Shown here: positions 1 through 64,000 of the stretch, piece by piece | Numbering within the stretch: the first letter of the stretch is position 1 | How the letters are laid out: each line of letters opens with the position of its first letter | Assembly (NCBI GenBank): GCA_039545335.1 | Contig: BCIN01000005.1 | Location: forward strand, 1,082,641 to 1,146,640 | DNA: 64,000 nt | Reading direction: 5' to 3' | Source of the DNA: Kondoa subrosea | Taxonomy: Eukaryota | Program-made: the position numbers and the translations under genes | The notes under the pieces: model-generated | Databases searched by the model: none | Seen by the model: the letters and a program-made list of their open reading frames with translations, nothing else | What the model was told of the DNA's origin: nothing

Positions 1-391
1 GTGCAAAAGCGTATAATTCCTTTGTAATTCAATAGGCAATTGATCCACAACTATCGCAGGATCATTACGACGCCCTTCACGCACGAGACAAGAACTCACT
101 ATCAAAGTAATCTTCCGCAAACAAGCGAAAGTGTTTCTCTTCTTCTTCTAAAGCAGCAGCTCGTGCTTCCATATCAACCTCACCAGGAGCATCTTCATCT
201 TCATCTACCACTGCTGAGGGCTCTGCAGGTCCATTTTCTAACTCTTGCAATTCATTGTTATCTTTCTCTACTTCTTGTCCTGGCTCTGGCTGTTCCTCTT
301 CTTGCTCCCCTATCTCTGAAAGCTCCTCAACCTCCTCAATCTCTTCTACTTCAGCTTCAGGTGTCACTTTCCTACGTTTCCGAGGCGGCAT
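1..391 (-). CDS. ING-family (inhibitor of growth, Yng/Pho23-like) chromatin protein, 5' part; runs off window start
   Basis: MPPRKRRK NLS-like start and acidic tract. Splicing GT-AG intron 99..51 gives DYFD-IVDQLPIELQRNYTLLH, the ING N-terminal helix motif. PHD finger not in window. Confidence 0.8.
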
Positions 392-438
392 CGCTGTTCC
401 AGGAAAACAAAATAACGCTTGATCTCGCTCGAGCAAGA

Positions 439-1123
439 ATGCAGGTCACGAGAATTCTAAGTCAAGTTATCAGGTCTTCTTCTGCACCAGTCTCGAGGGT
501 TGTAACAACAGCAAGAAGGTGTCCGCCCAGGCTTACACCGCTGTTATCGAGGGAATTGCACCATTCGTTTGTTCGATGGCAGCAGCATACAATCAGGTTA
601 GCTCGCCCCCTTTGCGTACAGGCAGATCAAACTGACAGATTTGTTACACAGTGATCTCGAGATCAGCCAATATCATCTCGTTGCGGACAACACGATGGAA
701 AGCATGACTGAATATTTCGAAGAATTGATAGAAGATATAGGTGACGATGTTAGAGGATCAGATGTAGAATACTCTGTGCGTCTATTCTTCAATTTAAAAA
801 AAGGTAGCTCACTCAACTGATGATGCTTGAGCTTTGCAAGTCTGGAGTACTTACACTTCGGATTGGAGATGATACTTATGTCGTCAACAAACAACCTCCG
901 AATAAGCAAATCTGGTTATCTTCTCCTAAATCGTGAGTGAGCTTCGTTTCAGATCTGGTCATAGGCTAAAACTGTCGGAAGGGGACCAAAACGATATGAC
1001 TATGATGAATCTACAAAGCAATGGTTTTATGCTAGAGACAACAGCACACTCAAGCAGCTATTGGATACAGAGTTGAAGGAGCTGATACATAGGGAGATTG
1101 ATGTCGATGTGGGAAATGCTTGA
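439..1123 (+). CDS. YFH1: Frataxin homolog, mitochondrial (4 exons)
   Basis: Arg/Ser-rich presequence. Spliced product contains [48 protein letters not shown], the frataxin signature. Confidence 0.95.
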
Positions 1124-1139
1124 GCTTGAAGTGAATGGA

Positions 1140-1337
1140 TCAAACTACACTTGGGCCATTTGCGCATCGGCCTTTGCCAAGTCTCAAGTATAGCAAAGGA
1201 ATGCAAAGAAAGCAGAAAGGTCTCAAAAGTTGACTGGAACAAAGTGAAAACACGGCAAAATCCGACGAGCATACACCTTCTATCCTTTCACGAAGACCAA
1301 AGATCTCATCCAGCAAGTCATAAGGCAGGCTTAACAT
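1140..1337 (-). pseudogene. Truncated inverted paralog of the adjacent F-box-like gene (N-terminus only)
   Basis: MLSLPYDLLDEIFGLRERIEGVCSSDFAVFSLCS...FCFLCIPLLY aligns by eye with MVSLPVDLLVEVFDLYSSVEGVNAKDWSVLSLCSKSFHSLVLPRLY (1676+). It stops after 65 codons. Confidence 0.65.
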
Positions 1338-1675
1338 TGTACTATAAGCCAGAAACAGCTTCAGAGACCCCAAAATTTCAGGCAGATTGAGAGCTTCTGG
1401 GGCGCTGTATGCTGAGCTGCCGCATACCCTCCTCCTGTAAGGTCTAGCGTATCCTGGTGTTAATCTAAAGCGCGAGCTCGACGTCTCGAATCAAGGATTG
1501 TATTTTGCTTCTTGGTCCCAGACGAGCTCTTCAGCTACTTTGGAAGCCGTCATATAGCTGCTCTCCAAAGTATACACGAGTATACGCAAGTACTTGCTGG
1601 TGATCTGGTCTCCTTCAGCAGCAGCCGAGCTCGGACTGGCTTGCGTCGACTTTTGAGCTTGGATTCGGCGGAACA

Positions 1676-3294
1676 ATGGTTTCACTGCCCGTCGACCTTC
1701 TGGTGGAGGTGTTTGATCTGTATTCAAGTGTCGAAGGCGTGAATGCAAAGGATTGGAGCGTTCTGTCGCTTTGCTCAAGTTTGTGTTTTCCCCATGTTAC
1801 ATTTGGGCGAGCTTGGCCTTATAGTGCGAGTCTAGAGTCCTTTCACTCTCTTGTTCTTCCAAGACTCTATCGCAAGATCTTACCAACCCAGCTGTTGCAT
1901 CCTCAATTGGCAAAGACTCTCGAAAAGCACTCTGATTACGGGACTATGGTAAAAGAAATCAACTGGACAATTTCGTTGAAGTGGTCGGCGAACCCTTATG
2001 ATGAATGCCATTTACACCAGGCTTATCCTGGTGAATATCTCGACCCGCCTCGGTATTCCGAGAGAAGTTTGCTGGCAAATCTCGAATCGGCTGCGGCAGC
2101 GCTCTCGCATTGCACAAGCCTCACCAAATTGTACCTCGAGATGACATTGGCTGGTGAGTCCGTTGAATGGCAAGACCAATGGCAAGACCGTTTCCGTGAG
2201 GCTTTCATTCCTTGGGACCGCTTGGATATTGAGCTCGGCGGAATGCTCCATCTGGACAATCTGACCGACTTCTCGTTTCAGCCCTTCGATCAAGATCCCA
2301 CAGGTATAACATTATGCTATATTCGCTTGGCTTGGCTTAAACCAATACTTAAAAGCCCACACTTGCGAAATCTTTGTCTTCCAAATTTCCTAGACTTCCG
2401 TGGGTTCTATGAAATAAAATGCGTTTCCCCTGCTCTACGTCGACTTAAGATCTCTAATCCTCGAGGTTTATATGGGAGCGATTCCGCTATGCGAACATTG
2501 CTCCGTTTATGCCCGAATATAGAAGCGTTCAATTTTGACTATGGTCGAAAAAATCCGCATACAATGGGAGATCTCATAAAAAGAATGATTCCACGAATTG
2601 ACTTCGCTTCCGTTATTGAAGTCAGTCTTGGCAGCATGAATCTGGCCGCATCAAATGCAGCGTTCAATATTTCAAGCCCTTTTCCGGCTTTGCGCGACCT
2701 TACAATTGGAATAGAAAGGCTCGACCCCGAAAATCAGTCGGAAACTGGATTAGGGCTTCTGGCAGAATTCGTCGAAGACCTCTTCCCTCTTAAATATCCA
2801 GCTTTCAATCTGGTCAAATTCCGTCTGATGGTCCATCTGCCGTACAAAGTACTCTTCGACGCAAAGTCATCTGGTCTTGCGGCTTCTTTCAAAACTTTGT
2901 TTTCTCGACAAACTTTACCAAACCTCGCCTACTTTGAATTCCAATGTTAACTCAGAAGATCGGATTGTGCAAGTCTAGGGACCATGGAGGATGGGCTTGA
3001 TGCAAGCTGCGAGAGAGTTCCGGAATTGGTGTGTCTCGGTGTTCGGCGCGAATTCTACAAGCTGGCAAGAAGGGTTCCTACTGGATTGAAAGTGAAATGG
3101 ATTCTCGCGTACAATCGGCGCACGAGGATGGAGGATATCAAGAGTTTAGAAGTGCTTGATGGCCAAGTGATTGAGCGAACATGGTCAGAAGAACTGATTT
3201 CGCGATCGTTGGAATCCTGGTTCGCAAACCTGTAAGTCTTCTTTAGCTCATCTACATATAAAGTGGGGTTCATTCTTGTTGCAGAACTCTCTGA
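1676..3294 (+). CDS. F-box-like / LRR-like protein with an in-frame TAA at 2948-2950 (possible pseudogene)
   Basis: F-box-like LPxDLL..LSLCS..LY N-terminus, in-frame intron 1779-1835, LxxLxL repeats (LTKLYL, LRNLCL, LRRLKI, LRDLTI). ORF 2984-3235 continues in the same frame after the TAA. Confidence 0.7.
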
Positions 3295-3558
3295 CGACTC
3301 AACTAAGCAGGACCTGATATCCGAAGCTGTGTGTGCATCACCCTGAGATAGAGATGTGATCTTCGTTTGTGCCCTAAAGGGTTTTCCATGACATGATGAT
3401 CAGGGGAAGAGGAATGTGACAGATAGCATTGCATCGTCTCGAAGTGCCGCAGTCATGCGAAACAATGACTATGCATCTATACTCAAGCTTAGACATATTT
3501 TTGTAACCTGTAGCGACGAGTCTGAGGATACTTCACAGCTGAACAGCTAGCCTATATC

Positions 3559-4472
3559 ATGCAATCCAGGATACTCAAAGCTTCGCTTAAACCGCCGATC
3601 ACTTCGACATCAACTCGCATGTCATGTCGTTTTCTATCTTCCAGTTCCTGCTGTCTAGCATCTCATTATCAAACATTACAAATCCCTCCATCTTCCTCTA
3701 AAGCAGAGATCAAGTCTGCCTTCCACAAGGTTGGTCAGAAATCTGCTGCTTCTAATGACATGTAGTAAATGACATTTATCCTGGTTCTGCAGCTTTCGAA
3801 ACGCTATCACCCAGATTCCTCCTCTCCTTTCAAATCAGAGACCAAATTCGCCAGTATCTCCAACGCTTACAATGTCTTAGCAGACGATCAATCTCGACAA
3901 CAATACGATCGTTCTCTCTCTTCCCCTTCTTATACACAACAACAAGGTCCATACTATCGTGGAGATCCTTATGGCTTTGGAGGATCATATAATGAAGAAA
4001 GGAGACAGAAAGCTACTTATGCTTGGAGTTATCAGCAAAAAGCGAATGAGAGAATGAGGCAGCAACAGTATGGTCAACGAACGAGTTCCTATTCTTCTTC
4101 CGATTATACATCAAGCAGTACAGGTAGTAGTAGTAATTTCAATGAGACGGCCGAACAATATGCGAGAAGACATGCGCAACAGCAAGCGAGAGCCGGACCG
4201 AGTTGGGGAACAGCTTCGAATAGTGCGAGAATGAGAAGTGAGGATGCAGCGAGAGCGGCTTCAGCAGCAGGAGCAGAGGCTGTCAGTTTAGGCAGAAAAA
4301 TAGGGCAAATCACTAGCGTTTGTTTCATGTAAGTCTAGTTATACATTCAGTCCGTGTGCTAGAGCTCACCATTGCTTGCAGAATATATTTACTAGCTGTT
4401 GGCACACACGTCAGTGCAGAAGAGATCGATGATGGGATAGAGATAGCGATAGAAGAAGAAGAAGAGCCATAG
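3559..4472 (+). CDS. DnaJ (J-domain) protein, probably mitochondrial
   Basis: SHYQTLQI...EIKSAFHK-LSKRYHPD...FASISNAYNVLADDQSRQQYD J-domain with HPD motif. Presequence-like N-terminus; C-terminal hydrophobic segment. Confidence 0.9.
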
Positions 4473-4664
4473 GTATTCGCACATAGTCTAGAATATAGAT
4501 TGTAATCAATGTAGATATTTTGCATGCACCGAATATACTTGGAAGAGCTACTACAAGTTCTCTTGCCCAAAAGTTCACAAATTAATAAGGTATTGACTAC
4601 TACGAAAAGGCCCCGAAATGAACATGCTAAAATATTTACAGAAAGTCGTCCAGTGAATTTGCGT

Positions 4665-7600
4665 TCACACTGCGACCGAGTCGAAGAAACGCCGAATTTT
4701 GGCTTGAGCTCTGGCTTGCGTAGATCTCTTGTTGCGAGGTTTGTAGCCATATGATAAGTTGTAAAGCGTATCTGAAACAGGCATGAGAAGGCAAACGAAT
4801 CATCACAGGAACATGCCTACCGTCTTCTAAGCGTAAGACGGGCACATCGATGATTCTGAAACGTCTAGATTAGCCCTCGAAACGAAAAAAGATAGACTAC
4901 CTTACAATGCTTCGACATGCTGATGAACAGGTAGATTCGGCGCAACATCTGGGCAATCTAACACCACAGCAGCTGTATTTGCTAATTGCTGAAATTTGGT
5001 CCAGTTGACAAGACCGTTGCGCATGTCTGATTTGCCCTCGCTAAATCGAGTGAGATCTTGCAAATGGCAACCGCTATCATGACGATATTAGCATAATGTG
5101 ACCTTTTCAGACGCAATCGGAAACATACAGATATGGTAGACGCTGAGTGCCGCTGTTCGCAAGAGCTAGACGATAAGCCGCAAATCCCTTGCCGGTTGAC
5201 ATCAATCGATTCAAACTTCTAAACTTCTTATAGATCGGTTTAACTTTGAGCAGTTCCAATTCCTCGTCCAGCCGATACACAGGTTGCGAGTTTAAACCAG
5301 CTAGAATACCCATCAGACTATCAAAATTCTCCAAGTCTCGAAGATGTATAGCGATTTCGATAAACTTCTCAAACAGTCTTGTCCGATTCCTGCCTTTATT
5401 CTGGACAAGTATCAGAGTTGCTACCCAATCTGAAAGGAAATTGACAAAAGTGATGGATCTAGATGTCGGGTTTCGCAGATCGCGATGTGAGGCTTCACCT
5501 AAGGAATTGACAGGATCCCTTGGTGCAAAGACATAGCGGATAAGATCACGAGGTGAAATGACGGAGAAAATTTCCCATGCGATTCGAGTGATTTCCAGAG
5601 CAATAATATGGCTATCGATATCACAGATTGCTTGTGACATATCCACTAGGCTTGCGTGAGGTTGTGAGCTACCGGGTTTGCGCGTGCGAGAAGAGCTTGA
5701 AAGATGGTGTGACTGGGATTCGGCCGAAGTGTGAGTTCCAGCATCTGACATGTTTCGTGGGCGATTGTTTGACGGAACATAAGATTGGTCGTGATTGGAG
5801 GACGAGTCGCGATTTGCGTCTTCGAAGCTATCGGTTGCCGAGAAGAGACTCTTCTTGCTGCCAGACTTGGTCATCTTGGCACTGTTAATGGAGGGAACGG
5901 GTTCTGTTTCTGTGGCTTCATTTGATTGAGGGTAGGTCGTGAGCTCCTCAAACACAACGTCCGCGAGAGCCCATCCAGTTTCAGGGTCCAATTCTCGCGC
6001 GATCGGTTTCAGAAGTGGTAAGAGCTCGACCGCGTAGTGCGAGACCCAAGGTTGAAGAAGCATGCGTTCTAGGAAGGGTTGAACTGTTTGATAGGTACCT
6101 GGAGCTACGAAATCGCCTGGATAAGCTTCCATCCATATTGCTAACACATTTGCCAGCCTGCAAGCAGATTAAGCTCAGATCCAACTTTAAACCATCAAGC
6201 TTACTTTGTCTGAGCGTATCGGGCCAAGACTGGGTCACTATCCAATCTTGACTGTACAAAACCCCATCTTTCCATAAGCTTTTCCAAAACATCATACGGT
6301 CGAGCGAATCTTCGGAATACGATTATGAAAAAGATGACAAATTGCTCGTCTGTGGGTCCGTCAGCTGGTGTATAAGGATGTTATTGTGGATGCATACCGT
6401 TATCTGTGACAGCTGCGAAGAGGAACTTCTCGACGATTTCGTCGCGGCTGTAATATAGATCGAGCTCGCAAAGATTGGGGGCGGAACTAAAGCACCAATG
6501 AGCAGCGCATATAGATCCGTTCAGAGATACGCACCTTGGCTGAGGGTGAACGGCTAGGAAAGAAGCTGCATCCGATGGTGTTGTCGGCGCGTCCTGAGAA
6601 TCAAAGGTAGCACCGGATGCCTTTCTCCGAATCTCTGCTGGAGCACTGGGATCTTCTGCCTCAAAAGGCGAGCTGAAGACGGTCGGTAGACCTGAGGATT
6701 GTCGTTTAGGTGATTTGACAGTACCAACTTGATGCGAGTCGAGCTCAGCAGCAAAGCGCACGAAAGATTCCCCTTCATTCGCAGAACTTGTAGTTGAGTC
6801 TACTGGAGATACAGGCCGCGAGGTTACTCGACTATCAGAGTCTTCTGTCAATCTCCTAGCAGAGTTCTTGCGCGAGATTCGTTGACGAGATCGTCTTTGT
6901 TTCGGGGAAGGGGGTTGTTCACCTAAGGTGATAGTTAGCGGATGGAGCAAAGACAATTGGTACTCGCTCACCTCTAGCCTTAACTATTGAATGTATTAAC
7001 CACCTGAACGAGTTCTTCATCTTCTTTGCGGGATCTTCAGAACCTCCATCTAGCTGAACAAGACCCGCTCTAAAAGGATTGCACAGTTCTGAAACTTTTA
7101 CTGGATCGAGAGCATTCTGGCTGGCATCTCTTGCAGACTTGCACCCAAGTACTATCAGACTGACATCGCCTTTGGTCCAGAACCCGGATAGCATCTTCTT
7201 CAGATATAGTCCGGCATCTCGATCATTTGCGTCATAGCTGTTCAATCTGTAAGCTGATATATCAAATCTCGCAACAGCACTCACCATAGCATAGCTCCAT
7301 CGATCGGCGGCAAGAACTTTGGCCAGACCAAGCCTTCTGCACTATATCGCAGGATGGCCATATCGACTTCTACGATTCCAACAGAGCGATTGACTCCAGC
7401 TAGTAGAATGCAACTTTCGTAAGAAGAAACCGTATTCTCACCATCCTCGTTAAGTAATATCTCTGGCACAGCGGTCCTAGGGACGACTTTGCTGATTATT
7501 GTTGATTTACCAACGCCTCGTGGACCAATAACGCCGATGACAAAGTCTGCTTTGGATTTCCTTTGCTGTTGCGCGACCTGTTCGAGCATCTCAAAGCATT

Positions 7601-9208
7601 AGTGAAAATTTGGTAGCAATAGAAGCAACTCACAACAACCGTCTTGATCAAGCTACTACTTCTCCCTCGTATCACCGGCGGTCGCGTAGCATTAGGAGCT
7701 TTCAATCTACTCGGTTCATTGTTTGCTACAGCAGAATCGCTCTGACTTCTATTCCGAGCTGGATCGAGAGCAGTCTGAACGCTATTCTGAGCAGCAGCGA
7801 AAGAAGATGCAAACGAATTTGGGGGTAGAGGTGCTGTTTGGACACTAGGAGATATTGCCATGCCTTGTTCGACCCGTACTTGATTCGGTCGATCGACTGA
7901 TTTGATCTTCGAACTCGTTGTAGGTAAATCAGCCATGATAGAAGGTTGTAAAGTCCCTGTGGCAGTCTCATGCCAATGTTCATTTACTGCATCCCTCTCT
8001 TCATCAGCTGCACTTCCAGCATCAGTCTCCAAGTCTGATTCTTCCTCGCCGTCCTCTTCTTCAGCAACCATAATATTTCGACTTATAGGTCTAGCTAGTT
8101 CTCTTCTTCGATTCCGATCCGCCAAATCAACACCAAATGATTCTTCTCTCGGAACCCAAGTCTCTTCATCTTCTTCACCATCAAAAACAAAATCAGGATG
8201 TTGAACTGAAGTAGGTTTAGCTTTTTTAAGGGCATCTTTCATTTCCAGACTGGACAATTCTTCGTCCAAACCTAAAGCTCTGCTTGGACTGTTTACGCGT
8301 TTGTTGGATTCTTCAGACCAAGCTGGATGATCGTAAGCTATTGATCTGCGCCTTGGAGTTGCAGGAAGAGGTATTGCAGCAGGAGCTTGATTGTGATATA
8401 AGGCGGAAGAAGTGGGAGGTATTGGGTTATGCAGGGGTTGATTCCGAGGTTGAAAACCAAACTGTTTCCAGAACCGAGCTGTACCAGAAGTATTGTTTCC
8501 TTTGCTTAGATTTCGTGAAGGTGGTCTACCGGCAAAAGAGGAAGAGCCGTCGACTGAGAAACCTAATCCGACAGGTGCATGTCGATCTTCTTCCGTGTTG
8601 GTCGCTTGCTGCAAGTTCTTGTGGGACTGGAAAGCTTGAGTTTGACTTTGAACTTCTCTTTCAAGGGAATCTTGAGATGAAGTCGAATGCTTGCCAATTT
8701 CCGCTCTCAAGGAAGAATGACTCTTCTTTTGGCCTAGTGCAGGTGTAAGAGATGGACTACCTGATTTCCATGCGCTTGTATCAACTGTAAAAGGACTGTT
8801 TGGTATAGTAGGCAGATTTGGTCCGGCTTGGACATTCGAAGGACTCGTCAGTGGAGAAACAAGTTTGTTTGCAGCTGATCTGGATGCAACAGGTGACGTA
8901 GTAGGCGTGTTGAAGAACCGTCTGCGAGAACTTTCCGGTGATGCACTTGCACCTCGAACTACGCTTGGTCTGGGCGAAGAGAAAGATTGCCTTGAATCTG
9001 GCTCATCTGGTTGCCTGTTGAGTGCTTCCAGAAGCTCATCAGGTAAAGCACTGAGTGTCGTGGAGCCGCTCGGTGCATCATCTGGAATATGGATTTCTCG
9101 AGTTACAAAGGTGCTGCCAGATGTTGAAGCAGGTGGATGAGCCATATTGAGGCTACCTCTAGCTTTTGTAGAATCGCTTGAGGTAGTTCGCTGTCTCGCA
9201 TTGTACAT
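4665..9208 (-). CDS. RasGEF (REM + CDC25 domain) with upstream Ras-like GTPase-fold domain and long disordered N-terminus
   Basis: P-loop GPRGVGKST, MLCYD, IVLGCKS; REM-like IWMEAYPGDF; CDC25 motifs NFDSLMGILAGL, RLPYLGCHLQDL, VNWTKF, LYNLSYGYKPR after splicing. Confidence 0.88.
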
Positions 9209-9992
9209 ATCGTTGCGATTATTCTTGTCGCAATTGAGTCCAAGCGTTTGAGGTGATTAGACAATGATGGGTATCAGCTGCTTCGTGGTATTCTGCGCGT
9301 CTCGCAAGACAGGTATAGGCATGACTGTGGCCGTATCCAAAGAATTCGCGTTGAACAGTTCGAAGCTTGTCGAACAACAAACTCAGCTAGTGTACAGCTT
9401 CTCGTATCGGCCTCTCATTTGAGCAGCCAAGCTGTGTCAGTCTGTCGTCGCGCTTCGCTTGACGCCGCTGCTTGTCCTGGAGAACGACAAAAAACCATCT
9501 CAAAGCAAGGCATACCGAAATGAGACACATGAAGCTATCCATAGAGCGCGATCACCAAATTCTCGTCATACAATCAAGTCTTGCTTCACCGTTCGCTTTT
9601 CAATTTATGCTTGAAGTTCGAATGTCGCTTCAATGAAGTTCGCGCAAACCTACCTTTCCCGCTCTTCTGCTCATCTGGAATCGAGGGCGATATGCGGACC
9701 CCTCGGTCTCCAAATTCAAGCCCTCATACATTGTCTGTAACGCTGTTCTTCATGTATCTTGCCGCTGCCTTCCCTGACTTCGTCTTTCGACTGTGTGCAA
9801 CCATCTATTCTTGCCCAATCCTATTACCGGCTACTGGTTGCTAGTGATGCCCACTGCGCGTAATGTATCTTGAGCGGGTCGGACCTGTTGATGTATTCAA
9901 GCGAAATCATGCTAGTAATCTGATGACGGCCCCGCTCTTTTCGTCGTCTTCTTCTTCATCCTGCTTTGCTTCACTGCATTGAAACATACAAC

Positions 9993-12221
9993 ATGAAGTC
10001 TGTCTTTTTGGCTTTAGCACTATCATTAGCACCTGTCTTAGCATGGCAAGAAGCTTGCGCAGCACTGAAGTTCAAGACCGACTTGGCCGAACTGGTTGAT
10101 ACTAGCTATTACCCATCTGGAGCTTTGGTCAATATCACTAATCTTGCTTCTACCATCACTACGACGGAATTGCCTGGATTCTGCAGAGCTCAAATTCGGG
10201 TTCACACAAATAGAACCTCCGGCAATTACGCGAGTACTGAAGTTTGGCTACCTGATGAATGGAATGAACGCTATATGGGAATTGGTATGTATCTCCTAAC
10301 AGTTATTCAGAACTGTGTTGATAGTATCTGAATTTTTCAGGCAACGGCGGATTCAATGTAAGCTGAACCTCACAGCTGAGCAGTTGGCAAAATCCTCAGA
10401 CACTATCACAGGGCGGGGTGATCTACTCTGACTTGGGCTTCGTTGCGATCAAAAGAGGTTTCGCCGGTATGTCAACGAATGCAGGACACAACTCTACAGC
10501 GTTCGAGTAAGTCACGCTTTTCGCCGCCAAATGATATCTAATTGGTCGTCGCCAGCGTCTCCTGGGCATACAATGATACGCAAGCAGTGATCGATAATGG
10601 TTACAGAGCAATTCAGCTATCAACTATTGCTGGTAAAGGTCAGTGTCTATTTCTGTAGTCAAACTATACATTGACCCGTAATACAGATGTCGTTGAAGCC
10701 TATTACGGTAAAAGAGCGAAGACGAACATCTGGGCTAGTTGCTCGACCGGAGGAAGACAAGGATTACGTAAGTACGTGTTTCCTGCCGAGGATGTGTCTG
10801 ATCCTTTTATCGCAGTCTTCGCGCAGAGATATGCTGACTATTATGATGGCATCGTCGTTGGTCAGTTCTTGGTGAAAGCAACGATGTCTGGTGTTCATTG
10901 ATGACATGCAACAGGATCTCCCGCTGCACCTGTTAGCAGATTAGACGGAAGAAATATCCACTTGGTTTTGAAGAACGGAACAGCAGAATATGTCAATCCA
11001 GCAGACTGGGCGATCTTGCAAGAAGCTGTCTTAGCCAAATGCGATACCCTTGACGGTGTTGCGGACGGCGTGATCATGGACCCAAGCAAGTGCAGCAAAG
11101 TGTGAGCTAAGATATCCTCCTCCTCCTGCCTCTGTTCATCTGACCCAATTGGCAATGCTAGCTTCGACCTAAATTCCGTTGCTTGCGGGGCCAAACAAAC
11201 CGCTGGATGCTATACATCGGCTCAAATTGAAGCTATCCGTAACAAACTGTATGCTGATTACTACGAAGATGGGTTCTTTGTGGTCAAAGGCTTCAACTTG
11301 GGGAGTGAAGGGGAATGGAGCTTGTCAGACATATCGTCCCCTCCTCACTGCAATGATGCTAACGTTCTTTTCTGCAGCACTGTTTCTTCTACATACGAGA
11401 CTGGATTAGGTGCTGGTCTAGGATTCAAGGCATTCTTATACGAGTGAGTCCGATCATGAGCATGAGCAAAAGCCTCGGTTCTCACACTCAAGTCAGCAAC
11501 CCGAACTGGGATTCAGAAACACAATACAACAAGGCAGCTCTCATTGACTTCATCGATACCAATCCAGGCCAAACAGATGCCTTTAGCCCTGATCTGAGCA
11601 ATTTCAAAAAAGCTGGAGGCAAGCTGATGCATTAGTGAGCCGCAAGACTTGTTTTTCTCGAAGTTCTTACTCATCTCTGGACGGCAGCGTCGGTCTATCG
11701 GATGCTTTCGTGACAGCTGGGATCAGCGAAACATACCATGACAGCGTTCAAGCTTTCTTCAAGCAGAAAGAAGGTTCAGAGGATATATCAGACTTCTACA
11801 AGTTCTTCCATGTACCTGGGATGGTATGTTCACGAACCATCTGTTTATGCTCTCCATCTGATGCCTCTTCCTGCTTCAGGGTCATTGCGGAGGTTAGGCA
11901 ACTCTCTCGGTATGGTTGTCACTGAATACTGACTTTCTGCACTCAGGTGGTAACGGCGCAAACGCTTTTGGCAATTCTGGTCAGGACGCTGAAGGTCTCG
12001 TTCCGGTCAAGTCAGATGCGGAACACGATATCATTCTCGCCATGACCCAATGGGTTGAAAATGGTCGAGAACCAACACAACTTATTGCCGCTCACTACAC
12101 GAACAACAATGCTACGCTCGGAGTGAACTTCACTCGCCCGATTTGTGCTTATCCGCAGCAAGCTGTGTATTTGGGTGAAGGGAAAGATACAAGCTCAGCT
12201 GATTCCTTCGAATGCCAGTGA
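9993..12221 (+). CDS. Secreted tannase / feruloyl esterase family protein (many introns)
   Basis: Signal peptide MKSVFLALALSLAPVLA; EVWLPDEWNERYMGIGNGGF, CSTGGRQG nucleophile, HYVGLSD, PGMGHCGGG, TRPICAYP. Confidence 0.93.
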
Positions 12222-12540
12222 ATCAAATAGTCGCGAGCTCTGTACTATAGCATGATGAAAAGCGAGCAGACATCATTCTTCGCATTACTTTTGACACAAA
12301 CAAACAAAACGCGTAAAATCTCACGCGACTTTTCTCGAGTTCTGACCTTCTTTCTTTCCTCTTTCCTCTTTCCTCTTCTTCTCCTCCGACAGCGACTCCA
12401 GTGAACCTGAAGTCAGCAAGACTGGCACATTTAAGAGCACCTGAGAGCACTTGTAAGGGATCCTTTATTCCGTGGAACGGACTGACGCATTTCCAGTTAT
12501 CTTGTAGCAGCTGCGGTGACACGATTGGGCCTCAGCGATC

Positions 12541-14885
12541 ATGGACGAGCAAGATTCTATTGCCTCATCTACTCAGCGAGCCTGGAAGCGACCAAGAAGA
12601 CAGCGCTCCCATTCTCTCATTGCATTCGAAGCCGAGCGAGAACGGAACGAAAGCTTGATCTTGCCAGTCTTGCACGTTGTCAATCTGCCTAAATCAACTA
12701 CACCTTCACCTGCTCAGCCTTTTGACCCGAATGATTCGGGCGTAGCAGCTAGCGAGGATTTGACAGAAGATGAATTGCGCACAACTTGCTGTCATTCTAC
12801 ACCTTTCGCAATTCTTGCACCTTGCCAGCACTCCATTTGGTATGTCAATCTTCTCTAGGTCTCACTTTGCTCATATTTTCGCTCTCAGTCGAGATTGCGT
12901 TTCAAACATCATCCGAGCTGTGGACCGAAGCAATCCTTATCAGCGCCCAAAGTTTACATGCTACTGCGGTGTTCAGCTCCTTGCATTGCTCGCTTTGTCA
13001 ATCGATCCAAAGGTCCGGCAGGTTCAAGTTTTGCGAGCTCGATTACCGCCTCAGCTCTTTGCCCAAACTACTATGGATCTACCTCGATTGTTTGCATCTC
13101 CTCAAGTAACATTGCCCAAAGTTTCCAGTCCCACACCAACGGAAGAGGTAAACGTAAAAGAAGAGTCAATTTCTAGATCAGAAGACCGCTTTGCGCTAGG
13201 TGTCGCAGCTTCGTCGAATCCGTTTGTAAACTGTCCTTTACCAGTTGTTCAGGTAAATGTCCATTTTCGAGTTCTTTGCTGCACTCAACATTCACCGCAG
13301 CTTGATGATTTGCCCATCAATGTAGTGAGTACATATTTGGCTACCAAATCGAAACAATCTGACCACTACTGTACCAGCGCGTAAAAGACATTGAAGAATG
13401 GCTGGGTCTTGAAGGGCCATGTTTACCTGACAAATCAACCCATGGTCCTGCTGTTCACCTATTGGTTACTTCAGACGGATCACCAAGCAAGACATGTTTT
13501 CTGGAAGTGGTCGATTTGCAGCACGCTCATCGTATTCAGGGCTACTCGCATTTGTTGCTCGGAGCGAAAGTCACAGTCAGCTTAGCTAGCGAAGATGATT
13601 TGCTTCGAGCGTTGTTTCCTCGTTCGATTGATTGTTTGTTGGATGGGGAATCTATTGTTTGCGTTCCGAAAGATCTTGCTCAGATGGTGTCTTCTGGCCT
13701 GAATGCTTGATTAGCTGCTGAATATGGTCTTTATAGTTTCAGTATTGCGAGAAACCGGTGAGTTCCCTGTCGAGCTTGATACATGATCGTGAGAATTTGA
13801 TTGGTTCTGATGTAGCCTGATGCCTTGGTCGATATGCCTGATCGTGCTCTGATGATGCTGATCAGCATGATTGCTAAGTGTAAGTCTATCTATTAAAGAT
13901 TGCGACAATGTGTCACAATTGTCGTAGATCCCTGGGCAGTGGAGAACTGTCAGTGCTCAAGGTAAGTCCTGCGGTAATAACTTGATTGCGATTACAGTTG
14001 CTTCTGCAAGTGCGATTGGGAAAACAGCGCATGGCAAGAATGGCTTTAGTATCGAACTGATCTTTCTGCTGACACAGGCTTTCAATAGGCGTACTCATCT
14101 TGCTCAAATTGTTGTTTGAATCTGCGAGTCTCAATATGGCCGAAGCTCTCGCGGCCATGCACGATTTGATCAGTGTCAGCGCCTTGCGTCGCATCTTTGA
14201 ACCTACTCAAGCTGCTCTTTGTCTGCAATGGTTTCGAGTGCAGTGCTTACCGCCTTCCTATCATCACCAGCGACATCAACGACAGCCAACAGCACCTCGA
14301 GCTCATCTTCTTCAGCCTTTGACTCTGACAGCTGCCCGAGGGCAAGCTTTGGTCAGTTTCGCTGGACACAAATAATCTGGCATGCTAATATCTGTCTGTC
14401 AGACGATGCATGAGCCTCCTTTTTCGCCAACACATCTTCCGAGTCCCACTTGGTCTGTTCACAGTGCACCGGCTCCGCCGACAAGGAGACTCAGTACTTT
14501 AGACCACCATCAGCCTATTCGCACTGGCGCATTGGAGGTCCATTTCGGTAACGGTATTACAGGCGCAGGGAACCACGCTTCTACTTTCATCCCAGGATCA
14601 TCAGCACCTTCTTCTCACCTCTCACTTACTCCTTCGCCTCGCCAGCCTGTTCCAAGACAAGCGCAATTCATGTTGAATTCTCCTCCTCCTCCTCCTCCTT
14701 CTTCCTCTTTTACTAGAACACCGAGATTGCGCCCTTTCTCGAGGCCATTCGTCCCTCAGCATCGAGCTGCCAACTCATTGCAGCAATTGCAGAACATTGC
14801 CGAATTGCCCTTATTATCTATCAGAGAAATAGCTGGTCAGCCTTTGGCAGGAAAAAGAGAAAGGTTTCCCAGTGCTCCTAGCTGA
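12541..14885 (+). CDS. Hypothetical protein with RING-like Cys/His cluster, divergent RRM-like domain and Pro/Ser-rich tail; 3' exons uncertain
   Basis: Spliced CCHSTPFAILAPCQHSICRDC...FTCYCG; VVQLDDLPINVRVKDIEEWL...VHLL...TCFLEV. A chain of GT-AG exons at 13690-14400 (ISMIAKYPW) links to ORF 14382-14885. Confidence 0.6.
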
Positions 14886-15266
14886 TGAGAGTAAGTGGGA
14901 TTTTCATTGCATTTTCATTTGTGGTGAGCTATCCCTTTTTGAACTTGAGGAAGATCTTGAGCTGACGGTGAAGGTCTATAGTCATATTTCCTCTCACACG
15001 ACCAGATCCAATCGACATTTTCTCAACGCATTGCATCCACACCACTTTCTCAACCATTGACATCCTCCAATCATCACTTCATCCAAATTACGACATTTCA
15101 TACAGCAACGCACATCAAGAGAAAGCAACAGTAGCAGTAGAAGTAGAAGTATCAAGGTAGTACAGTTGACTCAGTGCACGCAAGTGCAAACATTGGACTG
15201 TGCTAGCTCTTCATAGGCGATGATGCATTCAGTTCTAATTGTGTAATGAAGTCTATGCGTATTTCT

Positions 15267-16638
15267 CTATTTCTCGTTCTTTCTACCCATTTGAGACTAT
15301 CAATAAAGCGCGACAAGAACGAAGCAAAGTTGAAGCTGACCTGCATGAAATGTTGCATGAAAGCAACGAGCTTGTCTACTGCCTCCAATTCTATAGCGTT
15401 ATACAAAGAAGCCCGGATACCTGAAAGACAGATCAGCGGAAGCAGTACACCATGAAGGGGTGACACTCACCGCCGACCGACCGATGACCTTTGATCTGTT
15501 TGATGTTGACTTTGTCTGCTTCTGCAATAAACCTCTTCTCTTGCTCCGCTCCGCCAGCCAAAACGAAGACCACATTCATCCTACTCCTTACTTTCTTGTC
15601 GACTTTTGAAACATAGAAGCCTTGACTCTGATCAATGCATTCGTACAACTTGTTGGCTTTCTGTTCGTTGATTTCATCAATCGCTTGTACCCCTCCTAAA
15701 GCCAGCAAGTGCTCAAACACCAGCCCAGCTACGTAAATACAGAACATAGGTGGTGTGTTGTAGAGCGAATCGTTATCCGCTAGATTCTTATACGAAAGCA
15801 TTGCAGGGATTCTTGGTCCACCGAAAGGTACTGCTTCATCCACATCGACCAATAAGTCTTTTCTTACGAACACTAATGTTAGACCAGCTGGACCAATGTT
15901 CTTTTGAGCTCCAGCGTAGATGATGCCGAAATTGTGATTTGACCAAGGAATAGGTTTGGATAAAATGTTTGAAGACATATCCGCTACTATGGGTACATAT
16001 TGAAGATGAGGAGGAACAGAAGAAGGTGGTGAGATTTCTACACCATTAACTGTTTCGTTTGCGCAGTAGTAAATGTAAGCTGGTTTTGGATCATTAGGTG
16101 TTGACCAAGTCCAATCTGATTCTGGTGCAACAGATCCAAACGATTTCTTATCTTGACTCGACGTTCTTGAATCGGTAACGACATGTGGTGAAAGACCTAA
16201 ACGTTTTGCTTCGCCCGCTGCTTTAGCTGACCAACTTCCAGTGACGATATATTCAGCAGTTACAGGTTCATCAGGTTTCTGATCTTCTCGATGTTGCAAT
16301 TTGTACCATGCTAGTAGATTGAGTGCCGTCATACTGAATTGAGTCAGACCACCCCCTTGCAAGAACAAAACAGCGAAGTCATCTGGAATAGCCAACAGAG
16401 TCCTTAGATCACTTTCCGTTCTCTTGCACAGATTCATAAACGTTGAAGACCGATGAGAGAGCTCCGTCAAGCCTATACCCGTGTTCTCATAATCTAGTAA
16501 TCCAGCTGTTGCTTTCAATAACACTGGAGTGGGAAGACTGGAAGGACCAGCAGCTAGGTTGATTGTTTGACTTCGTAGAGAGGTGAGTAAGTTGCTGGAA
16601 GGTCCAGCCTTGATTTCATCTATGCTGTCGTCCGCCAT
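15267..16638 (-). CDS. SER1: Phosphoserine aminotransferase
   Basis: NLAAGPS, ELSHRS, DMSSNILS, AGAQKNIGPAG (PLP lysine), YNTPP, GHRSVGG-IRASLYNA. Confidence 0.97.
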
Positions 16639-17405
16639 GGCTACAAGTGTTCGTGTCGAGTCAACAGAGGTTGATTCCGAGCAGTGATGTCTAGCCACTG
16701 CCAGGTTGTGTCTTCTTCGCCTGGGTGCTTGTGTACTGCTAGCTGTGCCGCAGAACCTCAAGCTATCATGAAGGACTTGAGCCTGTCAGATGCAGAGCAT
16801 AAGACTTAGTCTAGGTCGATGTTTGCATATACGCGTATCATGCCGTATTGGTGCATGACGCCTCAGCTGCTTGCGCTGTCTCCCTTTTATATGTCTGTCA
16901 TTTCCGGCCCATCTCAATTTCTTGCATTACATACAGGGTTTCATGGCTATCTAGCCCATGTCCAATATGTACTCTCTGTCTCTCTCCCTTTTTATTCGTC
17001 CTTGCTAATACATGATGTATCGCTATTTCTTAGCTTTCAGTGTGATAGCGATTTCGTATTGCCAGTAAGCCGTGCTGCAGACTGCAAAGAAGATTCTCGG
17101 GTTGACTCAAATGAGGTATTCATGCTCGACCAATCGCACAATACCTACGTGCAGTTTCCAAGAGCTTTCCGTATTCCTCCCCTCCAGCTTATTGGATCAG
17201 CGAAGCAAAAGTACTATTCTTTTCCGACGAGCAAAATAAGAGGTTGAGGGATAGTCATCTTATTCGTTCCTCGGCCTGCGTTAATCTTTGACTCGTCAAG
17301 AGCTTACTTACGTCACTGCTTGTGCAATTCTCTACATACTTCATATCCTAACCTGCTTTTTACACTTACAATTTCATTTTTTTCACTGATTCCGTGCCAC
17401 CCGAC

Positions 17406-19719
17406 CTAATTATCAATGGCGGCTAAAGCTGTATCGATCAAGAAGCTTATATCCTCGCTACGGTAGTCATCCTTCCCGATTCGGAAGTTGTTATTCTCGA
17501 AGATCATGTAATCTTCTGCCTTATTGTATTCAGGCCAATTGAGCTTCGGACCTAGCAAGAAACGTTTTTTCAACTTAATTGTTGCTTACAATCTTGAAGA
17601 GCTTGGGACTTACTTGATCCTTTGTTTGGTGAACCGGTGCGAACGAAGTTGATGAGGTATTGTTGCATTCGATAGCTTGTTTCCAAGTCTGCTTCACGAT
17701 TTCCCAAAGGTGTTCTCACAGTTCTATTTAGAACGCCGAAGGTCTAGTAAACCAGAGATATTTAGTTCCGAAGTACAATTGGACAAGAGACGGAACATAC
17801 ATATGGAAGTTCGTTAGCATGACTGACACCGAATTCAATAGTCTGATTCTGAGGTACTTGATTGCTGGTTCGGAAGCACCAAGATCAGCATTCAGTGTTA
17901 ATCCATATGTTGGATTTCTGCTCACAATCTGAAGCTATACGCTGGAGCTCTGGCTGAATGTTTCTGAGCATAGTATCGGGCACCAGCATGAATATTGTCG
18001 GTGTATAACCAGTTGACTCGCTTGTCTTGTAAGCCGGTCGAAATGACGCCGTCGCCGCTATATGTTCAGATCATGAGATGATCAAAAGATCCCGGTCAAA
18101 GTACTCACGTGCCGAAAGGACAGCCAAGAGTATTGTTGTTCGGAAAGACAGACAAAGCGCGTTCGATAGTGGCATTGCTTGGATTTGAGGTCGCGAGGAA
18201 ACGCTCAACAACAGCCCTGAAAGCAGTCTCGTTATTGATCCCAGTCGGCGCACCAATGCCAGCTAGTGGATAGAATCAGTCTCTGGCCAATACAGCAAGG
18301 GGATAAACTCACAAGTCGCTTCATCTCTAGTAGCACCGAACATGACTGGAATTTGTAAAACTTTGTTTGTCTTGAAAGCTTCGAGAGAAGAAGTGAGAAG
18401 TAGATCTCCATCAGGAACGGGACCACCACGGAAAGTTGAATTCGGAATTGCTGAGTATAAGGTGTCATATGGCAACGCGCGCAAACATGCTAAATCGTCT
18501 GATCCAGTACAGCCAGTAATATTGAGCACTGACGATATCAATTTAGTCTGTTCAGTATTTGTGTACATGGCTAAAACTCACGACTTGCCCAGCCCGCATT
18601 TCTTGCGGAGGATGTGGATGATGAACTGATTCCTGAGCCACTCGTGGTCACGGCTCGAGCTATCAGGCCATCGTCTCGACCGCCATAGGCTACTATCTGA
18701 TTAATCACAGCAGATCCTCCAGCACTACAAAAGGATCAGAAGTGCGTCAGATGTGCAGCTGTGGTCTAGCACCTTTGACCCCAGATCGTAACTTGCTGTG
18801 AACGTAGAGTCTTTGAGAGTCTGCAGATCTAGTGTCCAGTCAGTGCTTACCTTTGGATCCCCACCGAACGCAGCGATGTTCTCGTTCACCCAGTGAAGGG
18901 CTAAGCGCTAATTACTTGCTATCAGCACATATGTGAGCAGAGACAAGTGTGCTTACCTGATCTTTAGTGCCCAAGTTGAGAATACCAGCTTTTTCGGCTG
19001 AATCACCAACTGGGAAACCAAATGCTGACAGTCGATAGCTGTGCAGCAGTATTTAGCAAGATAATGTGCACTAATTGTGTGCAGCTCACTTGAACGAGAC
19101 AAAGATCTGACGGAAAGGGTCAGTTTGACGCGAAAAGCGATTGGGTTCAACACCTACGATGGGTTCTTTCAATTCAACAGATCTCTGTACAATGTATGAT
19201 CCATTGTAACGAGGATCATTCGCTGTGCCTTGGCTGTTACCTCCCCCGTACACAAAATTTAGTACAGGTAAGTTCGAGTCAGCCGAAATGCCAGCGGGTC
19301 GAATGATGCTAATTGTGAGACAATCTTCGTCCAGTACATAAGGTTGATTCTGAGTCAAGTTTCTGGTAGACGAAGGACCGTAGCCTGGGCAGACATTGCG
19401 CCAGTTTGTTGCATCATAAGGTTCTGACCAAGTTGTGTTGACAGCTCGAGGGTTTCGCAAGCGCTGGAACAAAGCATCAGTGTCTCGTTTGCTGTCGCGA
19501 CTAAAGCGTGCTTACGAGATCACCAACTGGCGGTTGAGCATAAGGGATAGATAGGAACAGATCTTGCTGCAGACCAGCTTCATATCTGCCAATAATGGTT
19601 CCGTTCCTGACTTGCACGGAAGGACTGCTGAACATCTCTCGCTCAGTAAGTCCATGCTGCACAGGCGAAGCTGAAACAAGAGAGAACAATAGACCCAAAG
19701 CTAGAGTTGCGCGCTTCAT
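17406..19719 (-). CDS. Secreted type-B carboxylesterase / lipase
   Basis: Signal peptide; IPYAQPPVGDLR, EDCL, YGGG oxyanion motif, NYRL, AFGGDP, spliced GQSAG nucleophile. Confidence 0.93.
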
Positions 19720-20659
19720 GATCAAAGAGTTGTAATTTGAAGGAAAGGAAAGAGGAGCACACGGTGGGGCACCTATAAAGAAGGGCAATCGTTTTTACGC
19801 CGGTACAGATCATCGGCAAGGGCAGCGCGCTCTAGTATTAGTAGTCAACCTTGGCTTAACGAATTTGCCGCAAGGCAAGCATGAAATTCGACGAGAAGAT
19901 GCGCGATACACAGAGCTGAGATAATTTAGCAACACAGATAGAACAAGAGAGAGGTCGAGTGAAGTAACGAGCGAAGCAGTGTTGCGCCTGGGCGAAGTTG
20001 TTACGTAAGCAAGCCCATGCGGCTCTCGGAGCACGATTCCTCAACCACTGAGACGATATAGAGTGTAGTATGCAGTATCAGCTGCGCGACGAGCGATAAT
20101 TGACGCTTCCGGTGGTGACTGATCGTTTTGGTGCAAGCGAGGTTGATCTCAAACATTGGCAGTCCCTCGTTGTCGAGCCACTCAGAGCAAATATCAGATT
20201 AATACTGATCTTGCAGCACTCTTGCTTGGCTATGCAGGCTTCAGTCAACCTCAATTGTTTCTAAAGCTTTCATCGGATCTCTCGCTCTTCTTCATCAGCT
20301 GTACACCGCAAGTTGCATAATCTACACAGGCTCACCGCGCGATCCTCAGTCCTGCTCCCGTCGAAACTCAGTCGTGCTCACGTCGAAAGTTGTCACAGCA
20401 GTGAACGCTATACTAAATCTGCCTTGTGCGCCAACCTTGATATGACCTTGTCACGGAACTTTCTGCTCCTTACGACGATATTACCGATGCAGTGCTAGTA
20501 CACTATCTTACCAGTCGTGCTCTCCATATCCTGTCGGCCGTCTCGACCACAAACAGGGCACCAGCTTACATTGTAATCCAGACTGACTGGCCTGCACAGG
20601 CTGAATAAATGCTCTCTACTCTTCTATCATCCGTCTTCATATCATAGCACTTTGACGCC

Positions 20660-21612
20660 ATGTCCTTTCCTACATTCCCTATTTTCCCACCAGCGCAAGC
20701 TACAAGCACTGATACCATTGAAACACGCTTCACTTTTGCAAAACCACCTAGCACAGTATTCTCCCTGCAGAAGACGAACGCAAGCTTCTTCCCAAGTGAA
20801 CGATTCAAGAAGACTATTAGCGGATTTGGCACTTCTGATCTGATTCTCATATCATCCGACAAAGTGTCTTTCTCGGTACACAAAATGTACCTTCTCACAG
20901 CGAGCCCTCTTTTCCGGGATATGTTTGAGATTGGATCCAAAGACGGGCAACCGAGCGTCCAGATGCACGAAAGGGCTTATATTTTGGACCTGCTCTTGGT
21001 ATTCTGCTACCCTAGTGCACCTGTTGAGGTATGGGATCGATCAAAGGACAGCTTGGTAGAATGCGCAAAGGCAGCAGACAAATTGGGAATCGTTAGGGCG
21101 GTTGAGCATGTTGGAAGTACTCTAGCACGCATGTGAGTAGTATTCTCGATCGCAATGACACAATCCGCAAGCTTACTGCTATCGACAGATCTTTGGCTAC
21201 CAAATATCCAGTCGAGCTATACACTCTTGGCTGTCAAATTCAACATGGCGAATTGCAACAGGCTACAAAATTCTATGCAGCGGCTGATCCTGCTTGGATC
21301 CACAATTTCCGTAAACACGCTTCAGCTATGGGCTTGGCTAATGCATGTGAACTGGTAGGTTTGCTCCATAGTGAAGACGACTGAGTCTAATGTTCTGCAC
21401 AACAGCTCAACATTGCTTTACGAGAAAATCACATCCTCTTCCCAAGGGATGTATACTCGCAATGGTCTACTATCCTAGATACACCATTACTGCCTGATGT
21501 TCCCCAGTTTGGTGAACCTGCAAAATTAGCATTGCAATGTCTCCTCAGCATCCTAGCCGAATGTGGATGGATGGTCATTCGCCAAGCAGTAGAGCAGAAA
21601 GGGTGGCTATGA
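20660..21612 (+). CDS. BTB/POZ domain protein; 3' end uncertain or degraded
   Basis: SDLILISSDKVSFSVHKMYLLTASPLFRDMF...LLLVFCYP...AADK BTB signature; two further spliced exons. Confidence 0.8.
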
Positions 21613-22200
21613 ACTCACCTTTCTAGAGGGGCAGGATTGAAGGCATTGATTTGACAGACAAGCCTGAAGATGTTTCACTTGGATCGAGTAACCCATACTT
21701 CTGCCTGCCATGTATACAATAATACAAATCTTGTGCAATGTGACTAGACTGTAGGATGTTTTTCTTAATACTCAGATCAATAAGATGCCATATCGGTTGC
21801 ATTTTACCGAGCTTCAAGTTGGGTCGGACTCTTGTCTTGCCCGTGAGCTGCTCGTATTCGATCATTATTTTCCTTCCTTTACAGCTAGTGTACTGCCATT
21901 CTGTCCGTTTGTCTGTCTGGCCTTTACTCGCAAGCCTGAGCTTCTAATATCTTCCAATCTTTTGCGTATGAGACTTCTAAAATCGATTCTTCCCTTACGT
22001 TGTCATGGCAAGACAGCTCTTCGTCCGTCTCTTAAACGGCCACAATTCTTCCCTGCCACCCATTGGCAGGTCCACTGGCGGCTGTGCGTTGATATTGGCG
22101 CAGATGACATCTCGCTCGTAAAATTTAGCGGTCGATGATGGGTCGCTTCTTCGCTGAGCGAGGTGCTTTCCTCGTCCGGAGCAAGGATTTCAACGATTCC

Positions 22201-23687
22201 ATGTCAGGAGCGTCAAGACTGCCATTGCAATTTAATCAACCAGAACTGAACCTCGTGAGCACTCTCGGATTCAAGCAGGAAAGGTTTGCTAATCTTGCTC
22301 AGGGTCTGCTCAATCATACGTCCGTATGGAGACGTCTTCAACATGTAAGCAAGGCCGCATTATGATTGCCAGTCTCTGAACCGCTGTAGTTTTTCCTGCC
22401 TGTCATATACTTTTGGGAATATCCGTTCTTAACCTTTCTGGACTACAATCTCCTTTATGCTTGCTTTGAGTTGGCTCAGCATGCTCCGACCGGGTCCAGG
22501 AACAAGATCTGGTATCTTGCCTTCGCATCTTATCTGGTCTGCTCAATAGCTTCTTTCGCGCTGCTCTTCTATCATCTGTATCACTATTCTCATCAATGGA
22601 CAAGAAGACCTCCTATCTTGCCACTTTACCTTGATCGCAATGCACATAGATTCACCGAGATGTTCCGCAGCTACGACCATTTTTCATTCTTGACCCACGT
22701 GAGCTCTACGGCCTCTTGGGAAGATTGGATTTCGGAACATGCATACTGGAGTCGCCAAGGTACAGATCTTTTCTTCTGTCTTATACCTGTTGCCAATTCT
22801 TGAGCCAAACAGATTGGCCAAACGTTTCTTTAACACTCCTAAGAGCCATCATTGCCCTGGCACTTCTTCTTGCTCAGCATGTCTATAATAACCCAGTACA
22901 AGAAGAACCGAAGGTCGATTACGCTTACTTCGACTCAAATGCACGCATGTCCGATTTCCTTCTCTCTATCTGCCTCATTCAGCTCAGCTACGCTGCTCTT
23001 CGATTCGTTCTGTTTTCCTTATCACTACTCGTTACGCTCTTCGGTCCGGGCCGCGGCTATCGTTGCTCATGGCAGAAAGAAAACGAAGAACAGCATGCAA
23101 CGATGCTTCTCAACGATTGGCAACTCAGAACACAAGATCGTATTCGTTCAGCAGTGGACTTTTGTACCAGTCCAATCTCTCCTAGATCAAATGCAAGAAT
23201 TCCGCAACTACCTGAAATCAGTATCGATCGAGATCCTCTTTACACTCGTTCTGCAAGAGATTCGGAAGAAGCAGAAATGACGGAGAGAGGAAGCGATAGG
23301 CCAGGTCTGACAAGGAATGATTCAGAAGACTCGCAAGATGGGGATGTATCTGAGCAAGGCAGGTTCACTGAACGGTTTATGGAAAGGCGCAACTCGGGCG
23401 AAACGATCTCTGATAATGAGACAGATGGAAGATTGTCTACTATCGAGGAAGAAAGAACGTCAAATACATTCAGACTCAGTTCATTCAAACCAGAATCTCC
23501 TTCTCAACTCCATCACGAAGCAGCAGCTCGAACATCAGAAGAAACGCCTGGTTTCTCAAATGCGGCTTCGACATGGGCTTCACCTCGATCGAGCAGTGAT
23601 ACGAGCAAACCTACAATTCCGCTGGTTACATCGAAGCGAGGCTCGGCAACTACTTTTGGGCGACCCGACGACGAGGCAGAGCTGTAA
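22201..23687 (+). CDS. Hypothetical multi-pass membrane protein with disordered C-terminus
   Basis: Three exons joined by GT-AG introns give a continuous frame with about 4 hydrophobic segments. Family not recognised; start could be 22135. Confidence 0.6.
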
Positions 23688-23924
23688 CAGGTTTTGTGAA
23701 TAGATTTTATGTAGTCTATACAACGGGCTTTGGCGGTAGTAGACTTGTAACAGCAGGAACGAAGAAGCAAATACAAGGCCATTCGCGAATGCTTCGTATT
23801 ATAGAACACTATGTTGACACTTTGCACTGTACAAAAAGAGCATCGCCTAAACAAAAATTGGAACGCTCTTACATGCATAACGACCAGACATCCCTAAGAG
23901 TCCATTTTCTTTCCGATCCCTGTG

Positions 23925-26405
23925 CTACAGTCTCGACTGGGCTTGCGATGTCCGCGAATACGATAATGTTGTTGTCGTACTGCCTTCTGTCCACTCAGTC
24001 GTGCTCGCATTTGTCCATCCTGTCGATTCATGACCAGCTTCTAATCTAGTCGTTCGACCCACGAATTCAGACGGTGTCTGTTCTAGTTTGCTTTGCGAAG
24101 TTGCTGAAATACTGTGTTTAGGTAGTTCTATAGATGGACCAAGAATCGATTTGATTGGTCCTGCATAGTGCGAGTTGCCGTAGAAGATCCAACTAATGAC
24201 CATCACTTTAAAAAGGGCGATCAGCTTTTATCTAGGTAAAGTCTATCGAAGTAGAACTCACTGATGAAAGATATAATTGCTGTAATAGGGCCCCATCCAA
24301 ACGATAATGCAGTTATAGGTAGATTTTGAGGGAAACCAAAAAGGATGGTCATGAATGCTCCAACGGAAGTAGCGAGAAAGGAGACGGTTTTGCTTGATCC
24401 ACGTAATGTCCATCGCCAACGACCTTCTTCCAGTACATTTGGGTCTGCGAAGAGATAGATGAGGCAAGGCATTGCGTAGGCGATAATCAGACTTGTTCCG
24501 GCTGTGCAGTGCAAGGGCAAGGTTAGCATAAGCTTATTGACCGGATGTTGCGACGGCACCTGATGCTAAGATTAGAGCTCTGGTAATAGCTTCACCAACA
24601 GCAACAAAGAGAAGTCCAAGAAGAGTGAGGATGAGAATGAGTTGTACGGCGACGTAAGGTATCCGATGATCTGATATTCGGCGGATATAGTGACTGAAAG
24701 GCAGAGCTTTGTCTCGAGCCAATGCCCATGCGAATCGAGAACAAGCGAGGAGTTCTGCTATTCTATTAGTACTTGACATTCAAGATGATGCTCGAAGGCT
24801 TACGAGCTACCCCTTGGAAGAGCATGGCTATGAGGACGAGGATGAGTACAAAGAGTGCAACTCCTTTGCCTATGATACGGCATGAGGGTAGTTCTCGATT
24901 TTCCAGCAACAACTCACTCATATTGGCTATCAGAATCGAGCCAGGTGTAAAAGCTGATTCTTGCGCTACTTCCGGTACGCAAGCGAAGATAACACATATC
25001 GACTGTCATAGCAGACTCTCAGGTCTGAACCAATGGCAATGGTCCGAAATCACGCACTATCCACCCGAGCAGATACGAAATCACAGTACTCCAGAACAAT
25101 GCCAGCGGTACAGCTTTTGATGGGTCTTTGGTCTCTTCAGCCATATGAGCAGCAACATCTTGCCCGGTAGCTATGCACGTTCCGATCCAATTGACGAGAT
25201 AAACGATTTGAGGACTATTGAAGTTTGTGTGGTTGATAGTATCTCCAAATACTCGACTTGCTGGTAATTTATCTCGAGTCGATACAGACAGACTGATGAC
25301 CATTACCAAGAACGCGACGATAATCTCAAGTGCTGTAGAAATATTGACTCAACACGTGCAAGTCACAATGGATTTAAACAAATATTACGTACCGACGATT
25401 TTCCATAGATAAGGACTCCGAGAAATTGGCAAGGAAGCGATGACGGCGCATAAACAAATTTCAGCACTGCCTATTCCTATGCTTTTCCATATCGTTCGAT
25501 GATATTCATCCATGTATAGTACGAGAGTGCCTTGCATAACAGTAGCAAATTGATATGCAAGTAAGATTTGCGTGAAGACTGGAGTTTTGAGTTCCCGTTG
25601 AGAACGTACGTACGATAGAGACAATAGTCTTGAAATAGAACTCACGATGACCTATAAAGAGAAACGACCCATTGACCCAGGATAAGAACCTCGCGTATCT
25701 CTTCAGTCCAGGTGCAGCTCTACATAGTTTCCAAGTCCAAGTAAACATTGCACCACAAACAGGGAAAGCGGAAGCGAATTCAGCCAAACTTGCAGACATG
25801 ATCACTATTGCTATTCCTCCTAAAGGCCAACCCAAAGCAAAAGGTGCTGAACCACCCATATGACCGGAAGTAATCACTCCAAACAGTGTGCCTTGTAAGA
25901 AACCAATATTGGCCAAACAAACTCCAAAGAGGGAATAAACATCATGATCTCTTTTCAATTCATCAGGATAGCCTAATTGATCTAATATCTTGTATTGTTC
26001 TTGTTCTGATCTGTTTGTAGGAATGGATTTGAGGGAATCAGTCTCATCAATGCCAAGAACTGGTAAAGCTAGAATCGAAGTAGGTGTCGTTTGCTGATGC
26101 TGTTTCTTGCGCCAGCGCTTGGGTGATCTGATATTAGATAAGAGACCACGACGAGAACTAGGCGTGCTTGAGAGAGAATGACCTGATAGAGTGCTAAAAG
26201 ATTGGTCGGCTTCTGAACCGTTGATTGGTCTTTCGTTCAAAGACAGAGCAGGAGTAGAGGAAGAGTCCAGAAAGCGAACAGAAGAGGAAGAAGGTGTTGA
26301 TGCCAACGGACTACCCTCGGTGACGATTAGATTCGGCGTTTGTGCTCCATCTTCTGATAAGCCCGGAGAGGGAATAGCTTGATCTTGTGCTTCCGTTGAG
26401 ACCAT
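23925..26405 (-). CDS. APC-superfamily amino acid/choline/GABA-type permease
   Basis: LGYPDELKR, SLAEFASAFPVCGAMFTW, AHMAEETKDPSKAVP, SRFAWALARDKALPFS, HYAGP; many TM helices. Confidence 0.9.
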
Positions 26406-26829
26406 GCTCCAGATAAAGACCGACGTCGCTTGTCCCAAGCACGACAGACCCTCTCTCTATCGCTACCCCAGATTTGACCAGCGCCCACAAAGCAGCGGGA
26501 GATAAGCGTATTGGATCCTTTTATGCAGGAAAGGGGTATGCCTTCAGCTACGAGAGGCTGTGGTATCGAGCATTCTTGTTGCAGGGAGAGGAAGAGGAAG
26601 AGAGAGAAGAGTCTGGACCGCGAGCGAGACATAGCAAAGTGAGCATGATTGTGATTTCACTTATCCCATCTTTCAGACCGAGAGCTTCAGCTTATTCTCC
26701 CAAGGTAAGGGCACAGGTTGCTCACTACTATATCACCCTAACAAGACTGGATTTAAGACATTCCCATTTGATATCCCTTTGCAGCAATTTCTGGTCTGCG
26801 CGTGTGCACCTCAAGGGTATGAACGAACC

Positions 26830-29800
26830 ATGGACCAGATAGAGATACCTACATTCGATGACGAGCAGCCTGCTCAAGGATACAACTTTGGTGGATTCGG
26901 TGTATCGGATGCAGCAGAATCAGGCGGATTCGGTGCATTTGGCAGTTCGAGCTTTGGCGCGAATGTGTTTGATAACTCTCCCTTTGGTAGCGCTAGTCAT
27001 AGCAGACCAAGAGGGGATAGTATTCCTTCATCTTTCCCAAACATTTCTCCACCCGCTTTGATTGCGAATGCTCGCAAAGGGTCGCATGCGAACATCTCTT
27101 CGCCTTTCCAACATCATGGGAGGAACAAGTCTGGCAATTCAACAGATAGAGGCTATGTCAATGGATCAAACATGTCTTCCCCAGTTCATGGTCGGTCAGC
27201 TCCTTCGCTTTCGCATTCACAATCAAGTAGAAGGGATTCTTTACCGCCTATACCTCATGCAATAGAACCGCCTGCTTCTATGCATGCACCGTTGGAAATG
27301 GCTGCCTATTTGGTGTTGGACTCATTCTTTGAAAAAGCAGAAGAGAAGATGTCAGATGCTTTAAGTAGACCTATTGTTCGTACTGCAACATGTCTCTGCA
27401 ATATCATTGCTGAGGGATGGCGTCGTGCGAACAGGATCACGATATTTACTTACCTACTCTGCTCGGTCAAGGAGTTGATCCAACTTTCGATGACCTGCTT
27501 CTGTCTATCGCTCATATAGGCAAGAAACTACCCAAATTGGTCATTGATATAGTCATGAATTGGAGGAAAGCGCAATCAGAAGGTGTAGATGCATCCATCA
27601 TCTCTCGTTCTCTGTACGTGCAAACGCAATTCGAGTTGCTTTCATTATTCTGAATAACAAGACAGTGCCGGCTCAGCTCACGGTACCTCAAGAACAGTTG
27701 TAGCCGAGACTCTATCTTCTAGAAAAGCTCTAGCATCAATTTATATCCTTTGTCGAGCTTTGTCAGCCGTAGTAGGCTCAGTCAATAGAGAAACTTTAGG
27801 CGACGAATTGTCTTTCAAACTAGAAGATATCATTTTCAATTCGCTCAAGAATGCAGATCCAGCTCAAGTGGTTCGAAGCGCGAATAGGAAAGCTAACATG
27901 GATATGTATGCTAGAATCATGGGCAAGTTTTCAGTCATCAGGTAGGTTCTGCCGTTCATGTATCTTCGTGCAAGATTAATCAGTCGGTGATGCCTACAGC
28001 TTCGTTAGCGTTAGCGATCGGTTCTTGGCGGATTTGGATCAGATTAAGCGAGGACTGCTACCGAAGGAAATCGAGCCTAGATTGGAGTTCTTGATACATG
28101 GAATGCGATTTCTGAAACTACAAGTCAGTGTCTTGGGAGTTGTTGGAGCTCTTATCTGATTTTGATTCGCACAGATCTATCCAATGGAAGCCTTCGAGGA
28201 TGCAGCTGAATTCATGGAATCGCTTGCATCAATCTTCGACGTGTCCAGTGGTGCCAGGATCAAGACTGCTTTAGCTATAACGCTTACGGCGCTTCTGACA
28301 CCGGTGTCGAATGCAACAGCTGAAGTCAATCAACCACTTTGGGCTCAAGCCACTCAAACAATATACACTAAAGCTAGTCAAATGGCTACAAAACCAAGAT
28401 ATATTGCCTACGCTCTTCCTGTCATCTGTGCTTCTGCAGCGTCTTCGCCTGAAGATCAACTCTTGAACAATTTCAATACTTGCGCTGAACTATGCCTGAA
28501 CAGGCTGAAAGATAAAACACTTCGACCTTTAGCGATGCACGGAATACTCCAGCTTATGTTTGCCTATTTGCGAAGATGTCATGAAAGTCATTCTGCCGTT
28601 GCCAAGCGGTTAGATGCCATTGTTCGCTTCATCTTACCTCTGGGGCGCAAACAGCTGAATCCACCTGATCTGCATCTGGACGCACCAGCTGTTCTTCTGC
28701 AATTCATAGCTCATCGACATTTTGAATACGGTTCTGAACTCATCCTTTCTGTTATCAATCCTTCCCCGGCTGTTGGATCCGATCGCTGGCCTATAGAAGC
28801 TCTAGCACCTGAAAGAATGCATGTGGCTATCAAAGCTATTCTACTGACATTGGATTCGCTGGAAAAGAACGATGAACCTGTTCTTCCACCCGCACCAAGA
28901 ATAGAAGACAACGATTACATCGAGCAAGCTGAAGCATTGGAAGAGAAGAAACATAGTCCTTCTGTCGCTCCTCTTCCCGAATCATTGCTCTCCAGGTCGG
29001 GTATGCGAATATTCGTCGGAGGTTGTATTTCAACCATTGCGAAAATAGCAACAGCTTGTGATAGAGCTTCAGATTCGTACAATATTCTAGATGATCGCAA
29101 CATCGTTCCTCGGGGCACTATTCCGCCGCCTTATTCACCTGAAAGGGAAATGATGCATTACAGACGACATGGAGCTTTTCAAGTCTGCTATCCTAGAGAA
29201 CGTCAACCCATCTTTGACCTACTGCGATGTTGCATTGATTCTTGGCCAAGACTTCTTACTCGCGATCCATCTTTACCTGATTTCAAACCGCTCGATATCA
29301 TCCTTCGTGGACTCGTGCATGTAGATATAGATGTATATCAATCTTCTCGGATGGCTCTTATGCGATTAGCTCAACAGCAAGATGGTCATCTGGTTGTTCG
29401 CGCTGTGGGTAGATTTATCGTTAGACCTGAATTGATATTGCGAGAAGTCGGGTCAATGCAAGGAGCGGCTACGGTCAAGCTGGAGTCATTAGTCAAGCTC
29501 TGGATTGAAGTAATCACGGCTTGGCAAACAGCGCTGAAGGAATACTCGACTTTGACCAACTTACCTGTAGCAGGAGTTGGATTGCAGTTCAAGCGACCTG
29601 GCGCATCTTCCAGTGCAGAAAGCGCAGCTGATCATCCTTTCTCTGGTTCTGACCCTCATCAGCTTCTCTCCCTGCTAAATGATATTGAAGCTTCAGCTAT
29701 TGTCATTATCCTATCGCAATCAGCTCTTCTTCGCCGCTGGGGTGTCGAGGCGCTCAAGTTGTCAAAATCATCTCATGCTATCCTCATTACACTGAGCAAC

Positions 29801-32800
29801 AACGTCAGCGGAAGTCCAATCATAGCGGAGAACACCTCTCGTCTGTTTGAAGAGCTTGAAGGCTCGGCACATCTTCTGGACGAGATTGATGAAGATCTGC
29901 TTACGTCTGGCGAGAAATCTGGTCTGGTCAAATGGCGTAAAGCTCCAGCGGACAAAACACTAGCTAAACTCATCGAAAGCGACAATCCTCTCGATCTGGC
30001 TCTTTGGCATCATCTGATTCCAATACTCTTGAATACTTTCGTTCAGCATTCACCTAATCTGATGGCTCATGCTCGAAGTTTCTTGGCGACTCGACTCATC
30101 AAGGTCTATCCCGCAGCTTCTTCAGCAGCCGGATTAGTTCCAAGTAAGGTACCTCAAACGCCTCTTTCTACACGTCCAGGTAACCCTGTGCCGACTTCCT
30201 ATCCAATGGACATCACCTTCTTGGCGGATCATTGGAAAACTCATCTTATGAGTCTTTGTGCTATCACCGGCAATGCCTCTCCGGCCACTCCTGTACCAGG
30301 ATCTAGTGATGCTGAGAAGCTTGGCTCAGGCTCTGAGCTTGTTCGACTTGGTATGCCCTTCCTAGCATCAGACAATCTCGCCTTGCGGGATGCTACTGTT
30401 CAAGGACTAGGCTGTGTTCATCCAGCTCTCTACAAATCACTCTTGGATGGTCTACATTCTATTGTTCGGCATCTTTCGGAAGATCGCAAGAATCGGATAG
30501 ACCAAAGGACAGGCGGTAAACGCAGTGCAAGACATGGCCGACTCTTTATTGCTGTAGCTCTCGTTCAAGAATCTTCCTCTAAACTTCTTCGAACGGACTC
30601 CACTTCAGTCACGGAAACGGAAGTTCACCTAGTGGCGCAGTACATCCAAGAAGCTTTTTGCTTCATACGTGATCCGGAATCATCGGAAGAAGCTAGTTTA
30701 CTGCCTATGCGCAGAGCTTTCTGCATATGCGTGCATAACCTGATCGCATACTGCAGCACAGATGGCAGTCTGGCAAGATGGCTTTCCGCCGACGTACGCC
30801 ATGATATCTTTTCACTCTTCGATAGCTGGTCTTTCCGTCCAATGAGCGTGCAATCTCCTGACATCGGTCGACATACTATGCGCTCATCAGAAAGTCACTC
30901 TAGCCATTCGAGGCACACGAAGGGGCGAGCATCCTCCTCTTCTGGCGCCTCTCAGATGTCAGGCTGCGAAGTGTTTCTACCGGCAGTGAATGCCATGGCA
31001 GCGTTCTGTGTAAGCATCATGTTTTCTATGGTAGCATGTAAATTGACGCGAGATAACAGGAACAAGGCGCAATTAGCATAAAGCGCGACAGTCCAGACCG
31101 TCAAAGTGGTCTTGAGGCGCAAGAAGTCCTGAAATGGGCTCAAGCTCTTCTGGAAGCACCTCAAAGCGCTGGACACACTTCCGCAAGGTATGTTCGATGA
31201 TCGTTACAGATATCTGGTCGCTGAGGCATGTATAGACGTGCGCTGGGAGGTCTTGTTAGCTTCAATCTGGACAATCGAACCTTCCTGGATGCCACAGTCT
31301 TTCAATGTTTTGCCGAGACAGACAATCTACCCCTACCGCAAAGCACCTTTTCCATTCTTAGTGGTGCGCTAATCGCTGAACCGACAATTGCAATCAAATC
31401 ATCGACAGCTGTTTGTTTGGCTCTCTGGAAATTAGCGCATGCCGATCTACCTACGCGACAACGGGCTCTCGACATTCTGACAACCAGATTACCGCCCGAT
31501 CTGCGTAGTGAAATCGCAAGCGTTTGTGAACCTGCCATATACAGCACTTTCGGAGGAGCTCTTCTTCATGCTCGGTCGTATCTTTGCGACAAGCTGGCAA
31601 ATTCTGCTTTGGCAGATGGAAGAGCAGTATTCCTCGAGCTCGCCATCCGAATTTTGCAGGTTGCAGGCAAACAGACTCGCTTGCTACTTCAACTGCTACC
31701 TTCTTGGCTTAGCAACGTCACTCTACCAGTTTCCGTCCCGAAAGCAATCGACACAACTCCAACTCTACCTCAACCACCCATGCCTTCAACAGAAGCCGTT
31801 CTTGCCAATCTTTTCCTTCTCAGTGCCAAATATGCTGACGTCTATCAGCTTGAAGTACGGAGTATGTGGCTAGCACTTGCCGGTCCGTCAGACAGCAACA
31901 ATTTCGCATCGGTGCTGCATTTCCTTGTGCAAGAGACTGCTCGAAGAGGTTCAAAAGAGTTTACCAAACACGCTCAAAGAATCATTGGCTGCTTGAGCGA
32001 TTCAAAGAATGCAGCTGCTGTTCTAACGTATATGGCCTCTCTCGTTCAGCCATCTGAAATACTGGATCTTCCTGATCACAAGGGCAATCAATCCACCAAG
32101 CGTACAAATCTAGATACTCTCTTTCCCATCAGTCCCAGGCGGATGGCGCTCTCTTTGGCACAAGCTGCGTTGCTCATCTGCGGCGATGCCGCAATCACAA
32201 GAATCGATACAGCTGATCCTAATATCGCAAGAATATTGCATATGCTGGTTGTGCATGCCGATCACTCCACAGTTTTCATCAGACAGCAAGTGCGAGATAT
32301 CATAGCGCGATTAGCGACCCTCCTTCATAAAATCGGCAATAACAAAATGCGAAGCTCTTCCAATGGTGTTCTCCTACCTGGTCCGGCTGAAGTTTTATGG
32401 TCCTGGCGATCTTTCTGGGAGCATGAAGATGAAGCTGTCGCTTCCTCGCTGCAGAAAAGTCCGCCAAATATGGATAAGCTGCTGGAAGATCTGCTCGAGT
32501 TACTAAAAGTTCGCATTCCAGATCTCGGCAGAGTCTGGGGAAGTGTTGCGCTAGAATGGGCGACCTCTTGTCCATTGAGACATATGGCCTGTCGTTCCTT
32601 GCAAGTCTTTCGTCTGCTTACGCCAACGATCAACCAGCGAATGCTGGCAGAAATGCTCTCAAGACTGGCCGATAGCGCATCGGATCAGTCGGGAGATAGT
32701 CATGTATTTGCTGAAGAGATTCTTTCGACGCTCTCCACAGTCATTGAAGTGTGTACGGCACCTCTCATGCAGGATGTTCCTCAGCTGTTCTGGGCAAGTT

Positions 32801-34307
32801 TGGCTTGCTTCGAAAGTGGTAACGAGAAAGAAGTTGCCCAAGCATGTTCGGTCGCAAACATCGCAATCAATCGTCTAGATCAGCTATCGCACGATGCTAT
32901 ACAAGCGATAGCCGATATTCAACCGGAGCAATTCGATATTCCCGCGATGTTGCGCCACCTCGCTTGGAGAGCTTTTGCATCTGCAACTACATTGGATCCA
33001 GCGTGGCAATTCTTCTCTTCTTTAGCATCATCACCGACCGCAAACTCTCTCTTCTCCCTTTTCCCTTCTTTACATATTCTCCTACCCATTTCTCTTCTTT
33101 ACGGCCTGCAGGCACTGGAAACGGCCAACACGTCGACTCAGCTTGTACTATTTGCGGAAGCGCTTGCTCAGCTAGCAGCACGGAACGATGAACACAGCGT
33201 CGCTCGAATCATGACATCTCTGGGCAAGAATCGATTCCGCTCAAAAGAAGATCTTGTTCGGCAAAGCATTAGTTGTTTCGCAGAATTCGCCAGTCCTGCT
33301 CAGCGAGTCGATATCTTCATCTTTTTCATTTCAGCTCTCAACAATCCGCTGGAATGGGTTAGGTTGCGAACATTGACGATCCTCAAAGCCTTTGCAAAAC
33401 AAGTCACAATGGACGAGAAGGAGCTCGTAAAGTATGGACCTGACTTGCTCCGACCTCTTGTCCGTCTCCTTCAATCGGACATGGCTCCCATGGTACTGGA
33501 AGTGCTTGACGAGAAGATTCCAGTTCACCATGACACAGCAAGCAAACCCAACGGGCTTACAAATGGAAATGGATCGTCATCTCGACCAGGTACTGGTACT
33601 TCTCGTCGACCTGGCTACCTGCCCGATCTGGATGTTCCGCCTTTGTCAAACGAAAATCTGAATCTTGTTTTCGGCGAACCCACGGAGTCTGGCTGGTGCT
33701 TGCCCAATCCGATGGAAGGTACTGAAGCTGTTCGAAGCAAACTCCGAGCATTGGTGGAAAGCTGTGGTATTCAAGCCAATCCTTCCCTTACGAACTCGCC
33801 CTTTGAATTCGCTAACGAAGATGATCATTTTGCTCACGACACCGATTTCTCTTTCTCTGAGACAAGATCTCAGTCAGATGCGGATGTATCAGGACTGGGA
33901 GAAATGGTTTCCACATTGCATGATTTGAGCAGGTGAGCTTTATCGATCACTCGAGCAACATCAAGCTAATCTTTTACTCAGTTTCTTTGATGAACCGGAA
34001 ACTCAACTTTCTCCTGCCTATCGAATGTCACAAACATATGGAAAGACAAGACGGGTCGCGCAGGTCTGTTGCTTCTACCAAAACAAGCGATACATTTTCT
34101 GATTGAGTTGTTTAGGTCCTGGCTCGCTCATACAAGACTCCTGACACGCCAACTGGCCGGACTCCTTTCCTTGCAGCTTTCACTGAACCTCATTTACCGC
34201 TGGCACGGGAACCTTCGTTCGAGAACGTATTGGAAGAAGAAGATTCAGAAAATGACGCTGACGTCACAAGTGACGGACATGAAGACGATATGGATGCGAC
34301 TTTGTAA
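26830..34307 (+). CDS. TAO3: Cell morphogenesis protein Tao3/Pag1/Mor2 (Furry family, RAM/MOR network scaffold)
   Basis: Very large HEAT-like protein; FVSVSDRFL, IYPMEAFEDAAEFM, TAEVNQPLW, ALEWATSCPLRHMACRSLQVFRLL, PQLFW. Confidence 0.93.
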
Positions 34308-34666
34308 CACTATTTTGGCCCTGTGGATATGTATTGATAGTTGTACACACTTGTAAAAGTAGATTTGGTAATCCATGGAGTTTAGTTATCGCCGCCTATT
34401 TGTTTGTTCAGTGATCACGGCATCCACGACTTCCGTCTTCAATTTCGCTCACTATTACGCTTGTCGCTGATTCACCAAGTCCGTCAAATTCATACACCGA
34501 ACTTTGTGACCTGCCCCTTCGTTTCTCGCTATTCAACATTTTCGCACTCAGCCTCAAATATCAAGTTGCCTTGTTGGCTCTGATTGCCTCGCTAGTCTTA
34601 CCGTATCTCTTGCGTCGCTCTGGTACAACTTCTGAACTTTTCTCTCCTACTCTAAGCTCTTCAAAT

Positions 34667-35973
34667 ATGTCAATCAAGTTTATCCCCCGGCTCAATCAGA
34701 ACAGAGGTCATGCCAATCAGTTCGTTTTAGCGCTTGAGACACCACTTGTACTGACTCTGCGACTCTGCTTGGTCAGCGGGTGGCTTCTGACTTATCACAC
34801 CTTCTCCTTTGCCAACTACTATGATCCAGAAGTAAGCACATACCTGTTTCAGTAGCGTAGTGCTTGAACTCATTGAAGTACAGCATATGGGATTTGGTCC
34901 TCTTAGAGTGATCAACGAAGATAGGTGCGCTGCATTCAGTATCTGATCGAGCTCGATTGACGGCACCTCTACCTACAGAGTTATACCCAGCGAAGGATTT
35001 GGAAGGCATTCGCATCGAGAGGTAGCTTAAATACCTTGCAACGTATGTATAGCGCTAATCCGATCGGTTAATTCAGGCGGAGATCTGGTGAATCTGGACC
35101 TAAATGTAGTCAGGAAGCAAGCTTACTGGATGATTTTTCAGGTCATATGTCATTTCAGGCGAAATCGAGCACAAGGACAGCTTAGTGAGCTATCGATGTC
35201 ACTCAAGCAACACTTCACTCAGTCGGCTCCCAGGGCAATACCGAAATTCTCAAGAGAGGTGAAATTCAAATGACAAGTCGGGCTTTGTCCTCCCCTCTTG
35301 TACACACATTGATCCTAGTTGTCAAAAGGTACTGGTACTGGTATCTCTCATGCGGAGTTCAATCGCAATGGTAAATTCAATCTTACCCGTAAAACTAGGA
35401 AGATGTCTGATTTAGATCTGCAGATACCAAGAACCTTCATTTCTGTCAAATATGGGCCAACCCAAACCAAAGAGGTCTCAAACCATCCTACTATACACGT
35501 CATTTCACCGACGAACAGAAGATGGACAAATTAGTCAAAGTCGTCGCACCTGTTGGATCAGCAGACGTCAAGGATGAAAGAGAAGCACAAGGACCTGCAC
35601 CTGTTCATTCAGATGTCACGATGTATGCGTCAATCTTGACAAAGGATCAGAAAATCTCGCATACCATATCAACGGGAATTAGTAAAATATACTTGCATTT
35701 GATCATGACAAGTGGATACAGAGTAAGTCGTCATATGTCATACTTGTGTTCGAGATCGCATTGCTTATTGCACACGCGCAATAGTCGCCGAGGGAATCAG
35801 CTGTAGCTAAAGCTGCTAAACTCACTGTCACTTCTGGTGAAGGCATGGATGCGCAAACAGCTGATTTGGTAGAAGGTGATGGTCTTTATATGCATGTAAA
35901 GGGAGATGGAGCCAAGCTAGAAGTTACTTCAAACGGAGAATCTGCAGCGGAATTCTTGCTCTTTGAAATGTAA
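34667..35973 (+). CDS. Pirin family bicupin (YhhW/quercetinase-like)
   Basis: [65 protein letters not shown]; metal ligands intact. Confidence 0.93.
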
Positions 35974-36084
35974 ACATTTTTTGTAATACACTACTGCTTA
36001 TCATGTGGTATTATATGCATTACATAAGTTATATATAAATGACGCTATTTTACAACTCGTTCAATGTCCGTTGATAAGATTCGA

Positions 36085-36596
36085 TTATGCGATGATGCAG
36101 CAAGAGGAAGATTTCTTCATGGCTTTCTTGTCCAGATCTATCGAACTGTCAGCGCTGACCCGACCAGGAGCTGTGCCGGAACACATACCCCGTTCAGCAT
36201 TCAATTCCGTCATACTTGGTTTAATCGCCAAATGTATCAGCACGCGTTCTCCTCTGTTCGGTAGAGCTGTAGATATCGATACTCCATTAGCCATACATCT
36301 GGCCCAGTGAATCGGACACCTACAGCCTAAAGTCTGACCATCTTCCAGCACTCGACCCAAGTACAGGAATCTCAATCTACTAGCATCATCCACCGGTGCT
36401 CCAAAGGTCTAGCGCAGAGCAGTGCATCAGACTGGGCACAAGAAGGACAGAAGAAGCAGTATCCCACCTGAGGCCAAGAAGAGACAAGACTTTGTTTCAA
36501 TGACCCAATTGTCGTTTCCGAGGAATGCGAGCAAGTATATTTAATGCCGCTCGCTAAGAGGATCTCAACATGTATTTCCGTCTCGTTGAGATCCAT
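36085..36596 (-). CDS. Membrane-anchored ubiquitin-fold protein (MUB/UBL3-like)
   Basis: LLASG..TIGSLKQSLVSSWP..LRFLYLGRVLEDGQTL..IHL ubiquitin fold; C-terminal CCIIA (CAAX plus adjacent Cys). Confidence 0.88.
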
Positions 36597-36772
36597 TTGT
36601 TGGAGTGTATGATAGATTGGTACAAGCAGAACAAGAAACAAGAGACCCGCTGATCAAATCATTTCAAACCAAGTTCGAGGCTCTTGGCATTATTTATAGC
36701 GGGACATAGACATAATATGCAGTGTGATCAGGTAGACACAAAAGGAAACCAGCCCTGTGAGTGTGTATGTGC

Positions 36773-38050
36773 CTAAGCTGCTCTCCAACCTAAACTTGAT
36801 CCTCGCTTATGTAAATCAGGTCGAGTACAATCCATGCCCTGAGTCAACGGAATCAGTTTTTACTCTCGAATTAGGCAGAAAGAAGAAGAAAAAGGAGAAG
36901 AAGGTTACTAACTCGTCGACCTTCGTCCTCTGAGATGATTTCAATTTGGAAAAGATCCTCTTGCTTTTCTTCTTGGAAACCAAATTCTACTTCTGCTTTC
37001 CTTTCCACTTCCAACCTCAAAGCTCTTCTAGAATTCAAAGATCGAAGCATAGCTAGAGTATAAAGTTGAGGCATAACAGCCAGGAAAGCCACTATATTCA
37101 CAAGAGTCAGCTAGTCGTACGCTGAAGGGAAAGGGTGAGAATACTTACTGTACACTCTGGTAGCTTGAAAGGCGGTAACTAGTAATTGTCCAATACTGAG
37201 TGCCAGAATAAAGATGTTCATCCCATAAAAATTGCCCAGCAATCTTTCCATCCTGTTTCCATCTCCAATCAGTCCAACTTCCAACAAATGAACAGAGAGA
37301 ACTACTAACGTTCGGCTTTCCTTGATTTTCTTGTTCTGAAGCGCGATAGTAGCGCAGACAGTGATAGTCAAAGCAGTAAAACAGATACCCTGTACGTTGC
37401 TTCCACCCTCAGCATGAAATGATATAAAAGCCAGGTGGATTAACGTACGCCAGAGAGTGTGTACAAGAACGCCTGCGCTTGTTCTGGTCTGACAGTTGAT
37501 CGATTAGCACAATAAAGCAATCCAATCATTCCTGCTAAAGAAGCGAATGTGCCAATAGATAAGACTACTCCAGCCCAAAGAGGTTTATTGAGTAACTATT
37601 GTGCAAACATCGTATGATCAGCGAATACATTGCATAAATACTGAAAGATTTTGCTTACCTGATAAGTCTGAGTCGCAAAGAACCACTGCGAAATGAAGAC
37701 GGTCGCTGCTGAAACGCCAAAGAAAGCGATCTCCACAGGTAAGTAAGTTGGTACTTGAACAGTAGCGGTATCGAAAGTGACTGATCGTTGCCAAAGACAC
37801 TAAGTCCTCGAGTGAGCAGCTATGTCGTTAGAGTAGAAGTAAGACTTACGAGTAATACTAGTGCGCAGACGGCGATACAGAGTAACACGCTTAATCCAGC
37901 AAACATGCGAACAATAGCTGGATCTCGTAAAATGCTTCGCTTGTATGTAGTGTATTGTGTTATGACGAAGCCCAAACAGAGAGCAGACAAGGTGCTGCCT
38001 AGGATAGTGGAGGAGATTACATATTGAGGATCGTAGATTGCTGAACTCAT
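36773..38050 (-). CDS. DUF6534-like basidiomycete multi-pass membrane protein
   Basis: ILGSTLSALCLGFVITQYTTY..DP, SQWFFA, PQLYTLAMLRSLNSR motifs; six or more TM segments. Confidence 0.75.
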
Positions 38051-38397
38051 GCTTTGATAAATGCGAAGTTCGAAAAAAAAAGAGTGACAAGGTGAGAATA
38101 GAGGCAAATAATAGACTGATGGCAAAGAAGAAACAGACAGAGAACGATATGCAAAGGACAAATTAAAGCACGAAAGCCATTTCTCGAACCTTTCTAACAC
38201 AAATCCGGATATGGCAGTAACGCGTCTCCCTTGTTGTTTTCGTCGCGCTGACCATAGCATGGAGTGCAGCGCAGCCTGTGCATTCATCGCTGTACGGGCC
38301 GATCCGAAGTGACCAACACCTCCCTTCGAGGTCAAGAAGGTTGTTTCTTTCACAAACGATATCAAGACTCTGCCCAAATACCCCTTATGTGCTGGCA

Positions 38398-39784
38398 ATG
38401 GAGAGAGACTCACCGAATTCGAAGCAGCTGGACCCTCTGATGGATTATGAGGATTTACCAAGGCCAAGTCAGGATGGAAGAGTTTATGTTCGTTTCATGC
38501 AATAATTGCTCGCGCGCGCCATGGGATGGCTCACACAGATCTCGATAGTGGAACCCTCAAGCTGATTTGCTGAAGCAATTGGCCAAGACCTCGCTCAAAA
38601 CAGCGTCAGCCAGAGCTGCAACCACAGCAAAGAACAAACGATCTAGCAATGCTGCTGGCTTGCCTTCACCTTCAAGACCTGTTCGAGATGTGTTCGAATC
38701 TTCCATCTTTGCCAGCGACTCCTCTGCATCAACATCAAACGCGAGCATAGATACCTCGACCGATTCGCCCGCTTCTGTAGGATCTATGGCTTCAAGGCAA
38801 TCAAAAAGAAGGCGAAGTGGGAAAACACAAAGTGCAAGCATGCTCATGGATCCAGAAGCTTTGCAGCGATTCAGTGAATTGGCAGCTATGCTCGATCAAA
38901 ACAGATCAAAACCTTCTCCTCTACCTTCAAATGTACCATCTACTTCTTCACCTAAGATCTTTCCCGGCACTAAAGCCAAGACATCACCTTTTTCAAGATC
39001 GGTTTCTGATAGTGCTGCAGTCTTACCTTCCAAACCAGCTGCACCAGTTCTTGACCGGATTCGTCGTTCTTCCACTCTACCTCCTTCTGATCCTCTACAT
39101 ACTCTAGCAATACTACCAGAACCTCAATTGGAACCTATCATTGAACCGAATTCCAGTTCAAGTAAAGCCCAAGAAGAGGAAGAAGTAGTAGTAGAACCGC
39201 TTGAAATCTTACCTAGCTCTCAACCGAAATTGGATGGAGAAGAAGACTGGGATGCAGCAGATAACTCTTTTGATCTAGTGCTCAGTCAAGTTCCTGCAGA
39301 AGAACTAGAAATCATCATGCAACCTCAACAACCTTCTTTCTCTCAATCTACTACCAAGCAACCTATATCTCCTCCTCCTAAACCTCTTTCCCGGCAAGCT
39401 ACACCTGAAATACCAGTAATCATACAACCAAAACAACCACAAACGAAACCGTGTCTACCTAAAATCAATCAAAAGAAACAAATTCCACAACCAAAGAAAC
39501 CTTTTGCTCCTTCTGTAACTACAGATCGGCCTCCTAACAACACCACCACCCTACTACCTTCTTCTCAAGGTTCATTCCAAGTTTCTGCTCGATTGACCCA
39601 AACTTTGAAACAAGGGTTCAAGAAACCTAGTTTTGTTCGACCACCTCCTCCTCTTCCTACAGCAGTGAAAAAGACAACTGAGAAGAAGAAGACGACAGAA
39701 GCGGTAGTTGTAGTAGGGAAGGAAGTGGATGATTTGACTACTGGAATCGATTTCGGTGCAGATGATGGGGATCTATCGTTTTGA
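38398..39784 (+). CDS. Hypothetical Ser/Pro/Lys-rich disordered protein
   Basis: 405-codon ORF plus a short spliced first exon (MERDSPNSK...). No recognisable domain. Confidence 0.6.
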
Positions 39785-40032
39785 GAAGCTTTGTTTTTGA
39801 AAGCGTTGTTGGTGTTTATATCATTTTAGCATCAGGTTTTCTGGGATTTGTATATATGAACTGCTAGAACATCTTGCATTATCACGACTTCATATGAAAA
39901 GTACTATACAAACAAGCTGGCGGTAAAGATCATTAAACCCAAAAACCAATTGATGCGTAAAAACGAGGGTGTGAAGGCCAACTATATACACTCTGGAGCC
40001 AGTACAAACATATCAGAGACCCAGACTTCCTA

Positions 40033-41680
40033 TCAAAGCCGATGTCCAGGCTGTAATCCCAGATTACATCTTAGCATGTATAACAAGCCGAATCAAGGCG
40101 GAACGCACCACTGCCCAGAATAAGACCGTTAAGCCAACTGCGATCGCCTTTGCAAGCATCCCAACCCAAAGCGCTCGACCAAAGAGTAATCGTTGTACAT
40201 ATGGTTCCCTTATACGTAATGTTCGGAAAGGTGTCTGTACGCGTGAACACAGCAAATCAGCCAAAGCTGAAGGTTTCTGTCGTCTCAACGCACCGTTTCT
40301 GATCGCATAAAGAACAGAATCATGATTGGATCCAGATCATAACAATAGCCTAAGACGCCAAGACAGCCAACAAGGAAAGGCACGATAGTCTGTGAGATAC
40401 CACGGCATCGTCACATCAGTACGTGACTGATGGAGCAATACCAAGTGCTCACGATTGCTCTTAATGCTTTAGGCTTTGTATCGGTGAAGATGAGGGCAAA
40501 TCCAATAGAGAAAGCGACCCAAAGAGAAAATAGTCCGACACCTGTGATAAACATCCCCAAAAGGTATCAGTCGAAAGCCGATGACCAGAGGGATATTCTC
40601 ACATAGTCTGATCATTGCACTCAGAGGTGTCAGATTGCCAAATGACTTTGCCCTAAGGAACCGAGGGAAAGTGTCTTGCTCCATTTGTCTGTAAACGTAT
40701 TCCTTCTGCTGATGGAACATATCAGGTACTCTAGCCAATGCCTCTGATTCGACTTCATAATCTGGATTCTGAACATGAGGAAGTTGTTGAGAAGAGATTG
40801 GGAAAGCATCGATTCGTAAAGCAGGAGGCAAAAAGACTTCTTTGTCTGCTCCGTGAAGTAAGTACCGAGCGTAGATGAGCTCAGCGGAAGCGATCAAATC
40901 TGTTCTAGTGATTGCCGTGTCGCGTTTGATGTATGGGGAGACTGGTGTTTTGGGTCGAGATGCGCCTATAGATCTTCTTTTGTCGTTCAGAGTACCATCT
41001 TCTGCTGCTGGTGAGAGTTGATCTCGATCTGAATACATTGCGCGGAGAGTCGGTGAGAGGTTGTTGGAGAAATCAGGTCGATTCATTGCGTTGCTTGTTG
41101 GTGAGGGAGTGCGTTGCATATATCGCGCTTGTTCTGAATCATCCACACCAAGAGAGCTATGAATCTTGTTGCGACCATTGAGTGAATTGAGAGCGTCGTG
41201 GAATTCTTCGTCGCCTGCTGTAGCTTCGAATTCACTTCCTGCATACTTTCCCTTTTCGCCTTCCATGCCAGACAAGCGCTCTTTCTGAATGCCATTGACA
41301 TTGTTGAAGATCTACAATGAGGATGTCAGCTTGACATACTAGAATGCGAACGATAGATAGAACCTACAGAACCGCGCCTTCGAGCCATATCATAGTATTG
41401 AGGCCAGTCCTCCCTCACGCTTTTCCCACTCTTGCGCAAGTCCTTGAAGTAGGCCCTGCAGAGGTTCTCATGTTGCTGCACGTCTAACCAGAAATCCAAA
41501 GTATCCTCTGCCCCTTCGTTTTGTAAATACAAATACTTTGCGCGACACATCTCAGCGCTGCATGGAGACAGAGGGACCAGCTCCACTCACGTAGCAGTAT
41601 AAATCAAGTGGAGCTGCAGTCCTTCGACTCAAGACTTCGCTCAAAGTTGGCAGACGTTCTCTCGTTATTTTGGGCAACAT
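40033..41680 (-). CDS. RAX1: Rax1-like RGS-domain membrane protein (polarity landmark)
   Basis: RLPTLSEVLSRRTAAPLDLYCYYLYLQ..DTLDFWLDVQQH, IYARYLLHGADKEVFLP, MEQDTFPRFL; three C-terminal TMs ending VPGHRL. Confidence 0.9.
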
Positions 41681-42114
41681 TCTGCGCCTAGCTATAGTCG
41701 CACAGGGTATCTGGTAGGCTCAGTCTTGCGTCCTGCCTTGCCTGCGAGGGTATTTGGTAGTCGAAAAACAACCTCGTTTTCTCTCACAGAAGTGCTTCGA
41801 CCCCCTAATGGCGGCTTTAGGCCGACTCTGGCTTTAAAGGAGGAAGGAGGGATGGGTGAAGGTTACAGCTCGACAGCATTATATCTGTCAGCGAATCACT
41901 GCTCAGAAAGCTCAGTTGCAATCATCTGCGCAAAAGGAAGGAAACTTTGACAGTTTGTATCCTGAAAAGAAAGGCAAGCCTGAGACTAGCCGCCTATGTT
42001 TTGAGTCCCTGCATACGGAACCTTCACGGATCTGGATATATGATGCTGTACATTCAAAAGAAGAGCAAAAAGAGAATAGCTATTGTACAGGCATAACGTT
42101 CTGCAGCAAAAGGT

Positions 42115-43573
42115 TCATTGAGGGCCAACTGCTTTGACCAAGTTTAGCACCTGGCGTCGGTAACGACGGTCAGCTGGGTAGAGGGTATTGTGTTGCACTG
42201 TTGGATTGAACTCATGCTGGGCGAAAGCCGGGATTCGTTGGGGACGACCGGCAGCTACCTGAGGAGGCGCTAGAGAAATTGGATCTCGAGCTGGAACTCC
42301 TTCAGGTTTAGCGTAGGGCGAGCCCGAAAACTTCTTGAGAGGTCCAGTCGGAACATGTTTGATCCAAGAGAAGGGCGCGCCTTGATTTTCATGAGCGGTG
42401 AATCCGAAAGGTGAGCCACCGGAAAGAGTATAAAGATCATGAGAATAGAAGGATTCGCGCGTAGGAGTCAGGTGATTGCTTGGGTGAGCGTGCGAAAGAT
42501 TAGACAAAAGTTGGACGAGTCTGTCCCATGCTGGCTTCGCTGACTGTTCTGGCATACTCTCGAAGTATTTTGATTTGACTGTCGAATACCGTCAATCGAG
42601 ATTTGCAAGCTGGAACAAGACCCACGAAAAGTATCAATGAATTTATGGCTTATCACCTCTTGTTGCAAGGCCGAGCGTTCATAAATCGGTTGTGTCTGAT
42701 AGCTAACCCAGGGACGAGCACTAAAAAAGAGAGACAGACGTAAGGAGTTTTGCTTTTGCAGATCAAAAGTTGTAATATCGCTTACCCAAACCATACCACA
42801 TTGTCAAGTGTGCGTTCTTTTCTATTGACCTGTATGATCTCGTCGTCTACATCCAAAGGCAAAGCCCAGGTACAGATTAGTCTCGGTTCCTTGCAAAGCA
42901 AATCCTTTTCTCTAGCCTAATCGGCCTCGATAAGAATCGCAGGATATGACAGAGCAAGGGACACCTACAAAACCGGCAGAACTACTCATGATTTGACACT
43001 TTTCGTTAAATGCAGCTTCAACGACTCTCCACGAGTTCTCTTGAACCAGGTGATCGTAAATCTTGGGATCTTTGTGTAAGAGTGGAGGTTGGTATTTACT
43101 GGATTGACCTAGTCGACTCCAGTACTACTGCGCGTTTGAGATTACAGCCAGAAACAGTGTGACCTGTACTTACCTTGCGTAGTTCCTCGTCCAAAACAAC
43201 ATACTGCCATAAGCGCAACATAGACCTGTCGGCAAAATGACCCTTTGTTCTGTTCAGCGAGATGTTTCAATGAAACCAAGAGAACTCACCTTAACGTAGC
43301 CGTTGTTATGATAGGCAACATCGCCGAGACCGATGACGAGCAACCCGTGAGGGATGGGAAGGTTCTTAGTTTGCCGATATTGAATCGTCTCCTCCGTAAC
43401 AGCTGTAGAAGAAGAGCTGAGTAGCGGCTTTCCGGTGCAATATCTAAGAACTTACCGATTAACCATTGCTTGTAAGCGTGTAAAGGAGAACCAATCTGAT
43501 CGAAGTCGGCCTGCAACTGTCGAAAGAAGGCGGTTGCATTGGCGACGAGTTGAACATCTTGGGGACTAGACAT
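42115..43573 (-). CDS. Orphan multi-exon hypothetical protein (about 390 aa)
   Basis: Six exons joined by five GT-AG introns keep one open frame from MSSPQDVQ to VKAVGPQ*. No recognised domain. Confidence 0.55.
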
Positions 43574-43609
43574 ATTGTATAGGCTGAATTGATTGCGAGT
43601 TGGAATAAG

Positions 43610-43705
43610 AAAGAATTGATGAAGCGAGAGATAAAGAATTGATGAATCGAGAGAGAAAGGATTGATGAGTCAGAGGAGGAGTCAGCAAGAGGGAGTCAGC
43701 AAGAG
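43610..43705. repeat. Imperfect tandem repeats (about 23-bp unit x3, then GAGTCAGCAAGAG x2)
   Basis: aaagaattgatgaagcgagagat / aaagaattgatgaatcgagagag / aaaggattgatgagtc read directly. Confidence 0.8.
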
Positions 43706-44400
43706 AAACGACGAAAGAAGATGAAGCGAGATTCTCGATTGGCTTTCGCTGAACAAAGGGATAACCGGGAGATCATGACCCGCGTGCTTGATCCATCCCG
43801 AAACGAGATATAGCACAGAGCGGCGGATCCTGGCTGGATCGTGTAGGCATAACCGTCCTCAGTCTGGCAACTTCTCTGCCAGGTGCCAGAACGAATTAAA
43901 ACTGCGTTGACAGTCGCAACATACTACTGAGTCCTGCTTCAGCCTTGCAAAGCACCCCTCTCGCTTGAGTCGATTCCGATTTGCAGTCGGTTCCGACATA
44001 AGCCATCACCATACTCTAGTAACCATGGCGTCTGAGCATCCCATCTATTATTTCAGCTCATGACCATGCCCATAAGCCATGTTCCGAGCTCCCCAATAAC
44101 ATTTGGCCTCTCGCGATGGCCATGGGTTAATTGACGTATGATTGCATGCATTCAACTCGGGTCGTAGCTGCCGTCTTGCTTTCGAGTTCCTTTCCTGATG
44201 CAGTGCTGATGCAGTCTCTGTCCGTGTCGCACCAATAAACCAGCTTGACGTTGTTGAAGATTAAGCTAAACCTTCAAGCGCTCGAGCGGGGTGCCGCGTC
44301 CAGCAAGCTCGCTGTCCACTTTGTTCAGCAACAGTCGTTGTTCTCAGTCATTCGTTTCTCTGTGTAGAGTGTTCAGATTTTGTCGAAAGCAGCGCAGTGG

Positions 44401-46751
44401 ATGCCTTCCCTTCTCACCTCGGTCTTGAACGAGGCCAAGTCTCAAGGGATCATCGTCTCTTCTCTTGCTGCCATAGTGCTTCTGTTCAGTTCAATAATAC
44501 TGTATCATCTGTCTTATTACTATCTCGATCCACACGGAGTAGGTCTATATCTGGCTTTTCCATGCTTTTGCTGATCTTGTCTTTAAGCTTCGCAAATATC
44601 CTGGACCATTCTGGGCTGCTTTATCTGATACTTGGCTTGGTTGGCAAGCACGAAAAGGCAACAAATATCAAACAGTGCATGATCTTCATAAACGTTATGG
44701 AACATATGTTCGAATAGGTATGCATCGCTTGAGTACAATCAGTTTCTCAGCTGATCAGTACTTGTCTTAGCACCGAACAATCTGTCTATAGCTGATCCGG
44801 ATGCCATAAATCCAGTATACGGACATGGAAACGGAACGAGCAAATCGCCCTTCTACGACGCTTTCGTAGCGACGCACACTCGAGGCTTGTTTAACACTCG
44901 CGATCGAGCGCAGCATTCTCGCAAGAGGAAGATTGTATCTCATGTATTTGCAAAAGGTGCCTTCCGTCTTGCTCGCTGTCGGTGCATGACTCATTGCTGT
45001 ACAGGATCTGTAAATGAGTTTGAACCTTATATTCAAGGCACGATGCGAAACTTCATCAGCAAATGGGATAAGAAATGTACAGAAGGGAAAGACGGATGGT
45101 CTAATTTCTTTGATGGATTGAATTGGTAGTAAGTCACCTTTATTAGGTTCCGAAATACAGTACTGACATCAACATCAGCAACTACCTCGCTTTCGATATT
45201 ATCGGAGATCTAGCTTTGTGAGTTTACTTTGTTCCCTTTATCGGCCCAATGCTTACGGCTCGATAAGCGTACGCTTCAACTACAACAGACCTTTCAGCTA
45301 TCCTGAATTCAATGACAGGGATCACCCTTTGGCATGATTGACCGAGAAGCAGACATTGCATCAGTCGAAACCGATGATGGAAAGGTTCTTGAACTCCCAG
45401 CTGTCAAAATCTTGAACGAACGAGGTGAATTCTCAGCAACTCAAGGATGTCTTATGCCATGGATAAGACCATACATGAAGAGAATAGGTCAGCATCATCT
45501 GACTGTAATTTAGTCATTGGCTCATCAGTTGCGAATGACAGATCCTTGGTTCGCCAGAGGAGCAGCATCAGTCGCAAATCTTTCAGGTATTGCTCGCTAT
45601 CGTGTCAATCAACGATTGCGAGAAGGCGCTGGCGATCGCAAAGATCTACTTTCTCGCTTACAAGCTGCTCGGGACGACAAAGGGGAACCACTAGGCAAAG
45701 ACGAGTTGACAGCTGAGGCGTTAACTCAGTTGTAAGTCCATGATCTGGTGTTCTTACTTTGGAAGACTGATGTATTGTTTGTAGAATTGCTGGAAGGTAA
45801 ATCATTCCGTTACCCATCAGCTAGTATAGTACTAAGAGTACCTGCTTCGGTTTCACCAGTGGTAAGCTGCTCCATCGCCAACTCTGTGCATTCGGAGCTG
45901 ATAATACAAGCAGATACAACCTCAAACAGCTCTTGCGCTATTCAATTTTGGATTTCGCGACATCCTGAAGTAGAGAAGAAATTGATTGCCGAACTGAAAG
46001 AGCGCTTGGATGGCAAGCTTACTGAAGAGAATCCAGTCGTCGATTACGATGATGTGAAAGATCTGTAGGTTGAAGGTCCCTGCTGAGCTACCTATTGACA
46101 TTGCTATATCCTAGACCTTATCTTGACGCGTGCATCAACGAAGCCCTTCGACGGCACTCCACCTCATCCATGGGCTTACCTCGTATTTTACCAGATCATG
46201 TTCAATTCAAGGTGAAAATTTCGTGCCTTGCATGAGACCCAGACTCTGATGTATAGTAGGGCGAACATTTCCTGCCTGGAGCTGTACTATCTGTTCCTCA
46301 TTATACTCTACATCACCTTGATTCATTCTGGGGTGATCCAAATGTTTATCGACCGGAAAGATGGATCGAGCAGGGGAAAGAGCTCGAAAAAGGTTTCTTG
46401 CCGTTCTCATATGGTCCAAGGTCAGTTGTCTCCCTTGACGCTTGGCTCCGTCCCCAATTTGATTCCTTTTCCAGAGGTTGCGTTGGTATGAATGTAGCTA
46501 AGCTGTGAGTTTCACCTTTGACCTACCTTCAGTATAAGCTGACGATTATAACCAGAGAGCTTACGACTTTCATGGCTACTCTTTTCTATCGCTATGAATT
46601 CAAGCTAAAAGATCCATCTTTGGAAGAGTTGCCGACTGTAGAAGGTGTAAGTCAATTTCAGTCTTTGCCGACTCATGCTCATCCTCCTCGACAACAGTTC
46701 TTGCGCAAACCAACAGAGAGCTGGATCGCTATCAAACGTCGTCAACACTGA
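44401..46751 (+). CDS. CYP53: Cytochrome P450, CYP53 family (benzoate 4-monooxygenase-like)
   Basis: LFNTRDRAQHSRKRKIVSH, YLAFDIIGDLAFGSPFGM, LNERGEFSA, ALTQLIAGSDTTSNS, EALR, RPERW, FSYGPRGCVG heme motif, EGFLRKP. Confidence 0.93.
45268..45268 (+). other. Predicted 1-nt coding exon (C) in CYP53
   Basis: Flanked by 50-nt introns 45218-45267 (GTGAGT..AAG) and 45269-45318 (GTACGC..CAG). Required to form the TTC of DLAFG. Confidence 0.75.
45860..45861 (+). other. Predicted 2-nt coding exon (TG) in CYP53
   Basis: CCAG|TG|GTAAGC; yields AG-T G-AT = Ser-Asp of AGSDT. Confidence 0.85.
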
Positions 46752-46947
46752 TATAAAGTAGAAGTACAGCTTAAGCTGGTTGTCAAGGCAAAAGTATAAG
46801 ATCGTTCAGTAGGAGTATAAGGTGTTGATTTGCTCACAAATTGTACAATGCAAATGAAAGATAATATGTTGTATTTGCCCGTTGCTTCCTCCCCCCTTTG
46901 GCTTCCAATCCAAGACGCCTAGAACTCCAAGATCTGCATCGCTCTCC

Positions 46948-48329
46948 ATCTAGTATTGAAGCGAATGTAAGTGAAGTATAGCGCTGCGCATCACAGTACG
47001 TACGAATCCTGTGCGTAGGGCAATTTTTGATTAGTAACACATTTTGCTAAACCGAAATGATCCGAAACGTACCATCAAATCACCAATAACAAAACCCCAA
47101 TTCTCTTTCGGAGCTCTACATTCTTTCGGGTCCAAAAGATTGTACGTTTTCCCGAAAACCAAGAAATGAGCAAACAAGGAATTGAGGTGACCTTCCAAAG
47201 ATAGATGAACAATTTGTGAGAAATGAGCGTGGTACAAGTGAGCAAAGATTCGAAGAAATTGAGTGTAGAGATGTCGGGCTGTCAGAGGGAACATATCGCT
47301 GAATTCTCGGCCTGACATAATATCATGAGAAACTGGATCGATCGGTTTTAAACAGCAGAAGTATTGACCAGCTTTGGTTGGGAAGAGTGATTCGTCACCC
47401 ATGGTCTTTTCTGCCCATGTGAGAACGTAATCTAAAGCTGAAGGTTAACACAACAGTCATTTGTCCGTAAGACATATCCACAGACCTGTATATTCTGTTG
47501 CGGGTACTTTGACCTGCTTCTTTGTCGGACCAGAAGTCCATGTATAGTCCTGTATTCTGCTGAGCTATGCGAATCGATGAAGGAAATAATATATCATACC
47601 ATGCTGTACAAATGTACTTGCGAATTAGCTCAAAGAATTAGCCTGTGCAGCACATTCCGCACCCTGGACCAGCAGACATTGTAGGACATGTATCGCGCGT
47701 GCATTGCTCGCTTATGATTCCAAGAAAGTGGTTCAGGCTGTCAGTGAAGTAAACAGCTTTATCAGCTCGAGACCGATTACCAGCTATGTCCACTGACTTG
47801 TGAAAGAAGTCCACGACTAATTTGCGTCATTAGCTTGATATAGAGTAGTACTAGTATCAACTGACTATTAACTGCTACCCATTCGTTCATGTCTACATCT
47901 TTTGGTAACGCGACAATTGTCTTGAATGATCCTTTGACCAAAGCAGCTTTAACGAACCTGTGCACCTCTGTAAACGCCTATCACATGGTGAAAAGCAACA
48001 AAGCAGACGCACGGTTGACACAAATACAAAGGTCTAGTCGAAGCCTGAGAATAACTTCCGGCCGTCCCATCTTGAGCTTGCTGCTGTTGCTGAGCATGAG
48101 ACTGAGGATCATAACCACCATAAGGTATATTTTGAGCTGTAGGTGTAGTAGGCGATTTCCGTCTAACTCCTCCTCCTAAAGGTACAGCTGTGTTGATTTG
48201 TTGCTGCTGCTGTTGCTGTTGCTGAGAAGGACCTGTGTTGCTTCGGCCTAGACGACTGATCACACAAAAGCTTTGAGGCCTGCGAACCAGGACGTGCAGA
48301 ATCACGACTAACCCGAGGAAGGATGCCAT
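46948..48329 (-). CDS. MOB2: Mob1/phocein family kinase activator, Mob2-like; 3' end approximate
   Basis: PLYLCQPFVKAALVKGSFKTIVALPKDVDMNEWVAVN, CPTMSAG, FPTKAGREF, RIFAHLYHAH, HLNSLFAHF; polyQ N-terminus. Confidence 0.9.
47600..47603 (-). other. Predicted 4-nt exon (CATG) in MOB2
   Basis: TACAG|CATG|GTATGA on minus strand restores SAGPG-MDYTW. Confidence 0.8.
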
Positions 48330-48521
48330 ATTTTACGCGATTATGTCAATATAGAGCTAGTCTGGAGCTGCCCGAACGAAATGAAGGATATATGAGGGCG
48401 TGGAATTGGCTGTCGAGTGTCAAGCTGATCAAGCGTCGAAAGCTTGTTCCGCATACACCACAGTCTCGCTGCAGTCCAGGCTCTTAGCACAGCTCTATAC
48501 TACTTCCCTGTCCTAATCATC

Positions 48522-51500
48522 ATGTCTGCAATGAAAGCTATCGTCAAGCGAGTCTCCTCGATATTGTTCAGGTTTATGTGTCTGACGAGCTTTGCCTAAG
48601 GTCTTGCCTTTCTGGCAGCGCAGTAGTCTTGAGAGGAAGACAAGGTCGTAAGTCTGCTTCCTTCCTCTTTCGTCCTCTTCTGGCCCGTCCGTTCGCATGC
48701 ATGACACGAAGCACCAAGCGAGCAGCTCTATGTTCCTCTACAGACCATTTGTTGCTGTCTTAGACTTCTGTCTCATCGCTTTCTATTCTACAGCTCAAGG
48801 AGAACCGCCTAAAGAACGTACTCTATACTTGGCAGATCTGAATTGTCCCGTGAGTCTAGTCAAACTAGTTCACATTAGTTTCCTGCTTATTGTGACACAG
48901 CGCATGGGCAATCAATCACGTCCTGATGAAGCTTTCGCCTTTGAATCTAGAGATTTCCTTCGTCTTCTAGTAGTAGGCAAAGAAGTCAATTTCAACATCT
49001 TGCAAACTATTCCTGCTTCCAATGGTCCAGCTTTAGAATTAGGAGATTTAACTTTAGTCAATGGGAATGTGGATGTAGCTTTAGCAATGGTCAAGAATGG
49101 TTGGGCTAAAGTTAAGGAAAGTCGTGGTGGAGAAGATAGTTCGGAGAGGAAGAACAACCTGAAAACTGCTGAAGAAGAAGCCAAGAAAGAAGGAAAGGGA
49201 CTTTGGGGATCAGAGAGTGAAGCTGTCAGTCTTTTATTCATCTTGTCTCCGATTGAGGTTCGATGAAGAAACAATCTGACAGATATCTGATGTCGCTCAA
49301 TCCGTTTCTAACACACAAGAATTCCTCAGCGAATGCAAAGGCAAACAGATTGATGGTATATCTTCTTCTTATATGTATTGTTAACGCTGAATCGCGTTCT
49401 AGCTATCGTCGAGCAAGTCAGCAACGGAACAACACTTCGAATCCGTTTGCTGCTTTCGCCAAAGAAGCATCAAATACTTACTATTCAAATGGCTGGAGCT
49501 CGTGCACCACGAGCGCCGAACAATGCTTCTGGAGCAGACGACTCTTCAGAAGAGCAGGGAGCCGAATCCCAATTGTCAGTCTTTCACTGCCCAATCAATC
49601 ATAGTCTAATGGCTTCATGATAGCTTCACTGCTTCTCGTCTGCTTCAACGTACAGTCTCTATTGAAATTCTAGGTCTTCCAACGAATGCTTCACCCACAA
49701 CACCATTTATTGGCGTAGTGCATCATCCAGCAGGATCTATTTCCTCCCTTTTACTGTCTTACGGTTTAGCAAGAGTAGAAGATCGTCATGCTTCTTTCCT
49801 CGGAGCAGAAAAGATGGCCGCCATGCGAAAAAGCGAAAACGAAGCCAAACTCAACAAAAGAGGACTTTGGAAATCGCACACTCCAACTACTACCAATGGA
49901 GGTGTCAAACAAAAAGGATACGAAGCTTTGGTCGTTAGAGTTTGGAGCGGTGATTCTATCGGTGTAAGAGAAGGTAAAGAAGGCTTAGGACCGGAGAAGA
50001 GAATCACTTTGAGTAGTGTGCGAAGCGCGAGGTCAGTATATGTTCCTTCTGTAGCTGATTGCGAAGCTCAGAAATTACAATAACGGACAGGCCAACTGAT
50101 CCTTCCAAAGGTGGTTTAGCTAATGATGCCAAAGAAGCTCTTCGAAAGCGAATCATCGGCAAAGTAGTTCACGTTCAACTAGATTACACCAAACCCAAAG
50201 AAGGAGACTATGAAGAGAAAGAGTGCTGCACTGTAAAAATGCACAACGGCTCTAATGTTGCTGAATTCTTGGTCGAGAAAGGTTTGGTCAATGTCATCAA
50301 GCATAGAAGAGATGATGAGGATCGATCGTGCGTCGAATGTGTTGATTGATCTGTCAAGATCTTTGGTTGACATTCTGCGATGTACAGGTCGGAACTGGAC
50401 AAATTGCTAATAGCTGAAGAAAAGTGAGCCAAGTGAATGCTGTTCAGACTGTCCTAATCATACATGCTGTTTCCTACAGAGCTCAAACGGAAGGCAAAGG
50501 CGTTCACTCCAACAAGGACTCACCACTACCTAGAATGGGAGATGCATCAGAGGTCGGTGGACCAATAGTTCATTGACTATCTAGCTCATTGAATGTAACA
50601 TTTATCTGACAGTCTGCAGCGAAAGCATCCTCCTTCTTACCCGGATTCAAGCGAGCTGGCCGAATTCCAGTGGTTGTTGATTTCGTTGCCGCTGGATCAA
50701 GATTCAAGGTACGACATGCTGGCAATGTACATTCTGCTTACTCACTTGAATCTCTATGAACAGGTTTTCCTGCCCAAACAAGATGTCAAAGCTACTCTAG
50801 TACTCGCCGGTATTCGCGCGCCTCGAACAGCTAGGAACGCAAATGAGAAATCAGAACCGTACGGAACTGAAGCTTATGATTTCGCTGTTCGCAAGACTTT
50901 GCAACGTGATGCAGAGATGGAAGTCATTGAGACCGACCGAAGCGGAGGTAAATCGAGTGTTGCTCTTCTTGCTAAGAAAAAGTATTTAGCGGCATTTCGA
51001 TTTACAGGATTCATCGGAGCTCTATACCTGGCCAAGACAGAAAACTTTGCAGCTTCGCTCGTACGAGAGGGTTTTGCCAATGTTAGCGAGTATGGTCAAG
51101 ACAAAATCAGCTTTTCGCGCGAACTACAAACAGCCGAAGATGAAGCGAAGAAAGGGCGAAAGAATGTGTGTTCCGATGACATTCGCCCTGTCACTTTTTC
51201 TGATATCATGATTTCCAGATTTGGTCAGACTACGATGAAGATGCGGCAGCTGAACAGCAAACGAATGGCAAAGAGGAAGTGGAAAGCAGGAAAGAATATG
51301 TTGATCTACTCATTTCCGATTCTCGACCAAGCCCTTTCGGTTTCTCTGTCCAGATACTAAAGAACGGAGGTCAGTCAAGAAAGGCTAGTATCAGTTTCAT
51401 ACTGATCAGACACTCTTGATATGACAGGCATTCCTGAGCTCGAAAGACTCATGAAAGATTTCTCTTTGCACCACAAAGCACCTCCTTCCGCTTCGGCAGC

Positions 51501-52329
51501 AGCGTTCGTTCCTCGATCGGGCGATCTGGTTAGCGCCAAATTCTCAGTCGATTCAAATTGGTATCGAGCTCGAGTGATTCGAAGCAATCCTCAAAAGAAA
51601 ATCGCTGAAGTTCAGTTTTACGATTGTTCGTTCTAAAAGACTGCTCTTGCTCTGTCGTATTGAGCTTATTATGTCCTTTGGTCTACAGATGGCAATTCTG
51701 AAAGTCTCAGCTATAGTCAACTCAGACCTCTTGATCAGCAGTTCAGGAAATTAGAAGGTCAAGCTAAGAATGCAGTCCTTTCTCTTGTTCAACTACTAGG
51801 TCCCGAGACGGACTACGGAGCGGAAGCTTTCGATCGCTTTAGGGAATTGACAGAGGTAAGTTGTATTCCACAATTGCAGGTATAGCAATTCAATTGAGCT
51901 GTAGGGTCGATCACTTGTTGGCAACATCGACTATCGTGAACCAGGCCAGAACGGTATTCTGCATATCACCTTATATGATCCATCTGACAAATCATCAACG
52001 TGAGTCACCTGCGAGCTCCTCAATTTTACACACATTAATCACTGAACCTGTACTTGTCAGCGATTCTGCTAATTCAATAAACGCTATTCTTGTTCAAGAT
52101 GGTTTAGCGAGAGTGGATAGCAAATCTAAAATCGCTGCTGCATATCCTCAAGTTATCAAAACGCTCAAAGCAGCTGCAGCAGAGGCAGTAAGCTACATAA
52201 GCATAGTACTCCTGTGCTTGGCAAGAGCTGATTACCTTTTGATAGCACAAAGAGCGAAGAGGAGCTTACGAATTTGGTGATTTCACGCCTGAAGAGGATG
52301 ATAGGGACCTGCGACGAGGTGGACGCTGA
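48522..52329 (+). CDS. SND1: Tudor staphylococcal nuclease (Tudor-SN/SND1)
   Basis: MKAIVKSCLSG..RGRQGPQGEPPKER, DEAFAFESRDFLR, repeated SNase folds, Tudor SAKFSVDSNWYRA..DYGN, terminal EFGD. Confidence 0.95.
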
Positions 52330-52732
52330 ATGCTTGAGTGATCCATATTATCGTCCCGCCAACAAGAAAAAGGGAAGATCAGTAAAAGATCGCATCGCGA
52401 AAGGGAATCGGAGAAGTGAAGAAAATCAAAAAAGGGAGAAGAATCTCTCGGGCTGGTGTCGTATCGATAGCATCATTGCATTGCACTCATCGCATCTCTT
52501 TCTGCGTGTTTCCGACTTCCTCCTTGCCATTCGTAAGTGTCGCGGCGGATGTGGCTGAAAGTGATGCTCGAGAACAATCTTGCCTTTAAATTTTGTTTGA
52601 TCGATTACTCCTGATCCAGCACTTAGACCTGCTACCTCTTTTGATCTAGATCTTTAGAAGTCTTCTTACATATATCCCTTGCTCTATATCCACCCAACCC
52701 AGGCTTCCCAATCTCAATAGAAAAAAAAAGTC

Positions 52733-55249
52733 ATGCTTAGTGCATCTCGATTCGCCTCTCGTTCAGCAACTTCAAGGCTCAGCGGCGCAGCCAGAAGAGC
52801 TTCACCTGTTCTATCACAAAGGAGGAATGCTTCTGATGCGATAACGGGTCCAATCATCGGAATAGATTTGGGAGTAAGTGTGCTGTCGTCAAGCTGACTA
52901 TGCCCCGAGCTGATGTGACTACATTATAGACAACAAACTCATGGTGAGGACTGGCAATTCATGTGGCTGTATTCAGCTATAAGTTGCGCATCTCACAGTG
53001 TGTCTGTTATGGAAGGCAAGCAGCCTAAAGTGCTCGAAAACTCAGAAGGAGGTCAGCTAGATTATCAGATAGTGGCGACCTGCCGCTGACGAGCTCTTTG
53101 CAGCACGAACAACGCCATCAGTAGTAGCTTTCACCAAGGAGAATGAACGATTAGTCGGTCTGCCAGCGAAACGTCAAGCAGTCGTCAACCCTGAAGCTAC
53201 TTTCTTTGCAACAAAACGATTAGTGGGACGCAAGTTCACTGACAAAGAAGTACAGGGAGATTTGAACAAAGTTCCGTATGTCGGAGTAGTCTGCTGTGAG
53301 ATGTCCTCTGATCTTTTCTCCTTACAGCTTCAAGATTGTCAAGCATTCCAATGGAGATGCATGGCTACAAGCACGAGGCAAGGATTACTCGCCGTCCCAG
53401 ATCGGAGCTTTCGTTGTATGTTTGGTCATTTCTTTAGCTGTTCTCTGCTGAACTGCAATGTCCACATACAGGTCGGTAAAATGAAGGAAACCGCTGAAGG
53501 CTACTTCGGCAAGCCAGTCAAGCATGCAGGTGCGGAAATTAGGGAGTTTTGCTGATGACAGCTGATTACCAAGATTTCTGTACAGTCATCACCGTTCCAG
53601 CTTACTTCAACGACTCTCAGCGACAAGCAACAAAGGACGCCGGTTCTATTGCTGGTCTAGATGTTCGCCGTGTCATCAACGAACCTACCGCCGCTGCTCT
53701 TGCATACGGTATGGAACGAGAAGGAGCTAACAAGACCATTGCTGTTTACGATTTAGGAGGAGGAACATTCGATGTTTCAATCTTGGAAATGTCAGATGGT
53801 GTCTTTGAAGTCAAGTCAACCAACGGAGACACACATTTGGGTGGTGAAGATTTCGATATCGCTCTTGTAGATTGGATCTTGGCTGAATTCAAGAAGGAGA
53901 ACGGTGGACTCGATCTATCAAAGGACCGCATGGCTGTTCAACGTATTCGTGAAGCAGCAGAAAAGGCTAAGATCGAACTTTCTTCAACCGCTCAAACCGA
54001 TATCAACCTACCTTTCATTACTGCTGATCAAACTGGACCAAAACACATCAACCTGAAACTTGGTCGAGCTCAATTCGAACGTCTTGTTTCTCCTCTTGTT
54101 GCACGAACAGTTGAACCATGCAAAAAGGCAATCTCAGACGCTGGCATCAAAGCATCGGAAATTCAAGAAGTTATTCTTGTGGGTGGTATGAGCCGAATGC
54201 CTCGTGTTATCGATACCGTGAAATCTGTCTTTGGTCGCGATCCTTCAAAAGGTGTCAACCCTGATGAAGCTGTCGCTGTTGGCGCTTCCATTCAAGGTGG
54301 TGTATTGGCAGGAAGCGTAACGGATGTATTGCTCTTGGATGTTACTCCCCTCTCGCTCGGTATTGAGACACTTGGAGGTGTCTTCACTCGATTGATCAGT
54401 CAGTCCCTCTAGCGATTCTTCTGTTGAATTACTTAAGGTGTTTGCTGACAGACCGAAACACCACTATCCCTACCAAGAAATCTCAAGTCTTCTCAACAGC
54501 AGCTGATGGTCAAACAGCAGTCGAAATCAAGGTCTTCCAAGGTGAACGTGAACTTGTTCGCGACAACAAGATGCTAGGCAACTTCCAGCTTTCTGTTCCA
54601 CCTGCGCCAAAAGGCATGCCTCAAATTGAGGTTTCCTTCTCTATCGATTCGAACGGTGTAAGTCCCTTGAATATTGACTGATGAAATTTATCTTAATTGC
54701 CAAGGCGGCCTACAGATCGTCGATGTCAGCGCCAAAGATAAGGCAACCAACAAAGACGCTTCCATCACCATTGCAGCTTCATCAGGTCTCTCGGACAAGG
54801 AAATCGAGAACATGATCTCGCAAGCTGAAGCCAACGCAGAAGTAGACAAAGAACGCCGTCAACTGATTGAGAACGCCAACCAAGCCGATTCAGTCAGCGC
54901 GGATACCGAAAAGGCTTTGAGCGAATTCAGGGATTCTTTGGAAGCGAGCGAAGTAACCAAGCTTGAAGATCTGCTCAAGGAATTGAGGGAGTTGGCTACT
55001 CGTGGTCAAGCAGGCGAAGAGGGTCTCAAGGCTGAGACTGTTAAGGCCAAGATGGACGAAGTACAGAACGCTTCCCTCGGCGTCTTCAAGAAAGTGAGTT
55101 TTGCTTTTATTAGTGAATTGAGCATTTCTGATTGATATGGCTAGGTTTACGAAAAGAGGAACGCTGAAGCAGCAGCTGAGCCAGCTCCTGACGCGAACGC
55201 ATCAACAGGCGAAGCAGCATCCGAATCAGACAAGGACAAGAAGCAGTAA
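52733..55249 (+). CDS. SSC1: Mitochondrial Hsp70 (DnaK-type)
   Basis: Presequence; [50 protein letters not shown]. Confidence 0.97.
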
Positions 55250-55513
55250 AATGTTCAACCGATTTGATCGACACTTCAAAAAATCTTTTCCCTGCAATGT
55301 TCTCCCTTCGTGGTAGAGAATTTGTAGAAGAGATGGCATAATCTGGGAGAGAAGCTTGCACAAGGGTTCTTTGTCACTACTTAATTTGCACCTCTCATTA
55401 CAATGTAAACATAGAAATCTCCTATAGCCTTGACGTGTCTCGTTCGTCGGCGCTCTTCGACTTGCGGACTCGCGCATGCCATGACGCACTTCCGTTCGGA
55501 CACGATAGCAAAT

Positions 55514-57251
55514 TCACTTCCCTGACAGGGCTGCGAGATCAAAAAGCTGCTTGACCATTTGTGCAGCATTGGTTGGAGGAGGACAGCTGAGGTAGAGCAT
55601 TCAAGAAGACCATGTCTGACCATTATGAAGTTACGAACTAAGTCAGTACCAGTCAGCAAGAACTCGTGCCCATTTATGTGGAGCATACTCAAATGTCTTG
55701 TTCTGAGTAATCTTCGTACGCAGACGATTCACTGTCGGAACAAGATTTTTCTATCTCGGTATCACCCCACAAGCCGGATTCAGCTTCATTCGCTTTGCGT
55801 TCCCGCTCTTTCCTTTCTGCTCGAAGTCTATCTCGCTCTTCTCTCTGCGCTTCCCTAACCTCGTTCCTCTCTATATAAGCCTCAAATCTCTGCTTCAGTA
55901 AGACAGCTTGGTCGAAACAGGACTGGTGAAGTCAATGGAGTGTGCGAGACAATACGTTTCCAATCCTTGTATTTGTGAGATAATCTCATCTAGGTTGTCC
56001 AGCGTTTTGTATTCGCTGCCCAGACTTTCGCATTTGCATTCATAGTCCAAATTTATATGTTCAGCGCAAACCAGATCGAGCCGTTGAAGTTTCTTCAGAC
56101 TTGGTAGAACGTGGGAAAGAACTGAAGGTTGGAATTGTGAAGATCTAGACCAAGAAGGCAAGGGAGTTTTAATTGTTAGATGCTCCAAAGTGAGAGGAAG
56201 AAGGATGAGTCTGTGAATAGCCCAGCGTGAACCGGATAGAGTTAGATGCTTGACAAAACCTAAAGAAGCTAGAATGAGAGCGAGTCGTTTTCATGATCCG
56301 GATCATGTCCGTAACAGCTGGCTTCATTAACATTGGCGCGGAAATTCAATTCGACCGTTTCAATGGGTTGCTTGACATTCCCCAGAACCAAAGGTAATCT
56401 TTCCCAATCAGTGTAGAGACAGCCAATAGTGAGTCTGCTCAATGTAGCTGGCATTTGAGATAGATCATACTTGAACGGAATCAGATTGAGATGATCGCGA
56501 TGGACAGAGTAGTGCTCAAGCGAAGAAAATGGATTTGGTACTGAGTTTCGAAGCGGTGCCGATCTGACGACAGGAGGCGGATTTGCCCTTGCCTTATTAG
56601 ATCCACCGCAGCCAGGACAACCTCCGGCAGGTGCTTGTACACGGAAACCAGTCTTTGGCCACAATTTGCAGTCTGAGTCAGAAACCGACAATGTTTTCAG
56701 CTTTGACCATTGCTTGATTGATAATATGCGCAGTGGATTTGTCTTGATGTCTCCTGGCTTCACTAGATGATTTCGATTCGATAGTACCAAAGTTTCCAAT
56801 CGCTCATTTAGACTCGTCTCGCAGAGCGTATCCATTGTAGCTCGATAGTCAGCCATGTTATTCAGCGAAAGATATTTCAGCGCCAGCATAGGCTCCGTGA
56901 TTTGCTTCGAGATTGTCGGCTCCATAGCATAATGAACTTCCAGCGCTTTAACGGTAGAATTCCATTGGCTAGTCTCTTGAGCAGAACCATTGAGCAGAGC
57001 AGATTCGTCTGCTTGGCCTCGCAATATCCTATCCGTAACAACTGCCATATTGGTAAACTTGCCTTGTGTAGTATAATTGCTTGCTATCACTGCGACAGCG
57101 AAAGGAGTCCCAAAGGCCCAGGAGGGAAGTGTTGGCAGGGCTTGATACTGAGGAAGTATTGCTCGGGATGACTGTTTGCGGAAACTATGCCGACTGGGAC
57201 GATGGAAGCGTTGCTTAGTAAGGCCAACGAAAGCTTATACCGATTAAACAT
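55514..57251 (-). CDS. LRR-like (possibly F-box-associated) protein with frame disruptions; possible pseudogene
   Basis: LxxLxL repeats (LKYLSL, LETLVL, LKTLSV, LEHLTI, LQRLDL). Frame changes near 56290 and 55923; coiled-coil-like tail. Confidence 0.55.
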
Positions 57252-57344
57252 CCTGATAGCTCTACCTGATAGTAATACAATTCTACCTCAGCCGCTCCCA
57301 ACCTAATCTTCTGAACGAATAACGAAATCTACACGACTCTTCCC

Positions 57345-60300
57345 CTATACATACCAGCTCTTGACAGACGACGTATTCTCTTGATCACTTGCCTCCCTTT
57401 CATATATTGCTGGCTCCTGCTTCTTGAGTTGCGCCCGCCGATCTAAACCACTTAAAATGCGCTTCTGTTTCGCTTGCGCAGCTCTAGGGGTGAGCAATAC
57501 AGATCTATTTAAGACTTTGAGCAAGATATTCAAAGCGTTTGAAGACTGCGCACCTTGTTCTTTCCACAGGTTTTTCCAGTGCAAGCCTTTCTATGTCCTG
57601 CTCGATTGTTTGTCTTCGATACTTTTTAGATGGACATTCGGCAGTGACCGCAAACCGATCCATAACAGGACTTGATGTTCCGTACTCACGTCTTTTAGGC
57701 GACTCGCCAGATGAGGTCGACGAGAAAGAAGATTTGCTAGATCGTTCCAGCTTTTCTTTGTCCAGGCTAACTTCGCGCAATCGATTGGACAGAGACGAGA
57801 CAGCCGGAGGCGAGTAAGGTTGGTCTCGGAACGAAGGTTTTGTTGGCGATACTTGAGGAGAATTTGGCAGACTGACGAGATGAGAAGCATCGACCAGACC
57901 TTCTTTCTGCATGCGGTGGATCAATTCTCTTTGTGCAGTCATGCGCTGTCATGACTCGTCAGCGAGTTTGTTCACTGCAGATGTCAGCGACTTACTTGTC
58001 GCCATTGCTTTAGGTCCAGCTGAAGATCGCTTATGGTCTGTTTCTGAGAGTCAATAACCTGATTTAAGCGATCCAACTCCGATCTCGATGCTCTTGTATC
58101 CGGCTCATCGAAGTCATCCTCATAACGCCGAGATTCGCCCAATGTAGACGAGCGTATCGGAAGACCGAGAGACGGTCCTGGTCTAAGCGAAGGCGGATGT
58201 ACTAGCCGAGAGGCGGATGCACTAGCCGAGAATTTCGCTACTTGTTGTTCCAGACTGATGATCTTCTGCTTTTGTTCCGTTATAGTAGCTTGAAGCTCTT
58301 GAAGTCGTGACGAATCATCTACAGAGGAGCTCGACCGAGACAAGGAAGAAGACAAACCGGACTTGGCTTGAGCCGCTTGGAGTTTAGCTTGCAGATCCAT
58401 TGCTGTTGGTCCATAAGGGGTGGATGGTAGCGAAGGTTTGCGTAGATCTCGAAGACGCTGAACCTCTGATTCTGCCGACTGAGCCTGAGTGGCTTTTGTA
58501 GACAAATCAGATTCGAGCGATTTGATCTTTGATTGAGCTTCGAGTAATTTCCTATTTTGTTCTTCTTCTACAGCAACCGCTGAATCGATTTGGTTCAGAG
58601 CAGTTATGAGTTCTCCTTTGAGCCTCTTCTCCTCTTCTTGCCACTCTTGGAGAGCTTCGGCGTGCGATTGCTTAAATTCGGCTAGATTGGCTCGAGCAAT
58701 TTGCAGCGTTTCTTGCATCTCCTGTTGAGATTCCTGCGAGGTTGATACTTGCGACTCAGCTTCTTCTCGTCGCTTCTGTAGATCGCCGAAAAGTTTCGCT
58801 GTTGCTTGGGCCTTCGCTTGTGATTTGGCGAGGTCATTTTGACTTGATTTGAGCATCTTCTCAGTCTTAGCTAGTCGAGATTGCAGTGCAGTGAGAATGG
58901 AGTCCTTTGTTTCGCTAGAGGTGGCCAGATCAGCCTTGAGTGAAGCGATTTCCTTGTCACGAGTATTAATCAAGGTTTCTGCTTCGGTCTTCTGGAGGGT
59001 GATAGAATCCAGCTCTGACCTGAGAATAGCGATTGCTTCATCTCTCGAAGCCAACATCGCTAAATTTGCTTGAGCGGCTTCTTGGTCATTCTCAGAACCA
59101 GACCGAGCGTCGAAGAGTGCTTGCTGTGCTTCAGCTAGTTGAGCCCGCAGAGATTCGGCTTGACTATTTGCATCAACTTGAGATTTTCGCAGAGCCTCTG
59201 CTTCAGCTGACTTTGATGAAGCAAGCTGACGACTTGCCTCGAGCGCAGATGATGTAGCAGTGGAAGCAGATCGCAAAGATTCTAGTTCTACCATTTGGGA
59301 GGCTTGCTCTTCTTCTTGCATTTCCAGCCGAGCAGTGAAGGAACGGACGTCCGCTTCGAGCTTGAAAATCTGGTCATCTTTCTTTCTCATGTTCTTCTCA
59401 TTGGCTTCCAGTGCTTTCTCGAGCATCGTTTCCTGTTATGTACATCAGTTCTTTGTAAAGACAGACGAATCGACAACGGACCCTCTCCATGGAACCGATT
59501 CGTGGACTTGCAATTGTTTCCAATGATCCACTGATTGCTCGTTTACTGGGCGTGTCTATCCCGCTCTTCTGAGGTGTAGCTAATCCAAGACCTATTTCAC
59601 TGATCCGCCGATTGTATCCATTTCGTCGCAATGTACCAGGTGGACCGGCTTGGCGCCGCAACGCTTCTGGAGATCGATCAGCAGCATGAGATAGATGAGA
59701 GGAAGAAGAGCCAGTGAGAAGCAGTCGAGTGAGGTTTTGCAGTTCATCAGCTAATTGTGTGCGCTTCTGACGCATTTCAGCGATTTCCATCTCGGCCTAC
59801 ACCTTCAAGATTAGTAAATGTAGGCGAGTGAAGGCATCACTGACCTTTGTTCTCTCGTCTTCGAGCGCACCAAGATGTTTGCGCTGTTCTTCCCGAGCTT
59901 GTAACAGCTCCTCACTGTCTTCTGCATCTTGAATCACTTCGTTTTGCCTCTTGAGCTGAGATCGAAGTTGTTCCACTTCTCGCTGATATTTCTGGATCAA
60001 AGCACTCTTTTCATCCATGACCTGATCATTGATTTAGTATATGACTTCTGAATTGCAGGAGAGTACAGAGATAAGACTGACCAATCCTCTTTCAGCTTTG
60101 GTGACAACCATCTTTGCGCTGCGAGCGAATTTCAAGGTAGAGACACTTTCGGCAGCCTGTAAAGGATCAGGAGAGACGGTGCAGACGACAGCGACCCGCG
60201 CATTACCGCCTAGTGATGTTTGTAGCAAGCGAGTAAGTTTCGAATCTCGGTAAGGAATATGTTGAGAAGAGCTGGAAGAAGGATCTTAGTATATCATTAT

Positions 60301-61770
60301 TACAGCGAGAAGATTGATCTCACGATTTGCCAGCTGCTGATGAGAGTTTGCCAATGACATTACCAAGCGCGAGCAAACTGCAAGACATGCAATCAGATGG
60401 TTTAATTCCAATGAGAAAGATAATTACCTCTTATTGATATGAGAGCCCTCAGCATTCCGTTCTGCTACTTCGCTACCTTGACCTGAACTCATCTTCTCAC
60501 TTCCAGCCAAATCAATGAGGTTCTTAGTCCGGCCCAAATCAGTCTAAATCTATCGTTTTGCGTCAAAGAGCTCACAAGCTGACTGATCCGCGTTGATCCT
60601 GTCCCTTCCTTCAGAGTGCTTTCAATCGTCATAGTGAAAACACAGTGACTTCTACTCGATCGAGCATTCCAATCTGTTGTTCCAACATGCCTTGAATGTT
60701 CACCTCGATCCAACGCATCAAACACTTCATCTGATCGAGTAACTACCTCTTCTTTCAAAGGATCAACATAAATCGTTCCATTTCTTTCACGGATCTTAAG
60801 TTCAGTAGGGAGAGGAGAAGCTCGACCTGAAGAAGGGGAAGAAGGTGATAGTAAGTCTTTGAGTGATTCGTTGTAGATTTCGAGATAGGATACTCGTAGC
60901 AGGTATTGCCGGTCTTCGTCTTCTTCTATTGCGGAGAAGACTTGAGAAACCGCTTGATGAATGATTCCAGGTTCACCAGGACTTCCCATCATGGCTTTAC
61001 AGATATATATCAGTACAATATTTCAGCTCGCCGGATGAGGACTGACTGTGCGTCTTGCCAGATCCAGTTTGACCATAAGCGAAAACCGTTCCGTTAAACC
61101 CTTCGATTGCAGCTTTCACAACCCGACCAATCTGTTGCTCATACAAATCTTCCGTAGTTTGTGTAGGTAAGATGATGGAATCGAAGCGGAAATCATAAGT
61201 ATCTTCTTTGCCTTTCTGACCGCCTCTTGATTTGATCAAAGGATGATGTTCCGATAACTTGATTTGAGCTTCTTCAGGGTTCAAAGTCCATATAGGTTCT
61301 GCTTCATTCGAAGGTTTACCAGGTCTAACACGAACGCAAACGACTATATTCTGAGCCTTGCCATCTGCTGAATCGGAAGATTGGATAGTAGGTCTAGCTT
61401 TACGTGTTTTCGGAGTTGACAAGGTCGCTATAGAGTTGTTAGACGATTCTCGAGCTGTATCGAATCCCCGTTCGGTCTCTGACATTGTCGAAATAGATAC
61501 TCGAGTACCGCCAAAGACATCTTCGGCTTCTGAAGCGGATTCCATAGAAAAGGAAGAGGAGGCTGTTGAAGTTTCTGGGTCATCTGTTGATTTGCGAGCC
61601 TTCTTGGCTTTTGTAGGTGAAGCTGATGATTTCTTACTTGGGCTGCTCGAAGCTTTCTTGGACTTGCCGTTCAAAGTGGAAGGAATAGAAGGGACTCGAG
61701 GTAGAGTAGGAGCCAAAGCAAGCTCTGGAGTGGCTTGTCGCTTCTTGCGAGAGCTCCTTGGTGCAGACAT
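57345..61770 (-). CDS. Kinesin-7 (CENP-E/Kip2-like) motor with long coiled coil
   Basis: [61 protein letters not shown]; coiled-coil stalk. Confidence 0.93.
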
Positions 61771-62320
61771 TGGAGTTTGATGAAAATCAAAACAAAGATT
61801 GAAGTCGGCTTAAGAGCTCAGATATCGAAGTTCTGAGGGTATAAGTGGCACTTCTGGCCGTCTCTGAGGGCTCCTGTGCCGCGTAAGAAGCCTGCGAGTT
61901 GTCTTGAGATGGCCGATTTGGTCAAGCAAACTTGAAATGCGAGCGAACTTCCCTTGACTTCCAACTGCCACAAAAGGTTTACTGCTGCCGCTGTAAGTCA
62001 CCTATGCTTTGTCTTATCTATCTCCATCATCCTTTGCCAACATCTTCTGTTTTCTGCTTGCAATTCTGCACTTCAATTACGTAACTTGCTTAATGTACGC
62101 ATGCTTTGCATCGACAGCCTTCGCTTCGCGTACGGCATCGTAGTCAGCTGTCAATTTGTGCCTTAGATTCAGCTTGTCATATTCGTGAACAGCCCATGTC
62201 ATACGCTTCCTTTGTGTCCCTTGCTTGGGAGAGCTATTCCGACAGCTTTGCCAGACCCTGTGTCTAAATACTGAATAGCATTCTTTATCACAGGCTTCTA
62301 CTGATGCCTCAAAGCCGAAA

Positions 62321-63338
62321 ATGAAACTTAGCAGCAAACTAGAGCAATTGAACGAGTATGCTCTTACATTTTCGACTTTGTCGTCCGGCTCTCCTCTTTC
62401 TTACTGAGACCTGCAGAATCTCCCAAATCACTCACATTAATGACTTACCTGATCAAGCACCGCTATTCGTCCATTCTTCAACTTATCATGCAACCTCCTG
62501 GCGTGTTCAAATCATTACCAAATCTGCTATTGATCCAGATACAACGCTGTACTATCAATCTCTCATTGATGAATCTGCTCTGAAAGAACTGTTCCTCAAG
62601 TATTGGACCAGACAGGCCAAAGCTGTTGGAGGTTATGAAGCTTGTATTGAGATTATCGTGGAAGCGTTTGATAGAGGGAGATTGAATGCCAAAGGATACA
62701 AGACTGGTCGCTCGTCCTTTGATGTGAGTTGCACGTGTCATATCATCCTTTAGCTTGTAAATCATTTACTACGTTACAGCTTCACATTGAAGGAAGTGAT
62801 GCTACTATGCAACCGTTGGTCGTCAAAGTTCACGCTTTGGATGATAGCAAGAAAGAAGATCAGCTAGATCTATTCGAGCTGTTAATTATGGTGCGCGCTG
62901 ATATTTTTAAAGCTGCGGTTCAGCTGAAAAGGTTGTTTATTGCCACAGCTCTCCGGAGAAGCTCACCAAAGCAAAAGCACTATCAGAGGAATGAACAATG
63001 CTGTCGGCAGACTAGCGGAGATGACTAAAGAACGAGATAGATTGGCTCGAAAGCTGGATGATGCTGAGCATCAAGTCAGTCAGCTCGGGAAAGTCGACAA
63101 AGCTAAAGCTAGTATGTCTACTATGCCTCGCTTGCTGTGTGTAGATGCTGATGGAATTTCAAGCTCTATCGAATCCGCACAAGCGTCCTAGAGGTCCAGC
63201 GAACCTTGCCGGCGCAAGTGGACCCATGTGAGTGCTCCTTCTCTTGTTGTGAAGCTAGCCTGACCAAAAGTGCACAGTCGTAAAGTCAAACAGCAAGAGT
63301 TTGCGGACTCGGATGATGATGACGAAGAGGACGATTGA
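62321..63338 (+). CDS. Hypothetical protein, candidate XRCC4-superfamily (PAXX-like) NHEJ factor
   Basis: Spliced product has a beta-rich head, a short coiled coil, then TLSNPHKRPR...RKVKQQEFADSD tail. Family call is inference. Confidence 0.5.
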
Positions 63339-63427
63339 ATGCCTGAAAAGGCGGTGAGGAGTCCAACTACTATTTCCCCACTCATTGTATACATAAGCTA
63401 CCATTACAATTCCAACATGCATATATT

Positions 63428-64000
63428 TCATTCATCTAGTAAAGATTCCTGCATATTCTCGTCCACCGGTATCTCTGAACCTTCTACCGCGAGCTCTACC
63501 GTTGAAGGCACCGATATTGCTGGTATTGCTTCAGCTTGAGAGGTTGATTTCGCTTCACCAACTTTCGTAAGAATGCAAACTCCCTCGATATGATACGTCA
63601 TAGGAAACAGATCAGCTCCTTTGATGCTTTCAATCTTGTAACCACCATCTTTGACCAGAACGCCAACATCTCTCGCTTGCGTATGCACATTGCAAGAAAC
63701 ATAGATAACTTGACGGGGACCGAATTTGATTAATTGCTGTAGGAATAGATCATCACAACCCTTTCTAGGTGGATCAATGAGAATAGTAGTTTGTTGAGGT
63801 GGATAATCGATTTCCTATTACCATCAAAGTGAGTACGAAAGTCAGTCACTTACGTTAGTTTAAAAGATTCGCACTGTGCGCACTCACAGTAAAGATAGCT
63901 TCAGCGTTACCCACTATAAAATCTGCATTCTTGATACCATTCAGTTCAGCATTATGTTTTGCGTATTTTACACTATCAGCCGAAATTTCAACACCAGAGA
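63428..64000 (-). CDS. TRM2: tRNA (uracil-5-)-methyltransferase, 3' part; runs off window end
   Basis: GVEIS, IDPPRKGCD, YVSCNVHTQARD (catalytic Cys), DLFPMTYHIEGV. Confidence 0.93.

Follow-up and report, generated by a model that had tools for sequence, protein, structure and literature searches.

Within a cytochrome P450 gene of the window (the whole 64,000-nt stretch of DNA analysed here), the exons encoding the conserved DLAFG motif are separated by 101 nt and do not share a reading frame. This raises the question of whether the single C at the center of the gap is an exon in its own right, as a sequence-only reading of the locus had proposed. The proposal is supported by the frame, by the enumeration of splice paths, by the intactness of a gene under selection and by the reproduced genomic bases. 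The C at 45268 is probably a real one-base exon in a CYP53-type P450 gene that is intact and under selection. The features concerned are the following.

44401-46751, + strand: CYP53-like cytochrome P450 gene, from the exon table, open translation and homology
45179-45217, + strand: exon 5, 39 nt, encoding (Y)NYLAFDIIGDLA plus TT, the first two bases of a Phe codon
45218-45267, + strand: upstream intron, 50 nt, with donor GTGAGT, branch-like CTTAC at 45252-45256 and acceptor AAG
45268, + strand: putative one-base exon (C) that completes TTC, the Phe of DLAFG, as its third base, in the context AAG-C-GTACGC
45269-45318, + strand: downstream intron, 50 nt, with donor GTACGC, branch-like CTGAA at 45303-45307 and acceptor CAG
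45319-45487, + strand: exon 7, 169 nt, beginning GGA TCA CCC TTT GGC (GSPFG)

The layout was read in the DNA as it had been described. The upstream exon closes with GAT CTA GCT TT at 45217, GTGAGT occupies 45218-45223, CAG ends at 45318 with GGA TCA CCC TTT running from 45319, and GATAAG-C-GTACGC is centered in the gap, such that the C divides it into 50 + 1 + 50 nt. The branch-like motifs claimed for the two halves (CTTAC and CTGAA) are both present, each with its A at a distance of 12 nt from the 3' end of its half. Direct joining of the flanking exons does produce a frameshift, translating as GDLALDHPLA before an early stop, and inclusion of the C completes TTC and restores DLAFGSPFG, which aligns gaplessly with all four of the uninterrupted open reading frames (ORFs) available for comparison. 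The use of an AAG acceptor at 44587 likewise held up, by a gapless alignment across DPHG/LRKYPGP.

The P450 gene and its relatives

The gene model comprises 16 exons and 15 introns, all of them GT-AG and each 48-63 nt long, and with the one-base exon included it translates into 524 codons plus TGA with no internal stops. The conceptual translation carries AGSDTT, EALR, PERW and FSYGPRGCVG, matching the signature set of an I-helix AGxDTT, ExxR, a PERF-like motif and the heme loop FxxGxRxCxG given in PMC12940212. When Pfam PF00067 was searched exon by exon, with single exons rather than the joined protein as queries, three of the six exons tested gave matches, two of them above the cut-off, and these were collinear (profile positions 277-309, 322-352 and 359-408). 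The same profile matched the relatives L002 and L001 at 2.6e-67 and 3.3e-80, respectively. When 147 ORFs of at least 90 amino acids were scanned with Pfam, no P450 match was obtained for this gene because its exons are short.

Among the uninterrupted ORFs, the closest relative is L002 with 87.3% identity to the protein (453/519), followed by L001 (77.5%), L004 (59.4%) and L003 (57.8%). All four align end to end. They are probably transcript-derived, judging from their uninterrupted ORFs, and a search for poly(A) tails on L001-L004 found none. Strong purifying selection is evident in the comparison with L002 (pN 0.092 vs pS 0.744). Identities to proteins bearing names, as given by their sources, were 58% (Microbotryum, UniRef 'Benzoate 4-...'), 50% (Phenoliferia, 'benzoate 4-monooxygenase, partial'), 51% (Auricularia, 'pc-bph') and 66% (Atractiella P450). 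In P450 nomenclature, an identity above 40% places proteins in one family; these values lie above it for the CYP53 or benzoate 4-monooxygenase type, a type taken from the source names and not from a curated CYP number. We thus term the gene CYP53-like, and benzoate para-hydroxylase activity is predicted from homology. The homologues of exon 7 are P450s of Pucciniomycotina, labelled either cytochrome P450 or benzoate 4-monooxygenase.

At the site itself, the uninterrupted ORFs read GCTTTCGGA in L001 and L004, GCCTTTGGA in L002, which carries a T at the place of the C, and GCCTTCGGT in L003. The peptide of exon 5 is the same in L001 and differs by one residue in L002. GDLAFGS(P/L)FGM was found in 11 of 12 database homologues, the twelfth of which begins downstream of the site. 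Three distant intron-bearing relatives were inspected (P0005, P0010 and L005); none has an intron at the site and each runs uninterrupted through DLAFG..PFG, so that the intron pair is shared by none of the relatives inspected. A metagenome scan with P0001 returned five loci, all of them from other species and without a close relative's genomic copy among them.

Splice paths, signal strength and genomic bases

Micro-exons of the form AG-x-GT/GC were enumerated inside the gap, and three solutions leave the frame open. Two of these demand an intron of 5 nt, leaving the 1-nt exon as the only solution with introns of viable length. Between exon 4 and exon 7, 8232 canonical GT/GC-AG paths were enumerated (774 of them open and in frame), and the path with the 1-nt exon scored highest against the peptides of both L002 (195, runner-up 173) and L001 (208, runner-up 186). 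Retention of either half was rejected: the upstream half-intron would make the message read GCT TTG TGA, and the downstream one would add 50 nt. The arrangement is seldom produced by chance. When the gap was dinucleotide-shuffled 20000 times, a central AG-C/T-GT with both halves at 48-63 nt arose in 52 shuffles (0.26%) and, with halves of 40-70 nt allowed, in 231 (1.2%). In the window, such a center occurs in 5 of 448 GT..AG 101-mers, with the real one counted.

Splice signals were compared with a reference set of 153 introns, some surely false, that were predicted elsewhere in the window by a crude Viterbi gene finder. This finder mis-models the Mob1 gene, calls antisense 'genes' and, over two training rounds, disagrees with itself at the one-base exon locus. 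A length of 101 nt equals or exceeds that of 150 of the 153 predicted introns, the median of which is 55 nt, and the two halves of 50 nt each fall inside the 48-63 nt range of the gene. The upstream donor GTGAGT scores 9.2 bits (78th percentile of the predicted introns) and is, with GTCAGT and GTAAGT, among the common donor types of the window; the downstream CAG acceptor scores 7.3 bits (67th percentile). The inner sites are weaker. The inner donor GTACGC, acceptable at 5.0 bits, lies at the 11th percentile of predicted introns and the 91st of all GT dinucleotides. The inner acceptor GATAAG/cg is poor, its -0.3 bits being lower than the score of any of the 153 and corresponding to the 42nd percentile among all window AGs. 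AAG acceptors and GTACGC donors are both rare in the set (4/153 and 1/153, respectively). The CTNAN branch-like motif, with its A 10-13 nt from the 3' end, also occurs in introns 1, 3, 4, 10, 12 and 14. No introner-like repeats were detected, as none of the 15 introns matched elsewhere in the window beyond chance matches of 11-16 nt.

The Viterbi finder chose the 1-nt exon only when seeded with 11 introns of the same P450 gene. Retrained on the 153 outside introns, it followed another path, consisting of an 85-nt intron at 45129-45213, a 4-nt exon CTTT and a 101-nt intron. That path was rejected because it would delete NYLAFDIIGDLA, which is conserved and lies in frame at 45179-45217.

The genomic bases were checked against the Logan contigs assembled from two DNA runs, at depths of 144.8 and 55.6, which reproduce the window at 44401-46760. 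The comparison, made between independently assembled contigs and the window, gave no differences and no gaps over 2360 nt. Both runs derive from one sample and are possibly the source of the assembly. Given that two independently assembled read sets match the window exactly, loss of a base through assembly error is unlikely.

A second gap in the P450 gene contains an exon of similarly small size.

45797-45859, + strand: intron, 63 nt, upstream of the 2-nt exon (exon table)
45860-45861, + strand: 2-nt exon TG of the P450 gene, in the context cag-TG-gtaagc, on the best path against L002 and L001
45862-45913, + strand: intron, 52 nt, downstream of the 2-nt exon (exon table)

This exon, which homology demands, joins GGA AG and AT ACA through TG to give AGSDTT of the I-helix. 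Its path was the best of 17570 enumerated against both L002 and L001, and a qualifying site for it appeared in 120 of 20000 shuffles.

Alternative readings of the 101-nt gap

The alternative nearest to a genuine one-base exon overlaps with it and differs only in efficiency. Here, the outer sites would mostly excise all 101 nt, with the C kept in a fraction of transcripts through partial or regulated use and the frameshifted mRNA presumably degraded. Both outer sites outscore the inner ones (9.2 and 7.3 bits against 5.0 and -0.3), and isoforms with and without the 1-nt exon are described for plant VPS55 (PMC8831610). We nevertheless consider this unlikely, as so long an intron would stand at or above 150 of the 153 predicted ones in a gene whose introns are held tightly near 50 nt, and the strong purifying selection argues for a productive mRNA. 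More improbable still is a true one-base deletion at an exon edge, which would leave this isolate with a pseudogene or a null allele, a 101-nt intron and a coincidental central AG-C-GT. The weak inner acceptor would suit such a deletion, as would the single sample behind both read sets, but outside the two ultra-short exons the reading frame of the gene stays open across 524 codons, and its pN of 0.092 against a pS of 0.744 is at odds with decay. Coincidence would also have to account for a central site that qualifies in just 0.26% of shuffles (1.2% under looser lengths), for branch-like motifs at an equal 12-nt distance in both halves and for the like architecture around TG in the second double-length gap of the gene.

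The remaining readings carry very little weight. A single GC-AG intron of 106 nt (45213-45318) is the runner-up path, open and in frame at scores of 173 and 186, yet it falls 22 units below the path with the 1-nt exon. It would drop Ala-Phe from DLAFG (giving IIGDLGSPFG), two residues kept in 11/12 homologues and 4/4 uninterrupted ORFs, and its donor cta/GCTTTG matches none of positions +3 to +6 of the common window donors, making it highly improbable. The chance is equally slight that sequencing or assembly dropped a base, such as the fourth of a T run ahead of GTGAGT or the fourth of a G run behind CAG; the exon edges do lie in short runs (TTT and GGG) and the two DNA runs may be the assembly's own source, but the independent Logan contigs agree over all 2360 nt and an error would leave the centered AG-C-GT architecture unexplained. 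Least credible of all is a non-canonical route, whether an intron displaced by one base, with TG-AG or GT-CA ends, or a -1 ribosomal frameshift on the mRNA that has lost all 101 nt, that would place Leu where Phe is expected (DLALGSPFG). The arithmetic permits it, TTG being readable if G45218 or G45318 is kept, but 15/15 introns of the model are GT-AG, GCTTTGG offers no slippery heptamer and Phe is retained in all homologues seen.

Proposed splicing of the probable one-base exon and known systems

For the single-nucleotide exon, the pre-mRNA sequence presents two apparently complete short introns, each with a GT donor, a CTNAN branch-like motif and an AG acceptor. If introns in this fungus are recognized as units of about 50 nt by intron definition, then each half would be paired and excised on its own. 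A single base between the inner acceptor and the inner donor would leave no room for two spliceosomes, and the introns would thus be removed one after the other. Either order may be workable: removal of the downstream intron first would leave AAG/CGG still usable, and removal of the upstream intron first would leave TTC/GTACGC still usable. The predicted spliced product is GCT TTC GGA TCA (..DLAFGSPFG..), with the C-containing junction GCTTTCGGATCA. Skipping of the inner sites would instead allow the strong outer pair GTGAGT...CAG to excise the 101 nt, yielding the C-less junction GCTTTGGATCA, a frameshift and an early stop. It is speculated, and we regard it as doubtful, that exon length has no effective lower limit in this intron-dense lineage, that AG-N-GT sites are common footprints of introns gained beside existing ones, and that obligatory ordered, recursive-like splicing, the failure of which brings a premature stop, could control expression.

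Zero-nucleotide recursive splice sites, or ratchet points, of Drosophila and vertebrates juxtapose AG and GT, retain nothing and allow giant introns to be removed stepwise. The present site resembles them in that a 3' splice site nearly abuts a 5' splice site and removal would be stepwise, but it is not a zero-nucleotide site, as AG and GT are separated by one coding base that would be retained, and its introns are of tiny size. Stwintrons (spliceosomal twin introns), which occur in filamentous fungi, have an inner intron inserted into a splice signal of the outer one. They share with the present gap the presence of two short fungal introns and their successive removal. A stwintron reading was rejected on inspection of the sequence: the introns lie side by side rather than nested, no splice signal is split and excision of either half makes no new site.

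One-base exons are rare but already in print for plants and other fungi, and the phenomenon itself is not new. The sequence-only reading had named a single case, APC11 of Arabidopsis, which is outdated in view of the further cases in PMC8831610, PMC12230235 and PMC12940212, fungal P450 genes among them. Arabidopsis APC11 and plant VPS55 have constitutive 1-nt exons for which stepwise splicing, by intron definition and recursive removal, has been proposed; the identity of the base made no difference in APC11, and the plant exon (an A 333 nt into a gap of 422 nt) is maintained throughout the land plants (PMC4674806, PMC8831610). For soybean APC11, RNA-seq mapping was done with the junctions given to the aligner (PMC8831610); aligners left to themselves overlook such exons. 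The present case has the single-base exon and the proposed stepwise removal in common with these, although plant introns are long and those here are 50 nt each.

Fungal examples stand closer. In Fusarium, 18 RNA reads confirm a 1-nt exon of CYP621A P450 genes that is conserved in at least 20 orthologues; this exon is a G (AGGGT) within a PKG motif of an ascomycete (Nelson and Syed 2026, PMC12940212). Both are fungal P450 genes with an AG-base-GT in a gap about twice the usual intron length, where the base joins out-of-phase exons within a conserved motif and is missed by gene models. They differ in that the present candidate is a C (AAG-C-GT) that falls within DLAFG, a motif encoded by a CYP53-like gene from a Pucciniomycotina-like basidiomycete. 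In the long-read annotation of Coprinopsis cinerea, 13 exons are one-nt, 57 are two-nt and 27 are three-nt long, and its microexons are enriched in P450 genes (PMC12230235), so that enrichment in fungal P450 genes is already published. Coprinopsis is likewise a basidiomycete with short introns, and here exons of 1 nt and 2 nt are predicted in one and the same P450 gene; the Coprinopsis exons are backed by full-length transcripts, whereas the evidence here is sequence and homology. A literature search found no one-base exon reported for this basidiomycete group. If real, the exon would add a further fungal case of the smallest possible exon, in the CYP53 family, which has been discussed as an antifungal target (PMC12940212). 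The 101-nt gap would also be a compact substrate for studying the order in which two abutting introns are removed.

The adjacent Mob1 gene has a 4-nt exon that is demanded by homology, as seen by direct inspection of the sequence. A span of 2.4 kb across two neighboring genes thus has predicted exons of 1, 2 and 4 nt, the first two of them within P450 motifs of the highest conservation. This P450 gene would come out truncated or frameshifted from gene finders, and as exons of 4 nt or less recur in the window, annotation of the genome needs micro-exon-aware mapping.

A candidate one-base exon in a CYP53-like gene

Exon-by-exon reading places a CYP53-like P450 gene (ATG 44401 to TGA 46749-46751, + strand) whose 16 exons are separated by 15 GT-AG introns, each 48-63 nt long. 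Its 524-aa translation has no internal stops and contains AGSDTT, EALR, PERW and FSYGPRGCVG; of six exons tested, three gave a p450 Pfam match, in collinear order. The named homologues are Pucciniomycotina P450s, with identities of 66% in Atractiella and 58% in Microbotryum (UniRef name 'Benzoate 4-...'), alongside a Phenoliferia 'benzoate 4-monooxygenase' (50%) and an Auricularia 'pc-bph' (51%).

The junction proposed by the sequence-only reading was reproduced exactly. Exon 5 ends GAT CTA GCT TT at 45217, followed by GTGAGT, and the next conserved exon begins GGA TCA CCC TTT at 45319, preceded by CAG. GATAAG/C/GTACGC lies in the middle of the 101-nt gap, with the C at 45268 (50 + 1 + 50), so that the gap comprises two complete short-intron architectures spaced one base apart. 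Joining exon 5 directly to exon 7 does produce the frameshift that had been claimed (..GDLALDHPLA*). A TGA at 45313-45315 closes the gap in the frame of GGA, and exon 7 therefore cannot be lengthened to an acceptor further upstream. Of all AG-x-GT/GC micro-exons possible in the gap, three keep the frame, two of them with a 5-nt intron.

A wider set of paths was enumerated from exon 4 to exon 7, with no more than three GT/GC-AG introns per path, each 35-160 nt long. Of 8232 splice paths, 774 were open and in frame, and the path with the 1-nt exon scored highest against the peptides of both closest relatives (195 and 208). The runner-up, a GC-AG intron at 45213-45318 (scores 173 and 186), removes Ala-Phe, and its donor, GCTTTG, resembles no common donor of the window. 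Judged from the genomic sequence, the C at 45268 is probably a one-base exon. The genomic bases were checked in Logan assemblies of two DNA runs from a single sample (depths 144.8 and 55.6), both of which matched 44401-46760 with no differences and no gaps. Both runs may be the source of the genome assembly, so the match rules out an artefact of the assembler and leaves room for a mutation in the isolate itself.

Relatives and conservation

The closest relatives of the P450 are uninterrupted ORFs on contigs of a metagenome collection. Identity to the P450 protein is 87.3% (453/519) for L002, 77.5% for L001, 57.8% for L003 and 59.4% for L004, and all four alignments are gapless at DLAFGSPFG and AGSDTT. 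GDLAFGS[P/L]FGM is present in 11 of 12 database matches, the twelfth beginning downstream of the site. L002 has GCC TTT GGA where the window would have GCT TT-C-GGA, and L001 and L004 read GCTTTCGGA there. By tblastx, window 45215 lies opposite L002 607 and window 45319 opposite L002 611; exactly one base is thus lacking between window 45217 and 45319. Comparison with L002 points to strong purifying selection on the gene, with pN at 0.092 and a saturated pS of 0.744.

The L002 contig (1-2654) carries CYP53 and then Mob1, in the gene order of the window:

L002 2-1567, +: uninterrupted CYP53 ORF
L002 1727-2599, -: uninterrupted Mob1 ORF, convergent with CYP53

Their window counterparts have 15 introns (P450) and at least 6 (Mob1). 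Because both ORFs are uninterrupted and in this order, L002 looks like a syntenic relative represented by merged spliced transcripts; its contig bears no poly(A) tail. Three distant intron-bearing relatives (P0005, P0010 and L005) have no intron within DLAFG..PFG. A 54-aa ORF fragment (P0013), 83% identical to exon 7, lies on a 45-kb contig of a relative and ends ..KKIGQS, running into an intron at the position of the window's intron 7, which shows that a related genome exists.

Genes of the window, from a Pfam scan of long ORFs

about 3.8 kb: DnaJ
5.1-9.3 kb, -: RasGEF
about 10-12.2 kb: tannase
15.4-16.8 kb, -: class-V aminotransferase
17.4-19.8 kb, -: carboxylesterase
20.6 kb: BTB
about 25 kb, -: amino-acid permease
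27.7-33.9 kb: MOR2/PAG1
40.5-41.3 kb, -: RGS
46.9-48.3 kb, -: Mob1
48.5-52.3 kb: Tudor-SN-like SNase repeats
53-55.1 kb: Hsp70
60.5-61.8 kb, -: kinesin
63.4 kb, -: tRNA U5-methyltransferase

Splice signals, chance and precedents

Signals were compared with 153 introns predicted outside the P450 gene by our own crude Viterbi gene finder. The gap had been described as about double length; at 101 nt it equals or exceeds 150 of the 153 (median 55 nt). The branch-like motif noticed in each half is CTNAN, its A 12 nt before the 3' end in both, and the spacing in P450 introns 1, 3, 4, 10, 12 and 14 is 10-13 nt. Scores are 9.2 bits for the outer donor and 7.3 bits for the outer acceptor. The inner donor (agc/GTACGC) scores 5.0 bits, the 11th percentile of predicted introns and the 91st of all GTs. 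The inner acceptor (GATAAG/cg), at -0.3 bits, is lower than that of any of the 153 predicted introns and falls at the 42nd percentile when ranked among all AGs. Among the predicted introns, AAG acceptors occur in 4/153 and GTACGC donors in 1/153. Nearby use of AAG was borne out by intron 1 of the P450 gene, which ends in AAG. Contexts at 840, 981 and 48600 (ctgacgagctttgcctaag/) are intron-like by eye, and a predicted kinesin intron (60995-61046, -) ending in AAG fits the Pfam kinesin coordinates of both flanking ORFs.

When the gap was shuffled 20000 times with dinucleotides preserved, 52 shuffles contained a central AG[C/T]GT with both halves of 48-63 nt (231 with halves of 40-70 nt). Of the 448 GT..AG 101-mers of the window, 5 have it, the real gap included. 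Seeded with 11 introns of the same P450 gene, the finder chose the 1-nt exon; retrained on introns outside it, it chose a path skipping exon 5. That path conflicts with homology, and the finder's calls at other places are not reliable either.

Each 50-nt unit would be recognised separately by intron definition, as suggested by what is known of fungi with short introns and by the discussion in PMC4674806. The inner acceptor and donor are presumably too close for joint occupancy, so the introns would be removed sequentially, a usable splice site remaining whichever went first; skipping the inner sites would yield a frameshifted mRNA.

One-base exons are already documented in plants and fungi, and the P450 case here is a further probable example. 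They are described in Arabidopsis APC11 (PMC4674806), plant APC11 and VPS55 (PMC8831610) and, with RNA reads, Fusarium CYP621A (PMC12940212); in Coprinopsis cinerea, 13 one-nt and 57 two-nt exons are reported, with P450 genes enriched for microexons (PMC12230235). A 2005 study (PMC1184071) drew attention to micro-exons of 2-10 aa in Phanerochaete P450s. Literature searches on CYP53 and microexons gave only PMC1184071 and PMC12940212, neither of which reports this case in the text covered, and broader searches showed no one-base exon for Pucciniomycotina. The probable exon described here has value for annotation and offers a small substrate for splicing studies.

Other ultra-short exons nearby

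45785-45796, +: 12-nt exon of the P450 gene
45860-45861, +: predicted 2-nt exon TG of the P450 gene (cag/TG/gtaagc), flanking introns 63 and 52 nt
47600-47603, -: predicted 4-nt exon CATG of the neighbouring Mob1 (cag/CATG/gtatga)
47604-47662 (59 nt) and 47550-47599 (50 nt), -: Mob1 introns around the 4-nt exon

The 2-nt exon joins GGA AG + TG + AT ACA to give the I-helix motif AGSDTT. Its path was the best of 17570 enumerated when scored against L002 and L001, and a qualifying site arose in 120 of 20000 shuffles. The 4-nt exon is required for Mob1 ..MSAGPGMDYTW.., identical in the Mob1 of L002. Judging by these two predicted exons, ultra-short exons are a habit of this genome. Four of the 153 introns predicted outside the P450 gene reach 100 nt or more (101, 161, 166 and 199 nt), and some of these could conceal additional micro-exons or be spurious predictions.

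Follow-up and report, generated by a model that had tools for sequence, protein, structure and literature searches.

The cytochrome P450 gene described here, which is of the CYP53 type, appears to carry its I-helix oxygen-activation motif divided over four exons, two of which would measure only 12 nt and 2 nt. The host is an intron-rich basidiomycete, probably a member of the Pucciniomycotina. The gene would be intact and under selection, with its micro-exons joined by ordinary constitutive splicing through intron definition, and we assign this reading a probability of roughly 0.8. It lies in the window, by which we mean the whole 64,000-nucleotide stretch of DNA that was analysed; the features under discussion are collected in Table 1.

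Joining the exons by coordinate gives the reading ..LTQLIAGSDTTSNS.. across the site, which is translated as LIAGSDTT, and the I-helix AGSDTT of the model depends on inclusion of both the 12-nt and the 2-nt exon. The 12-nt exon supplies the third base of a Leu codon, the complete codons for Ile, Ala and Gly, and the first two bases of a Ser codon. The 2-nt exon stands in the context CACCAG/TG/GTAAGC, with a canonical AG before it and a canonical GT behind it, and the introns on both sides are of normal size and each contain a branch-like motif. The initial annotation had proposed the exon ends, both tiny exons and the flanking signals, all of which proved correct to the base in the sequence, and the AGxD/ET motif that it had named is produced by the joined exons as AGSDTT. 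Two properties of the 63-nt intron count against the model, namely the A at position +5 of its donor GTAAAT and the location of its branch-like A at ~24 nt from the 3' end, versus 10-16 nt in those ordinary introns in which a motif was found (manual count). Inclusion of TG predicts the diagnostic spliced string GGAAGTGATACA and its skipping predicts GGAAGATACA; from the sequence we infer that the inclusion junctions are used in the gene's own mRNA and that inclusion is constitutive.

Table 1. Positions in the window of the CYP53-like gene, its I-helix and 1-nt exon sites, and the neighbouring Mob1 gene
Feature	Position	Strand	Description
CYP53-like cytochrome P450 gene	44401..46751	+	16 exons, 15 introns, 1575-nt CDS, 524 aa; coordinate-built, homologue-aligned
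1-nt exon C	45268..45268	+	between 50-nt introns 45218-45267 and 45269-45318
Exon 8	45542..45731	+	ends ..CAG TT, phase 2 inside Leu codon
Intron, 53 nt	45732..45784	+	GTAAGT..ACTGATG..TAG
12-nt exon	45785..45796	+	AATTGCTGGAAG; based on sequence, L001 alignment and path scoring
Intron, 63 nt	45797..45859	+	GTAAAT..TACTAAG..CACCAG
2-nt exon TG	45860..45861	+	T ends Ser codon AGT; G opens Asp codon GAT
Intron, 52 nt	45862..45913	+	GTAAGC..GCTGATA..AAGCAG; tandem AAG/CAG acceptor
Exon 11	45914..46064	+	begins ATACAACC: AT ACA ACC, the remaining Asp bases, then Thr-Thr
Mob1/phocein gene	46919-48329	-	Pfam score of the L001 counterpart, 224.6 bits
Mob1 5-nt exon GATTC	47004-47008	-	required to match L001 ORF
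Mob1 4-nt exon CATG	47600-47603	-	required to match L001 ORF

Family assignment and an uninterrupted orthologue

With the Pfam p450 model (PF00067; cut-off 22.8 bits), exon 46260-46418 alone scores 34.1 bits, above the cut-off, whereas exon 45916-46065 reaches 16.9 bits, under it, and two further exons are without a match. The spliced model contains both P450 signatures, AGSDTT in the I-helix and FSYGPRGCVG in the heme-binding region, the latter likewise interrupted by an intron (46421-46474); the motifs are defined in the accessible part of PMC12940212 as (A/G)Gx(D/E)T(T/S) for the I-helix and FxxGxRxCxG, with the Cys ligand, for the heme.

A whole-library protein search with one exon as query returned 289 proteins at E <= 0.001 (the best 150 of the 289 are listed), and some of the fragment matches bear the name benzoate 4-monooxygenase; a homologue search with exon 45916-46065 alone as query gave no match. 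Aligned end to end with full-length homologues, the spliced model is 55% identical to P0016 and 53% identical to P0104, a Schizophyllum commune P450 that is called 'pc-bph' in UniRef. When the open reading frame of the orthologous contig L001 (see below) served as query, the best named matches came from Pucciniomycotina (among them Atractiella, Cystobasidium minutum, Melampsora, Mixia, Cronartium, Microbotryum and Puccinia). The Cystobasidium minutum match (P0290), UniRef entry Q12668, is named 'isobutene-forming enzyme and benzoate 4-hydroxylase'; the model shares 58.4% identity with it across 527 aligned positions, and identity to the Atractiella P450 is 66%. No own-species protein was among the matches of the L001 search, the best named of which is 64% identical to the query, and an exact look-up of the same reading frame in the protein collection found no match. 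Within the 64-kb window, a tblastn search with the model for paralogues gave no match besides the gene itself.

Membership of a CYP family is assigned at an amino-acid identity of at least 40% to named members, and we take Q12668 to be CYP53B1. By this criterion of sequence identity the gene belongs to CYP53, in agreement with the family assignment of the initial annotation (58% identity to the benzoate 4-hydroxylase and 53-66% to other named basidiomycete relatives). The encoded P450 is a putative benzoate 4-hydroxylase, a function that we take from the names of its homologues.

A scan of metagenome contigs with a small homologue alignment yielded 31 loci, including L001, a contig of 2654 nt whose nucleotide identity to the window is ~70-94% in blocks that abut exactly at the window's introns. 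L001 contains one open reading frame of 521 codons with 87% amino-acid identity to the model and a Pfam p450 score of 228 bits, and its alignment with the spliced CDS has zero gaps at all 15 junctions. Across the I-helix site it reads GGAAGTGACACC, with all 14 bases present, including TG. The contig extends into the neighbouring Mob1 gene, where it is intron-free too, so that it lacks every intron of both gene models, 15 of 15 for the P450 and 10 of 10 for Mob1; it ends at codon 5 of the P450 on one side and 88 nt upstream of the Mob1 ATG on the other. Because all introns are absent and the contig ends at transcript ends, L001 is probably an assembled transcript or cDNA, its nature being deduced from these features rather than recorded. 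Were L001 instead a genomic contig from a relative without introns, the argument from length would be equally valid.

The dN/dS ratio between the model and L001 is ~0.03 (dN 0.098, with synonymous sites saturated at pS 0.744), which shows that the CYP53-like gene is under purifying selection, and the synonymous saturation shows that L001 comes from a different species than the window. Another relative that resembles cDNA, P0289 (527 aa, from a contig of 1746 nt), has the same motif and 77% identity to the model.

Alternative splice paths and other ultra-short exons

We enumerated all stop-free paths between positions 45700 and 45960, allowing no more than three GT/GC-AG introns, each 35 nt or longer, and scored the resulting 2040 paths (1866 distinct peptides) in full-length context against an HMM built from 60 CYP53 homologues, the model itself excluded. 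The path with the 12-nt and 2-nt exons, as the initial annotation had drawn it, ranked first of 1866 with 819.3 bits. A single 105-nt intron without micro-exons, which adds ~21 residues to the helix, scored 793.2 bits (rank 290), and skipping of the 12-nt exon scored 794.7 bits (rank 240). Ser330 and Asp331, the two residues to whose codons TG contributes, are unchanged in all 60 homologues; LIAGSDTT as a whole occurs in 58 of 60, and a gap or insertion inside the motif in none. It had been claimed that skipping of either tiny exon causes a frameshift. This holds for TG, the loss of which shifts the frame and leads to a stop ~18 codons on, but not for the 12-nt exon, the loss of which keeps the frame (..LTQFDTT..) and removes part of the helix.

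The same gene contains a still shorter exon. A single 101-nt intron after position 45217 loses the frame, which is regained by splitting this intron around a lone C at 45268 that completes the TTC codon for Phe in GDLAF/G. This solution ranked first of 23 canonical solutions, 14 bits over the runner-up, a GC-AG intron with the loss of two residues. All 60 homologues have this Phe, and L001 has no gap there, with T in place of the window's C (both encode Phe); the predicted spliced junction across the 1-nt exon is GCTTTCGGATCA. The Mob1 model likewise comprises very short exons, its 11 exons measuring 17, 243, 92, 19, 75, 4, 64, 63, 239, 5 and 31 nt. With CATG and GATTC included, the Mob1 protein is 95% identical to the L001 reading frame, and the 4-, 5- and 19-nt exons are each matched by L001.

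Exons of at most 5 nt are thus present in both of the two genes that are comparable with an uninterrupted orthologue, the CYP53-like gene and Mob1. A 1-nt exon in the same gene and 4- and 5-nt exons in Mob1, a gene of housekeeping type, favour a genome-wide splicing habit over a gene-specific switch, and on the sequence the ultra-short exons look like a general trait of an intron-dense genome. A window-wide pattern scan for exons of 1-5 nt returned 3 candidates, versus 0-3 in ten simulated sequences, and missed the verified 1-, 4- and 5-nt exons. The scan candidates at 37454-37456 (+) and 50524-50525 (-) were rejected, with no open frames in their support.

Proposed constitutive splicing and its rivals

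In the mechanism that we propose, each intron of ~50-60 nt, equipped with a donor, a branch site and an acceptor of its own, would be recognised as a unit, and exon length would not be limiting because it is the short intron that is recognised. The two introns that flank TG would most likely be excised in succession, in an order that we infer: the first excision would fuse TG to a larger exon and so leave the second intron with normal surroundings, in a way similar to recursive splicing.

One objection is that TG is not an exon, and that the gene is a pseudogene or contains a 2-base assembly error, with AG-TG-GT a coincidence within one 117-nt intron. Simulation of 30000 random 117-nt spans with the base composition of the gene's introns lends this some initial credit, as the bare AG-NN-GT pattern with neither half shorter than 45 nt occurred in 11.9% of them, but the chance drops to 0.9% when a donor of one of the gene's own types is demanded and to 0.3% with a branch-like motif in addition (for the 1-nt exon site and its 101-nt span, the corresponding frequencies are 5.8%, 0.5% and 0.17%). 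A 117-nt intron would also be about twice as long as the gene's ten ordinary introns (48-54 nt), to which the three introns at the site, of 53, 63 and 52 nt, are close in length, and the reading frame is intact across 16 exons with a dN/dS against L001 that hardly befits a pseudogene. Moreover, the same kind of repair is made by the 1-nt exon in this gene and by the 4- and 5-nt exons in Mob1, and four such coincidences are improbable. We therefore consider a pseudogene or assembly error very unlikely; the TG exon is more than chance because its signals are rare, the frame is restored, invariant residues are rebuilt and the length of the orthologue is matched. Equally unlikely is splicing that avoids the micro-exons altogether, either by a 105-nt intron (45732-45836) followed by read-through of the 77-nt stretch 45837-45913, giving ..LTQLVPASV...IIQADTT.., or by an intron that runs from the GT at 45797 to an acceptor other than AG, located two bases upstream of 45913, with AGRDTT as the outcome. 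The read-through is stop-free and in frame, such that an automatic gene finder might pick it, and the AGRDTT path keeps the Asp. However, the former would put ~21 residues, prolines included, into the I-helix in place of the invariant A-G-S, it falls 26 bits under the micro-exon path, and all 60 homologues as well as L001 are free of an insertion in the motif, whereas the latter requires a GT..GC intron and alters a Ser that is invariant in all 60.

Constitutive inclusion of both micro-exons has to be weighed as well against regulated inclusion of TG (or of the 12-nt exon), for example by benzoate, as the initial annotation had envisaged, with skipping leading to frameshift and NMD and so switching CYP53 off. 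In basidiomycetes, intron retention and not exon skipping is the dominant form of alternative splicing, which counts against such a switch, as does the fact that exons of 1-5 nt elsewhere in the gene and in Mob1 deprive the site of any special status; loss of the 12-nt exon, being in frame, would not produce the frameshift. On the other hand, five exon junctions lie downstream of the stop that is reached without TG, and the nearest precedent, from a filamentous fungus, is described in the accessible part of a study on Trichoderma, in which a micro-exon of Xlr2 is regulated (PMC11121469). On balance we regard regulated skipping as improbable. A related proposal, to which we give similarly little credence, is that inclusion of the 1-nt and 2-nt exons is incomplete and tuned by conditions (benzoate, stress), in which case skipping and NMD would shut off, at the post-transcriptional level, a P450 under discussion as a target for antifungals. 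More plausible than these, though still less likely than not, is the milder variant that exons of 1-5 nt are far commoner in this lineage than in Coprinopsis, a suggestion prompted by their presence in both adjacent genes examined here, compared with 89 of ~13,000 Coprinopsis gene models with an exon of at most 3 nt according to the available portion of PMC12230235.

Known systems and origin of the arrangement

Exons of 2 nt, an enrichment of micro-exons in P450 genes and I-helix micro-exons are already published, as far as the accessible parts of PMC12230235 and PMC12940212 extend, and the present locus is therefore an added, well-supported case and not a new mechanism; its particular feature is that three short exons lie in invariant motifs of one gene. 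A close likeness is to Coprinopsis cinerea, also a basidiomycete with short introns and with 1-3 nt exons in P450 genes, for which the portion of PMC12230235 available to us reports, from long-read cDNA models, 57 two-nucleotide exons spread over 50 genes and 13 single-nucleotide exons, an enrichment of micro-exons in cytochrome P450 genes, and premature stops when they are left out. The Coprinopsis models were built from that organism's own long reads, whereas the present case is argued from homology and an uninterrupted orthologue; here the relatives are Pucciniomycotina, and exons of 1, 2 and 12 nt occur in one gene.

For CYP621A of Fusarium, a study by Nelson and Syed (2026, PMC12940212, as accessible) describes a 1-nt exon that, like ours, is an ultra-short exon in a conserved P450 motif, deduced from a phase clash and an intronless relative. 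By contrast, Fusarium is an ascomycete, the motif there is PKG and the organism's own SRA reads were used (same source), whereas the I-helix exon of 2 nt and the 1-nt exon in GDLAF/G rest on sequence. The same text lists several I-helix micro-exons in Phanerochaete P450s, for instance one of 8 nt in AGHETT. For the P450ome of Phanerochaete chrysosporium, the part of PMC1184071 at hand describes micro-exons of 2-10 codons and proposes a link to alternative splicing; as in the present gene, these are basidiomycete P450s in which 45-55 bp introns are frequent and micro-exons are found across families, but the shortest exon given there is 6 bp, compared with 2 nt and 1 nt here. On micro-exons in CYP53, our literature search found only PMC1184071, and the CYP53 family paper PMC4164535 does not mention micro-exons in the portion of its text that was available; figures and supplements of the cited papers, such as the exon-size Figure 4 of PMC4164535 and Figure S2 of PMC12230235, may show comparable CYP53 cases. 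In Trichoderma Xlr2, too, inclusion of a micro-exon alters the product as it does here, but there, in the available text of PMC11121469, inclusion is condition-dependent.

The arrangement around TG also resembles recursive splicing at juxtaposed AG/GT sites, where a 3' site abuts a 5' site and, as we would suppose here, the first removal regenerates the context for the second. Classical ratchet points leave no exon bases behind and occur in very long animal introns, whereas in the present case two bases are kept and both introns measure ~50-60 nt.

Exons of 1-2 nt are missed by gene finders, with the consequence that the gene is either broken or given a read-through with ~21 foreign residues in its catalytic helix. 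The short exons of this P450 gene and its neighbour point to a lineage that may use them routinely and whose public annotations may contain systematic errors. Correct gene models matter in this family because CYP53 has come under discussion as a target for antifungals (PMC12940212 and PMC4164535, in the parts accessible to us).

As a check on the structure, the initial annotation had pointed to an alignment of orthologues. The 14 bases indeed align without a gap in L001, but the micro-exon arrangement is shared by none of the four related genomic contigs in which it was sought (L003, L004, L005 and L007). L004 has a single intron inside the Gly codon of IAG, L005 and L007 have a single intron at AE/AL, and L003 matches without a break across the site and so has no intron there. 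An origin through tandem duplication of the flanking introns was rejected, their similarity being no better than that of shuffled sequences (z -0.8 to 1.3). With the arrangement absent from related contigs and the flanking introns dissimilar to each other, the micro-exons look lineage-specific and may be products of high intron turnover. At the more distant P450 loci L015 and L020, a single intron is located just upstream of FAGSD.

A one-nucleotide exon in the P450 gene

The CYP53-like P450 gene requires an exon of a single nucleotide, a C between two introns, which completes the Phe codon in GDLAF|G and whose omission breaks the reading frame. In the uninterrupted orthologue on metagenome contig L001, a probable cDNA, T replaces C at this position and Phe is encoded either way.

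A tandem acceptor (AAG|CAG) closes the intron downstream of the 2-nt exon TG. Use of its upstream AG would keep the frame and add one Ala to the I-helix motif (AGSADTT), a residue that is absent from the L001 orthologue.

Features of the P450 and Mob1 genes and other candidate sites
Feature	Position	Strand	Remark
1-nt exon C	45268	+	introns 45218-45267 and 45269-45318
Tandem acceptor	45908-45913	+	
Intron in heme-binding signature	46421-46474	+	
Mob1/phocein gene	46919-48329	-	11 exons
Mob1 exon GATTC, 5 nt	47004-47008	-	matched by L001
Mob1 exon CATG, 4 nt	47600-47603	-	matched by L001
Mob1 exon, 19 nt	47798-47816	-	matched by L001
AG-N(2-3)-GT site	37454-37456	+	
AG-N(2-3)-GT site	50524-50525	-	

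The convergent Mob1 neighbour

The Mob1/phocein gene converges on the P450 gene, and its model protein, with the 4-, 5- and 19-nt exons included, shares 95% identity with the L001 ORF. The two genes lie tail to tail, with only ~165 nt between their stop codons (46751-46919; L001:1565-1729). Because a single contig, L001, covers both spliced genes, the 3' ends of the convergent transcripts are suggested to overlap.

Other candidate short exons and interrupted motifs

A pattern scan of the window returned two more AG-N(2-3)-GT sites amid intron-like stretches; no open frames in their flanks support them, and the scan yielded no more matches than in simulated sequences.

In the publicly annotated P450 homologue P0194 of Microbotryum intermedium, 25 residues are added between AE and AL. 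Since the insertion point is the exact intron position of the related genomic contigs L005 and L007, the deposited model probably includes a retained intron.

The heme-binding signature of the P450 gene (FSYGPR|GCVG) is also intron-split, inside the Arg codon, and at least three conserved P450 motifs are therefore broken by introns in this gene.
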